Source: a virus. Taken from it: a stretch of 12,264 nt of DNA. This document shows, piece after piece, positions 1 through 12,264 of the stretch. Below the pieces are notes generated by a model. It saw only the letters and a program-made list of their open reading frames with translations. It searched no databases and was not told the origin of the DNA. Numbering within the stretch: position 1 is the stretch's first letter; every line of letters starts with the position of its first letter. Made by a program: the position numbers and the translations under genes. The DNA is taken from UHGV virus genome UHGV-0079336. One strand, 5' to 3'.

Positions 1-72
1 TAATAATTTTTATTTAAAAGTTAATTTTAATAAACTTTTATTACTAAAAAACTACAAGAAAGGAATGATTTT

Positions 73-279
73 ATGGAATATAATAATTATAATGGATATC
101 AACCTTATGCTCCTTTTGACGGAAATAATATTGACCCTAACATTAGTGAACAAAATTTTTTCAATCCAGCCGTTCAATATGAGCAAGCCTACATGTATTA
201 TAGGTATTTATCACAACAAATGGAATATAAAATAAAATGCAAGGAATATGAAAATTTATATAAAAATGAATGTTTGTAA
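73..279 (+). CDS. hypothetical small protein (68 aa), Tyr/Asn-rich, in AT-rich cargo
   Basis: ATG at 73 with AGGAA at 61-65 (7-nt spacer). The DNA is extremely AT-rich, so a chance ORF is possible. No recognisable motif. Confidence 0.3.
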   Translation: MEYNNYNGYQPYAPFDGNNIDPNISEQNFFNPAVQYEQAYMYYRYLSQQMEYKIKCKEYENLYKNECL

Positions 280-502
280 TTGCATGTTTAATATGATGAC
301 CTCGTGTTGACTATTATAAATTATAGGTGTGTAAGATGTTTAAAGTAGATGAGGTGATTAATATCGATTTCTTACTATATATTCAAGCCCTGTGATTAAG
401 CGATGTATTGAATGCTTGTAGGAAGGTTGTATATTATATTGTGTTTAAAATTATGGTGCTACAATTGTTTATGGCGTTTTGCAATCATGCGAAAACCTAT
501 GA

Positions 503-532
503 TTGACAATTGTTACTGAGTCTTGTAAGAAT
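503..532 (+). promoter_or_regulatory. candidate sigma70 promoter upstream of NACHT gene
   Basis: TTGACA at 503-508, then TG-n-AAGAAT (524-532) at 18-bp spacing. Hexamer match only. Confidence 0.25.
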
Positions 533-986
533 GCACCACGTATTGGTTAATGAATGTGGTGAAAAAATGGATGAGTTTCTTGCGACTATTATTAATAGCA
601 CAGTAGGAAAAGCTGCGGAAAAAATAACAGAAGTATTGCTCTCTAAACCTTGGGCTAGGGACCTAGATGAAGGCAAGGTTATACTCGAACAATTAAATGA
701 TCCCCTCGGAAGAGAAAATTATTTAAGAAAGCATGTGCTACCATCTCTGAAAATGAGAACTTTGCACAACGCTGATTATGATATTTTTTTAGATGATATT
801 TATTATCCGTTAACTGTTGAGGTGGCATCTAATAAAGACAAGGTCGTTATAAAAGATGGGATCACTTTACCATTTCATGGTATTGTAAATATAGTCGGTA
901 TAGCAGGGCAAGGGAAAAGTACTATTTTACGCAAGTTGTTTAGCGAGGAAATAAAAAAATCAGAACGGATGCCTTTTTTTTATTGA
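510..986 (+). CDS. NACHT/STAND NTPase, N-terminal fragment with Walker A (frameshifted gene, part 1)
   Basis: Translation contains GIAGQGKST (P-loop). The frame ends at TGA 984-986 directly after a T8 run (974-981). True start is uncertain: TTG 510, ATG 531 or ATG 567 (GGTGA upstream). Confidence 0.7.
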   Translation: MLLSLVRMHHVLVNECGEKMDEFLATIINSTVGKAAEKITEVLLSKPWARDLDEGKVILEQLNDPLGRENYLRKHVLPSLKMRTLHNADYDIFLDDIYYPLTVEVASNKDKVVIKDGITLPFHGIVNIVGIAGQGKSTILRKLFSEEIKKSERMPFFY

Positions 987-996
987 ATTAAGAAGG

Positions 997-2463
997 GTGA
1001 AGAATGCAAATATTATTGCTTATCTGGCAGACATTCTTAATTCATTTGGTGTGGGGTGTTCAGAGGATAGCTTGAAAATATTACTGCAATCCCAAAGAGT
1101 CGTTTTAATGTTGGATGGATTTGATGAGGTTAAACATGAAGAGCGAACTATGATGATGAATGAAATAAAAAACATTCATTATCATTTTAACACACCAATT
1201 ATCGCAACAACGAGACCAAATACAGATATATGTTATACTACTGATGTGTATAATATTTTTATAGATAAGCTAAATATTTCTGATAAGATTTGTATTCTTC
1301 ATTCTTTATCGAAAAATGACAGATTCTCAAGTAGTGATGCCTCGTTTAAAGTCTTGGCGGATTTACTATGTGATAAAGAAGAACTTGAGGGAACTATTTG
1401 CAATCCAATTTTAGTTACTCTTTTGTATTATTGTTATCCTTATATGAATGATATTCCAAATAATATAATAGAGTTTTATCGAAGCCTCTTTGACACCTTA
1501 TATGCAAGGCATGATAAAATAAAAGTATATACGCGCGAGAAAAAATCAAACATTATTGGTGAAAAAGCTAAATTGTGTTTTTCAGCTATTTGCTATAACG
1601 CACTGATTGAGGAGAAATTTGAGTTTTGGGGAGAGGAGTTGCTTAGATATGCTGAAGATGCTATTGAAACAGAAGGTTATCTTAAAGAAGATGCATCAAA
1701 CTTTATAGATGATCTTATTGAGATAACTTGCCTTATCCAACCTGAGGGAAATAATAGGTATGTTTTTCTGCATAAATCAGTGCAAGAATTTTATGCTGCT
1801 TTTGCGGTAGCAAATTTACCGATTGAGTATAAAAAAGATATATACGAAAATCTTATGGTGGCTATTAAATGCTCTGAACAGTTAGATAACTTCATGTTGT
1901 TTTTACATTCACTAGATTCCAAAGCATTTATAGATGAAATCACAATAAAAGCTTCTCGTGATATGGGGGTTGTAGATGTCGCAAACATGACGAGAGAGAG
2001 AGTTGAGAATGTTTTTGACTCGGCACTAAGTAGAGTATTTATCAAAGGCAACTCTACATCGAATGACTCAGTGATTTCGCTTCATTACGACTTTGTATTA
2101 GGTTCGCTCTTAGGTATTGATATTCTACCTATAATGTCTGGAAAAGAACGAGTTCCTATGACAGAAATTGATTTGATTTTTGACGGCCTTTTTTCATGCA
2201 CGATGGATAAGGGTGAGTTAAACTTATACAAATTTGAAGTTAAAAAACAAAAAAATAATATTGATACTGATGTTCAGACTGATGATTATTTATTTCCCTT
2301 GGTGGATTATCTTAAGGTCAGGGGGGTTTATGGTTTGATGCTGGATACTTACCATCAGACAATTAAGGATTTTTATGATAGATATTATCAACCAGCTTAT
2401 GATTCGAATCTTCGAAGAACACTAGCAATGGGAAGAAATTTCAAGTTAAAGAAAAATAATTAA
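997..2463 (+). CDS. NACHT/STAND NTPase, C-terminal fragment with Walker B (frameshifted gene, part 2)
   Basis: Translation has VVLMLDGFDEV (Walker B hhhhDGhDE), IIATTRP, CNPILVTLL and FLHKSVQEFYAAF in the order typical of NACHT domains. The frame is +1 relative to part 1 and open back to 955. Confidence 0.75.
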   Translation: MKNANIIAYLADILNSFGVGCSEDSLKILLQSQRVVLMLDGFDEVKHEERTMMMNEIKNIHYHFNTPIIATTRPNTDICYTTDVYNIFIDKLNISDKICILHSLSKNDRFSSSDASFKVLADLLCDKEELEGTICNPILVTLLYYCYPYMNDIPNNIIEFYRSLFDTLYARHDKIKVYTREKKSNIIGEKAKLCFSAICYNALIEEKFEFWGEELLRYAEDAIETEGYLKEDASNFIDDLIEITCLIQPEGNNRYVFLHKSVQEFYAAFAVANLPIEYKKDIYENLMVAIKCSEQLDNFMLFLHSLDSKAFIDEITIKASRDMGVVDVANMTRERVENVFDSALSRVFIKGNSTSNDSVISLHYDFVLGSLLGIDILPIMSGKERVPMTEIDLIFDGLFSCTMDKGELNLYKFEVKKQKNNIDTDVQTDDYLFPLVDYLKVRGVYGLMLDTYHQTIKDFYDRYYQPAYDSNLRRTLAMGRNFKLKKNN

Positions 2464-2542
2464 ATTGATAGTTACAAAGAGACAGCTAATTATAAGTTTC
2501 TAACAGTTGAAAAATTAATTGTAAGTAGGCAATATTAATAAG

Positions 2543-2658
2543 CCGGAGCCTGAACAACTCCGGTGACTTCTGCGCTAAACGGGGACGTTTATGCGCACAT
2601 ACAATCCAACCTATCTTCTCCATTCACAGATGCAGAAATGCACCTACGCTTTTTTACA
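2543..2658 (+). repeat. structured ~115-bp element, copy 1 (three hairpins then T6); candidate small RNA or cis-regulatory RNA
   Basis: Hairpin 1 CCGGAG/CTCCGG (2543-2563). Hairpin 2 is a 10-bp stem with GGGA loop (2572-2596). Hairpin 3 is TGCA-GAAA-TGCA (2631-2642). T6 at 2650-2655. Possible promoter TTGAAA 2507-2512 with AATATT 2531-2536. Homologous to 4950-5066. Confidence 0.45.
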
Positions 2659-2897
2659 TTCGGTGTTTTACTTCGACAGCCAGAATTGGGAGTCTCTATT
2701 CGTCTGGCGGCTAAAGGTGATATGGAAATCGTTATGTTTTGGCCTGAGGTAGTTGTAACTGTTGTAGCAGCTATGGCTGTGATCATCATGGTGTCCATTT
2801 ACTGGGGTTGACGACATGATTTATCCGGCGCTATATTCTGTGCGTTGCCGCAAAATCGGCACACGGGATTGGCGTCCCGGGATACTACTCAACGCAT

Positions 2898-2918
2898 ACC
2901 GCGTTAAGCGGTTTTTTT
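2898..2918 (+). terminator. weak intrinsic terminator candidate
   Basis: ACCGC-GTTAA-GCGGT hairpin followed by T7 (2912-2918). Confidence 0.3.
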
Positions 2919-3018
2919 GTGCGCTAAGCACGGCTATGCCCAAATTATGGTGGGCTGTGTGAGGGCTTCTTCGGAAGCGCCGGGTTTGAGTAGCCGGTTA
3001 CGCCAACCTTACACAGTT

Positions 3019-3049
3019 CACCACCAGTCGATTGGCGTCGTTGGTGGTG
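3019..3049 (+). promoter_or_regulatory. 8-bp inverted repeat upstream of Bro-N gene (possible operator or RNA hairpin)
   Basis: CACCACCA (3019-3026) and TGGTGGTG (3042-3049) separated by 15 nt, about 25 nt before the start at 3075. Confidence 0.25.
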
Positions 3050-3074
3050 ATGGTTAACCTGATGAGGTGATACT

Positions 3075-3683
3075 ATGACTACTCAATTAGCATTCCACAA
3101 AACGACGTTTACCCCGATTTGCCACAATAACAGAATTTGGCTTACTGCCACTGAAGTTGGTTTAGCACTGGAATATGCGGACGATAAAGCAGTTCAGCGC
3201 ATTTACTCTCGGCACTCAGATGAATTCACAGATATGATGACAAGGGTGGTCAAAGTGACCACCCCTCGTGGAATGCAGGAGTCTCGAGTATTTAGCCTTC
3301 GCGGAGCCCATTTGATCGCCATGTTTGCTCGTACTCCTGTGGCCAAAGAATTCCGCCGCTGGGTGCTGGATATTCTCGATCGAGAAGTTCAACAATCACC
3401 AATCACAAAACAATTCACTGATAACGAACTTTGCACACTCGCCTGGTTATGGCGAGCAAGTGATACGATGTTAATCGCCTGCCAGAACGTTACTCCACTT
3501 CTTCAGGTTGCGGAGCACCGCGAAGCCGGTCGCTTTACTTCTATCAGTCAGGAATATCCCCTGATACTCAGCAAGGCGCGAGCAATCCTTGCCAGAGAAA
3601 CGGCGCATGTAAAATTCCAACCGTGGCAGGATGATAAGTGGAGCAGGGTATTGCCACATTTGCGTCAGGCTAGATTGCAATAG
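3075..3683 (+). CDS. Bro-N/AntA-like antirepressor family protein (202 aa)
   Basis: GAGGTGA RBS at 3064-3070. N-terminal region (…NNRIWLTATEVGLALEYADDKAVQRIYSRHSDEF…) resembles the Bro-N/antirepressor N-terminal domain pattern. Assignment from recalled family pattern only. Confidence 0.6.
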   Translation: MTTQLAFHKTTFTPICHNNRIWLTATEVGLALEYADDKAVQRIYSRHSDEFTDMMTRVVKVTTPRGMQESRVFSLRGAHLIAMFARTPVAKEFRRWVLDILDREVQQSPITKQFTDNELCTLAWLWRASDTMLIACQNVTPLLQVAEHREAGRFTSISQEYPLILSKARAILARETAHVKFQPWQDDKWSRVLPHLRQARLQ

Positions 3684-3845
3684 TTTTACATATTAGGCGC
3701 TGAATGGATGCAAGCAGGTAGCGCACTGGGCGGCAATGATTAAGGCTTCAGATAAGCCAAGTAAGCACTGAAGAAGTTCAATGTAATCAAATTCTCTTTA
3801 TGGTATTTTCGTTAGACCCCTCATGCACTTAGATGGAAATTTGAA

Positions 3846-4046
3846 ATGATGTATTCAGTGACTTTCGATGATACTGGACGAGTAGAAGATATTGAACTAG
3901 ATCGTGAGGTTAGAGCCGGAGATAGACTCTCTCTTAATATTGATGGTCTTGATGGTATTTATATAGTCATGACTGTTAGCGGCCCTATCTATGAAAATGT
4001 TTGTATGCCAATGAATATCCGGGTTCAAAAGTATTGGAAGCAATGA
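3846..4046 (+). CDS. hypothetical protein (66 aa)
   Basis: ATG with weak GGAAA upstream; acidic small protein; followed immediately by a strong hairpin. Confidence 0.4.
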   Translation: MMYSVTFDDTGRVEDIELDREVRAGDRLSLNIDGLDGIYIVMTVSGPIYENVCMPMNIRVQKYWKQ

Positions 4047-4051
4047 TGTAT

Positions 4052-4080
4052 AATCCCCTCAGATGCTCGAGGGGATTTTT
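4052..4080 (+). terminator. hairpin with T-run (terminator or attenuator); 3' arm overlaps the RBS of the next gene
   Basis: AATCCCCTC (4052-4060) pairs with GAGGGGATT (4069-4077) around an 8-nt loop; T5 at 4076-4080; ATG at 4081. Confidence 0.45.
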
Positions 4081-4308
4081 ATGTCAGACTGGAACATTGC
4101 AGCAAAACCGCAAAAGGAACGTGACAAGGTAAGCGTTGGCCTTGCGCTTTCAGGTGTAGCGTATAAAGAACGCCCGAACATGCCGGTTATAGCTAAACAG
4201 GTAGCTAGAGAACAACTTGGGCATCTCCGCGAGTACTTAATGGATCGCGTCCGTTATTACCGTAAGCAGAGCATCACCTTCCAAAAGCATCCGAACCACG
4301 CTACATAG
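4081..4308 (+). CDS. hypothetical protein (75 aa)
   Basis: ATG 4081 with GAGGGGA at 4069-4075. The tracked ORF start at 4063 lies in the hairpin loop and is less likely. Backbone-like GC. Confidence 0.5.
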   Translation: MSDWNIAAKPQKERDKVSVGLALSGVAYKERPNMPVIAKQVAREQLGHLREYLMDRVRYYRKQSITFQKHPNHAT

Positions 4309-4323
4309 AAATGGCAGACTTAA

Positions 4324-4911
4324 ATGCAAGAAAATGAAAAGCAAGAGCAGCATGAAACTGAACCTCAGGATTTAGATTTTCCAGCAGAATTTGACTCTCT
4401 GATTAATGCAAATGGAAAGATAACACCTGCATTGCTAACGGTAGTTAACCGGTATTTTTTATATTTTTCATTCTTTGAATCACTTCTTTTGGGGTGTTCT
4501 GGAAGTCAGGGGAAGAGTTCGAAATACGCAGCGAAATTGTTGGAATTCAAATTAGTTGATCTTGACGTTCTTAAGCGAACATACTTCTTTTTTGCAGACC
4601 GTTATCTGGCAGATGTAGTGAAGTTTGAAAACCTATGTGGTGATTTAGAGCATACATCGCAGAAGGCTAGGGATGAAAAAATTAAGGCCATGCAATTAAA
4701 GACAAACGACCCTGAAATTCAGTTAGGTGTTTGTATTTTTGTTTGTTTCAGGTTGCGAAACAACCTTTTTCATGGACCAAAATGGCGTTATTTGCTTGAT
4801 GGGCAAGAGGATTTGCTCTTAATTGCCGGAAATTTTATACATTCTATTCTATTACAGGTGCCTAGTAGAGATGGCTGGGAATTCAAGAATATTTTAACTT
4901 CTACTGATTAG
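4324..4911 (+). CDS. hypothetical AT-rich cargo protein (195 aa) with HEPN-like Rx4H motif; putative RNase/abortive-infection toxin
   Basis: ORF in an AT-rich island. Contains …CFRLRNNLFHGPKW… (R-N-x-x-x-H spacing as in HEPN RNases). Poor SD, so start is uncertain. Function is inferred from the motif only. Confidence 0.5.
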   Translation: MQENEKQEQHETEPQDLDFPAEFDSLINANGKITPALLTVVNRYFLYFSFFESLLLGCSGSQGKSSKYAAKLLEFKLVDLDVLKRTYFFFADRYLADVVKFENLCGDLEHTSQKARDEKIKAMQLKTNDPEIQLGVCIFVCFRLRNNLFHGPKWRYLLDGQEDLLLIAGNFIHSILLQVPSRDGWEFKNILTSTD

Positions 4912-4949
4912 CTTTGATTTTCCATAATCAACCCGCCATAATCATGTCA

Positions 4950-5066
4950 TCGGAGCCTGAACAACTCCGGTGACTTCTGCGCTTTGAGGGGACTCAAAGT
5001 GCAAACGACAATCAGAACACCTTTCAACCAGTCACAGATGCAGAAATGCACCTGCGATTTTTTGCA
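4950..5066 (+). repeat. structured ~115-bp element, copy 2; candidate small RNA or cis-regulatory RNA just upstream of ninB
   Basis: Hairpin 1 at 4950-4970. Hairpin 2 GCGCTTTGAG-GGGA-CTCAAAGTGC at 4979-5002. TGCA-GAAA-TGCA at 5039-5050. T6 at 5058-5063. Possible promoter TTGATT 4914-4919 with CATAAT 4937-4942. Confidence 0.45.
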
Positions 5067-5096
5067 TCCAACGTTTGACCTCTGCGGAGGTGAAGC

Positions 5097-5552
5097 GTGA
5101 ACCTCCCACAAGACGGCATCAAATTACATCGCGGTAACTTCACCGCTATCGGTAAGCAGATCCAGCCTTATCTGGAGGACGGAAAATGCTTTCGCATGGT
5201 GCTTAAACCGTGGCGCGAGAGACGCAGTCTTTCCCAGAATGCACTCAGCCACATGTGGTACAGCGAAATCAGTGAGTACCTCATCAGCAGGGGGAAATCG
5301 TTCGCTACTGCAGCATGGGTAAAAGATGCTCTCAAACACACATACCTCGGTTATGAAACCAAGGACCTGGTTGATGTCGTAACCGGCGAAATCACTACGA
5401 TCCAGTCGTTACGCCATACCTCCGATCTTGATACCGGAGAGATGTATGTCTTCCTGTGTAAGGTTGAAGCCTGGGCGATGAATATTGGCTGCCACCTGAC
5501 TATTCCGCAGAGCTGCGAGTTCCAGCTGCTGCGCGACAAGCAGGAGGCGTAA
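5097..5552 (+). CDS. ninB: NinB-family recombination protein (YbcN-like, 151 aa)
   Basis: GTG start with GGAGG at 5086-5090. Translation ([15 protein letters not shown]…[18 protein letters not shown]…) matches the DLP12 YbcN/NinB family as recalled. Confidence 0.9.
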
Positions 5553-5722
5553 TGGCTACACCGCTTATTCGGGTCATGAACGGACACATCTACAGAGTAC
5601 CAAATCGTCGTAAGCGTAAGCCTGAGCTGAAGCCATCCGAAATACCAACACTGCTAGGGTATACCGCCAGCCTGGTTGATAAAAAATGGTTGCGACTGGC
5701 AGCAAGGAGGAATCATGGCTGA
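5552..5722 (+). CDS. ninE: NinE-like small protein (56 aa)
   Basis: Not in the ORF track (<60 aa). ATG overlaps the ninB stop (TAATG); AGGAGG at 5542-5547. Translation [56 protein letters not shown]. Confidence 0.75.
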   Translation: MATPLIRVMNGHIYRVPNRRKRKPELKPSEIPTLLGYTASLVDKKWLRLAARRNHG

Positions 5723-6005
5723 TTTGAGAAAAGCAGCGCGTGGTCGGGAATGCCAGGTAAGAATCCCTGGCATATGTAATGGCAACCCTGAAACGTCTGT
5801 ACTGGCACATATCCGGCTGGCTGGATTGTGTGGCACCGGTACCAAACCGCCAGACCTGATTGCCACCATTGCATGTTCTGCCTGTCACGATGAGATCGAC
5901 CGTCGCACGCATTTTGTTGACGCTGGATATGCAAAAGAATGCGCGCTGGAAGGTATGGCGAGAACACAGGTTATCTGGCTGAAAGAGGGGGTTATTAACG
6001 CGTGA
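5715..6005 (+). CDS. ybcO: YbcO-like DUF1364 prophage protein (putative nuclease, 96 aa)
   Basis: ATG 5715 after AGGAGG (5705-5710); the tracked ORF start at 5676 is an N-terminal overextension. Translation [37 protein letters not shown]… with Cys/His-rich pattern. Confidence 0.85.
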
Positions 6006-6364
6006 ATACCTACAGCATCACATTACCCTGGCCTCCGAGCAATAATCGCTATTACCGCCATAATCGCGGGCGCACGCACGTCAGCGCAGAGGGACAGGCA
6101 TACCGCGATAACGTCGCTCAAATCATTAAAAACGCAATGCTGGATATCGGCCTGGCTATGCCAGTGAAAATCCGCATTGAGTGTCACATGCCGGATCGCC
6201 GTCGCCGTGACCTGGATAATCTACAAAAGGCCGCTTTTGACGCACTCACCAAAGCAGGTTTCTGGTTGGATGATGCTCAGGTCGTTGATTATCGCGTTGT
6301 GAAGATGCCCGTTACCAAAGGTGGGAAGCTGGAGCTGACCATCACCGAACTGGGAGATGAATGA
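6002..6364 (+). CDS. rusA: RusA Holliday junction resolvase (120 aa)
   Basis: GTG start overlapping ybcO stop. Translation [37 protein letters not shown]… closely matches E. coli RusA as recalled. Confidence 0.92.
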
Positions 6365-6501
6365 TGTTTGAGTCTTATATGGCAGAACGTCTTCGCCGCC
6401 GCTGGGTGCGCCTGCGCTTATATCGTTTTCCCGGTTCTGTTTTGACCGATTACCGAATACTGAAGAATTACGCCAAAACACTGAAAGGAGCTGCCGCATG
6501 A
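6361..6501 (+). CDS. ylcG: YlcG-like small prophage protein (46 aa)
   Basis: Not in ORF track. ATG-ATG start overlapping rusA stop; stop overlaps the ATG of the next gene (ATGA). Syntenic with DLP12 rusA-ylcG. Confidence 0.5.
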
Positions 6502-7187
6502 ATATCCAATATTTACAGTATGTTCGCGAGCAACTCATGGTGGCTACCGCTGATTTGAGCGGAGTAACGAAAGGCCAGCTTGAAGCCTGGCTGGAGCATG
6601 CTCAATTTGATACTGGTACATACAAACGAAAGAAGCCGCGCATTCTGGATGAGGTAACTGGCAGGATGATTACGCTGGATAATCCGCCGATTTCCGGTAA
6701 GCAGTCGTACGCAAAAGGTTCATCCATTGCACTGGTCAGCCAGGTTGAGTTCTCAACATCTTCATGGCGCCGCGCGGTTCTGTCTCTCGAAGAACATCAG
6801 AAAGCGTGGTTGCTGTGGAGTTACAGCGAAAGTGTTCGCTGGGAGCATCAGGTTGCCATAACGCAGTGGGCATGGAACGAGTTTAAAGCTCTGTTAGGTA
6901 CAAGAAAAATTGCCAGTAAGACACTGGAACGCTTAAAGAAGTTGATCTGGCTGGCGGCACAGGATGTGAAGAACGAGCTGGCAGGGCGTAAGACCTATGA
7001 ATACCAGGAGCTGGCATCACTGGTGGGAGTGACATCAAAAAACTGGTCTGAGACATTTACTGAACGCTGGGTTGCAATGAAGCACATTTTTCTACAGCTT
7101 GATAGCCAAGCTTTATTGCTTTTAACGAAAACACGTTCAAAACAAAAGACGACATTTTCACAGCAAAGTATTGCAAAACTGGATTAA
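6498..7187 (+). CDS. putative late-gene antiterminator Q-like protein (229 aa)
   Basis: AAGGAG RBS at 6485-6490. Lies between rusA/ylcG and a promoter-leader-terminator region preceding the lysis cassette, the canonical Q position. Family not verified by sequence. Confidence 0.5.
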   Translation: MNIQYLQYVREQLMVATADLSGVTKGQLEAWLEHAQFDTGTYKRKKPRILDEVTGRMITLDNPPISGKQSYAKGSSIALVSQVEFSTSSWRRAVLSLEEHQKAWLLWSYSESVRWEHQVAITQWAWNEFKALLGTRKIASKTLERLKKLIWLAAQDVKNELAGRKTYEYQELASLVGVTSKNWSETFTERWVAMKHIFLQLDSQALLLLTKTRSKQKTTFSQQSIAKLD

Positions 7188-7199
7188 AAAGCATATATT
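7171..7199 (+). promoter_or_regulatory. late promoter candidate (pR'-like), overlapping the Q stop codon
   Basis: TTGCAA (7171-7176), 17-bp spacer, TATATT (7194-7199). Confidence 0.5.
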
Positions 7200-7368
7200 T
7201 CGTGTAAATCTGATATTTTGCCAATGTTGTACGCACTGGCAGTAATCCAAATTCAAGCTCGAGGTTTAAAGCCTTGGGCTTTTCTGTTTCTGGGCGGTGA
7301 GTATCCTTCCGACGTACCCCAGCCAGGGTGTCTTCAGCTGTTGAGTTGATATTGCTTAACCCTCTGTT

Positions 7369-7394
7369 GCCAGCTACATGCTGGCTTTTTTATT
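7369..7394 (+). terminator. intrinsic terminator (tR'-like) ending a ~180-nt leader
   Basis: GCCAGC-TACAT-GCTGGC hairpin followed by T6 (7386-7391). Confidence 0.65.
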
Positions 7395-7508
7395 CCAGGC
7401 TTGCGGGGAGCATCAACTCCGTGCTTTGTCGTTAAATTACCCCGTGAGCCTGATTTCTGACATTTAACGTCCCGGCCTTTTGTCGGCGGCGAAACATTGG
7501 CTATTCAT

Positions 7509-7814
7509 ATGCACGAAAAAGAGAGCCTTGCCGGAGCGTTCTGGCTCGTTTTGCTGATCATCGCAGGTTGGGGCGGTCTGGTCCGCTACCTGATAGATGT
7601 GAAGCAGAGTAAAGCAACGTGGAGTTGGATAAATGCTCTGGCTCAGATAGTGGTATCAGGATTCACCGGTGTTATTGGTGGCCTGATCAGCATCGAAAGT
7701 GGATTCAGTATTTACATGATTCTCGCGACAGCGGGGATTAGTGGTGCGATGGGTTCGGTTGCACTGACGTACTTCTGGGAACGACTGACAGGGGTGAAAA
7801 ATGCAAAATCTTAA
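7509..7814 (+). CDS. holin (three predicted transmembrane segments)
   Basis: Three hydrophobic stretches (FWLVLLIIAGWGGLV, WINALAQIVVSGFTGVIGGLI, IYMILATAGISGAMGSVALTYF). Directly upstream of the endolysin with overlapping stop/start. Alternative TTG start at 7497. Confidence 0.75.
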   Translation: MHEKESLAGAFWLVLLIIAGWGGLVRYLIDVKQSKATWSWINALAQIVVSGFTGVIGGLISIESGFSIYMILATAGISGAMGSVALTYFWERLTGVKNAKS

Positions 7815-8277
7815 TCCTCAGCGTAAGGCTTTCCTCGATATGGTGGCATGGTCAGAAGGAACGGATAACGGGCGACAACCGACACGTAATCACGGTTATG
7901 ATGTTATTGTTGGCGGCGAACTGTTTACTGATTACTCTGATCACCCTCGCAAACTTGTCACGTTAAACCCCAAACTCAAATCAACAGCCGCCGGACGTTA
8001 TCAGCTTCTTTCACGCTGGTGGGATGCTTACCGTAAACAGCTTGGTTTGAAAGACTTCTCCCCCAAAAGCCAGGACGCAGTGGCATTGCAGCAGATTAAA
8101 GAGCGTGGCGCTTTACCGATGATTGATCGCGGTGATATCCGTCAGGCTATCGATCGTTGCAGCAATATCTGGGCGTCGTTACCTGGTGCAGGTTACGGTC
8201 AGTATGAACATAAAATCGGTGACCTGATTTCCCGGTTTAAAGAGGTTGGCGGGGTGGTAAATGAAGTTGAGCTATAA
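7801..8277 (+). CDS. R: endolysin, lambda R-like lytic transglycosylase (158 aa)
   Basis: Translation MQNLNPQRKAFLDMVAWSEGTDNGRQPTRNHGYDVIVGGELFTDYSDHPRKLV… is near-identical to lambda R over most of its length, as recalled. Confidence 0.93.
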   Translation: MQNLNPQRKAFLDMVAWSEGTDNGRQPTRNHGYDVIVGGELFTDYSDHPRKLVTLNPKLKSTAAGRYQLLSRWWDAYRKQLGLKDFSPKSQDAVALQQIKERGALPMIDRGDIRQAIDRCSNIWASLPGAGYGQYEHKIGDLISRFKEVGGVVNEVEL

Positions 8278-8722
8278 GCTAGTTATCGCTGCTTTCTTCG
8301 TTACTATTATTGGTTCTTTCATCTGGTCAGCGAATCATTACCACAATCAAGCCATTGAATACAAAAAGCAGCGCGACGAAAACGCTATGGCATTACATTC
8401 GGCTATGGCGACGATCTCTGATATGCAGAAGCGTCAACGTGACGTAGCTGAACTTGACGCCAGATACACAAAGGAGCTTGCTGATGCTAACACGACTCTC
8501 GAAAGTCTCCGTACTGATGTCTCTGCTGGTCGTAAGCGCTTGCAAATCGCCGCCACCTGTGCAAAGTCAACGACCGGAGCCAGCGGCATGGGCTATGGAG
8601 AAAGTCCAAGACTTACAGCTGATGCTGAACTCAATTATTACCGCCTCCGAAGTGGGATCGACAAGATAACTGCACAGGTTAACTACTTGCAGGAGTACAT
8701 CAAGACACAGTGCCAGAAATGA
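8261..8722 (+). CDS. Rz: Rz i-spanin (153 aa)
   Basis: N-terminal TM segment, then …NHYHNQAIEYKKQRDENA…MQKRQRDVAELDARYTKELADA…, resembling lambda Rz. Overlaps the R stop. Confidence 0.9.
   Translation: MKLSYKLVIAAFFVTIIGSFIWSANHYHNQAIEYKKQRDENAMALHSAMATISDMQKRQRDVAELDARYTKELADANTTLESLRTDVSAGRKRLQIAATCAKSTTGASGMGYGESPRLTADAELNYYRLRSGIDKITAQVNYLQEYIKTQCQK
8484..8669 (+). CDS. Rz1: Rz1 o-spanin lipoprotein, embedded in Rz in the +1 frame
   Basis: ATG 8484 with AAGGAG at 8471-8476. Lipoprotein-like signal …LLVVSAC followed by a Pro-rich segment (KSPPPVQSQRPEPAAW). The tracked ORF begins at 8454, but the RBS supports 8484. Confidence 0.8.
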   Translation: MLTRLSKVSVLMSLLVVSACKSPPPVQSQRPEPAAWAMEKVQDLQLMLNSIITASEVGSTR

Positions 8723-8730
8723 ATCTATAG

Positions 8731-8758
8731 ATGACACTCCACGTTCGTATAAGATAAT
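8731..8758 (+). promoter_or_regulatory. candidate sigma70 promoter for the moron gene
   Basis: ATGACA (8731-8736), 16-bp spacer, GATAAT (8753-8758), about 37 nt upstream of ATG 8795. Confidence 0.4.
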
Positions 8759-8794
8759 GCTAAATTACTATTAGCTTAATCACAGGAGACGGAC

Positions 8795-9658
8795 ATGGAA
8801 AGAGGTGTGGTATTTAGTGCATGCGAATTACTTAAAACCGAGGATGGAAAAGGCATCCGTACAGGTAAATGGATTAGTCAATTAGAAATAAACTATCTAT
8901 GTCTTTATTGGGATAAACTAGTTTCACCCACTAATAATATTATACATACAGCATTAAATAACGAGGATGAATTAGAAAAATGTGGATTGCTAACCAGACC
9001 TGTATATAGACATCATGGTTGTTTTGATGGCCAATATATGGCTGATTTTTATGCTGAAACTCATGCCAAAACAATAGATATACTTAGGCATGCGGATTCT
9101 TCTGTCGATTGGCGCATGCATTTTTTAAGTGACCAAATAAACTTGGTGCCTGAATTATCTAGAACCTCAGAAGTGATACGTTTTGAGCTAGCAAATTTAT
9201 TACCCGTTCCCACAGAAGATGTGCACCTACATGATATTCTTGATTTCAAGGAAAGAAGAAAACCTGAATTAATCGCTTTACATGAATATCTTGATGAGCT
9301 TTACTTGGAAATAAAACGTTCTGGTGATATCAATCTTCAGAAAGCAAAAGCTCTTTCTAATCTTAAACAAGCAATAAAGGATATTGAACGCTTAAATTGT
9401 GAAGTGTGGAAAAGTCCAATAAAATTTAGCATCTCCACTTCCTTTGAGTTCGATTTTTCACAAATATTTAGTCTGGCGGGAACTGTTTTATCTATGTCAG
9501 TAGATTATCCTTATAATGTTATTGGAGGGGTAAGTAGTTTTGCTTATTTTTTGGGAGGATGCATAAAAATAAAGCCACAATTTCAACAAGTGTTATCATT
9601 AGGTAATGATAAATTAGTTTACATAAGCAAAGGAAAATCGGAGGGTATTATTTCCTGA
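8795..9658 (+). CDS. hypothetical moron protein (287 aa), AT-rich cargo between Rz and HNH/terminase
   Basis: Strong RBS AGGAGA at 8784-8789. Long ORF in an AT-rich island with its own promoter-like hexamers. No P-loop or other motif recognised. Confidence 0.7.
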   Translation: MERGVVFSACELLKTEDGKGIRTGKWISQLEINYLCLYWDKLVSPTNNIIHTALNNEDELEKCGLLTRPVYRHHGCFDGQYMADFYAETHAKTIDILRHADSSVDWRMHFLSDQINLVPELSRTSEVIRFELANLLPVPTEDVHLHDILDFKERRKPELIALHEYLDELYLEIKRSGDINLQKAKALSNLKQAIKDIERLNCEVWKSPIKFSISTSFEFDFSQIFSLAGTVLSMSVDYPYNVIGGVSSFAYFLGGCIKIKPQFQQVLSLGNDKLVYISKGKSEGIIS

Positions 9659-9734
9659 TTTTTGATTCTCATAATCAATGAATGTTTTTTGTGAATATAC
9701 TTATTTTAACCCTATAAATAATCAAGGTAATAAA

Positions 9735-10085
9735 GTGCCTCCTCGTATCCCGAAAGCCTGCCGTGCTCGAGGTTGCCGTAATACCACCACAGACCCGTCA
9801 GGCTACTGCGAAAGCCACAAAAGCGAAGGCTGGAAGCAATACAAGCCAGGCCAGTCCCGACACCAGCGCGGTTATGGTGCGAAATGGGATGTTATCCGTG
9901 AACGTGTGCTCAAGCGTGACAAAGGCCTGTGTCAGTTGTGTTTGCGTGCCGGTGTGGTGCGCGAGGCGAAAACCGTTGACCACATCATCCCTAAAGCACA
10001 TGGCGGCACTGATGCCGACAGTAATCTGCAGAGTCTGTGCTGGCCGTGTCATAAGGCGAAGACGGCCCGTGAACGGTTAAAGTGA
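9735..10085 (+). CDS. HNH endonuclease (terminase-associated, HK97 gp74-like)
   Basis: GTG 9735 with AAGG at 9724-9727, where composition switches from AT-rich to GC-rich; the tracked ATG at 9678 is probably an overextension. Cys/His motif: CRARGC…CESH…DHIIPKAHGGTD…NLQSLCWPCHKAK. Confidence 0.85.
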   Translation: MPPRIPKACRARGCRNTTTDPSGYCESHKSEGWKQYKPGQSRHQRGYGAKWDVIRERVLKRDKGLCQLCLRAGVVREAKTVDHIIPKAHGGTDADSNLQSLCWPCHKAKTARERLK

Positions 10086-10112
10086 TAATAATTCTCAACT
10101 GTCTGTGGGGGA

Positions 10113-10172
10113 GGGGCGGGTCAAATCCCTGTGACCTGACGTCTTCCGGACTGCCCGCCCCATCGTTTTTTT
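10113..10172 (+). terminator. GC-rich hairpin plus T7 between HNH and terS (terminator and/or part of the cos packaging region)
   Basis: GGGGCGGG (10113-10120) pairs with CCCGCCCC (10154-10161) across a 33-nt loop; T7 at 10166-10172. The position matches where cos lies in HK97-like phages. Confidence 0.35.
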
Positions 10173-10211
10173 ATACCCGCGAAAAATGAAATTTAACCAG
10201 GAGTGCCGCAT

Positions 10212-10706
10212 ATGGCTGGAACGGCGGGGCGTTCCGGGCGTCGCCCCAAGCCAACGGCGCGCAAGGCGCTGGCCGGAAACCCCGGCAAGCGAGCCCTGAA
10301 CAAAGATGAACCTGTTTTTACGCCCATCAAAGGTGTTGAGCCACCGGAGTGGTTCGCAGAAGAAGATCTCCCTCTCGCCACGATCATGTGGCAACTGACA
10401 ACCAAAGAACTCTGCGGTCAGGGCCTGCTGTGCGTGACTGACCTGGCGGTACTTGAGCGGTGGTGCGTGGCCTATGAGTTCTGGCGACGTGCCGTGAAAA
10501 ATATTGCCAGCCAGGGCAACACCATCACCGGTGCAATGGGCGGCAGGGTCAAAAACCCGGAGCTGACCGCCAAGAAAGAACAGGAGTCCGAGATGAGCAG
10601 CACGGGGGCAATGCTCGGACTCGACCCCAGCAGCCGCCAGCGTCTGATAGGCCTGGCGGGGCAGAAGAAAGCCACTAACCCGTTTCTGAAAATCATCGAA
10701 TCATGA
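10212..10706 (+). CDS. terS: terminase small subunit (P27/HK97 gp1 family)
   Basis: ATG 10212 with AGGAG at 10198-10202; the tracked GTG at 10203 has no spacer. N-terminus [34 protein letters not shown] is typical of P27-family small terminases. Confidence 0.85.
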
Positions 10707-12264
10707 GCCGGAAATCTTACCCCAACGTAAATGCTGCCAATCAGTATGCCCGTGATGTCGTGCGGGGAAAGATTGTGGCCTGCCAGTTTGTGATTCAGGC
10801 CTGCCAGCGCCATCTTGATGACCTGATGGCGGAAAAAAGTAAGTCGTTTCGTTACCGCTTCGACAAGGACCTGGCTGAACGGGCCGCCAAATTTATTCAA
10901 CTGTTGCCGCACACCAAGGGTGAGTGGGCATTTAAGAGGATGCCCATCACGCTGGAGCCGTGGCAGCTCTTTGTGATCTGCTGCGCGTTTGGCTGGGTCA
11001 ATAAAGGCTCCCGGCTGCGCCGCTTCCGTGAGGTGTATACCGAAATCCCCCGTAAGAACGGCAAATCGGCAATCTCTGCCGGTGTCGCCCTGTATTGTTT
11101 TGCCTGTGATAACGAGTTTGGCGCGGAAGTGTATTCCGGTGCCACGACAGAGAAACAGGCGTGGGAAGTCTTTCGCCCGGCGCGACTGATGTGTAAACGC
11201 ACACCCATGCTGACGGAAGCGTTCGGGATTGAGGTTAACGCCTCAAACATGAACCGTCCGGAGGATGGCGCGCGGTTTGAACCGCTGATCGGTAACCCCG
11301 GTGATGGATCATCACCCCACTGTGCGGTGGTGGATGAATATCACGAGCACGCCACCGATGCGCTTTACACCACGATGCTTACCGGGATGGGGGCGCGACG
11401 TCAGCCACTGATGTGGGCCATTACTACTGCCGGGTACAACATTGAGGGGCCGTGCTACGACAAACGGCGGGAAGTTATCGAGATGCTCAACGGTTCGGTA
11501 CCCAACGATGAACTGTTCGGGATCATCTATACCGTTGACGAAGGTGACGACTGGACCAACCCACAGGTGCTGGAAAAAGCCAACCCGAATATCGGGGTGT
11601 CGGTTTACCGTGAGTTTTTGTTAAGTCAGCAACAGCGTGCGAAAAATAACGCCCGTCTGGCAAACGTCTTTAAAACAAAACACCTCAATATCTGGGTGTC
11701 GGCGCGTTCGGCGTATTTCAACCTGGTGAGCTGGCAGAGCTGCGAGGATAAATCACTGACTCTTGAGCAATTCGAGGGGCAGCCGTGCATTCTGGCCTTT
11801 GACCTGGCGCGTAAACTGGATATGAACAGCATGGCGCGACTTTATACCCGCGAGATTGACGGTAAAACGCATTACTACAGTGTGGCCCCGCGTTTCTGGG
11901 TACCGTATGACACGGTGTACAGCGTCGAGAAAAATGAAGATCGACGGACAGCCGAACGCTTTCAGAAATGGGTGGAAATGGGCGTTCTGACCGTTACCGA
12001 TGGTGCGGAAGTGGATTATCGCTACATCCTCGAGGAGGCCAAAGCGGCGAACAAAATCAGCCCGGTCAGTGAGTCACCCATCGACCCCTTCGGGGCGACC
12101 GGGCTGTCACATGACCTTGCTGATGAAGACCTGAATCCCATCACTATCATTCAGAACTACACCAACATGTCCGACCCGATGAAAGAGCTGGAAGCGGCAA
12201 TTGAATCGGGGCGCTTTCATCATGATGGCAATCCCATCATGACCTGGTGTATCGGCAACGTGGT
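10703..12264 (+). CDS. terL: terminase large subunit, 5' partial (runs off the window end)
   Basis: Absent from the ORF track because it has no stop in the window. ATG 10703 overlaps the terS stop (ATGA). Continuous 520-codon frame to 12264 with Walker A-like EIPRKNGKS and acidic motifs (VVDEYHE). Confidence 0.9.

Follow-up and report, generated by a model that had tools for sequence, protein, structure and literature searches.

The window, that is, the whole stretch of DNA analysed (12,264 nt, one complete SPAdes-style metagenome contig at a coverage of 3.7x), is very probably part of a temperate, mosaic E. coli phage. In this phage, an SfV/HK97-like head module is joined to a DLP12/phage-82-type delayed-early and lysis region, and two classical variable slots hold optional accessory cassettes ("morons"), which account for the AT-rich stretches. 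Optional cargo at long-known variable slots of a lambda-like prophage is an ordinary kind of finding. The contig contains a nin-Q-lysis region of the DLP12/phage-82 type and a head module with HNH and P27-terminase genes (Table 1); this backbone order (nin region, Q, lysis, HNH/terminase), read in an earlier note from the sequence, is borne out by the Pfam matches. Slot A, from ren to ylcH/ybcN, is filled at 248-4913 by three stacked cassettes, separated by two copies of a conserved linker of about 170 nt, whereas slot B, from Rz to HNH, holds a single gene, DUF6236. This arrangement replaces the earlier picture of three islands in a conserved backbone: one of the stacked cassettes has normal GC.

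Table 1. Features of the window
Feature	Position	Strand	Evidence or details
Clostridia-derived contig end	1..247	+	orf68 at 73-279
NACHT cassette	248..2543	+	AT-rich leader, promoter-like site 503-532, then NACHT NTPase gene 567-2463
Linker copy 1, without left 37 nt	2544..2674	+	hairpins H1 2542-2564, H2 2571-2597
isrK/C4-RNA and antirepressor module	2675..3668	+	Rfam, Pfam, PHROG
phrog_4612 ORF	2638-2811	+	
isrK	2846-2918	+	Rfam 58.7 bits, above gathering score
C4 antisense RNA	2943-3028	+	Rfam 74.8 bits, above gathering score
Bro-N/P22AR_C antirepressor gene	3075-3683	+	Pfam Bro-N, P22_AR_C; PHROG anti-repressor families
orf66, theta, orf195 module	3669..4913	+	
orf66	3846-4046	+	
Terminator-like hairpin	4052-4077	+	
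DNA pol III theta homologue	4081 (or 4063)-4308	+	Pfam DNA_pol3_theta E = 7e-25
orf195	4324-4911	+	
Linker copy 2, full length	4914..5096	+	promoter-like TTGATT-17-CATAAT 4914-4942
Linker copy 2 hairpins	H1 4946-4974; H2 4978-5003; H3 5039-5062	+	H3 terminator-like
ylcH-like orf33	4998-5099	+	in linker copy 2
Backbone, left part	5097..8722	+	Pfam matches; 92-97% identity to many E. coli prophages, phage 82, DLP12
ybcN/NinB-like, NinE, YbcO, RusA, YlcG genes	in 5097..8722, ahead of Q	+	
Q	6498-7187	+	
Holin	7509-7814	+	
Lysozyme	7801-8277	+	
Rz	8261-8722	+	Rz1 embedded, within 8454-8669
DUF6236 cassette	8723..9735	+	promoter-like site 8731-8758; unstructured spacer up to HNH start codon
DUF6236 gene	8795-9658	+	Pfam DUF6236 E = 2e-31
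Head-module backbone	9735..12264	+	Pfam HNH, Terminase_4; 95-97% identity to SfV, SfII, other phages
HNH endonuclease gene	9735 (GTG) to 10085	+	
P27-family small terminase	10203-10706	+	
Large terminase, partial	10703 to window end	+	

In 300-nt windows, the GC content was 0.23-0.36 at 1-2540, 0.37-0.40 at about 4300-4950, and 0.31-0.36 at 8700-9700, versus 0.47-0.61 elsewhere. The head-module backbone has a GC content of 0.55-0.60. Recursive Jensen-Shannon segmentation on G+C gave breakpoints at 2541, 8716, 9736, 3734, and 4931 (likelihood-ratio statistics of 231, 75, 80, 25, and 16, respectively; the maximum in 20 shuffles was 8.4). These breakpoints agree with the homology junctions to related prophages at 2543/2544, 3668/3669, 4913/4914, and 9735/9736. 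The third-codon-position GC also separates cargo (NACHT, 0.27-0.29; orf66, 0.28; orf195, 0.33; DUF6236, 0.23) from the backbone genes (0.44-0.69). The contrast between AT-rich segments and a richer backbone is far beyond chance. The three low-GC zones are real, but the second corresponds to 3735-4931 (orf66, theta, and orf195; GC 0.39), not to 4310-4945 as first proposed. It should be mentioned that another GC dip, at 7000-7400, was rejected as cargo: it is the intergenic region between Q and holin.

Presence and absence were counted in 5426 complete E. coli genomes, 4738 of which have a match to at least part of the window. The flanks are present in thousands of genomes, whereas the NACHT cassette is found in nine, the orf66-theta-orf195 module in one (LR-50, 99.8% identity), and the DUF6236 cassette in 32, which contradicts the possibility that related prophages carry the same genes as conserved core. 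The lysis-to-terminase stretch (7188-11200) has matches in 3483 genomes and is covered to at least 80% in only 31. In DLP12 of E. coli K-12, emrE-ylcJ-ybcK-ybcL-ybcM occupies slot A between renD and ylcH/ybcN, and borD-ybcV-ybcW-ylcI occupies slot B between rzpD and nohD. Slot A contains NACHT alone in ANT, a SIR2-family protein in OW1E2, and a 472-aa reverse-strand gene in LR-50; slot B contains iss in ANT, DUF6979 and a hypothetical gene in LR-50, and a 168-aa ORF in phage 689R6. A spread sample showed an S1 peptidase, DUF2513, and DUF2441, among others, in slot B; here, an identical query span corresponded to 2486-3799 nt in the records. These differences bear out the two proposed hotspots, including the presence of variable cargo upstream of ninB in DLP12-type prophages. 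Other cargo genes of the relatives are also AT-rich (GC of 0.36 for SIR2, 0.36 for the 472-aa gene, and 0.39 for the 168-aa ORF). All cargo in the window lies on the plus strand, along with the phage operons, as had been noted, but this is no rule of the slots: iss in ANT and the 472-aa gene in LR-50 are on the opposite strand.

The window resembles the DLP12 cargo slots and the lambda bor/lom-type morons in flanking genes and boundaries. In DLP12, the emrE to ybcM cargo stops 32 nt short of the position equivalent to window 4913, with ylcH-ybcN-ninE-ybcO-rusA-ylcG following downstream, and a second block of cargo (borD to ylcI) is found between rzpD and the gene for the small terminase. The differences from DLP12 are in the cargo (NACHT, isrK/C4-antirepressor, theta-orf195, and DUF6236), in packaging (HNH and a P27-family terminase, not nohD), and in the linker, which is duplicated here, so that the cassettes are stacked. 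The slots are also similar to the antiviral hotspots of P2-like phages and P4-like satellites (PMC9122126), in which conserved flanks at fixed positions of a temperate phage enclose unrelated genes that swap with one another, most of them AT-rich and many of a defence type; SIR2-family and NACHT proteins are present in slot A of relatives. Unlike those hotspots, slot A is in a lambdoid early region with other flanks, and the PADLOC defence models matched no window protein apart from generic HNH hits.

The linker was aligned with 10 other copies. Copy 1 is a direct repeat of 4951-5082 (82-91% identity), with a folding z-score of -3.9. The linker hairpins are conserved; in H2, pairing is kept across four different stems and the GGGA loop is invariant. 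Homology to phage 82, DLP12, OW1E2, and LR-50 starts at 4913/4914, the same cargo boundary in all, and the phage 82 record carries an annotated putative -35/-10 and a regulator-binding repeat at the linker. Each slot A cassette would end at a linker copy, composed of a promoter-like site, two hairpins, and a small ylcH ORF with a terminator-like hairpin. Cassettes are most likely added, swapped, and lost by homologous recombination between linker copies of different prophages. In slot B, the right edge is exactly at the HNH start codon and the left edge is within or after the variable Rz gene; exchange at these junctions might also occur by recombination.

The NACHT cassette (GC 0.32), seen in prophage context only among the E. 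coli genomes, shows 99.4% identity to that of ANT, where the gene is intact and encodes 631 aa. In the window, this gene is split into 567-986 and 997-2463 by a frameshift at a T8 run (974-981); the run is T7 in ANT, AR_0369, and STEC17-190, and T8 in 2014C-4135. The cassette has therefore probably lost its function here. Against the Pfam NACHT model, the intact allele reaches 44 bits (cut-off, 26.7 bits). The Walker A motif reads GIAGQGKST and the Walker B motif LDGFDE; the DGFDE part corresponds to the D[GAS]hDE signature quoted in 10.1101/2022.07.19.500537. The protein is similar to the short bNACHT01-like proteins (clade 14; 10.1101/2022.07.19.500537) in its size of about 630 aa, central NACHT module, Walker A and DGFDE Walker B signature, and short non-repeat C-terminal region, and the SNaCT1 domain is present in its relatives (33-44% identity). 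It differs from them in that the intact allele did not reach the threshold of the SNaCT1 Pfam model and the window copy is frameshifted. No recognised effector domain was found in the N-terminal region of about 105 aa.

The stretch 2544-3668 (linker copy 1 and the antirepressor module; about 49% GC) had been taken as conserved backbone between the first two islands. It is actually an optional module with normal GC. The antirepressor module (2675-3668) is missing from ANT and phage 82 and occurs at >90% identity in about 160 genomes, and in 2014C-4135 it is collinear with the NACHT cassette, up to 3668. On its Rfam and Pfam matches, the isrK/C4 and antirepressor unit is considered to be a known regulatory module: as in the Gifsy-1 isrK locus (PMC4825925) and the P1/P7 c4-ant immunity module, isrK and C4 are directly upstream of a Bro-N/P22AR_C antirepressor-like gene. 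The unit differs from these in its location, the slot between ren and ninB of a lambdoid E. coli prophage, and in having no adjoining antQ-type gene within the window.

In the third cassette, orf195 belongs to a family with the invariant motif CFRLRNNLFHGPKW. The invariant Rx4H motif of orf195 would be consistent with a HEPN-type RNase. Near an integrase, a remote relative of orf195 is situated in a group of early accessory genes. HOT, encoded by phage P1, is homologous to DNA polymerase III theta. The theta homologue here is likewise carried by a phage; unlike HOT, it is linked to orf195 and is decayed in relatives: LR-50 has a frameshifted copy, and a 31-aa ORF is what is left in Klebsiella oxytoca.

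The DUF6236 cassette (GC 0.33) has its right junction at 9736 in four independent comparators. In every one of the 32 genomes the order is lysis protein, DUF6236, HNH, and among the E. coli genomes the cassette was seen in prophage context only. The protein is predicted to be Rossmann-like in its N-terminal domain and moderately hydrophobic at its C-terminus; any functional assignment would be putative.

Instead of foreign cargo that benefits the lysogen, the AT-rich genes might be ordinary phage genes, kept by vertical descent, that act in the lytic cycle or in counter-defence and whose low GC is a family trait. This is possible, but rather doubtful. In K. oxytoca prophages, theta-orf195-linker-ninB is collinear at 70-74% nucleotide identity, with the orf195 family directly upstream of the ninB-like gene in Klebsiella prophages, and K. 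pneumoniae prophages carry DUF6236, with 47-48% amino-acid identity, in the same slot between lysis genes and HNH. Both families stay AT-rich there (GC 0.39-0.40) against 55-57% GC backgrounds, which indicates that, judged from these sequences, low GC is a trait of the two families and not a mark of recent arrival. Hence the earlier description "compositionally foreign" is right as to AT-richness and overstated as to origin. The position of DUF6236 inside the late operon, where no hairpin or terminator was found after the gene (folding z = 0.26), and the setting of the remote orf195 relative also agree with ordinary phage genes. However, most related prophages have neither orf195 nor DUF6236, slot B is empty in the sequenced isolate vB_EcoM-720R4, so that the slot genes are dispensable, and DUF6236 is also a lone chromosomal gene in Pseudoalteromonas. 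Having long resided in the slots across genera, orf195 and DUF6236 could themselves be optional phage genes of an ordinary kind that function in the lytic cycle, and not lysogen-benefit cargo.

That the islands are foreign DNA joined to the prophage by the metagenome assembler is very unlikely, although one part of the window is of this kind. Positions 1-270 are 90% identical to Clostridium sp. CAG:492 (L015:3449-3717), orf68 shows 94% amino-acid identity and has 225 relatives in Clostridia genomes, and 1-247 has no match among the 5426 E. coli genomes. E. coli prophage homology begins at 248, and the two homologies overlap in the exact 23-nt stretch ATGAAAATTTATATAAAAATGAA at 248-270. The first 247 nt are almost certainly an assembly chimera, not phage cargo, and the first island does not start at base 1 as had been described. 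In addition, the contig is SPAdes-style at low depth, its full cassette combination was found in none of the 5426 genomes, and the 131-nt linker repeat could mislead an assembler; the exact combination could be a join across this repeat. All junctions except the Clostridia one, however, occur in finished E. coli chromosomes: NACHT-linker-antirepressor in 2014C-4135, AR_0369, and STEC17-190, the antirepressor-orf66-theta-orf195-linker-ybcN run in LR-50 (99.8% identity), and Rz-DUF6236-HNH in 32 genomes. Insertion of autonomous mobile elements (IS, transposon, or integrative satellite) is the least credible explanation: in all nine genomes, a truncated ren borders the NACHT cassette on the left, and IS insertions are known in these regions of relatives, such as IS3 in DLP12 renD, but no transposase, integrase, or recombinase ORF was found in any cassette, no flanking terminal inverted repeats or target-site duplications were found, and the junctions are at gene/linker boundaries common to unrelated cargo.

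As optional accessory cassettes, the cargo genes might be transcribed with the surrounding phage operons. The promoter-like sites before NACHT and DUF6236, which are consensus matches only, could allow expression from a repressed prophage. The window has 34 promoter-like matches versus 24 ± 5.6 expected from shuffles, barely an enrichment, and DUF6236 has no terminator, so that a classical moron anatomy is putative. Conflicts with other phages are the setting in which the cargo would most likely be of use, to either the lysogen or the phage. The NACHT protein seems to be one of the short bacterial NLR-like STAND NTPases, in which sensing of infection would lead to cell death or growth arrest, a role inactivated here by the frameshift.

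Three AT-rich stretches are visible in the sliding GC profile of the window. Recursive Jensen-Shannon segmentation placed breakpoints at 2541 (statistic 231), 8716 (75), and 9736 (80), and a lower threshold added 3734 (25) and 4931 (16); the maximum statistic in 20 shuffles was 8.4. The NACHT, orf66-theta-orf195, and DUF6236 cassettes have GC contents of 0.32, 0.39, and 0.33, compared with 0.47-0.56 in the flanks, and third-position GC (GC3) is 0.23-0.33 in the cargo genes versus 0.44-0.69 in the backbone genes. The AT-rich segments described in the earlier note are thus borne out by the sliding GC profile, by segmentation (16-231 versus at most 8.4 in shuffles), and by GC3. Its picture of three islands at two lambdoid hotspots was correct in that AT-rich cargo is located at both, but slightly mis-drawn: the coordinates, and the idea of what constitutes backbone, need correction. 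The islands represent cargo of the ordinary moron type, carried at two classical hotspots of lambdoid phages, namely the interval from ren to ylcH/ybcN (slot A) and that from Rz to the HNH endonuclease gene (slot B).

This assignment is based on presence and absence at a fixed position. Among 5426 complete E. coli genomes, the NACHT cassette was found in nine, the orf66-theta-orf195 module in LR-50 only (99.8% identity), and DUF6236 in slot B in only 32, whereas the flanks were found in thousands. The composition also agrees with moron cargo, the isrK/antirepressor cassette with its GC of 0.49 being the exception. No inverted repeats or target duplications, the marks of IS elements or transposons, were detected.

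The window corresponds to a whole metagenome contig (ENA ERZ772868, NODE_2864; 12264 nt, coverage 3.7x), and the + strand carries every convincing gene. The early and lysis part shows 92-97% identity with phage 82, DLP12, and many E. coli prophages, and the HNH-terminase part 95-97% identity with SfV/SfII-type phages. In complete genomes of this prophage type, an HK97-type head and a contractile tail come next.

Features of the window and the evidence for each
Feature	Position	Strand	Evidence or remarks
NACHT cassette	248-2543	+	GC 0.32
Regulatory module	2544-3668	+	GC 0.49; linker copy, isrK, C4, antirepressor gene
isrK sRNA	2846-2918	+	Rfam 58.7 vs gathering score 50
C4 antisense RNA	2943-3028	+	Rfam 74.8 vs gathering score 45
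Bro-N/P22AR_C antirepressor gene	3075-3683	+	Pfam, PHROG; starts 47 nt downstream of C4
orf66, hairpin + T-run, theta homologue, orf195	3669-4913	+	GC 0.39
NinB-like YbcN protein	5097-5552	+	Pfam
NinE, YbcO, RusA, YlcG	in this order after YbcN	+	Pfam
Antiterminator Q	6498-7187	+	Pfam
LydA-type holin, then lysozyme	between Q and Rz	+	Pfam
Rz	8261-8722	+	Pfam
DUF6236 gene	8795-9658	+	Pfam PF19749, 109.7 bits vs 26.2-bit cut-off
HNH endonuclease	start codon 9735-9737	+	Pfam
P27-family small terminase	10203-10706	+	Pfam
Large terminase, beginning only	after small terminase, to window end	+	Pfam

The first island, drawn in the earlier note as 1-2540, holds from position 248 onwards. Positions 1-247 matched none of the 5426 complete E. 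coli genomes, even by sensitive blastn, and all nine genomes with the NACHT cassette align only from 248. The DNA of 1-270 is 90% identical to a Clostridium sp. CAG:492 scaffold, and the ORF at 73-279 (orf68), which has 225 relatives in Clostridia genomes, shows 94% amino-acid identity to a protein of the same organism. Both homologies, to Clostridium and to E. coli, extend over an identical AT-rich stretch of 23 nt at 248-270. An overlap of this kind, located at the end of a contig with 3.7x coverage, is typical of a misjoin in the de Bruijn graph; therefore, 1-247 is very probably an artefact, that is, an assembly chimera of Clostridia DNA fused to the prophage through the shared stretch. 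It is a useful caution that, in this metagenome contig of low coverage, the segment with the strongest AT bias was Clostridia DNA fused to the E. coli prophage.

The NACHT gene is intact in the prophages of the E. coli strains ANT, AR_0369, and STEC17-190, where it forms a single 631-aa ORF after a truncated ren. With 44 bits, the ANT allele clears the Pfam NACHT cut-off of 26.7 bits, and the protein has a Walker A motif (GIAGQGKST) and a Walker B motif (LDGFDE), the latter containing the NACHT-specific DGFDE. This agrees with the D[GAS]hDE signature of the NACHT Walker B (10.1101/2022.07.19.500537), so that the motifs and the Pfam score together place the protein in the family. Relatives at 33-44% identity in Enterobacterales, Vibrio, and Aeromonas match PF22710 (SNaCT1), the short C-terminal domain of the bNACHT01-type clade; the window-type protein itself falls short of this model. 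The Gifsy-1 protein GiPD474 was considered as a relative and rejected, since it is a ParA-like ATPase of the immunity region (PMC12724215).

In the window, the reading frame is broken by a run of eight T at 974-981, compared with seven in the intact alleles, and the resulting split lies between the two Walker motifs. Strain 2014C-4135 shares the T8, and the copy in 720632 is truncated by a different +1 (A) frameshift; homopolymer breakage was thus seen in 3 of 10 copies. These breaks could reflect repeated inactivation, switching by slippage, or errors of sequencing. By family membership, the product would be an infection-sensing STAND NTPase, presumably inactive in this window.

The stretch between the first two islands had been taken as backbone, which does not hold. 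The module at 2544-3668 is missing from both ANT and phage 82 and is therefore considered to be cargo too, despite its normal GC content. In this module, Rfam RNAs scoring above their gathering thresholds lie directly upstream of an antirepressor gene, a layout like that of the Gifsy-1 isrK locus. It represents a Gifsy-1/P1-type regulatory module, here placed inside the nin-region slot.

The next module consists of orf66 (3846-4046), a gene for a homologue of DNA polymerase III theta, which is preceded by a hairpin with a T-run (4052-4077), and orf195 (4324-4911). The region 4049-5720 is collinear with a K. oxytoca locus at 74% nucleotide identity. Homologues of orf195 (55-72% amino-acid identity) are found directly upstream of a ninB-like gene in Klebsiella, Citrobacter, Enterobacter, and Salmonella prophages. 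A profile search recovered 541 representative clusters of proteins of approximately 165 aa, in which RxRNNLFHGxKW is invariant and which are often paired with a phage theta homologue. The invariant residues are E52, R93, R145, N147, H150, G151, and K153, and the motif R145-N-N-L-F-H150 is strictly conserved in 24 close and 40 distant relatives. Pfam scans of the same relatives gave no consistent family; the orf195 family has neither a Pfam model nor a solved relative, and in an NCBIfam search of the cargo theta alone was matched.

The AlphaFold model of orf195 is confident and all-helical (pLDDT 80). The protein shows the pattern used to recognize HEPN domains, Rx4-6H in an all-alpha domain, and as judged from sequence its Rx4H motif fits HEPN RNases. 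Assignment as an HEPN RNase was not adopted, since neither sequence nor fold searches linked the protein significantly to any known HEPN domain. A Foldseek search of BFVD gave no match below E = 1, and PDB sequence searches with the orf195 and DUF6236 profiles gave nothing meaningful.

The HolE-like theta gene is intact in the window (4063-4308). In LR-50 it is frameshifted (L002:7538-7794; coordinates local to the LR-50 locus), and three K. oxytoca prophages retain only a 31-aa ORF of it (L007:5758-5853), while the downstream orf195 is intact in these relatives. The theta-orf195 pairing might therefore not be functionally obligatory. Slot A also holds an AT-rich gene for a 472-aa hypothetical protein on the reverse strand in LR-50 (L002:4453-5871); in OW1E2 the AT-rich gene encodes a SIR2-family protein of 643 aa (L004:2735-4666), behind which lies what is left of a decayed antirepressor.

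Slot A thus contains three cassettes stacked one after another, and it is closed by a linker. The direct repeat 2544-2674/4951-5082 belongs to a unit (4914-5096) that is approximately 170 nt long. In phage 82, DLP12, OW1E2, and LR-50 alike, homology begins at 4913/4914; this means that unrelated cargo ends at one and the same base. The linker copies would provide a homologous substrate for exchange and stacking of cassettes. The 131-nt repeat could in principle also have joined two co-occurring prophages during assembly. The full cassette combination is present in no complete E. coli genome, but each internal junction is confirmed in some finished chromosome.

The linker contains a ylcH-like ORF with a terminator-like hairpin in it, and two hairpins that fold strongly (z-scores -3.9 and -4.4); the phage 82 record annotates a putative promoter and a "regulator-binding" repeat in this region. 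In hairpin 2 (4978-5003; 2571-2597), 10-11 base pairs are kept through four stem sequences, and the GGGA loop is invariant across 11 linker copies from E. coli and K. oxytoca. No Rfam family matched the linker or hairpin 2; the hairpin is possibly a novel regulatory element, RNA or DNA, in front of ylcH/ybcN. It is also conceivable, but rather unlikely, that the linker, with the covariation in its GGGA-loop hairpin, serves as a dedicated joint for cassette exchange and regulation.

The cargo of slot B is a 1013-nt segment with the DUF6236 gene as its only gene; PF19749 is present in all 88 homologues. In four independent comparators the right junction falls at 9736, the second base of the HNH start codon, and the left junction varies because the Rz alleles differ. 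The HNH start codon is GTG in the window and ATG in the relatives, with the ribosome-binding site supplied by the DUF6236 cassette. Slot B is empty in phage vB_EcoM-720R4 and holds borD-ybcV-ybcW-ylcI in DLP12; other relatives have a 168-aa ORF, iss, or DUF6979 with a hypothetical gene. A sample of prophages, chosen for spread and possessing both flanks, had record spans of 2486-3799 nt for one query span; S1 peptidase, DUF2513, and DUF2441 were among the further contents. In K. pneumoniae prophages, the slot between the lysis genes and HNH is filled by DUF6236 homologues of 47-48% identity; a distant homologue stands alone on the chromosome in Pseudoalteromonas. It should be added that slot B (8722/9736) is also the seam between backbone modules of unlike composition: GC is 0.47-0.50 in the lambdoid early/lysis part versus 0.55-0.60 in the HNH-terminase head module, the single values for the two modules being 0.49 and 0.56, respectively.

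The structure model of DUF6236 is of moderate quality (pLDDT 71). Its C-terminus is unstructured and mildly hydrophobic, and the maximum Kyte-Doolittle 19-residue mean of 1.25 is not convincing for a transmembrane segment. No terminator was found after the gene. Promoter-like sites are present at 503-532 and 8731-8758, such sites being weakly enriched overall (34 versus 24 expected).

The term "foreign" applies to the cargo only loosely. Homologues of orf195 and DUF6236 hold equivalent slots in other genera. These homologues and the alternative cargo genes are all AT-rich relative to their neighbours, so low GC is a stable trait of these accessory families.

In relatives, NACHT and SIR2-family proteins are annotated in slot A, which invites comparison with P2/P4-type defence hotspots. 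PADLOC matched no defence model among all cargo proteins beyond generic HNH matches. Searches by DUF6236/PF19749, PHROG ids, and RefSeq protein accessions found no papers, and neither the orf195 nor the DUF6236 family is covered by a PADLOC model or a found paper. It is conceivable, but rather unlikely, that one or both of these families are unrecognised single-gene phage-conflict effectors (abortive infection/exclusion or counter-defence) at lambdoid hotspots. The two uncharacterised families and one short NACHT protein are nominated as candidates for roles in phage conflict.

In lambdoid prophages, steps in base composition are confirmed to be sufficient for locating accessory cassettes, with their junctions, to within a few bases. 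The linker start at 4913/4914 (ylcH/ybcN) and the HNH start codon are exact, reusable hotspot boundaries, which could anchor a census of cargo over Enterobacteriaceae prophages; they are useful by-products, as are the linker hairpin with its covariation and the uncharacterised orf195 and DUF6236 families.

Two further observations concern the lysis region. The Q-to-holin intergenic region (7188-7496) has three terminator-like hairpins (7255-7281, 7369-7385, and 7402-7423), and GC dips to 0.40 at approximately 7000-7400. No tRNA genes were found between Q and the holin gene; the region is presumably the late promoter with the terminated leader on which Q acts. An ORF embedded in Rz in the +1 frame (8454-8669) encodes a signal of the lipoprotein type (LLVVSAC), which an Rz1 spanin partner would be expected to have.

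Follow-up and report, generated by a model that had tools for sequence, protein, structure and literature searches.

A frameshifted bNACHT gene carried as cargo in a lambdoid E. coli prophage

The window analysed here is a 12,264-nucleotide stretch of the virus genome UHGV-0079336. Near its left end, mechanical ORF calling returns two open reading frames, 510-986 and 997-2463, which divide the motifs of a NACHT NTPase between them. The question raised by this locus is whether the two frames are one broken gene, a pair of working genes, or the product of a faulty assembly. If the gene is single and broken, it must also be asked whether the break is an accident or a device for turning the gene on and off. 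The answer that we consider probable is that the locus is a single-gene abortive-infection system of the bNACHT01/bNACHT11 type, carried as cargo by a lambdoid E. coli prophage, in which a genuine T7-to-T8 frameshift is an ordinary null allele. The features of the locus are collected in Table 1.

Table 1. Features of the bNACHT locus, with positions in the window.
Feature	Position	Strand	Evidence or remark
AT-rich cargo island with NACHT gene	248..2528	+	Composition (32% GC); between P/ren fragment and nin region (ninB) of lambdoid prophage
Candidate sigma-70 promoter, TTGACA / 18 nt / TG-extended AAGAAT	503..532	+	Best consensus match in 1-3100 (10/12)
bNACHT gene, 5' part in T8 allele	567..986	+	139 aa with C-terminus ...MPFFY; stop codon TGA
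N-terminal helical bundle (starts MDEFL; residues 1-61)	567..749	+	Four helices in AF2 model; putative membrane-directed cell-death effector
Walker A / P-loop GIAGQGKST (K117)	897..923	+	G, A, G, Q, K, S, T invariant in 106 homologues
T8 homopolymer	974..981	+	T7 in intact allele: CCT TTT TTT ATT = P-F-F-I
bNACHT gene, remainder in +1 frame	982..2463	+	Residues 139-631 of intact protein; mechanical ORF from GTG 997
Walker B VVLMLDGFDEV	1099..1131	+	D, G, D, E invariant in 106 homologues
IIATTRP (sensor-1 TTRP)	1198..1218	+	Sequence
CNPILVTLL	1399..1425	+	Sequence
Winged-helix motif FLHKSVQEFYAAF with conserved histidine	1765..1803	+	L-H and E invariant in 106 homologues
Probable SNaCT-type C-terminal sensor domain, diverged, residues 419-631	1822..2460	+	hhalign, BLASTP
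GC-rich hairpin, right-hand edge of island	2543..2563		+ strand without T-tail

The break is located at a run of eight T residues between C973 and ATTGA; the stop codon TGA occupies 984-986. Removal of one T yields a single gene of 631 codons, and its product reads ...SERMPFFIELRRVKNANII... The first-pass annotation had described one gene of about 630 codons split by an additional T, and both the tract and the stop codon lie where it placed them. The 139-residue product of the T8 allele is identical to a record deposited as 'MAG TPA: AAA+ domain protein [Caudoviricetes sp.]'.

The start codon of the gene is ATG 567. The earlier annotation had begun the gene at TTG 510, the first codon of the mechanical ORF, and this start is replaced because PGAP chooses the position corresponding to window 567 in nine genomes and the M-[DE]-x motif of the family then falls at residue 1. 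The candidate promoter of the cargo gene, proposed from its consensus match and presumed to function as such, reaches past TTG 510 into ATG 531; this also favors ATG 567.

The repaired protein possesses the complete, ordered set of NACHT motifs, i.e., Walker A, Walker B, the sensor-1 TTRP, and the histidine of the winged-helix domain (WHD), and these are invariant across 106 homologues. All five motifs named in the first-pass annotation are present in the ORFs to which it assigned them. The WHD histidine falls in the NLRC4 H443 class, which Kibby et al. used. The Pfam NACHT profile (PF05729) matches the repaired protein with 44 bits (cutoff 26.7) and an E-value of 2.7e-11, and the match covers residues 107-218, across the break at residue 136. 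NB-ARC and AAA_22, other profiles in Pfam, score below their cutoffs on the repaired protein, and scans with PADLOC and NCBIfam do not recognize it. A profile of the family finds NLRC4 in the PDB at E 3e-10. Structure prediction gives a confident fold for the repaired protein (AF2, pLDDT 89, pTM 0.87), and NACHT proteins rank first among its structural matches. The top Foldseek matches are NLRC4, NOD2, NLRP3, and NAIP5 (E 1e-12 to 1e-8); Avs4, Apaf-1, and CED-4 follow at E ~3e-5 or worse. The NLR-like assignment thus holds for the repaired chain, with the break inside its NTPase core. Window 567-2463 is a gene for a NACHT protein, and NTPase activity is predicted for the product.

By sequence comparison, the repaired protein belongs to the bNACHT01/bNACHT11 group, clade 14 of the bacterial NACHT proteins. 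From residue 1 onward, it shares 35-38% identity with bNACHT01, bNACHT02, and bNACHT12 (E 1e-86 to 1e-90), in a comparison that covers approximately the first 400 residues of those proteins. Homologues of 639 residues were also recovered and are 39-42% identical.

The regions flanking the NACHT module had been described as being of unknown function, and this description no longer stands for either. Residues 1-4 follow the pattern M-[DE]-[PAE]-hydrophobic across 106 homologues. The MDEFL start keeps D2 and the hydrophobic positions 4 and 5, with E rather than P at position 3; the nearest relatives have MDE[FVI] here, and other family members have A or S. In bNACHT11, the MDPIT motif is required for plasmolysis, and the P3A substitution abolishes function (Robbins et al., bioRxiv 10.1101/2024.12.17.629029). 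A related motif, MEPIS, belongs to Bell/HeLo-like domains. The N-terminus of the protein described here resembles the clade-14 effector with its MDPIT cell-death motif and is a putative effector of this kind. At the other end, hhalign against the C-termini of homologues positive for Pfam SNaCT1 gives a probability of 98% and E 1.9e-13 over 201 columns, and BLASTP against the SNaCT1 region of P0071 gives E 4e-6. The Pfam SNaCT models, including SNaCT1 (PF22710), have no match on this protein, and the isolated N- and C-terminal regions give nothing meaningful against Pfam at E-values up to 10. The C-terminal domain is best described as a probable homologue of SNaCT that falls outside the curated Pfam model. 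It is also where the alleles vary, as all but two of the allelic amino-acid changes lie within residues 533-587.

Gene callers annotate both pieces of the T8 allele, and GTG 997 sits 11 nt past the stop codon. This arrangement could be read as a split two-component system, in which a 139-residue N-terminal fragment (effector bundle plus P-loop) acts together with a 488-residue C-terminal fragment. The frameshift, however, leaves 139 residues of the protein and breaks it between the Walker A helix (helix 1) and the next core beta-strand (strand 2), within the P-loop NTPase core of a confident single-chain model, and the two-component reading is rejected on this ground. AGG abuts GTG 997 with no spacer, and the gene callers differ on the start of the second fragment (997 versus 1108). 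Moreover, the homologues at 51% identity or less are all single chains of about 620-640 residues. That two functional proteins are made here is extremely improbable, and the locus is taken as one broken gene.

The next issue is whether the additional T exists outside the assembly. The window is the ENA contig NODE_2864, assembled by SPAdes from a metagenome at a k-mer coverage as low as 3.7. Bases 1-247 have a chimeric look, and homopolymers are the classic site of indel errors. An artefact, with a real tract of T7 and an extra T introduced at low coverage, would fit these facts. On the other side, the identical allele recurs in two further assemblies, for which another assembler was used, with 0 mismatches over about 10 kb and the same private I99 and A905 variants, though the three metagenome assemblies with this allele may share the same reads and the sample may be heterogeneous at the tract. 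T8 is also present in the complete E. coli genome 2014C-4135, whose haplotype differs from that of its T7 twin, STEC17-190, at the tract and one upstream base only. Products of T8 alleles are recorded in 19-29 contigs, and a third background carries A16V. In all, T8 occurs on at least two haplotypes besides that of the window and in dozens of isolate assemblies. Among the loci compared, the tract is T8 in the window, L010, L012, and L002, and T7 in 16 others. The T8 allele is very probably real, judged from these sequence records, and an artefact has only a very slim chance of being the explanation. The first-pass annotation had left three options for the frameshift, i.e., a sequencing error, true pseudogenisation, and a slippage switch. 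The evidence favors a true frameshift allele, and a sequencing error is unlikely in view of the three assemblies and the other haplotypes.

The setting of the gene agrees with the earlier description of it as low-GC cargo in a higher-GC prophage. The island occupies the gap between the replication and nin regions of a lambdoid prophage, and its 32% GC compares with 48% in window 2529-12264. Alignments of all related loci begin at window position 248. Window 1-247 is probably a chimeric contig end, as it is absent from this phage in every related locus. ORF 73-279, which overlaps this segment, was considered as a partner gene and rejected because the segment is missing from every related locus. 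On the right, window 2529-2600 is the sole match in about 2,700 E. coli genomes, and the common phage backbone resumes there. Nine E. coli genomes share the same prophage context, and the prophage slots of relatives at 51-67% identity are comparable. No conserved operon partner was found in the contexts examined, i.e., the nine E. coli genomes and the loci of the relatives. Among 50,697 genomes of isolated phages, megablast with the gene as query returned no match.

Intact forms of the gene are recorded in more than 400 contigs. The tract is T7 and the gene intact in 7 of 9 genomes and in 8 of 8 viral and metagenome contigs matched by pattern. Disrupted forms make up very roughly one in five recorded contigs and include at least seven different lesions. 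T8 itself has at least two to three independent origins. In-silico predictions are matched exactly by further natural alleles, namely T6, A6 at 953, A8 at 2249, S132*, and Q115*, and an insertion allele near residue 177 is also found. The T6 and A16V-T8 alleles are known from protein products identical to in-silico translations.

Tract lengths of T6, T7, and T8 all occur in nature, and T8 has arisen repeatedly, as would be expected if lysogens used the tract as a selected, phase-variable contingency switch to flip an abortive-infection gene. T7 is also kept in four of seven relatives (51-85% identity), although at 51-67% identity only ~40% of synonymous codons are retained, and this is somewhat above the codon-usage expectation of 0.11-0.29 per gene. 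In the other three, including the nearest relative (CCT TTC TTT), the tract is broken; it is T6 in two others, and ranges from T2 to T8 across 25 distant homologues of the wider clade. The tract is short for a contingency locus and is explained by its P-F-F codons, as TTT encodes 30 of the 33 Phe residues in the gene. On/off variation is also not confined to the tract. Irreversible nulls are frequent as well, in the form of stops at 115 and 132 and of the insertion near 177, and so are indels in the two A-runs (953 and 2249); the eight viral and metagenome matches are uniformly T7. A dedicated switch is thus unsupported, given a tract of only T7 or T8, its interruption in three of seven close homologues, and the other routes to knock-out; such a switch is very unlikely. 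It was the last of the three options in the first-pass annotation. We read the T-run as an ordinary hotspot of replication slippage, created by P-F-F codons in AT-rich DNA. The gene seems to lose its function repeatedly at mutational hotspots, and not through a dedicated switch.

A recurrent T8 allele need not be fully silent. RNA polymerase could drop one U on U8, or a ribosome with tRNA-Phe could slip +1 from U5-7 to U6-8, and the T8 gene would then be a hypomorph whose low-level full-length protein still matters for defence. With a GFP reporter that carries a +1 frameshift at poly(T8), E. coli RNA polymerase brought expression back to about 10% of the in-frame control; the host polymerase favors poly(T) of at least 7, and lambda N cut such deletion slippage by about 40%. 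The slipped product would be identical to wild type (MPFFIELRR). On the 3' side of the tract, neither the window nor L002 shows additional damage, and the published run length at which selection begins in bacterial genomes is about 9. Slippage efficiency, however, is strongly context-dependent, and the reporter figure comes from another sequence. The intact downstream sequence is explained equally well by a recent mutation. In addition, the T6, nonsense, and insertion alleles are beyond such rescue yet common, which suggests that full loss is tolerated or favored. Ribosomal frameshifting of the -1 type on U UUU UUU was also considered and rejected because its direction is wrong, as the frame is restored only by +1 slippage or by loss of a base. 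Rescue of T8 by RNA polymerase slippage is possible, and a leaky allele that still contributes to defence is unlikely. The T8 allele is best called null or near-null, and "null" may be too strong given the ~10% rescue in the reporter.

Another reading would make the NLR reversible and tunable through its T-run, with T8 and T6 lysogens off, or ~10% on via RNA polymerase slippage, and reversion to T7 under phage pressure. We regard this as unlikely. If true, the cost of defence and the protection it gives would be traded at the level of the population, and this would be the first phase-variable bacterial NLR.

For the intact protein, the preferred reading of a bNACHT01/bNACHT11-type abortive-infection system suggests a course of action by analogy with bNACHT11. 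The C-terminal SNaCT domain would bind proteins of an infecting phage. The NACHT module would then bind NTP and oligomerize. Clustering of the N-terminal helical bundles, with their MD-x start, would damage the inner membrane, and the infected cell would die ahead of completion of the phage cycle. The gene may be lost so often because an abortive-infection gene is costly or triggers itself, or the prophage may simply decay neutrally.

In RefSeq the gene already carries the name NACHT domain-containing protein, and how the clade works has been published; a full-text literature search for the RefSeq accessions of the protein found no mention. The present analysis shows which family the gene belongs to, where it is broken, that T8 is recurrent and very probably real, and which other nulls accompany it. 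Within the most abundant clade of bacterial NLRs, the protein represents a subfamily that resides in prophages, and its diverged sensor and MDE (rather than MDP) motif could widen the range of activators and effectors. The spectrum of alleles is a natural data set on how often, and by which routes, an abortive-infection gene is lost from prophages, and it bears on the cost of the system.

Among known systems, bNACHT11 of Klebsiella pneumoniae (WP_114260439.1; Robbins et al., bioRxiv 10.1101/2024.12.17.629029) is a single gene for a protein of about 630-640 residues, as here. Both proteins start with a short M-D-x extension, have NACHT at their center, and end in a SNaCT domain, which here is a probable one; NLRC4 and NAIP are the closest structural matches for either. 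They differ at the N-terminus, where MDEFL stands in place of MDPIT and lacks the P3 required in bNACHT11, and in the SNaCT domain, which is here too diverged for the Pfam models. The gene described here is also prophage-borne, in the nin region, and its allele is frameshifted.

bNACHT01 (WP_015632533.1), bNACHT02, and bNACHT12 (Kibby et al., bioRxiv 10.1101/2022.07.19.500537) share the 35-38% identity over approximately the first 400 residues and a rapidly diversifying C-terminal domain. The Walker A lysines nearly coincide in position (K117 here, K115 in bNACHT01), and bNACHT01 depends on K115 for defence (Kibby et al., bioRxiv 10.1101/2022.07.19.500537). The protein here is nevertheless a different subfamily, outside the set tested by those authors, and bNACHT01 is encoded in a chromosomal defence island beside CBASS rather than in a prophage.

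Mammalian NLRC4, NOD2, and NLRP3 share the NBD-HD1-WHD fold (Foldseek E 2e-12, about 470 aligned columns) and the WHD histidine. The identity is ~16%, the bacterial protein has no LRRs, CARD, or PYD, and the sensor and effector domains are unrelated.

The allele, as opposed to the protein, is comparable to the slippage-rescued pseudogenes, e.g., Citrobacter rodentium tssM, Shigella mxiE (T9), and the poly(A) genes of endosymbionts. In these, as here, the frameshift falls on an A/T run, a stop codon follows closely, and slippage would give the exact wild-type protein. Those genes have runs of at least 9 or measured slippage, whereas the run here is of 8 and most natural copies of the gene are in frame.

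The gene under study (567-2463) is a clade-14 bacterial NACHT (NLR-related) gene of the antiphage type, carried by a prophage and broken in this copy by a frameshift. The first-pass annotation had described a NACHT gene split by one extra T; that observation is confirmed and its main interpretation is right. Eight T residues stand between C973 and ATTGA, at 974-981, and the upstream frame therefore closes at the TGA at 984-986. The mechanical ORFs in the window are 510-986 and 997-2463. Removal of one T restores an unbroken 631-codon frame (...SERMPFFIELRRVKN...), and every motif claimed for the NACHT set is found in the window sequence. PGAP places the gene start at the equivalent of window 567 in nine genomes. 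Read from there, the protein has at residue 1 an M-[DE]-x-hydrophobic motif that is conserved across 106 homologues; the TTG at 510 is thus a mere mechanical ORF start.

Features of the gene and natural lesions of its alleles (window positions)
Feature	Position	Description
GIAGQGKST	897-923	motif read in sequence
VVLMLDGFDEV	1099-1131	motif read in sequence
IIATTRP	1198-1218	motif read in sequence
CNPILVTLL	1399-1425	motif read in sequence
FLHKSVQEFYAAF	1765-1803	motif read in sequence
Promoter-like match	503-532	best in region: TTGACA, 18 nt, TG-extended AAGAAT; consensus match alone
Variable stretch of C-terminal sensor domain	2164-2326	residues 533-587 (55): E533K, G540D, C544Y, R585M, V587F
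Lesion T8	974-981	product ...MPFFY, 139 aa; L002 (E. coli 2014C-4135) type, 19-29 contigs; third background with A16V, 4 contigs
Lesion T6	974-981	product ...MPFLLN, 140 aa; 18 contigs
Lesion A7 to A6	953	product ...IKNQNGCLFLLN; 3 contigs
Lesion A7 to A8	2249	563 aa; 2 contigs, and L004 (E. coli 720632)
Lesion TCA to TAA	codon 132	131 aa; 10 contigs
Lesion CAA to TAA	codon 115	114 aa; 1 contig

The repaired protein scores above the Pfam NACHT cutoff (44 bits versus 26.7). The match covers residues 107-218 and crosses the frameshift at residue 136. Among solved structures, a profile built from the 106 homologues matches NLRC4 (E 3e-10). With the same alignment as input, the AlphaFold2 single-chain model is confident (mean pLDDT 89, pTM 0.87), and its best PDB matches are NLRC4, NOD2, NLRP3, and NAIP5 (E 2e-12 to 1e-8); Avs4, Apaf-1, and CED-4 match much more poorly. 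The frameshift is located after the P-loop helix and before the next core beta-strand (FFIELR). Because this site lies within the modelled core, neither fragment can make the NTPase domain alone.

The window is identical to ENA contig ERZ772868:NODE_2864_length_12264_cov_3.70, from a low-coverage metagenome assembly. From position 248 on, the same phage is found in ERZ27262103 k119_106332 and ERZ914796 (run ERR589535, human gut) with zero mismatches over about 9-10 kb, T8 included, though the three T8 assemblies are possibly not independent samples. T8 is independently present in a complete genome, that of E. coli 2014C-4135, where the haplotype departs from the window at about a dozen sites. 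Between this copy and its T7 twin in STEC17-190, only the tract and one upstream base differ. Exact-sequence look-up finds two T8 products of the 2014C-4135 type, mostly in isolate assemblies, and a third T8 background. Since T8 is carried on other haplotypes across many contigs, a one-off sequencing error is unlikely.

None of 19 related loci contains positions 1-247 (24% GC); lambda P and a ren fragment stand there instead, as they do in the two assemblies of the same phage. This segment is probably chimeric, at the end of a metagenome contig with 3.7x coverage. A 68-aa ORF at 73-279, across the 247/248 junction, has no Pfam or PHROG match.

T7 is the majority state. It is found with an intact gene in seven of nine complete genomes and with a different frameshift in one more, in all seven IMG/VR contigs, and in the sole match from a metagenome collection. 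Intact 631/643-aa forms occur in more than 400 contigs. Natural truncated products agree with in-silico predictions for several independent lesions, and a further lesion is an insertion near residue 177. The disrupted share of about one fifth is rough, because 40 members are listed per cluster and contigs are not independent events. In L004 (locus 6268-7959), the A7 to A8 change at window 2249-2255 truncates the protein in a prophage that has taken up IS600 and ISKpn26 as well, an example of gene and prophage decaying side by side.

Sequencing error, pseudogenisation, and a slippage-controlled switch had all been offered for the frameshift. A selected contingency switch is very improbable: the tract ranges from T2 to T8 across 25 distant homologues, and of seven relatives with 51-85% identity, four have T7 and three a broken tract, the nearest included (CCT TTC TTT). 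Codon usage alone gives T7 with a probability of 0.11-0.29 per gene. The T-tract is not conserved. A 40%-identical homologue in Citrobacter sp. NCU1 (L021, match 4001-5593) has T8 in frame at this P-F-F site (CCA TTT TTT TTG), so an intact family member tolerates an 8-T run. The simplest reading is that P-F-F codons, in DNA this rich in AT, make the T-run an ordinary replication-slippage hotspot, and that the gene is often lost, T-run slippage being among the routes. With error unlikely given recurrence in isolates and a dedicated switch disfavored by the unconserved tract, the extra T most likely marks a real loss-of-function allele, recent in origin and recurrent.

Some full-length protein may still plausibly be made from T8, given published slippage and a slipped product identical to wild type. 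In published reporter work, slippage by E. coli RNA polymerase is detectable on poly(T) tracts of at least 7, and a +1 frameshift at poly(T8) regains ~10% of the in-frame level. Lambda N cuts this rescue by ~40%, and bacterial genes show evident selection against A/T runs from ~9 nt. By in-silico translation and sequence reading, the exact wild-type protein would result if one U were dropped or if tRNA-Phe slipped +1 from U5-7 to U6-8. A functionally meaningful leak is nonetheless unlikely.

In nine of nine E. coli genomes, the gene belongs to a lambdoid prophage, where it has replication protein P plus a truncated ren on one side and the nin region (P22AR/Bro-N, ninB, ninE, rusA, and Q) on the other. 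GC content is 32% at 248-2528 versus 48% in the remaining window, in line with its description as AT-rich cargo. Homologues with 51-67% identity are found at similar positions of other lambdoid prophages, and the gene is absent from isolated phages in INPHARED. The candidate promoter fits an autonomously expressed cargo gene.

A GC-rich hairpin (CCGGAGCCTGAACAACTCCGG, 2543-2563), with no + strand T-tail, marks the exact end of the AT-rich island, where backbone common to ~2,700 E. coli genomes restarts. In the Enterobacter locus L050 2019-8905, a 62%-identical homologue (P0007) comes directly after prophage O and P. Its neighbours there are genes for a KAP-family NTPase, a Ser/Thr kinase, and an FRG-domain protein, in what resembles a defence cluster within a prophage. 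Elsewhere in the window, 8795-9658 (+) encodes a 287-aa DUF6236 protein (PF19749, 110 bits; phrog_23128) in 34% GC DNA between Rz and HNH/terminase genes. Strains DAM and ANT have iss/bor there on the opposite strand. This is a second slot for cargo, filled in the window by an uncharacterised gene. At 4063-4911 (+), in DNA of ~38-40% GC, the phage encodes a DNA polymerase III theta homologue (PF06440, 87 bits), after which comes a 195-aa protein with no Pfam match, assigned to phrog_27260.

Clade 14 is the bNACHT01 group (Kibby et al., bioRxiv 10.1101/2022.07.19.500537). Identity to bNACHT01, 02, and 12 (sequences from Table S2 of Kibby et al.) is 35-38% over the ~first 400 residues compared (E 1e-86 to 1e-90), and the alignments to bNACHT02 and bNACHT12 begin at residue 1. 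RefSeq already has the gene as a NACHT domain-containing protein, and the family mechanism is published; for this subfamily, a defence role is suggested by analogy.

The flanking regions had been called of unknown function, but both have published counterparts: a SNaCT sensor and an MDPIT-type N-terminus. The C-terminus has no match to Pfam models. In profile-profile comparison, the subfamily C-termini match those of SNaCT1-positive homologues (98% probability, E 1.9e-13, 201 columns). Amino-acid differences among nine E. coli alleles all fall in the variable stretch except I99V and M135I. This clustering agrees with the rapid SNaCT diversification reported by Kibby et al. and is consistent with diversifying selection on a sensing surface.

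The AlphaFold2 model and homologue alignment give the N-terminus as a small bundle of helices that opens with MDEFL. In bNACHT11, the MDPIT motif is required for plasmolysis killing, after SNaCT-phage protein binding and heptamer formation (Robbins et al., bioRxiv 10.1101/2024.12.17.629029); motifs of this type are also found in Bell/HeLo-like membrane-targeting domains. The bNACHT11 precedent would extend to this subfamily by likeness, within the limit set by position 3: bNACHT11 has P there and P3A abolishes function, whereas the window protein has E.

Follow-up and report, generated by a model that had tools for sequence, protein, structure and literature searches.

A recurrent putative promoter and structured leader RNA in lambdoid prophages, with a leader ORF that may be coupled to the first gene of the nin-Q operon

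The 12,264-nt window (the whole stretch of viral DNA that was analysed) carries the same element twice, raising the question of whether this repeat is a small RNA gene, a cis-acting RNA or part of a coding sequence. A sequence-only reading had described both copies, and the repeat was confirmed, with the 33-mer CGGAGCCTGAACAACTCCGGTGACTTCTGCGCT being identical at 2544-2576 (copy 1) and 4951-4983 (copy 2), and the 21-mer CACAGATGCAGAAATGCACCT of the second shared block being exact at 2625-2645 and 5033-5053. The start-to-start distance is 2407 nt for the 33-mer vs 2408 nt for the 21-mer, in agreement with the spacing of 48 vs 49 nt that had been given between the blocks, and there were 0 matches to the repeat blocks in 200 dinucleotide-preserving shuffles with 3 mismatches allowed. 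Both copies do lie, as described, at junctions of AT-rich cargo with backbone genes. Between the two copies lies an inserted module of 2.4 kb.

On the plus strand, hairpin 1 of copy 2 (4948..4972; -9.9 kcal/mol, z = -3.6) has an 8-bp stem and a conserved 9-nt loop, CCUGAACAA, and is predicted to form the 5' end of the RNA. It is followed by a single-stranded linker (4973..4978) within the block (U)GACUUCUGCGC, by hairpin 2 (4979..5002; GCGCUUUGAG-GGGA-CUCAAAGUGC, 10-bp stem, -16.4 kcal/mol, z = -6.0), by hairpin 3 (5037..5068; GAUGCAGAAAUGC-ACCU-GCG-AU-UUUUUGCAUC, -12.7 kcal/mol, z = -4.1) and by hairpin 4 (5071..5098; -17.1 kcal/mol, z = -4.6), which covers GGAGG and part of the GUG of ninB/ybcN. 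Copy 1, on the same strand, has hairpin 1 (2542..2564; -10.5 kcal/mol, z = -3.0) with the loop CCUGAACAA as in copy 2, hairpin 2 (2572..2596; GCGCUAAACG-GGGA-CGUUUA(U)GCGC, -12.1 kcal/mol, z = -3.8) and a weaker hairpin 3 with one C.A mismatch (2629..2660; -5.9 kcal/mol, z = -2.3). The folding energy of every hairpin is below that of shuffles, with z from -2.3 to -6. The pairing differences between the copies are also as had been reported: C2543-G at the base of hairpin 1 in copy 1 is matched by U4950.G in copy 2, with pairing retained, and hairpin 2 has the GGGA loop in both copies, with four stem pairs changed on both strands.

Around 160 homologs of the element were found, in phage 82, phi80, HK639, the K-12 prophage DLP12 and Enterobacter and Citrobacter prophages, and the element is present in 4254 of 5426 E. 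coli genomes (~78% of complete genomes, K-12 included). Phage 82 (X92588) belongs to the same sequence family, with 93% identity to copy 1, and in the DLP12 remnant ybcK-ybcL-ybcM lie upstream of the element instead of phage early genes. The proposal that selection acts on RNA structure is strengthened by strong covariation of hairpins 1 and 2 across ~93 distinct homologs: when compensatory changes were counted, 15 of the 19 pairs of these two hairpins change on both sides. Across homologs 96.6% of 1718 cells are paired, against 21-45% in slid controls, none of 500 shuffles matches the covariation level, and RNAalifold finds both hairpins independently. Hairpin 1 has double-sided changes at all 9 modelled pairs and a loop of 9 nt across homologs, YCUGAACAM, and hairpin 2 occurs as at least five stem types with one unchanged loop. 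Near invariance is seen in the loop of hairpin 1, in the linker and in a core of 27 nt, for the linker block in copies preceding ninB/ybcN (alignments A3 and A5). An alternative role for hairpin 1 as a double-stranded DNA operator, which follows the phage 82 annotation, was rejected, as the stems covary while the loop stays conserved.

This covariation also bears on whether the repeats are simply a recombination joint, that is, functionless homology left over from modular phage exchange. The position of the copies on either side of the module is in keeping with exchange, as are the two-copy arrangements at six or more further loci (L004, L006, L009, L089, L090 and L174), and the hairpin 1, hairpin 2 and tail types are mixed in many combinations, which points to frequent recombination inside the element. 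Exchange, however, does not yield compensatory stems, invariant loops, conserved hexamers and start/stop geometry, making a recombination joint alone the least credible of the explanations considered, and an exceedingly improbable one. Recombination is contradicted as the sole explanation by the covariation, but it still accounts for how the duplication arose.

The sigma70-like hexamers that had been noted directly upstream of each copy were recovered in a promoter scan, as a sigma70-type promoter TTGATT-17-CATAAT for copy 2 (4914..4942, plus strand) and a promoter-like site TTGAAA-18-AATATT for copy 1 (2507..2536, plus strand), the latter aligning with the homologs' conserved promoter. TTGATT-17-CATAAT is present in the window, K-12 and most homologs at a fixed distance from hairpin 1. 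Both hexamers are conserved, and the homology does not reach upstream beyond the -35, supporting the promoter-proximal position that had been proposed for the element. Judged by sequence, these sites probably act as promoters, with the +1 of copy 2 predicted at A4949 (K-12 counterpart ~572319). A palindrome, TTGAT (4914-4918)-N8-ATCAA (4927-4931), overlaps the -35 and spacer of copy 2 and is absent from the pR' region of the window; it was rejected as an FNR site, the half-sites being FNR-like but the spacing N8 and not N4, and as a LexA site, being not LexA-like. In K-12, ylcH RNA was detected in an expression table (PMC8910356), and Term-seq reports 3' ends at 572349/572350 in two growth conditions (PMC7815308).

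Where the RNA would end is central to the main interpretation given previously, namely a free-standing ~110-nt small RNA ending at a TGCA-GAAA-TGCA hairpin and T6. The hairpin sequence and T6 occur in copy 1 and copy 2, each with a promoter-like site and T6 ~110 nt downstream of it, and a scan gives a weak terminator-like TGCAG-N8-CTGCG followed by ATTTTTT in copy 2. The terminator itself does not hold up, however, with the T-run being interrupted in most homologs, which have TTTTCT, TTCTTT, ATATTT or GTCTTT in place of T6. The candidate stem is weak (4-5 bp), and the Ts instead belong to a longer and far more stable, 13-pair hairpin 3, whose 3' arm they form by pairing with AGAAA. Across homologs 95.3% of the cells of hairpin 3 are paired, vs 38-58% in slid controls; seven of its pairs vary one-sidedly, with one compensatory C-G to U-A change. 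K-12 Term-seq lists no 3' end at the T6 position, and at the 3' end of the element the combination of a stable GC-rich hairpin and a conserved U-tract, which characterizes an intrinsic terminator, was not found. The sequence continues unbroken into the next ribosome site, which lies <30 nt downstream and is translationally linked by the ORF layout. A discrete small RNA of this kind is thus very improbable.

A small ORF that had been missed in the earlier reading overlaps the element, and its peptide shows no codon-position bias. In copy 2 this leader ORF (4999..5100, plus strand; 33 codons, stop TGA at 5098-5100) is a homolog of orf33 of phage 82 (X92588) and ylcH of K-12, annotated as a hypothetical protein. 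Where this stop overlaps the start of ninB/ybcN (GTG at 5097), the sequence reads GTGA. The same arrangement is seen in 109 of 126 distinct homologs, with an ORF of 29-34 codons, a start in the 3' arm of hairpin 2 and a stop overlap of ATGA or GTGA. The loop of hairpin 2 carries a Shine-Dalgarno (SD)-like GGGGA, spaced 5-6 nt from the start codon in the 3' arm. In two stem types the start codon is owed solely to a bulged U or a G.U wobble, as the bulged U of hairpin 2 makes the AUG at 2591-2593 in copy 1 and the wobble creates the GUG at 4999-5001 in copy 2. Indels between types are in frame (3-nt differences and one 6-nt deletion).

There is no excess of third-position substitutions in the leader ORF, with segregating sites being even over codon positions (e.g., 12/11/12 and 17/16/21), the ratio of synonymous to non-synonymous changes is ~1:1.6 to 1:3 with every type group free of position bias, and the +1 frame is likewise open in 78 of 91 sequences. 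Because codon positions are even and the +1 frame is open, the evidence for the ORF is its start/stop geometry and not protein-level selection. In the 27-nt core the pairwise difference at third positions is 0.05, vs 0.35 in the ybcN that lies next to it at these loci; this core is nearly invariant without codon-position bias in the peptide, and a constraint at the nucleotide level therefore follows. A functional small protein, whereby the YlcH/orf33 product matters, e.g., via its conserved 12-residue core, and the hairpins merely tune its synthesis, would account for the conserved start, frame and stop in those 109 homologs, the nearly invariant central 12 residues and the CDS annotation in phage 82 and K-12. 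It is nevertheless improbable, given the lack of third-position excess, the invariance of the core at synonymous sites too, and N- and C-terminal thirds that are swapped for unrelated sequences between types. No Pfam or NCBIfam family was matched by the 33-aa ORF or by the 53-aa version in copy 1.

This copy 1 version (2591..2752, plus strand; 53 codons) is uncoupled to any downstream gene. Two of six homologs of the upstream type, to which copy 1 belongs, have an in-frame TAG, with hairpin 3 kept by a compensatory change, which also counts against a functional peptide, and the leader ORF is not conserved in this type. As the upstream-type copies keep hairpins 1-3, those with a stop in the ORF included, the RNA has a role beyond coupling. 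It appears that the act of translation and the RNA sequence and structure matter, not the peptide.

The gene that follows copy 2 (5097..5552, plus strand; 151 aa) occupies the ninB position, belongs to the YbcN family (NCBIfam PRK09741, E = 4.6e-83, with a weak Pfam NinB match), stands first in the nin-Q operon and is named ybcN in K-12. Among 64 distinct homolog tails, 57 have every base of the ninB/ybcN SD paired (mean -15 kcal/mol, with three sequence forms), and in 59 the pairing takes in 2-3 nt of the start codon. The stop/start overlap, together with a downstream SD and start that are sequestered within the upstream ORF, is the layout of a coupled leader. It is therefore suggested, with moderate confidence, that each copy is a portable lambdoid-prophage cassette of a sigma70 promoter and a structured, cis-acting leader RNA, including in copy 2 a translationally coupled leader ORF. 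The cassette most likely serves as a gate on translation of the gene at the head of the nin-Q operon, rather than being a free-standing small RNA. The element is followed by genes of two different families at the ninB position and, in one case, by a Q-like gene, and this difference in downstream families is what indicates portability.

In such a cassette, transcription of copy 2 would begin at the foot of hairpin 1, giving a 5'-terminal stem-loop with the conserved loop, and hairpin 2 would display GGGGA in its loop whilst burying the leader start in its stem, which would intrinsically throttle initiation on the leader ORF. Ribosomes that do initiate there would pass through hairpin 3, stop at the ATGA/GTGA overlap and, on terminating, melt hairpin 4, freeing the ribosome site and start of ninB/ybcN; it is through this melting that ninB/ybcN translation would be coupled to the leader. 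Through polarity, transcription of the operon ending in Q is probably affected too. We infer promoter activity, coupling, polarity and any trans-acting regulator. In one alternative fold, which is possible, the linker UUCUGCG would pair over 7 bp with UGCAGAA of the core and so release the start codon; in copy 2 this fold lies ~11 kcal/mol above the minimum-energy fold and is not favoured without a factor.

Burial of a start codon or SD in a stable hairpin sets the initiation rate in the MS2 coat initiator hairpin and the IS10/IS200 hairpins, where an upstream ribosome unfolds the downstream site, and the element resembles these leaders in this respect. It is, however, of a different sequence family and has two such hairpins in series, as well as an extra 5' hairpin and an intra-ORF hairpin with a nearly invariant arm.

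The K-12 3' ends map to the linker, directly after ...GACUUCUG and before a C, 8-9 nt past the stem of hairpin 1, and it could be that most transcripts from the local promoter stop there. Hairpin 1 and the linker GACUUCUG may on this evidence be a promoter-proximal attenuator that terminates transcription, as a weak intrinsic terminator, or pauses it ~31 nt from the start. The local promoter would then mainly yield a ~31-nt hairpin RNA with the conserved loop, and the nin genes would need read-through that is pR-antiterminated or factor-helped. This is unlikely on the whole, although the position of the ends (...GGUGACUUCUG before the C) has the spacing typical of hairpin-dependent termination and the linker is so well conserved ahead of ninB/ybcN. 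Downstream rusA is also said, by Mahdi et al. in 1996, to be poorly expressed in K-12. There are, on the other hand, only 4 U in the 8 nt after the stem, Term-seq reads are low (1.6-1.9k) and exonuclease stalling a few nt 3' of a stable hairpin would give an identical 3' end. Conservation of hairpins 2-4 and of the ORF geometry is left unexplained by attenuation, which for this reason complements the coupled-leader explanation more than it excludes it.

The invariant loop, linker and 27-nt core are not explained by coupling. A further reading is processive antitermination of the type seen in phage HK022. The put RNA of this phage is ~70 nt with two stem-loops, just downstream of PL (PMC9378689), and putL/putR share with the element a lambdoid phage host, two copies in each genome, a pair of stem-loops transcribed directly behind a promoter, and action in cis (PMC9378689). 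Hairpins 1 and 2 would then bind RNA polymerase and render it terminator-resistant, so that Q and, beyond the isrK terminator, the antirepressor could be expressed without N. Two covarying stem-loops of ~60 nt in all right after the promoter are consistent with this, the invariant loop and linker suggest recognition by a conserved macromolecule, and the same leader heads two operons with Q or the antirepressor beyond terminator-like sites. The likeness does not extend to sequence or model similarity, though: a covariance model of the element, run with filters off on the early and nin region of HK022 (24000-40751), gave no match (best E = 0.9), and the element has no Rfam match. The stems of the element are regular and separated by a linker of 6-8 unpaired nt, whereas those of put are adjacent and bulged, and the promoter-like site lies in the nin region, whereas put follows an early promoter. 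Hairpin 2 also serves as a ribosome site, and translation initiation is enough to account for it in full; there is no strong intrinsic terminator between ninB and Q in the window. HK639 reportedly has early-operon antiterminator RNAs, described by King et al. in 2011; its single copy of the element was located by BLAST upstream of ninB in the nin region, so those RNAs are not element copies. Put-like antitermination is thus rated as slightly less likely than attenuation.

Lambda nut provides a further comparison, having likewise a hairpin with a conserved purine-rich loop (UGAACA in the element) beside a conserved single-stranded block in an early or delayed-early transcript. Inspection of alignments A3 and A5, however, revealed no boxA 5' of hairpin 1, and the loop of the element is 9 nt and not a GNRA-like pentaloop, with the conserved block 3' of the hairpin. 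The element is found in phages with differing N proteins, in phages with none and in DLP12. It may be speculated that RNA polymerase, the ribosome or a conserved host factor recognizes a surface made up jointly of the invariant loop, linker and core, and that the cassette is a new cis-acting switch (for example, a put-like antiterminator or a factor-gated attenuator) setting N-independent lytic entry; this is about as unlikely as put-like antitermination. If true, the same switch on the Q and antirepressor operons would set N-independent lytic entry in a large share of E. coli prophages.

In the phage 82 and K-12 records, the annotated 'putative -35/-10' corresponds to the promoter described here, the repeat annotated as a 'possible regulator-binding site' corresponds to hairpin 1, and orf33/ylcH corresponds to the leader ORF, ending at orf151/ybcN. 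These records differ from the present description in treating the locus as a hypothetical protein and a DNA site, and no description of the four-hairpin RNA, its covariation or the coupling was found in the records or literature on ylcH, ybcN and HK639, beyond an expression table. A search of the whole window against Rfam (cmscan, E<=1) gave no match at 2500-2700 or 4900-5110; the only matches, elsewhere in the window, are C4, isrK, c4-a1b1, a weak isrJ and a chance S4 leader. No Rfam family covers the element, and its alignment is a well-supported seed for a new cis-regulatory RNA family. The element sits exactly where lambdoid prophages carry defence and other cargo, and heads the operon ending in the late-gene activator Q as well as, in two-copy phages, an antirepressor module, yet current annotation shrinks it to a 'hypothetical protein' (ylcH). 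Viewing it as a structured leader provides a concrete way of testing how nin/Q expression is kept insulated from inserted cargo, or is released once the cargo is in place, and explains a recurrent repeat that might otherwise be mistaken for a small RNA gene.

Copy 1 is a diverged paralog of the promoter and leader that keeps hairpins 1-3 but not the coupling. The module that it heads invites comparison with immI of phages P1 and P7, where, according to Biere et al. in 1992, a small ORF of c4-icd-ant is reportedly coupled to the downstream gene, with blocked translation turning the operon off through polarity. The likeness is a small ORF with predicted translational coupling to the gene downstream, and copy 1 itself heads a module of C4, c4-a1b1/isrK-like and antirepressor-like parts; the leader described here differs in matching neither C4 nor C4 targets. 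The isrK-like and C4 RNAs were rejected as trans-regulators of the leaders, their duplex energies being no better than those of shuffled RNAs. The module driven by copy 1 (2723..3683, plus strand; small peptide, isrK, C4 and antirepressor, alignment A6) begins with a 29-aa hydrophobic ORF (2723-2811), and the promoter scan places a second promoter at 2808-2837. This is followed by an isrK/c4-a1b1-like RNA (2831-2918; Rfam isrK, 58.7 bits), a C4 antisense RNA (2943-3028; Rfam C4, 74.8 bits) and an antirepressor-like gene with Bro-N/P22_AR_C matches in Pfam (3075-3683).

The repeat claimed in the sequence-only reading was borne out, with a 33-mer present exactly at 2544–2576 and 4951–4983, and a second shared block, the 21-mer CACAGATGCAGAAATGCACCT, exactly at 2625–2645 and 5033–5053; 0 of 200 shuffles matched this 33-mer/21-mer repeat with ≤3 mismatches permitted. 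As had also been noted, both copies (2543–2658 and 4950–5066) hold a GGGA-loop hairpin between the blocks with four stem pairs altered on both strands, and at the base of hairpin 1, U4950·G in copy 2 is the counterpart of C2543-G in copy 1. The sigma70-like hexamers proposed 5′ of each copy were recovered by promoter scan at 2507–2536 (TTGAAA-18-AATATT) and 4914–4942 (TTGATT-17-CATAAT).

The element is far more than a two-copy curiosity, and is very widespread. BLAST yielded 29 phage records with the element, 82, phi80, HK639, HK225, CobraSix, and KO-TP1 among them, and of 5426 complete E. coli genomes 4254 carry it, K-12 (in its DLP12 prophage) included; pattern scans added carriers in Enterobacter, Citrobacter, Lelliottia, Trabulsiella, Shigella, and 120 viral contigs. 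One-copy genomes have the element directly 5′ of the gene in the ninB position, and the gene that follows encodes a YbcN-type or NinB-type protein, or once a Q-like protein. In that case, a viral contig (L155, ~10942–11080), the leader directly precedes a 271-aa Q-like protein in place of a ninB-type gene. Two-copy layouts resembling that of the window occur in PhiR26_1, IdasGreatGrand, strain 720632, and several viral contigs, one of which (L090) gives model scores identical to those of the window for both copies. In the record for phage 82 (X92588), a putative −35/−10 was already marked, along with a “possible regulator-binding site,” which corresponds to hairpin 1, and “orf33,” which is ylcH in K-12. 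Degenerate copies (∼81% identity, hairpin 2 and the ORF broken) were seen at 3001–3124 of an APEC O2-211 locus (L008) and at similar E. coli loci, and persist in DLP12-like remnants beside IS200/IS5 fragments.

A covariance model was built from 28 seed sequences, and 108 matches (93 distinct) were realigned. The homologs preserve hairpins 1 and 2, as the earlier proposal of selection on RNA structure predicted, with 96.6% of 1718 cells paired and double-sided change at 15 of 19 pairs; none of 500 shuffles attained these values, and sliding the partner by 1–3 columns reduced pairing to 21–45%. RNAalifold independently finds both hairpins, with compensatory changes at 13/13 predicted pairs. At least five types of stem support the GGGA loop of hairpin 2, and in hairpin 1 several stems of unrelated sequence, 7–11 bp long, enclose a 9-nt loop that is conserved as YCUGAACAM. 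The covarying stems and conserved loop of hairpin 1 therefore indicate an RNA hairpin, and rule out a double-stranded operator at this site.

The 3′ end does not behave as the T6 terminator initially suggested, as most homologs have TTTTCT, TTCTTT, ATATTT, or GTCTTT in its place. In the minimum-energy fold the T-run instead pairs with AGAAA to form hairpin 3, of 13 pairs (GAUGCAGAAAUGC-ACCU-GCG-AU-UUUUUGCAUC), with an energy of −12.7 kcal/mol in copy 2 (z = −4.1) and −5.9 in copy 1. Homologs are 95.3% paired here, vs. 38–58% for slid controls, and pair variation comprises one-sided change at seven pairs, mostly G-C to G·U, and one compensatory change of C-G to U-A. The shuffle control is uninformative for this hairpin because its 5′ arm is nearly invariant, and its support in the alignment is one of compatibility, not strong covariation. 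The sequence-only interpretation thus stands as to a structured, promoter-proximal, cis-acting RNA, given the covarying hairpins 1 and 2 and the conserved hexamers, but not as to a small RNA ending in a terminator, since the T6 varies and pairs within hairpin 3.

That interpretation also overlooked an overlapping leader ORF. The hairpin 2 loop and its closing G form GGGGA, and an ATG or GTG lies 5–6 nt further 3′, in the 3′ arm, the ATG arising from a bulged U in the stem type most common in E. coli and the GTG from a G·U wobble in that of window copy 2. From this start an ORF of 29–34 codons, its stop sharing an ATGA or GTGA with the start of the gene that follows, is present in 109 of 126 distinct homologs. 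The frame survives three N-terminal and three C-terminal sequence forms, unrelated within each set and with length differences of 3 nt, as well as an in-frame 6-nt deletion in one sequence. Just 5′ of the stop is hairpin 4 (mean −15 kcal/mol over homolog tails; −17.1 in the window). Of 64 distinct tails, 57 have the downstream Shine-Dalgarno sequence sequestered in it, and 59 have 2–3 nt of the downstream start codon paired.

In all type groups, segregating sites in this ORF fall about equally at each of the three codon positions, and 78 of 91 sequences likewise have an open +1 frame. Hardly any variation is seen in the central core, synonymous positions included, with a third-position pairwise difference of 0.05 vs. 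0.35 in adjacent ybcN at the same loci. Two of six copy 1-type paralogs have an in-frame TAG, and there the corresponding C-G to U-A change restores hairpin 3. Judging from these patterns, what is conserved is not the leader peptide itself; the even codon-position spread, the synonymous invariance of the core, and the TAG paralogs therefore agree with a leader ORF that matters through being translated, superimposed on an RNA that matters through its sequence and structure.

We regard the element as a cis-acting leader. Initiation on the leader ORF would be throttled by hairpin 2, much as in classic initiator-hairpin control, and ribosomes on it would unfold hairpins 3 and 4, then restart translation at the ninB/ybcN start that overlaps the ORF's stop, in the manner of the icd-ant coupling of P1 immI. 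Without this translation the first nin gene would remain closed, probably with polarity in the nin operon. An Rfam search of the window matched the element to none of the curated RNA families, and it represents a well-supported RNA leader family that had not been described before, with a type of mechanism that is itself familiar.

Coupling leaves the invariant loop, linker, and core unaccounted for, and likewise the RNA 3′ end after hairpin 1 in K-12, which leaves room for an attenuator or put-like function as rival readings. A link to HK022 put was sought and found wanting (the covariance model had no match in the HK022 early/nin region). That 3′ end comes from Term-seq, where “orphan” ends at 572349 and 572350 (+) were reported in two growth conditions (Adams et al., PMC7815308). 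They lie 8–9 nt past hairpin 1, within the invariant linker (4973–4978 in copy 2), as the printed context runs through CCGGTGACTTCTG to the end and continues with CGC. Together with the predicted start this gives an RNA of ∼31 nt, which could be a terminated, paused, or exonuclease-trimmed transcript. ylcH RNA has been detected in K-12, at 2-fold higher levels under microaerobic growth (PMC8910356). These published data are thin but consistent with the cis-acting leader. Regulation of the leader by the neighboring isrK or C4 RNAs was rejected, duplex energies being no better than those of shuffled RNAs, as was an equilibrium alternative fold between linker and core, at a cost of +11 kcal/mol.

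TTGATT-17-CATAAT is the predominant promoter form among homologs, at a constant distance from hairpin 1, and similarity between loci stops directly 5′ of the −35. A palindrome, TTGAT-N8-ATCAA (4914–4931), covers the −35 and spacer, its inner positions varying symmetrically in some loci; folded as an RNA hairpin it is weak (−3 kcal/mol). Its half-sites are FNR-like, with spacing wrong for FNR, and at the K-12 locus (L010, 2453–2482, minus strand) its other half can supply the −35 for a divergently oriented promoter-like site.

The window covers a lambdoid prophage nin, Q, and lysis region. AT-rich cargo lies 5′ of copy 1, with two adjacent NACHT/NB-ARC-like ORFs of 158 and 488 aa (510–2463; weak matches), which may be frameshifted or differently started because E. 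coli strain 720632 has one 1692-nt NACHT-domain CDS in this position. On the 3′ side of copy 1 comes a 29-aa hydrophobic ORF (MEIVMFWPEVVVTVVAAMAVIIMVSIYWG, 2723–2811) that is conserved and has a good ribosome site, where an in-frame 6-nt indel between homologs suggests a real small membrane peptide. Next come an isrK / c4-a1b1-like RNA, a C4 antisense RNA of full length that scores 74.8 bits in Rfam, and an antirepressor-like gene of the Bro-N/P22_AR_C type. A homolog of DNA polymerase III theta and one uncharacterized ORF separate these from copy 2, which is immediately 5′ of a YbcN-family gene in the ninB position, with ninE, ybcO, rusA, ylcG, and an 82-type Q in order behind it. A second promoter-like site (TTGACG-18-TATATT, 10/12 matches) stands directly 5′ of the two RNAs, and this region (2808–3028) forms a P1 immI-like control unit within a lambdoid nin region. 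The pR′-proximal transcript 3′ of Q has a weak Rfam isrJ match at 7203–7282, and 21 nt of the antirepressor-like ORF (3133–3153) are 90% complementary to 7234–7254 within it, so that ant mRNA and a short late-promoter RNA may be linked by antisense pairing.

Follow-up and report, generated by a model that had tools for sequence, protein, structure and literature searches.

A small all-helical cargo protein of lambdoid prophages as a candidate solo HEPN-like nuclease

ORF195, a 195-residue protein encoded among the accessory genes of a lambdoid Escherichia coli prophage, most likely belongs to a family of solo HEPN-like cargo genes of prophages that is new and has no curated model. We put the probability that it is a solo HEPN-type RNase acting in abortive infection at roughly 0.5, by analogy with characterised prophage proteins, and we infer from its predicted structure and conserved residues that membership of the HEPN superfamily is probable. 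The original prediction of a self-contained defence or toxin gene with a HEPN RNase agrees with the conservation, the predicted fold and the solitary setting described below, but no sequence-profile link to HEPN proteins was found. The stretch of DNA analysed here (the window; 12,264 nt) is part of the prophage, and its features are listed in Table 1.

Table 1 Features of ORF195 and its flanks in the window.
Feature	Coordinates	Strand	Remarks
Junction element, copy 1	2544..2674	+	82-91% identical to copy 2
Hairpin with T-run (AATCCCCTC...GAGGGGATT TTTATG)	4052..4077	+	Conserved; TATAAT ahead; delimits the theta/ORF195 unit on its 5′ side
Theta-like gene (DNA pol III theta / HolE / Hot-like)	4082..4308	+	75 aa
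ORF195	4324..4911	+	195 aa, stop codon in coordinates; ATG start; phrog_27260 superfamily; predicted solo HEPN-like
E52 codon	4477..4479	+	132/132; near C-terminal end of helix 35-56; candidate HEPN upstream acidic residue
R93-Y94 codons	4600..4605	+	132/132 and 129/132; in helix 80-96
Conserved block R143 to K153 (R-L-R-N-N-L-F-H-G-P-K)	4750..4782	+	Family conservation; end of helix 130-150 (DSSP)
Putative catalytic codons R145, N146, H150	4756-4758, 4759-4761, 4771-4773	+	
Junction element, copy 2 of direct repeat	4914..5082	+	Directly 3′ of ORF195; phage 82-like

Results

Gene and composition

The start codon of ORF195 is supported by the N-terminus MQEN, which is kept in homologs; its Shine-Dalgarno sequence is weak. 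At 36.9% GC (GC3 32.7%), the gene is AT-rich and compositionally foreign, as first suggested, compared with about 50% GC in the surrounding genes (ybcN 51.5%, GC3 63.2%; nin-to-lysis block 49.3%), and the 75-aa gene upstream is GC-normal (48.9%), also as described. The original prediction placed ORF195 upstream of ninB. This holds for position, since the gene 3′ of it (5097-5552; YbcN, phage 82 orf151) occupies the NinB position, but the Pfam NinB model matches that gene only below threshold (22.0 bits, cut-off 23.8). A 1.4-kb query (window 3800-5200) is 99.8% identical to E. coli LR-50. There, O/P/ren are followed by cargo, then by ybcN-ninE-ybcO-rusA-ylcG-Q, the lysis genes and finally HNH/terminase.

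Family and distribution

Scans of Pfam, PADLOC, NCBIfam and PHROGs returned a sole match for ORF195, phrog_27260, a family with no assigned function. Its close homologs (54-99% identity) form about 40 clusters from Escherichia, Klebsiella, Citrobacter, Enterobacter and Salmonella, every one of which is labelled 'hypothetical'. An exhaustive profile search expanded the family to 546 representative clusters (E<=1e-3, clustered at 50% identity) with full-length matches, mostly single-domain proteins of 160-175 aa (about 165 aa in the core family). Wider members come from Colwellia, Vibrio, Serratia, Raoultella, Cupriavidus, Brevundimonas and Rhodobacterales, from metagenome-assembled genomes of Thermodesulfovibrionales and Dehalococcoidia, and from many metagenomes. 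Prophages of Enterobacteriaceae, marine gammaproteobacteria, alpha- and betaproteobacteria, plasmids of rhizobia and metagenomes all fall within the range of the family. All 132 members of a deep family alignment matched phrog_27260, and none of Pfam, NCBIfam or PADLOC gave a consistent family for them; stray single matches to DzbB (6e-5) and CARF_HEPN (0.007) were taken as noise.

ORF195 itself is rare. It was found in 5 of 5,426 complete E. coli genomes, with one copy truncated by IS3, and a tblastn search recovered it in none of 50,697 phage records. The truncated copy, from E. coli 2018-05-2CC (L025 2290-3901), is part of the remnant of a degraded prophage; an IS3-family insertion cuts it short at the 5′ end, and its codons 63-195 match with 100% identity.

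Genomic setting

Homologs of ORF195 in K. oxytoca, K. pneumoniae, Citrobacter, Salmonella, Enterobacter and a second E. coli allele occupy one slot, bounded by replication genes on one side and the ninB/ybcN/DUF1367-NinG-Q block on the other, with variable neighbours. ORF195 is solitary cargo in moron slots of lambdoid prophages from five enterobacterial genera. DNA alignment of the E. coli, K. oxytoca and K. pneumoniae loci delimits a conserved unit made up of a hairpin with T-run, the theta-like gene, ORF195 and a junction element. The 3′ arm of the hairpin contains and sequesters the Shine-Dalgarno sequence of the theta-like gene; this gene and ORF195 are separated by 15 nt here and overlap in K. 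oxytoca and Enterobacter.

In the window and in one further locus (L005), the theta-like gene is intact. Frameshifts disrupt it in K. oxytoca (L002) and E. coli LR-50, the K. pneumoniae copy (L009) is broken by stop codons as well as deletions, and Citrobacter, Salmonella and E. coli B1S11 lack the gene altogether, whereas the ORF195 homolog is intact at every locus with a decayed or absent theta-like gene. Across the window and loci L001, L002, L005 and L009, the theta-like gene has decayed independently at least three times (L002, LR-50 and L009). That ORF195 stays intact where its neighbour decays indicates that purifying selection acts on ORF195 itself, and the theta-like gene is not an obligatory antitoxin. 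No MNT nucleotidyltransferase or other conserved partner was present in the roughly 20 loci examined. The earlier statement that no antitoxin-like partner of matching composition adjoins ORF195 is upheld, while its description as single-gene cargo needs qualification: the theta-like neighbour has decayed in several lineages, but the usual company of ORF195 is this gene together with the upstream hairpin.

More distant relatives lie elsewhere. One with 32% identity (P0044) sits in the Q-holin interval of K. oxytoca (L023 4001-4546 and L024 973-1518), and the family therefore moves between different moron hotspots. In Stx phages, the Q-holin slot holds the Shiga toxin genes. Another relative is found on the opposite strand inside a prophage head-tail structural module, and others on rhizobial conjugative plasmids. 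In Cupriavidus numazuensis, P0255 (L016 1380-1874, + strand) is divergent from an AbiJ gene (402-1325, - strand) near dnaG; the latter encodes AbiJ_NTD4 and an Abi_C HEPN domain, which would place two HEPN-type genes side by side. P0218 is found in a row of small ORFs, over a dozen in number, mutually unrelated and all on one strand, that adjoins a Mu-type transposase (L013 693-7602); it includes BglII-like endonuclease, CxxCxxCC, Ada Zn-binding and PLD-like proteins, a layout resembling an integron cassette array or transposon cargo.

Flanking elements and expression

The junction element matches a region of phage 82 upstream of orf151 (ybcN) that comprises a putative promoter, a 'regulator-binding' inverted repeat and orf33. 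Its promoter-like site (TTGATT-17-CATAAT, 4914-4942) equals the putative -35/-10 annotated in phage 82. The inverted repeat CGGAGCCTGAACAACTCCGG and the orf33 region are also present, and at 5039-5062 there is a terminator-like hairpin with T6. About 130 nt occur as a direct repeat (2544-2674 and 4951-5082), each copy with the CGGAGCCTGAACAACTCCGG hairpin and a terminator-like GCAGAAATGCACCT(G/A)CG followed by a T-run. Since the two copies bracket a 2.4-kb isrK/C4/ant/orf66/theta/ORF195 module, we suggest that cargo was stacked by recombination at the junction element. A consensus scan for a private ORF195 promoter gave six promoter-like sites, with 5.7 expected from shuffled sequence. No convincing private promoter was found, so expression of ORF195 may depend entirely on N antitermination among the delayed-early genes; this would suit a role in the lytic programme of the phage itself.

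The window holds further accessory genes. An island of 31.6% GC (510-2463, + strand) carries a bacterial NACHT/STAND NTPase gene that is broken at homopolymer runs near 955-982. The resulting two ORFs differ in frame, and Walker A (GQGKST) is found at the end of the first (510-986), Walker B (LMLDGFDEV) at the start of the second (997-2463). The same DNA occurs at 99.4-99.8% identity in nine other E. coli genomes, annotated there as 'NACHT domain-containing protein' and mostly one base shorter (2,200 versus 2,201 nt); the copy in the window is either a frameshifted defence-type gene or a sequencing error. Rfam models identify IsrK (2846-2918, + strand, 58.7 bits) and C4 antisense RNA (2943-3028, + strand, 74.8 bits) directly 5′ of a Bro-N/P22AR antirepressor gene (3075-3683), in a region with a promoter-like site (2808-2837) and a terminator-like hairpin (2898-2912). 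This arrangement is of the type of antirepressor module under sRNA control that is known from Gifsy-1 and P1. A third AT-rich island (8795-9658, + strand, 33.9% GC) encodes a 287-aa DUF6236 protein (Pfam 2e-31; phrog_23128, without assigned function) and is inserted between the Rz/spanin and HNH/small-terminase genes, where LR-50 carries other genes, namely DUF6979 and a small hypothetical protein.

Residue conservation

The sequence RNNLFHG spans residues 145-151 of ORF195 (nt 4756-4776), and the R-x4-H motif with Asn after Arg is present as first read (R145-N-N-L-F-H150-G). In a single sequence such a motif is no evidence, because R-x4-6-H arises in 39% of shuffles of the ORF195 protein (R-x4-H in 15%, R[NDH]x3H in 2.3%) and also occurs in 11 of 16 further proteins from the window. 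The motif gains its weight instead from its invariance across the family. The block CFRLRNNLFHGPKW is invariant in 33 close homologs. Conservation extends to the 132-sequence alignment (A2), whose members share 17-32% identity with ORF195 apart from three close homologs: E52, R93, R145, N147 and K153 are found in all 132 sequences, R143, H150 and G151 in 131 each, Y94 in 129 and Q161 in 125, while position 146 is N in 121 and H in six more. The two residues singled out by the original prediction, R145 and H150, are thus conserved in homologs. An invariant polar cluster of this kind within an otherwise divergent small protein resembles an enzyme active site.

Predicted structure

An AlphaFold model of the ORF195 monomer from a shallow alignment was mediocre (pLDDT 80), and the model from the 132-sequence alignment reached pLDDT 93.1 and pTM 0.87. 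The latter is all-alpha, with helices at 19-26, 35-56, 62-74, 80-96, 98-105, 113-125, 130-150, 152-156 and 162-177. According to DSSP, helix 130-150 stops exactly at H150 and is followed by a short distorted turn (152-156), a loop and the last helix (162-177). The modelled location of R145-H150 at the end of the penultimate helix fits the HEPN signature and its placement. Reference HEPN structures recur among the top structural matches of both models, and Foldseek against the PDB gave no significant match for the ORF195 model. As regards the anticipated HEPN fold, the model is confident and all-helical, with the motif in the HEPN position.

HEPN membership

The HEPN domain has a four-helix up-down core, frequently with an insert between helices 2 and 3, and an Rx4-6H motif in which the residue after R is polar, chiefly N, D or H (PMC3710099). 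Many members also have a conserved acidic residue upstream of the motif and close to it, typically as Ex3[KR] in helix-2, and dimerisation builds a composite active site for metal-independent RNA cleavage that leaves 2′,3′-cyclic phosphate ends (PMC3710099). The ORF195 family has the Rx4-6H motif with a four-residue spacer (R145 in 132/132, H150 in 131/132) and a polar residue after R (N in 121/132, H in 6/132). The candidate acidic residue, E52, lies at the C-terminal end of helix 35-56 and is followed by S-L-L-L rather than x3[KR].

Profile-level similarity to a recognised HEPN family was not detected for ORF195 or the 132 members in Pfam, PADLOC or NCBIfam. Profiles A1, A2 and a sub-profile of the C-terminal/catalytic half (A5) retrieved no HEPN match from all PDB sequences; the matches to bacterioferritin, an RNase A tandem and S1P lyase were considered noise. 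UniRef names P0255 an 'Apea-like HEPN domain-containing protein', a label that counts in favour of the HEPN reading but is not reproduced by the Pfam Apea model, which does not match P0255 even at E<=10. We also built a 121-sequence alignment of Abi_C (the AbiJ HEPN domain) from the AbiJ gene adjoining P0255. Alignment of A2 to it with hhalign gave probabilities of 0.1-0.9% with the motifs unaligned, and single-sequence comparison with Abi_C was likewise negative. The profile search put forward with the original prediction as a check for a HEPN or Abi relationship thus matched no curated HEPN or Abi model and gave less than 1% for Abi_C.

Comparison with known systems

The closest functional parallel is HepS (STM14_3211; PDB 9OIJ/9OIK), a solo HEPN abortive-infection protein of Salmonella Gifsy-1 that has no partner, is non-toxic on overexpression until triggered by the tail-tip protein J, forms a tetramer and cleaves tRNA anticodon loops (PMC13043305). 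Its gene lies in an accessory region near replication and antirepressor genes of a lambdoid prophage (PMC13043305). ORF195 similarly stands alone in a lambdoid accessory region without a conserved partner, but its motif is at residues 145-150, compared with 100-105 in HepS, a protein of at least 202 aa. Family profiles gave no match to HepS among all PDB chains at E<=10, assuming that 9OIJ is in the set, and ORF195 appears to be analogous to HepS and not detectably homologous. The LT2 Gifsy-1 record contains no obvious hepS, and unannotated 216-aa genes found in the same slot of Citrobacter and Klebsiella prophages matched no PDB entry.

Unlike the minimal HEPN proteins of HEPN-MNT type II/VII toxin-antitoxin modules (TTHA0636/1wwp, HI0074/1jog, AF0298/2hsb and the SO_3166-type 7ae2/8xdj), ORF195 has no MNT partner, is 30-60 residues longer, has extra helices between the first and the catalytic helix, and bears a family-specific signature, RxRNNxxHGxK. 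It differs from the Abi HEPN proteins (AbiJ/Abi_C, AbiD/F, AbiU2 and the AbiA C-terminal domain) in having neither a Pfam or PADLOC Abi match nor an N-terminal sensor domain. ApeA (PF18739) and Tha of an S. aureus prophage are single-gene HEPN defences activated on infection. ApeA is a much larger protein than ORF195; PADLOC gave no ApeA match for the ORF195 family, and the Pfam Apea model was silent on all 132 members.

Discussion

Based on the conservation pattern, the predicted fold and the solitary setting, we propose that ORF195 is a small stand-alone, all-helical HEPN-type RNase, which would be metal-independent. Its predicted active site is centred on R145, N146 and H150, where the penultimate core helix ends, probably assisted in catalysis by E52, R93, R143, N147, K153 and Q161; as in other HEPN proteins, dimerisation would complete it. 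The gene is AT-rich accessory cargo of the interval that separates the replication genes from the nin region, and its product would most likely act in abortive infection or in the exclusion of superinfecting phages. Inactive in its resting state, the protein would be switched on by a component of an invading phage and would then cut host tRNA, rRNA or mRNA, with the result that no phage emerges from the infected cell; a dedicated antitoxin would not be needed. The RNase chemistry, oligomerisation, trigger and defence phenotype in this scheme are those we infer from characterised HEPN proteins. We count in favour of this proposal the NACHT gene in the same hotspot of the window, the family member next to AbiJ and the relatives in cargo slots; the lack of a convincing private promoter, the rarity of ORF195 and the single IS-truncated copy speak against it.

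Several other explanations have to be weighed. That ORF195 is a spurious or decaying ORF without function might be argued from its AT-richness, weak Shine-Dalgarno sequence, rarity in E. coli and IS3 truncation in one strain, but the conservation data effectively refute this: 546 clusters with full-length matches show strongly patterned conservation, AlphaFold confidence is high, and the ORF is intact beside a decaying neighbour. It is somewhat unlikely that the protein lies outside the HEPN superfamily, as an all-helical enzyme or ligand binder using its E/R/R/N/H/K/Q cluster on something other than RNA, or as a binder of host or phage proteins. The absent profile link and the atypical context of E52 count against the HEPN proposal; the R-N-x3-H-G sequence at the end of the penultimate helix has exactly the HEPN signature and placement, and reference HEPN structures are among the best matches of both models. 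Sequence comparison is known to miss the relationships between HEPN families (PMC3710099), so the failed sequence tests lower the HEPN claim without refuting it. It is highly improbable that ORF195 is a toxin held in check by an antitoxin, be it the theta-like protein or a trans-acting factor encoded elsewhere. Many minimal HEPN proteins are toxins paired with MNT, and the theta-like gene lies directly upstream, at a 15-nt distance or overlapping, behind a shared conserved 5′ hairpin boundary; yet its product is a recognised homolog of DNA polymerase III theta, no MNT or other neighbour is conserved in any context, and ORF195 persists where the theta-like gene is a pseudogene (LR-50, L002, L009) or absent (Citrobacter, Salmonella, B1S11), which is why the theta-like protein was rejected as the antitoxin.

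A HEPN RNase could alternatively serve the lytic programme of the phage itself rather than the lysogen, being made as a delayed-early product from pR after N antitermination and acting in host shut-off, in competition with co-resident prophages at induction or in counter-defence. ORF195 is indeed part of the pR delayed-early unit, on the same strand as O/P and ybcN/Q; the upstream promoter signal does not exceed chance, the terminator-like hairpin ahead of the theta/ORF195 unit means that expression in a repressed lysogen is not evident, and one relative lies just 3′ of Q in the late operon. We nevertheless regard a lytic role as distinctly unlikely, given that foreign composition, rarity and patchy alleles are typical of lysogen-selected morons, that the characterised solo HEPN prophage proteins HepS and Tha are defences, and that the family has relatives outside phages too, one adjoining AbiJ and others carried by plasmids. 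More broadly, we think it unlikely that ORF195 is either an all-helical non-HEPN enzyme with a non-RNA substrate or a HEPN protein used for counter-defence or as an inter-prophage weapon. In the non-HEPN variant, the site would be formed by E52, R93-Y94, R143, R145-N146-N147, H150-G151, K153 and Q161, and the substrate could be, for example, a nucleotide second messenger or cofactor. If either were true, ORF195 would represent a new functional class of lambdoid moron that would move among replication-nin, Q-holin and structural-module slots. Should ORF195 prove not to be a HEPN protein, its strongly conserved polar cluster would nonetheless point to an enzyme that temperate phages mobilise recurrently.

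Returning to the solo HEPN RNase that we favour, ORF195 is a credible candidate for a one-gene anti-phage suicide nuclease, an idea that specialists would find plausible rather than startling. Recent work has established solo HEPN nucleases of prophages, such as HepS and Tha, as self-contained systems of abortive infection that respond to structural proteins of competing phages, and ORF195 would, if the proposal is correct, add a family of the same kind that is unrelated by sequence. Defence-finding pipelines miss this family because it has no Pfam, NCBIfam or PADLOC model. Being small and confidently predicted, with clear targets for point mutation (R145, H150, E52 and K153), ORF195 would be an easy target for the discovery of a new pair of phage trigger and RNA target.

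Follow-up and report, generated by a model that had tools for sequence, protein, structure and literature searches.

What is the structured sequence that stands directly in front of ninB in the phage genome UHGV-0079336, and what would it do for the genes that lead up to Q? We analysed the stretch of 12,264 nucleotides of this genome whose first lines are given above (the window; all features described here lie on the + strand). The original prediction, made from the letters alone, placed the second copy of a structured element at 4950-5066, with a likely transcription start at its first base, and left it open whether this element is an antitermination or processing signal coupling the nin, Q and late genes to the site or only a terminator module. 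Our best reading is that positions 4914-5100 form the leader of the nin-to-Q operon of phage 82/phi80-type lambdoid prophages, and overall the original interpretation is partly supported.

Identity and distribution of the element

The element extends from a -35 hexamer (from 4914) to the start of ninB (5100), and over 4914-5100 it is homologous to 'orf33' of phage 82 and to ylcH of Escherichia coli K-12. The span proposed before had the right position and was too short; it mentioned neither hairpin 4, at 5071-5098, nor the leader ORF at 4999-5100, both of which belong to the element. Its surroundings are as claimed, with the stop of the upstream ORF at 4911 and the GTG start of ybcN/ninB at 5097, and it is indeed a second copy, the first being placed at 2534-2674 by repeats and alignment.

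In nucleotide searches, phage 82, HK639 and others matched 89-94% of the query at 83-88% identity, and the phage 82 and K-12 counterparts are 83-85% identical along all 200 nt. Of 5426 complete E. coli genomes, at least 2889 (at least 53%), K-12 included, carry the element upstream of ybcN/ninB, and further hosts are phages or prophages of Klebsiella, Enterobacter and Lelliottia. When loci were fetched by way of YbcN, it was present in all 79 usable ones of the 80 retrieved. It always heads the nin region, the next gene being YbcN, NinB, DUF1367 or, in locus L087, Q itself; the flanking sequence diverges sharply at its edges, and phages with differing immunity regions have it in common. A contig scan with CCTGAACAA-N8-14-CTTCTGCG returned nearly exclusively chance matches in unrelated phyla, the real ones being L143 (Lelliottia) and L218. 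Rfam gave no match at E <= 1 within 2534-2674 or 4914-5100, and the corresponding sites in HK639, phi80 and K-12 were likewise without a match. In the searchable literature (full text, queried by sequence or by ylcH with ybcN) no functional test of the ylcH/orf33 element was found; the sole full-text match reports that ylcH RNA is 2-fold up in microaerobic growth.

The operon behind the element opens with ybcN (5097-5552), a gene of the NinB/Orf family taken from the ORF list and matching PHROG 72 at 6.6e-52, and ends with Q (6498-7187; Pfam Phage_antiter_Q). Pfam recognises NinB, YbcO, RusA and Phage_antiter_Q in it, and a near-identical LR-50 prophage carries RefSeq annotation. The genes from ninB to Q overlap, and the terminator scan gave no strong intrinsic terminators from ninB to Q. 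The suggested link to nin and Q expression is plausible, the leader being fused directly to the Q gene in one locus (L087).

RNA fold and covariation

The RNA from 4948 to 5100 folds at -59.5 kcal/mol compared to -39.2 +/- 3.9 kcal/mol for shuffled sequences (z = -5.25; 0 of 200 shuffles as good). For hairpins 1-3 in 100 distinct homologues, counted in an alignment that was fitted to the structure and in which many sequences had been found with a loop-containing pattern, 97.3% of the cells are paired, against 83.8% in shuffles and 26-36% with slid partners. Copies reached through BLAST and through the YbcN protein were used to offset this, and a model-based alignment was used, as MAFFT misaligned hairpin 2. 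Both sides have changed at 23 of the 28 pairs, and RNAalifold recovers the same three hairpins de novo. At the level of sequence comparison, selection on RNA structure is evident from the compensatory changes in these three hairpins and from the recurrence of hairpin 4 in sequences unrelated to one another.

Three other pairings were considered and rejected. The long hairpin of the minimum-free-energy fold (GAUGCAGAAA with UUUUUGCAUC) is lost in the UGCU/GGCA and Klebsiella variants, and the covarying hairpin 3 was preferred to it; the UUCUGC repeats could pair with GCAGAA, but L246 and L247 do not keep this pairing; and a 17-nt complementarity between hairpin 1 and 10339-10355 is at chance level.

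Promoter region and hairpin 1

The hexamers TTGATT (4914-4919) and CATAAT (4937-4942), found by sequence and promoter scan, lie 17 bp apart exactly as predicted and are conserved in 89 copies with unrelated upstream flanks, TTGATT being present in 78, CATAAT in 75 and the 17-bp spacing in 84 of them; the information content of these copies climbs from 0 exactly at the -35 hexamer. The promoter scan scores the pair at 9 of 12 matches, a single-sequence match that is not significant alone (34 promoter-like sites in total vs 24 expected), so that the promoter reading draws its support from the conservation of the hexamers across homologues and not from this score. Hexamers, a spacing within the range of 16-18 bp and conservation in homologues together give the layout of a sigma-70 promoter, and the phage 82 record (X92588) annotates a putative -10 at the counterpart of CATAAT. 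Transcription would start at about 4949. The Cappable-seq and SMRT-Cappable-seq supplements list no start-site entry for the K-12 locus.

The -35 hexamer is also one arm of a palindrome (4914..4931), its other arm, AATCAA (4926-4931), lying inside the spacer. The palindrome is present once in the window; across 1.4 Mb of loci it has 158 occurrences within element copies and 11 outside them. Its arms show no covariation and it is missing from the Klebsiella copies; to see an operator in it is a guess. TTGAT and ATCAA are FNR half-site sequences, but an FNR site was rejected, the spacing being 8 instead of 4 and the palindrome overlapping the -35 hexamer and the spacer. A sigma-dependent pause or Q-loading site was likewise discarded, as the first 35 transcribed bases contain no TAnnnT-type hexamer.

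Hairpin 1 (4946-4974), seen in both fold and covariation, consists of a 10-bp stem with one U-G pair and a 9-nt loop, CCUGAACAA (4956-4964), and it starts 4 nt before the position 4950 that had been taken for its first base. Among the homologues 9 of its 10 pairs have changes on both sides, and in phi80, L072, L248, L246 and L247 the stems are wholly different while the loop pattern YYUGRRCWN is kept. The G-U pairs assign the structure to the + strand RNA. In the phage 82 record the same inverted repeat appears as a 'possible regulator-binding site'. The sequence 3' of hairpin 1 is ACUUCUGCGC, without a U-tract. In K-12, Term-seq 3' ends were mapped at 572349 and 572350, 5 nt 3' of hairpin 1, and the ylcH 3' end is listed by Adams et al. 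2021 under '3' ends upstream of ORFs'; the signal is among the weakest of those listed nearby, and the RNA behind it could stem from read-through of ybcLM.

Hairpin 2 and the leader ORF

Hairpin 2 was correctly predicted at 4979-5002, to the exact coordinates, and all 10 pairs of its stem change on both sides. What had been missed is that it constitutes the putative translation start region of the leader ORF (ylcH/orf33): its loop GGGA (4989-4992) is Shine-Dalgarno-like, and a GTG (4999-5001) is found in its 3' arm. In at least five distinct stem versions, with folding energies of -12 to -16 kcal/mol, the loop always contains GGA and the 3' arm an ATG or GTG, the GGGA loop standing 6-7 nt before this codon in every version. 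The same start codon also opens the DUF1367 gene in L009-type loci (7.9e-98) and a 74-aa ORF in L125, and the hairpin is annotated as 'IR4' in the phi80 record.

The leader ORF (4999-5100) has 33 codons and is annotated in both the K-12 and the phage 82 record, as ylcH (b4588) and orf33 respectively. Its stop TGA (5098-5100) overlaps the GTG start of ybcN (5097-5099). A length of 31-33 codons with an end in GTGA or ATGA is found in 176 of 184 instances, and among 86 unique leaders, which include types of different length, 85 keep the stop in frame. An open frame alone is weak evidence, because frame +1 is also open in 67 of the 86 variants. Variation is spread evenly over the codon positions (16:16:16 and 17:19:20) and synonymous to nonsynonymous counts are 14:34 and 15:39. 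Judged by these substitutions, the frame of the leader is kept and its peptide is not, the pattern being neutral; it therefore appears to be the act of translation that matters and not the peptide. The leader would be translated from a start codon that sits inside the helix of -12 to -16 kcal/mol, a location that speaks against the model.

Downstream of hairpin 2, and still inside the leader ORF, lies an unpaired linker (5003-5034) which by its composition is C-rich and G-poor. Fifty unique linkers contain on average 35% C and 5% G, compared to 20% C and 24% G in the window, and this composition is kept in three unrelated sequence versions. The linker may serve as a Rho-loading site, at a length of only 26-28 nt.

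Hairpins 3 and 4

Hairpin 3 (5035-5054), supported by fold and covariation, reads CAG-a-UGCA GAAA UGCA-c-CUG and is followed by CGA and a T6 run (5058-5063). Its position inside the leader ORF had escaped the original prediction. Changes on both sides occur at 4 of its 7 pairs, with variants such as CCG-a-UGGC/GCCA-c-CGG in Klebsiella phages and UGCU/GGCA with variable loops. It folds at -6.2 kcal/mol and is separated by a 3-nt gap from a U-tract that counts 4-7 U in 11 nt and varies between copies (TTCTTT, TATCTT, TGTCTT). In K-12, where this U-tract is degenerate and expression is low, Term-seq lists no 3' end at hairpin 3, and for the window the terminator scan lists only a 5-pair alternative at this site. 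We consider hairpin 3 a weak terminator candidate.

Hairpin 4 (5071-5098), predicted from the fold, buries the Shine-Dalgarno sequence GGAGG of ybcN (5086-5090) and the first two bases of the ybcN start codon. This sequestering of the ninB ribosome-binding site had not been noticed before. The Shine-Dalgarno sequence and start codon are buried in nearly all of 62 junction variants, of which the commonest fold at about -11 to -24 kcal/mol, and the hairpin is found in at least four unrelated sequence versions.

Copy 1 and exchangeable cargo

Copy 1 (2534-2674) was identified by the repeat families D1 and D2, by alignment and by a covariance-model hit of 73 bits, with hairpins 1, 2 and 3 aligning to 2542-2564, 2572-2596 and 2627-2646, respectively. 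It is 91% identical to copy 2 over 2544-2586 and 82% over 2620-2674. Its canonical promoter and its 3' end have given way to other sequence, hairpin 3 has lost its outer pair, and the ORF continues for 53 codons and is uncoupled. Copy 1 stands about 185 nt upstream of an isrK/C4 module, an arrangement shared by four other loci; where the element precedes isrK/C4 instead of a nin gene, the ORF and hairpins 3 and 4 have decayed and hairpins 1 and 2 are intact.

According to Rfam and Pfam, the cargo enclosed by the two copies (2675-4913) comprises this isrK/C4 immunity-type RNA module, a Bro-N/P22AR antirepressor, a 66-aa ORF, a DNA polymerase III theta homologue and a 195-aa ORF. The two-copy architecture recurs in L034, L033, L107, L039 and L114, and L087 and L125 have other cargo between the copies; in all, at least eight loci carry exchangeable cargo flanked by element copies. 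The leader would provide shared homology for the exchange of cargo cassettes, which may have given rise to the two copies in the window, here around the antirepressor module and accessory genes.

Proposed function and alternatives

We propose, with a little better than an even chance of being right, that the element is a self-promoted leader which gates the translation, and probably also the transcription, of the nin genes and Q. Transcription would start from the sigma-70-type promoter (TTGATT, 17 bp, CATAAT) at about 4949. Covariation shows that the RNA folds into hairpin 1, 5'-terminal and with its conserved loop, and hairpin 2. The latter would expose its Shine-Dalgarno-like loop and lock the leader start codon in the stem, making initiation rare. 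A ribosome that does translate the leader would cover the C-rich linker, melt hairpin 3 and open hairpin 4, and then halt at the UGA overlapping the ybcN start, by which ybcN translation would be coupled to that of the leader. Without leader translation ybcN would not be translated, and the naked RNA would be liable to end early, through Rho acting on the linker and/or, weakly, through hairpin 3 and its U-tract, with polar effects on ninE, rusA and Q. The net result would be a low-leak gate ahead of Q. The transcriptional half of this model is its least secure part, because hairpin 3 is a poor terminator and the linker is short. Against the model as a whole count the hairpin 1 loop, the TTGAT-N8-ATCAA palindrome and the 3' end after hairpin 1, for which it does not account. 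The YYUGRRCWN loop and the promoter palindrome might together be a docking site for a trans-acting factor, protein or RNA, that decides on leader translation or polymerase passage, a speculative and rather improbable extension. Were it true, more than half of E. coli genomes would contain a previously unrecognised checkpoint on Q and lysis, and phages such as HK639, in whose record the right operon has no annotated antiterminator, could reach Q mainly through this promoter-leader.

Several of these features can also be read in other ways. The element could be a terminator or insulator only, equivalent to lambda tR2, in which hairpin 1 and/or hairpin 3 stops unmodified polymerase coming from pR or from cargo promoters and keeps Q off in lysogens, the hexamers and the ORF being incidental. 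It occupies the slot of tR2, the upstream cargo has its own promoters, hairpin 3 is followed by a T-run and appears in the terminator scan, L125 has another hairpin with a T-run in its place, and the K-12 3' end lies 5 nt past hairpin 1, downstream of the co-oriented ybcLM. We nevertheless think this unlikely, since a terminator has no need for a conserved loop, a -35/-10 pair, an in-frame leader ORF or a buried ribosome-binding site, hairpin 1 is followed by ACUUCUGCGC and not by a U-tract, and hairpin 3, at only -6.2 kcal/mol and 3 nt from a varying U-tract, has no 3' end listed in K-12; the original alternative of only a terminator module is weak on the same grounds of stability, U-tract and Term-seq. 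The order of a conserved promoter, a structured RNA and a T-run would also suit a gene for a stable, trans-acting small RNA of about 35 nt (hairpin 1) or about 110 nt (hairpins 1-3 up to the T-run), which would act through the hairpin 1 loop. Here the loop that is kept while its stem covaries, as in kissing-loop antisense RNAs, and a short RNA ending just past hairpin 1 that is detectable in K-12 speak in its favour. The complement of the loop, however, gives no outstanding target in the window (13 matches with at most 2 mismatches vs 9.5 expected, which is chance level), the early regions examined contain no second hairpin of the hairpin 1 type, the U-tract differs between copies, few of the Term-seq signals listed nearby are weaker than this one, and the coupling features indicate a cis-acting mRNA leader, all of which renders a small RNA gene decidedly improbable.

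For a cis-acting processive antitermination signal, similar to HK022 put or to nut, in which hairpins 1 and 2 would alter polymerase themselves or bring in a factor so that it reads through to Q, one can cite two adjacent hairpins of about 55 nt in total right after a promoter, as putL with its two stem-loops follows pL, and the fact that in HK639 a put-like RNA is annotated in the left operon only, yet the element stands before ninB. Furthermore, the inner loop of hairpin 1, U-GAACA-A (GAGCA and GGACA in Klebsiella), resembles the GNRA-like pentaloop of boxB. Identity with put was ruled out on model and sequence grounds: a covariance model run with filters off gave no hit on the putL-like RNA of HK639, no similarity was seen by eye, and put stems are long and bulged, of about 70 nt, whereas the hairpins here are simple. 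Identity with nut was dismissed as well, since by eye no boxA lies beside hairpin 1 and the closing pair of the loop is unstable, being lost in the variants UCUGAACAC and a-CUGAACA-u. Moreover, the element occurs in phages of differing immunity regions, the overlapping genes from ninB to Q offer no strong terminators to pass, and hairpin 2 is accounted for as a translation start site. With no Rfam match in addition, the antitermination signal put forward originally has become very unlikely. Finally, conservation merely as a recombination linker, providing homology for module swaps with structure and ORF as by-products, would agree with the exchangeable cargo between copies in at least eight loci, with the abrupt divergence of the flanks at the element edges and with the neutral-looking substitutions in the ORF, but it strikes us as extremely unlikely: hairpins 1-3 have changed in a compensatory manner and hairpin 4 is kept in unrelated sequences, which points to selection on RNA structure, whole stems are replaced while loops, hexamers and frame stay, and a linker role is compatible with leader function and already included in the translation-coupled leader that we prefer.

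Whatever its function, an element directly ahead of the operon that delivers the late-gene activator Q would set how tightly the lysis genes are held off in lysogens. It would also offer a plausible reason why rusA and the Q-side genes of DLP12 are silent in K-12, as we assume them to be. In addition, cargo such as antirepressor modules and possible defence genes has repeatedly been inserted at the element, between copies of the leader, which is useful in the annotation of prophage hotspots.

Comparison with known systems

The proposed mechanism is of a known kind; the RNA family itself is undescribed and missing from Rfam. Nearest are the orf33 region of phage 82 (X92588) and ylcH of the K-12 prophage DLP12, which are the same element in the same slot before orf151/ybcN, with a putative -35/-10 pair, an inverted repeat and a 33-codon ORF overlapping the next start. 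These records contain only the putative signals and an uncharacterised small protein, and say nothing of four RNA hairpins, of a peptide that evolves neutrally or of a buried ribosome-binding site. Compared to phage 82 and K-12, the window has a different sequence version of the hairpin 2 stem and of the N-terminal third of the leader (GTG start, type C).

Among other lambdoid signals, lambda tR2, between ren and ninB, shares the slot between replication, ren or cargo genes and ninB, and both have a hairpin with a T-run. However, the 73-bp gap of lambda contains a single strong, GC-rich hairpin and its U-tract, and neither a promoter nor a leader ORF nor other hairpins; the two sequences are not similar, and the terminator-like hairpin of the element is weak and lies inside an ORF. 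The put sites of HK022 and HK639 are also paired stem-loops close to a promoter, and HK639 has the element alongside its putL-like RNA. In put RNA two long, bulged stem-loops span about 70 nt (PMC9378689), whereas the element, without sequence or model similarity to put, has short simple hairpins, of which the second is a putative translation start site, and stands before ninB instead of after pL or pR. With the nut sites of lambda and P22 the element has in common a conserved purine-rich hairpin loop on an early-operon transcript, and some of its loops fit the G-N-R-x-A pentaloop; in contrast to nut, no boxA is visible by eye, the loop counts 7-9 nt with a closing pair that is not conserved, and the element goes with any immunity type.

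Control by a leader ORF, with translational coupling, has enterobacterial examples in mdtU-mdtJI, tnaC and the pyrBI leader. With these the element shares a short uORF that would matter by its translation and not by its peptide, a next ribosome-binding site predicted to pair with the 3' region of the uORF, and RNA 3' ends in the leader. The mdtU case is described by Adams et al. 2021. From these leader-ORF systems the element differs in that it has no evident ligand or stalling signal, its peptide is not conserved and its start codon is locked in a stable hairpin. Ahead of this codon it has, moreover, another hairpin, whose loop is conserved, and it travels as a phage-borne mobile unit.

Organization of the prophage and its cargo

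Across 2544-5200, the lambdoid E. coli prophage that makes up the window matches strain LR-50 at 99.8% identity. The original prediction of a second copy of the structured element proved correct: copy 1 (2534-2674) and copy 2 (4914-5100) share 91% identity from hairpin 1 to the loop of hairpin 2 and 82% across hairpin 3 and the T-run, and all coordinates predicted agree with the sequence, the ORF list and the promoter scan. A split P-loop/NACHT-like ORF (510-2463) precedes copy 1. An isrK/C4 RNA module (2831-3028; Rfam) follows it, and a Bro-N/P22AR antirepressor, a theta homologue (Pfam) and a 195-aa ORF lie between this module and copy 2. Downstream of copy 2 are ybcN, ninE, ybcO, rusA, ylcG and Q, in this order, and then the lysis and terminase genes.

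The ORFs at 510-986 and 997-2463 match successive parts of phrog_18297 (positions 40-153 and 164-473), give weak NB-ARC/NACHT matches and look like one P-loop STAND-type gene interrupted by a stop or frameshift; this cargo is AT-rich, and LR-50 carries other cargo at the same site. Regions 2831-3028 and 3075-3683 form a P1/P7-like, immunity-type RNA module, holding c4-a1b1 targets, isrK (58.7 bits) and C4 (74.8 bits), followed by the antirepressor. The theta homologue (DNA polymerase III theta, HolE-like; 4063-4308) is frameshifted in LR-50 according to RefSeq, and in HK639, CobraSix and Klebsiella phage 2b, too, a theta homologue immediately precedes the leader. For the ORF at 4324-4911, originally called HEPN-like, no Pfam or PADLOC match was found, its sole match being phrog_27260, a family that carries no functional annotation.

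Conserved RNA hairpins

Copies of the element were gathered by a loop-containing pattern, by BLAST and via the YbcN protein, the last route being independent of the RNA; 79 of 79 usable YbcN loci (80 fetched) contained the element. Thirteen sequences served to build a covariance model, which retrieved 108 copies; base pairs were counted on 100 distinct rows. In hairpins 1-3, 97.3% of cells were paired, compared with 83.8% for shuffled and 26-36% for slid partners, and changes on both sides occurred in 23 of 28 pairs (hairpin 1, 9/10; hairpin 2, 10/10, which bears out its predicted covariation; hairpin 3, 4/7). RNAalifold, unaided, yielded the same three hairpins, and G-U pairs in the stems indicate that the folding RNA is the + strand.

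The stems of hairpin 1 (4946-4974) are swapped wholesale among copies (CAYCGGAG, CUGCCAGCGG, GCUGACGG, CCGCCGG, GUCAG, AUAGG), and its loop stays near YYUGRRCWN throughout, also in copies collected without the loop as query. Its 3' arm takes part in a 40-nt, 70% complementarity (17 nt at 88%) between 4959-4998 and the small-terminase region at 10316-10355, which is probably due to chance since the repeat list has many comparable matches. Hairpin 2 (4979-5002; -12 to -16 kcal/mol) is the predicted translation start region of the leader: all stem versions have a GGGA or GGAA loop, with ATG or GTG in the 3' arm, and at other loci this start codon begins a DUF1367 gene and a 74-aa ORF. In the linker to hairpin 3, C makes up 35% and G 5% of the bases on average (50 unique versions). 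Hairpin 3 (5035-5054) is located within the leader ORF and covaries (e.g. CCG-a-UGGC/GCCA-c-CGG in Klebsiella phages); it is weak (-6.2 kcal/mol), with a 3-nt gap to a variable U-tract. Hairpin 4 (5071-5098) is predicted to sequester the Shine-Dalgarno sequence and start codon of the next gene; this holds for virtually all 62 junction variants, among which there are at least four unrelated sequence versions.

Putative promoter and leader ORF

Information content, computed over 89 copies whose upstream flanks are unrelated, stays at zero up to the base before TTGATT. The hexamers predicted before ninB are conserved among these copies (TTGATT, 78/89; CATAAT, 75/89; 17-bp spacer, 84/89). AATCAA within the spacer creates a palindrome, TTGATT-N6-AATCAA, that is rare elsewhere (of 169 instances in the 1.4 Mb searched, 158 lie within the element); its arms do not covary among copies, and it is absent from Klebsiella copies. 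A further instance of this palindrome, written as TTGAT-N8-ATCAA, overlaps the start codon of a cro-like gene in the LR-50 prophage (L003, 3281-3298) and at the corresponding position of loci L012, L021, L042, L044, L107 and L118; it may be a shared operator, or it may be chance, because about one is expected per 1.4 Mb.

In 176 of 184 instances the leader ORF (4999-5100 in copy 2) is 31-33 codons long, and its terminal GTGA or ATGA overlaps the start of the next gene. Its N- and C-terminal parts exist in several unrelated versions of differing lengths; nonetheless the frame is kept, with 85 of the 86 unique leaders having their stop in register. Frame +1 is likewise open in 67 of the 86, so openness alone is little proof. 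Variation is even across codon positions and the synonymous to nonsynonymous ratio is about 1:2.5, indicating that the leader peptide is without purifying selection.

Genomic context and paired copies

The gene 3' of the leader is of YbcN type, NinB type, DUF1367 or Q itself; the element therefore always heads an operon ending in Q, in line with the proposed link to nin and Q. In locus L087 (6845-11076), a truncated ybcN and cargo of about 3.5 kb (380- and 620-aa ORFs) lie behind the first leader copy, and the second copy is directly coupled to a gene of the Q family (Pfam Antiterm, 1e-23). Cargo between two copies was found in the window, L034, L033, L107, L039, L114, L087 and L125. In the window, L033, L039, L107 and L114, about 185 nt separate the first copy from the isrK/C4 antirepressor module downstream of it; a first copy of this kind retains hairpins 1 and 2 intact but shows decay of the ORF, of hairpin 4 and of the outer pair of hairpin 3. 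Copy 1 of the window is also without a canonical promoter, its junction with the upstream cargo being the 5' edge of hairpin 1, a junction that recurs immediately 5' of ybcN in L284.

Immediately 3' of Q (region 7171-7282), a weak isrJ match (26 bits, under the Rfam gathering score) comes after a promoter-like site (7171-7199) and ends at the window's strongest terminator-like hairpin (7255-7281). HK639 is arranged in the same way 3' of its Q gene (L330, 11282-11354; 34.6 bits). Members of the isrJ family may therefore be the short late-promoter (pR'-type) leader RNAs of Q82-type phages.

RNA ends in K-12

In Term-seq of K-12, two of three data sheets give low-scoring 3' ends on the + strand, at 572349 and 572350, and no 3' end is listed at hairpin 3 (Adams et al. 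2021, PMC7815308). These positions (NC_000913.3; L005 6350-6351) give an RNA whose last bases are ...CUCCGGUGACUUCUG, 5 nt past hairpin 1 and 19 nt upstream of the ylcH start, so an RNA bearing hairpin 1 exists in vivo. It may begin at the leader promoter or in ybcLM, and its end may reflect weak termination, pausing or processing. If the end is instead put at 572348 (U), one base before, the local sequence GGUGACUUCU|G would agree with the pause consensus G(-10) Y(-1) G(+1); some 10 nt upstream there would be the upper 5 bp of hairpin 1, an arrangement like that of hairpin-stabilised pauses. A 2-fold higher level of ylcH RNA has been reported in microaerobic growth.

Proposed role of the element

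We consider it slightly better than an even chance that the element is a self-promoted operon leader gating nin and Q expression via the leader ORF. The sequence comparison shows four hairpins, a promoter signature, a conserved frame with its overlap and a sequestered ribosome-binding site. Transcription would start at about 4949, and the leader would be translated, although inefficiently because of hairpin 2. Its translation would open hairpin 4 and so couple ybcN translation to that of the leader; without it, transcription would end prematurely, through Rho acting on the C-rich linker, weakly at hairpin 3, or both. This leader model does not account for the palindrome, the conserved loop of hairpin 1 or the 3' end just beyond that hairpin.

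The two readings offered originally are the weaker ones. A pure terminator or insulator, which position and T-run would fit, is unlikely, as the candidate terminator, hairpin 3, is weak and the conserved promoter, loop, frame and hairpin 4 would be left unexplained. Antitermination of the put or nut kind is very unlikely: neither the covariance model nor the sequence matches putL, no boxA was seen by eye, and from ninB to Q there are no terminators requiring read-through. The promoter, structure and T-run would equally suit a small RNA acting in trans; no target stood out in a search of the window and the coupling features favour a role in cis, making this quite improbable. That the element is only a recombination linker is contradicted by the compensatory changes and hardly to be expected; such a role probably coexists with the leader function. 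The original observation is real and well supported. Its interpretation was right in part, in the promoter, the structured element and the nin/Q link; what it overlooked was the leader ORF and the coupling design.

Distribution and relation to known phages

Rfam has no family for the element at the window, HK639, phi80 or K-12 sites, and a full-text literature search did not find its sequence printed in any searchable paper. The element, which occupies a sensitive position in prophage control, is very widespread: of 5426 complete E. coli genomes searched by megablast, 2889 contain the 189-nt sequence, at up to three places per genome, and BLAST found it in 48 phage records, among them phage 82, HK639, HK225, phi80 and Klebsiella and Enterobacter phages. 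The locus is already annotated, yet uncharacterised, and the RNA family is undescribed; the type of mechanism itself is of a known kind. The phage 82 record marks a putative -35/-10 pair, hairpin 1 as a 'possible regulator-binding site' and orf33 overlapping orf151, the phi80 record labels hairpin 2 'IR4', and in DLP12 of K-12 the leader ORF is ylcH, immediately 5' of ybcN. In lambda, by contrast, tR2 alone occupies the slot where phage 82-type phages carry the element.

Follow-up and report, generated by a model that had tools for sequence, protein, structure and literature searches.

Phage morons, as defined by Hendrix and colleagues, include bor and lom of lambda and the morons of HK97. The gene considered here lies at 8795-9658 on the plus strand of the window (the whole stretch of 12,264 nucleotides analysed, from UHGV virus genome UHGV-0079336). 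Like the morons, it is an extra gene of atypical base composition, situated between genes which in related phages are either adjacent or separated by different cargo. It is co-oriented with the late operon and, at the sequence level, has a promoter of its own. It differs from them in that the window allele lacks a terminator, and its expression in the lysogen is something we infer. A second parallel is provided by the e, soc, 49 and I-TevI genes of bacteriophage T4, where long transcripts have their start site hidden in a hairpin whose 5' arm contains the promoter (PMC3014915). In most relatives of the window gene the Shine-Dalgarno sequence is similarly predicted to pair with an arm whose start lies 1-6 nt 3' of the -10 element. 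Unlike the T4 genes, however, these relatives have a promoter of the host sigma-70 type, and the timing would be reversed, with the start site open in lysogeny and closed in late transcripts. Moreover, the window allele has no local hairpin but a predicted long-range stem.

The prophage defence proteins BstA, GiPD474, PD-Lambda-1 and Rst_DUF4238 are likewise encoded by stand-alone genes in prophage cargo slots (PMC8585504, PMC12724215), although no PADLOC model resembles the window protein in sequence. Kinship with the Gifsy defence protein GiPD474 was considered and rejected, as GiPD474 has an ATPase domain and the window protein has none. The closest match of all is to Pfam DUF6236 and PHROG 23128, with which the window protein shares its length, its single-domain architecture and its motifs. 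Both are catalogued families without an assigned function.

The window belongs to a lambdoid Escherichia coli prophage with a packaging module of the HK97/P27 type. Its gene order begins with an AT-rich STAND-like gene, the isrK and C4 RNAs, an anti-repressor, NinB, YbcO and RusA, and ends with antiterminator Q, holin, endolysin, Rz, a cargo island, an HNH endonuclease, a P27-type terS and TerL. Upstream of the island lies the lysis cassette, made up of a LydA holin (7497-7814; Pfam, 8e-22), an endolysin (7801-8277) and, as its last gene, the Rz spanin (8261-8722, plus strand; Pfam Phage_lysis, 7.6e-39). An ORF in another frame of Rz (8454-8669) contains a lipobox-like LLVVSAC and presumably encodes the Rz1 o-spanin. 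On the other side are the HNH endonuclease, annotated as such by RefSeq (9735-10085, plus strand; Pfam HNH, 3e-16), terS (10203-10706; Pfam Terminase_4, 1e-20) and TerL, which begins at 10703 and contains ATPase and nuclease domains according to Pfam.

An AT-rich island of about 1 kb had been predicted at this Rz/terminase junction, and it was borne out by both the GC profile and the homology breakpoints. The GC content is 0.30-0.36 across 8700-9750, compared to 0.45-0.51 upstream and 0.53-0.61 downstream. The predicted ORF for a 287-aa protein (8795-9658; ATG start, TGA stop) is present as described, with a GC content of 0.339 and a GC3 of 0.229, against 0.472 and 0.494 for Rz, 0.515 and 0.507 for HNH, and 0.599 and 0.685 for terS. 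The DUF6236 genes of relatives also have a base composition unlike that of the flanking phage genes. Megablast found the whole segment in 31 of 5,426 complete E. coli genomes at 99.7-99.9% identity, always on the chromosome, where RefSeq labels the product 'DUF6236 family protein'. In the other matching E. coli genomes homology is restricted to the flanks: it comprises the end of Rz, as far as the stop codon at about 8724, or sets in at 9736. The HNH gene starts with a GTG codon, placed by RefSeq at position 9735 of the window. These breakpoints delimit the island as 8725-9734, bounded by the stop codon of Rz and the start codon of HNH. No deposited phage genome was found to carry this DUF6236 allele, and a search of the island against Rfam gave no match.

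Other parts of the window also contain AT-rich cargo. A second island (510-2463, GC about 0.32) encodes a STAND/NACHT-like NTPase in two ORFs in different frames, 510-986, which contains the Walker A motif, and 997-2463. In phrog_18297 the two align one after the other, with profile positions 40-153 and 164-473, and they are therefore probably a single frameshifted defence-like cargo gene. Further downstream, Rfam identified an isrK sRNA (2846-2918; 58.7 bits) and a C4 antisense RNA (2943-3028; 74.8 bits), directly followed by an anti-repressor gene with Bro-N and P22_AR_C domains (3075-3683). This region (2846-3683) looks like an anti-repressor control module of the P1 immI or Gifsy type. A third AT-rich ORF (4324-4911; 195 aa, GC 0.37) is preceded by small ORFs at 3846-4046 and 4063-4308. 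Its sole match was to phrog_27260, to which no function is assigned, and there was none in Pfam, PADLOC or NCBIfam; it may be another moron-like insert. In the E. coli 30EVA1 prophage, which carries an identical DUF6236 island, a KwaB-like (Kiwa) gene and a hypothetical gene are found on the opposite strand between Q and holin (locus L001, 9130-10541), where the window is non-coding.

The window protein matches Pfam DUF6236 (PF19749) with 109.7 bits against a gathering cut-off of 26.2 (E = 2e-31), and all 130 aligned relatives match the family too. Its match to phrog_23128 (E = 5e-144) is full-length, residues 1-285 aligning with all 288 positions of the profile. When 1.84 billion representatives were searched with a profile, 1,727 clusters were recovered at E <= 1e-3 and 405 at E <= 1e-30, each cluster being represented by one sequence at 50% identity. 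Nearly all family members are 275-300 aa long and share a single architecture with the 287-aa window protein. No domain fusions were detected, and a profile search with the N-terminal domain gave fragments only. Among close relatives the median dN/dS is 0.20 (range 0.06-0.61), and the gene is real and under selective constraint. The original prediction had regarded it as a candidate for a previously undescribed single-gene function. The family had in fact already been catalogued as DUF6236 and PHROG 23128, and annotated by RefSeq in the 31 genomes mentioned above. Searches for a function gave little: the window protein has no match in NCBIfam and none in PADLOC-DB 2.0 at E <= 0.1, the 130 relatives gave only isolated weak PADLOC matches with one member per model, and no paper in the literature searched names DUF6236 or PF19749.

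The window protein has a pI of 5.7 and no signal peptide, and its length fits the range of about 280-340 aa taken for a single-domain family member. Residues conserved in at least 90% of the 130 sequences are R3, G4, L37-D40, P45, W106, P137, P139, F151, K152, Y170, D178 and Y276, and the conserved clusters are R3-G4, LYWD (37-40), P45, D105-W106, LPVP (136-139), FKxRR (151-155), Y170, D178 and Y276. In the AlphaFold model md4532fab0024, residues 1-137 (8795-9205, plus strand) form an N-terminal alpha/beta domain predicted with a pLDDT of 88-98, which includes the first five of these clusters. It is followed by a helical region (residues 145-204; 9227-9406, plus strand) with an ILEFKERR motif and conserved H163, D167, Y170 and D178. 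A Gly/Ala/Ser-rich segment (residues ~225-260; 9467-9574, plus strand), recognized from hydropathy and composition, lies towards the C-terminus and is the hydrophobicity maximum of each of the 130 members. The peak 19-residue hydropathy falls at 0.77-0.84 of the length, with a median of 1.47, and exceeds 1.6 in 29 of the 130. The model has low confidence at residues 232-247, and in the better model the C-terminus consists mostly of beta strands. As modelled, the protein begins with an alpha/beta part that contains the invariant Trp-Asp pairs, continues with helices and ends in a beta region. A classic transmembrane helix was rejected for the window protein, whose hydropathy peak is 1.25. Judging from hydropathy and composition, contact of a C-terminal hydrophobic loop of small residues with the membrane is possible but unsupported. 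Neither the protein itself nor a profile of 130 sequences retrieved more from PDB sequences than chance matches to 14-3-3 proteins (E > 0.3). As in the original prediction, no catalytic motif was recognized on reanalysis, and remote-homology and structure searches found no homology to a housekeeping or structural phage protein.

According to the original prediction, lambdoid phages carry lysogenic-conversion or defence genes at the Rz/terminase junction, and related prophages do hold different genes there. In E. coli 042 the Rz-to-packaging slot contains a gene for an 83-aa hypothetical protein. Other related prophages have genes for sce7726 and a beta-family protein, or for Rha with others; in the E. 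coli WP5-S17-ESBL-10 prophage, for example, the slot between Rz and terminase is filled by a gene pair of the sce7726 and beta families (locus L020, 4540-6169). Enterobacterial homologs of the window protein with 45-73% identity, from Klebsiella, Citrobacter, Leclercia, Lelliottia and Cronobacter, are all encoded where the lysis genes end and the packaging genes begin. The gene is found across Enterobacteriaceae, and the holins, endolysins and spanins beside it belong to different families. Across 37 non-redundant viral contigs the gene mostly follows lysis genes. On its downstream side are packaging genes such as HNH with TerL, lambda gpA/Nu1, DUF1441, DUF2280 and gp3, or else a P2-like tail module comes to its end there. 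These unrelated packaging types imply a preference for the junction and not for HNH, and on the same grounds the idea that the gene is functionally linked to the HNH/terminase module was discarded.

As to whether homologs always occupy the slot between Rz and terminase, the enterobacterial ones keep to the lysis/packaging junction, whereas more distant homologs are found elsewhere. One adjoins the integrase in Klebsiella phage Mulock, and in two Vibrio phages the homolog is located at the prophage end, after the tail-fibre genes. Homologs are also carried by Vibrio plasmids, one of them near RelBE, and by small Acinetobacter plasmids. On the latter, the gene was found once 20 nt 3' of an Abi_2/RiboL-PSP-HEPN gene, namely on pALWED1.3 of Acinetobacter lwoffii, where the upstream gene encodes a 345-aa protein (locus L004, 6934-7971). 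This short gap suggests that the HEPN and DUF6236 genes may form an operon; the pairing was seen on Acinetobacter plasmids only. Chromosomal homologs, from many phyla, are isolated among ordinary genes. Neighbour clustering at about 50 loci and Pfam tallies revealed no recurrent partner gene: 109 Pfam families were counted, each in at most two of the 124 neighbour proteins scanned. PADLOC, applied to the same 124 proteins, which come from diverse loci, gave scattered matches to 36 models with one or two proteins each, including PD-Lambda-1, methyltransferases and PDC candidates; defence genes are thus not clearly enriched among the neighbours. The family spreads alone among phages, plasmids and chromosomes and has no conserved partner gene.

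The original prediction also gave the gene its own promoter, consisting of ATGACA (8731-8736), a 16-nt spacer and GATAAT (8753-8758) on the plus strand. This pair matches 10 of 12 consensus positions; however, only 2 promoter-like sites were observed in 8400-10300 against 4.0 +/- 2.0 in shuffles, and the -35 hexamer ATGACA is not conserved in relatives. What relatives do share is a putative extended -10 element, which in the window is TGCTAAATT (8758-8766, plus strand) and overlaps GATAAT. The corresponding box in relatives is typically GATAATGCTAnATTA, with the invariant part TGnTAnnnT. The comparison was made with 90 non-redundant upstream regions, 42 from the closest clade and 48 from more distant members. 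In 35 of the 42, TGnTAnnnT ends 24-36 nt 5' of the ATG, where 200 dinucleotide shuffles gave an expectation of 1.10 +/- 0.96 and a maximum of 4; it occurs in only 2 of the 48. Many relatives moreover have TTCACT 18 nt 5' of the extended -10 box. The case for a promoter comes from this comparison with relatives, since the hexamer match alone is not above chance. A promoter of the gene's own is therefore upheld as a predicted sigma-70 extended -10 element, conserved at a fixed distance before the gene, and the ATGACA/GATAAT pair is not its defining element. From the usual spacing of about 7 nt, transcription is predicted to start near 8772-8775. An exact reverse-complement copy of the box ATGCTAAATT (8757-8766) is present inside the ORF at 9423-9432 and would read as an antisense extended -10 element on the minus strand. 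It was rejected as a signal, as such a copy is at chance level in AT-rich DNA, and five ten-base inverted repeats were found.

The leader was then considered both as the short RNA expected from this promoter and as part of a longer transcript. The strong ribosome binding site described previously, AGGAGA, is found at 8784-8789 on the plus strand, 5 nt 5' of the ATG. It is unpaired in the fold of the short promoter-proximal leader (8767-8800), which reaches only -0.5 kcal/mol, and the window allele has no local hairpin (MFE 0.0 and -0.5). A long RNA spanning 8723-8800 is predicted to fold at -15.8 kcal/mol (z = -2.44), a stability matched by 3 of 200 shuffles. In this single-sequence fold a long-range stem is predicted, whose 5' arm (UCCA, GUUCGU; 8738-8748, plus strand) pairs with a 3' arm (8789-8799, plus strand) covering the AUG and the spacer between it and the Shine-Dalgarno sequence. 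Only transcripts initiated further upstream would be able to form such a stem.

In the relatives a local hairpin is predicted between the -10 box and the ATG, formed by the purines of the Shine-Dalgarno sequence and an arm rich in C and U, and at least three Shine-Dalgarno G residues are paired at 24 of 35 loci. Downstream of the -10 element, the 5' arm extends from 1-6 nt to 6-15 nt. The arm sequences vary by locus and yet remain complementary, as in CCTCTCT/AGAGAGG, CCCCA/TGGGG, CCTG/CAGG, GTCC/GGAC and CCUUAG/CUGAGG. RNAalifold found no structure in a MAFFT alignment of the leaders, because the helices are out of register, and per-sequence folds, a swap test and a comparison with control genes were used instead. 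In the swap test, based on unbiased representatives of 20 sequence classes split at the midpoint, native leaders had a mean MFE of -6.67 kcal/mol compared to -4.81 +/- 0.49 with permuted 3' halves, and none of 3,000 permutations reached the native value. Sequestration of the Shine-Dalgarno sequence was found in 14 of the 20 classes and in 50 of 220 other genes from the same loci (Fisher p = 3e-5). One viral contig differs from the rest of the clade, as its hairpin (locus L113, 4960-5003) pairs the -10 box itself (AATGCTAGATT / AATCTTAGCATT) and not the Shine-Dalgarno sequence.

The position of the promoter relative to the hairpin would determine its effect. A transcript of the gene's own that starts about 7 nt after the -10 element would lack most of the 5' arm, so that, by these spacing rules, only transcripts derived from upstream in the late operon would be closed by the hairpin. 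Were GATAAT the true -10, the gene's own mRNA would instead begin with the hairpin, whose effect would be limited to damping translation. Read-through from the late operon is expected in the window, as no terminator was found on either side of the gene and it is thus also part of the late transcript; among relatives, a terminator follows the gene in 18 of 46. The description of the locus as a classic moron layout therefore applies to its foreign composition, its variable slot and its conserved promoter element, and is incomplete in the window allele for want of a terminator. With these corrections, a different promoter element and an absent terminator, the moron reading is well supported.

From these features, it is proposed that the island is a self-contained accessory moron cassette which encodes a cytoplasmic, stand-alone DUF6236 protein, expressed in the lysogen, silenced late and acting against incoming phages; this reading is preferred tentatively, at somewhat less than an even chance of being right. 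The gene would be transcribed in the lysogen from its own promoter, and the short leader, predicted to be unstructured and furnished with a strong Shine-Dalgarno sequence, would leave the start site open, so that the protein would be made during lysogeny. In read-through transcripts of the late operon the translation start would be folded away. Most relatives would achieve this with the local co-varying hairpin that hides the Shine-Dalgarno sequence, and whose 5' arm coincides with the predicted start of the promoter's transcript; in the window allele the predicted long-range stem over the AUG may do the same job. A gene that is on in the lysogen and off in lytic growth would most likely counter incoming phages by exclusion or abortive infection. 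An anti-phage role is favoured because the gene is autonomous, mobile between types of element and found in cargo slots, because in at least one case it adjoins an Abi-type gene, and because most relatives appear to be built for silence in late transcription. This genomic context makes defence or exclusion a plausible candidate for its function. The broader suggestion that DUF6236 is a new, widespread single-gene anti-phage family, with a fold so far unseen in solved structures, carried by temperate phages at the lysis/packaging junction and restricted to lysogeny by means of a host-type promoter inside the leader hairpin, is doubtful at present.

The patchy horizontal spread over plasmids, prophages and chromosomes of many phyla would also be consistent with a function directed at the host or at maintenance of the element, such as toxin-like addiction, stress or competition, in place of phage defence. 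RelBE is found nearby on a Vibrio plasmid, and tight translational control of the kind predicted in relatives is typical where over-expression is harmful. However, no antitoxin-like partner or conserved neighbour accompanies the gene, and no similarity to known toxin families was found, which makes this explanation unlikely, although it is the strongest of the alternatives.

In an alternative closer to the phage itself, the protein would be an accessory factor of the late programme, produced from the late transcript to help lysis or packaging. The enterobacterial gene is always co-oriented with the late operon, between lysis and packaging genes, and in the window it has no terminator on either side. 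Yet the lysis and terminase modules beside the gene are of many unrelated kinds, which leaves it without a consistent partner, and related phages with the same packaging module do without the gene. Homologs beside an integrase, after tail fibres, on plasmids and alone in chromosomes are equally hard to reconcile with such a role, and the conserved hairpin would specifically stop translation from late transcripts. A late accessory factor is accordingly regarded as rather improbable.

Phage accessory slots often have mixed contents, with defence and anti-defence genes side by side. A counter-defence protein, acting against the defence systems of the host, is a further alternative. In a Leclercia prophage, a gene of the Acb2/Tad1-hairpin family, a family of anti-CBASS/anti-Thoeris sponges, lies in the same slot two genes upstream of DUF6236 (locus L071, 3147-3440). 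Against this, the window protein is large for a sponge or inhibitor, the gene also occurs outside phages on plasmids and in chromosomes, and it is located at the late end of the genome and not among the early genes. Moreover, the hairpin logic predicts silence during lytic growth, and a counter-defence function is considered very improbable. Least supported of all, and likewise very improbable, is a signal sensor in which a CARF-like or other Rossmann-like N-terminal domain would be joined to a membrane-active C-terminus: the weak alpha/beta resemblance to such sensors was seen in a low-confidence model only and was lost with the confident one, no ligand-binding motifs were recognized, and structural comparison gave no significant match to a solved CARF or Rossmann-like member.

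Returning to the reading of the island as a lysogen-expressed cassette against incoming phages, the regulatory layout is the most informative new result; the family, its annotation and the type of slot were already known. Without a phenotype, the gene would be an ordinary prophage cargo gene of the kind already present in the RefSeq annotation. If DUF6236 proteins do act in defence or exclusion, a function could be assigned to about 1,700 clusters from many bacterial phyla, prophages and plasmids and a role to a fold that the PDB lacks, and the junction between lysis and packaging genes would be confirmed as a productive place to hunt for immunity genes. The regulatory layout of the relatives would show how prophage cargo can be active in the lysogen and silenced during the prophage's own lytic growth.
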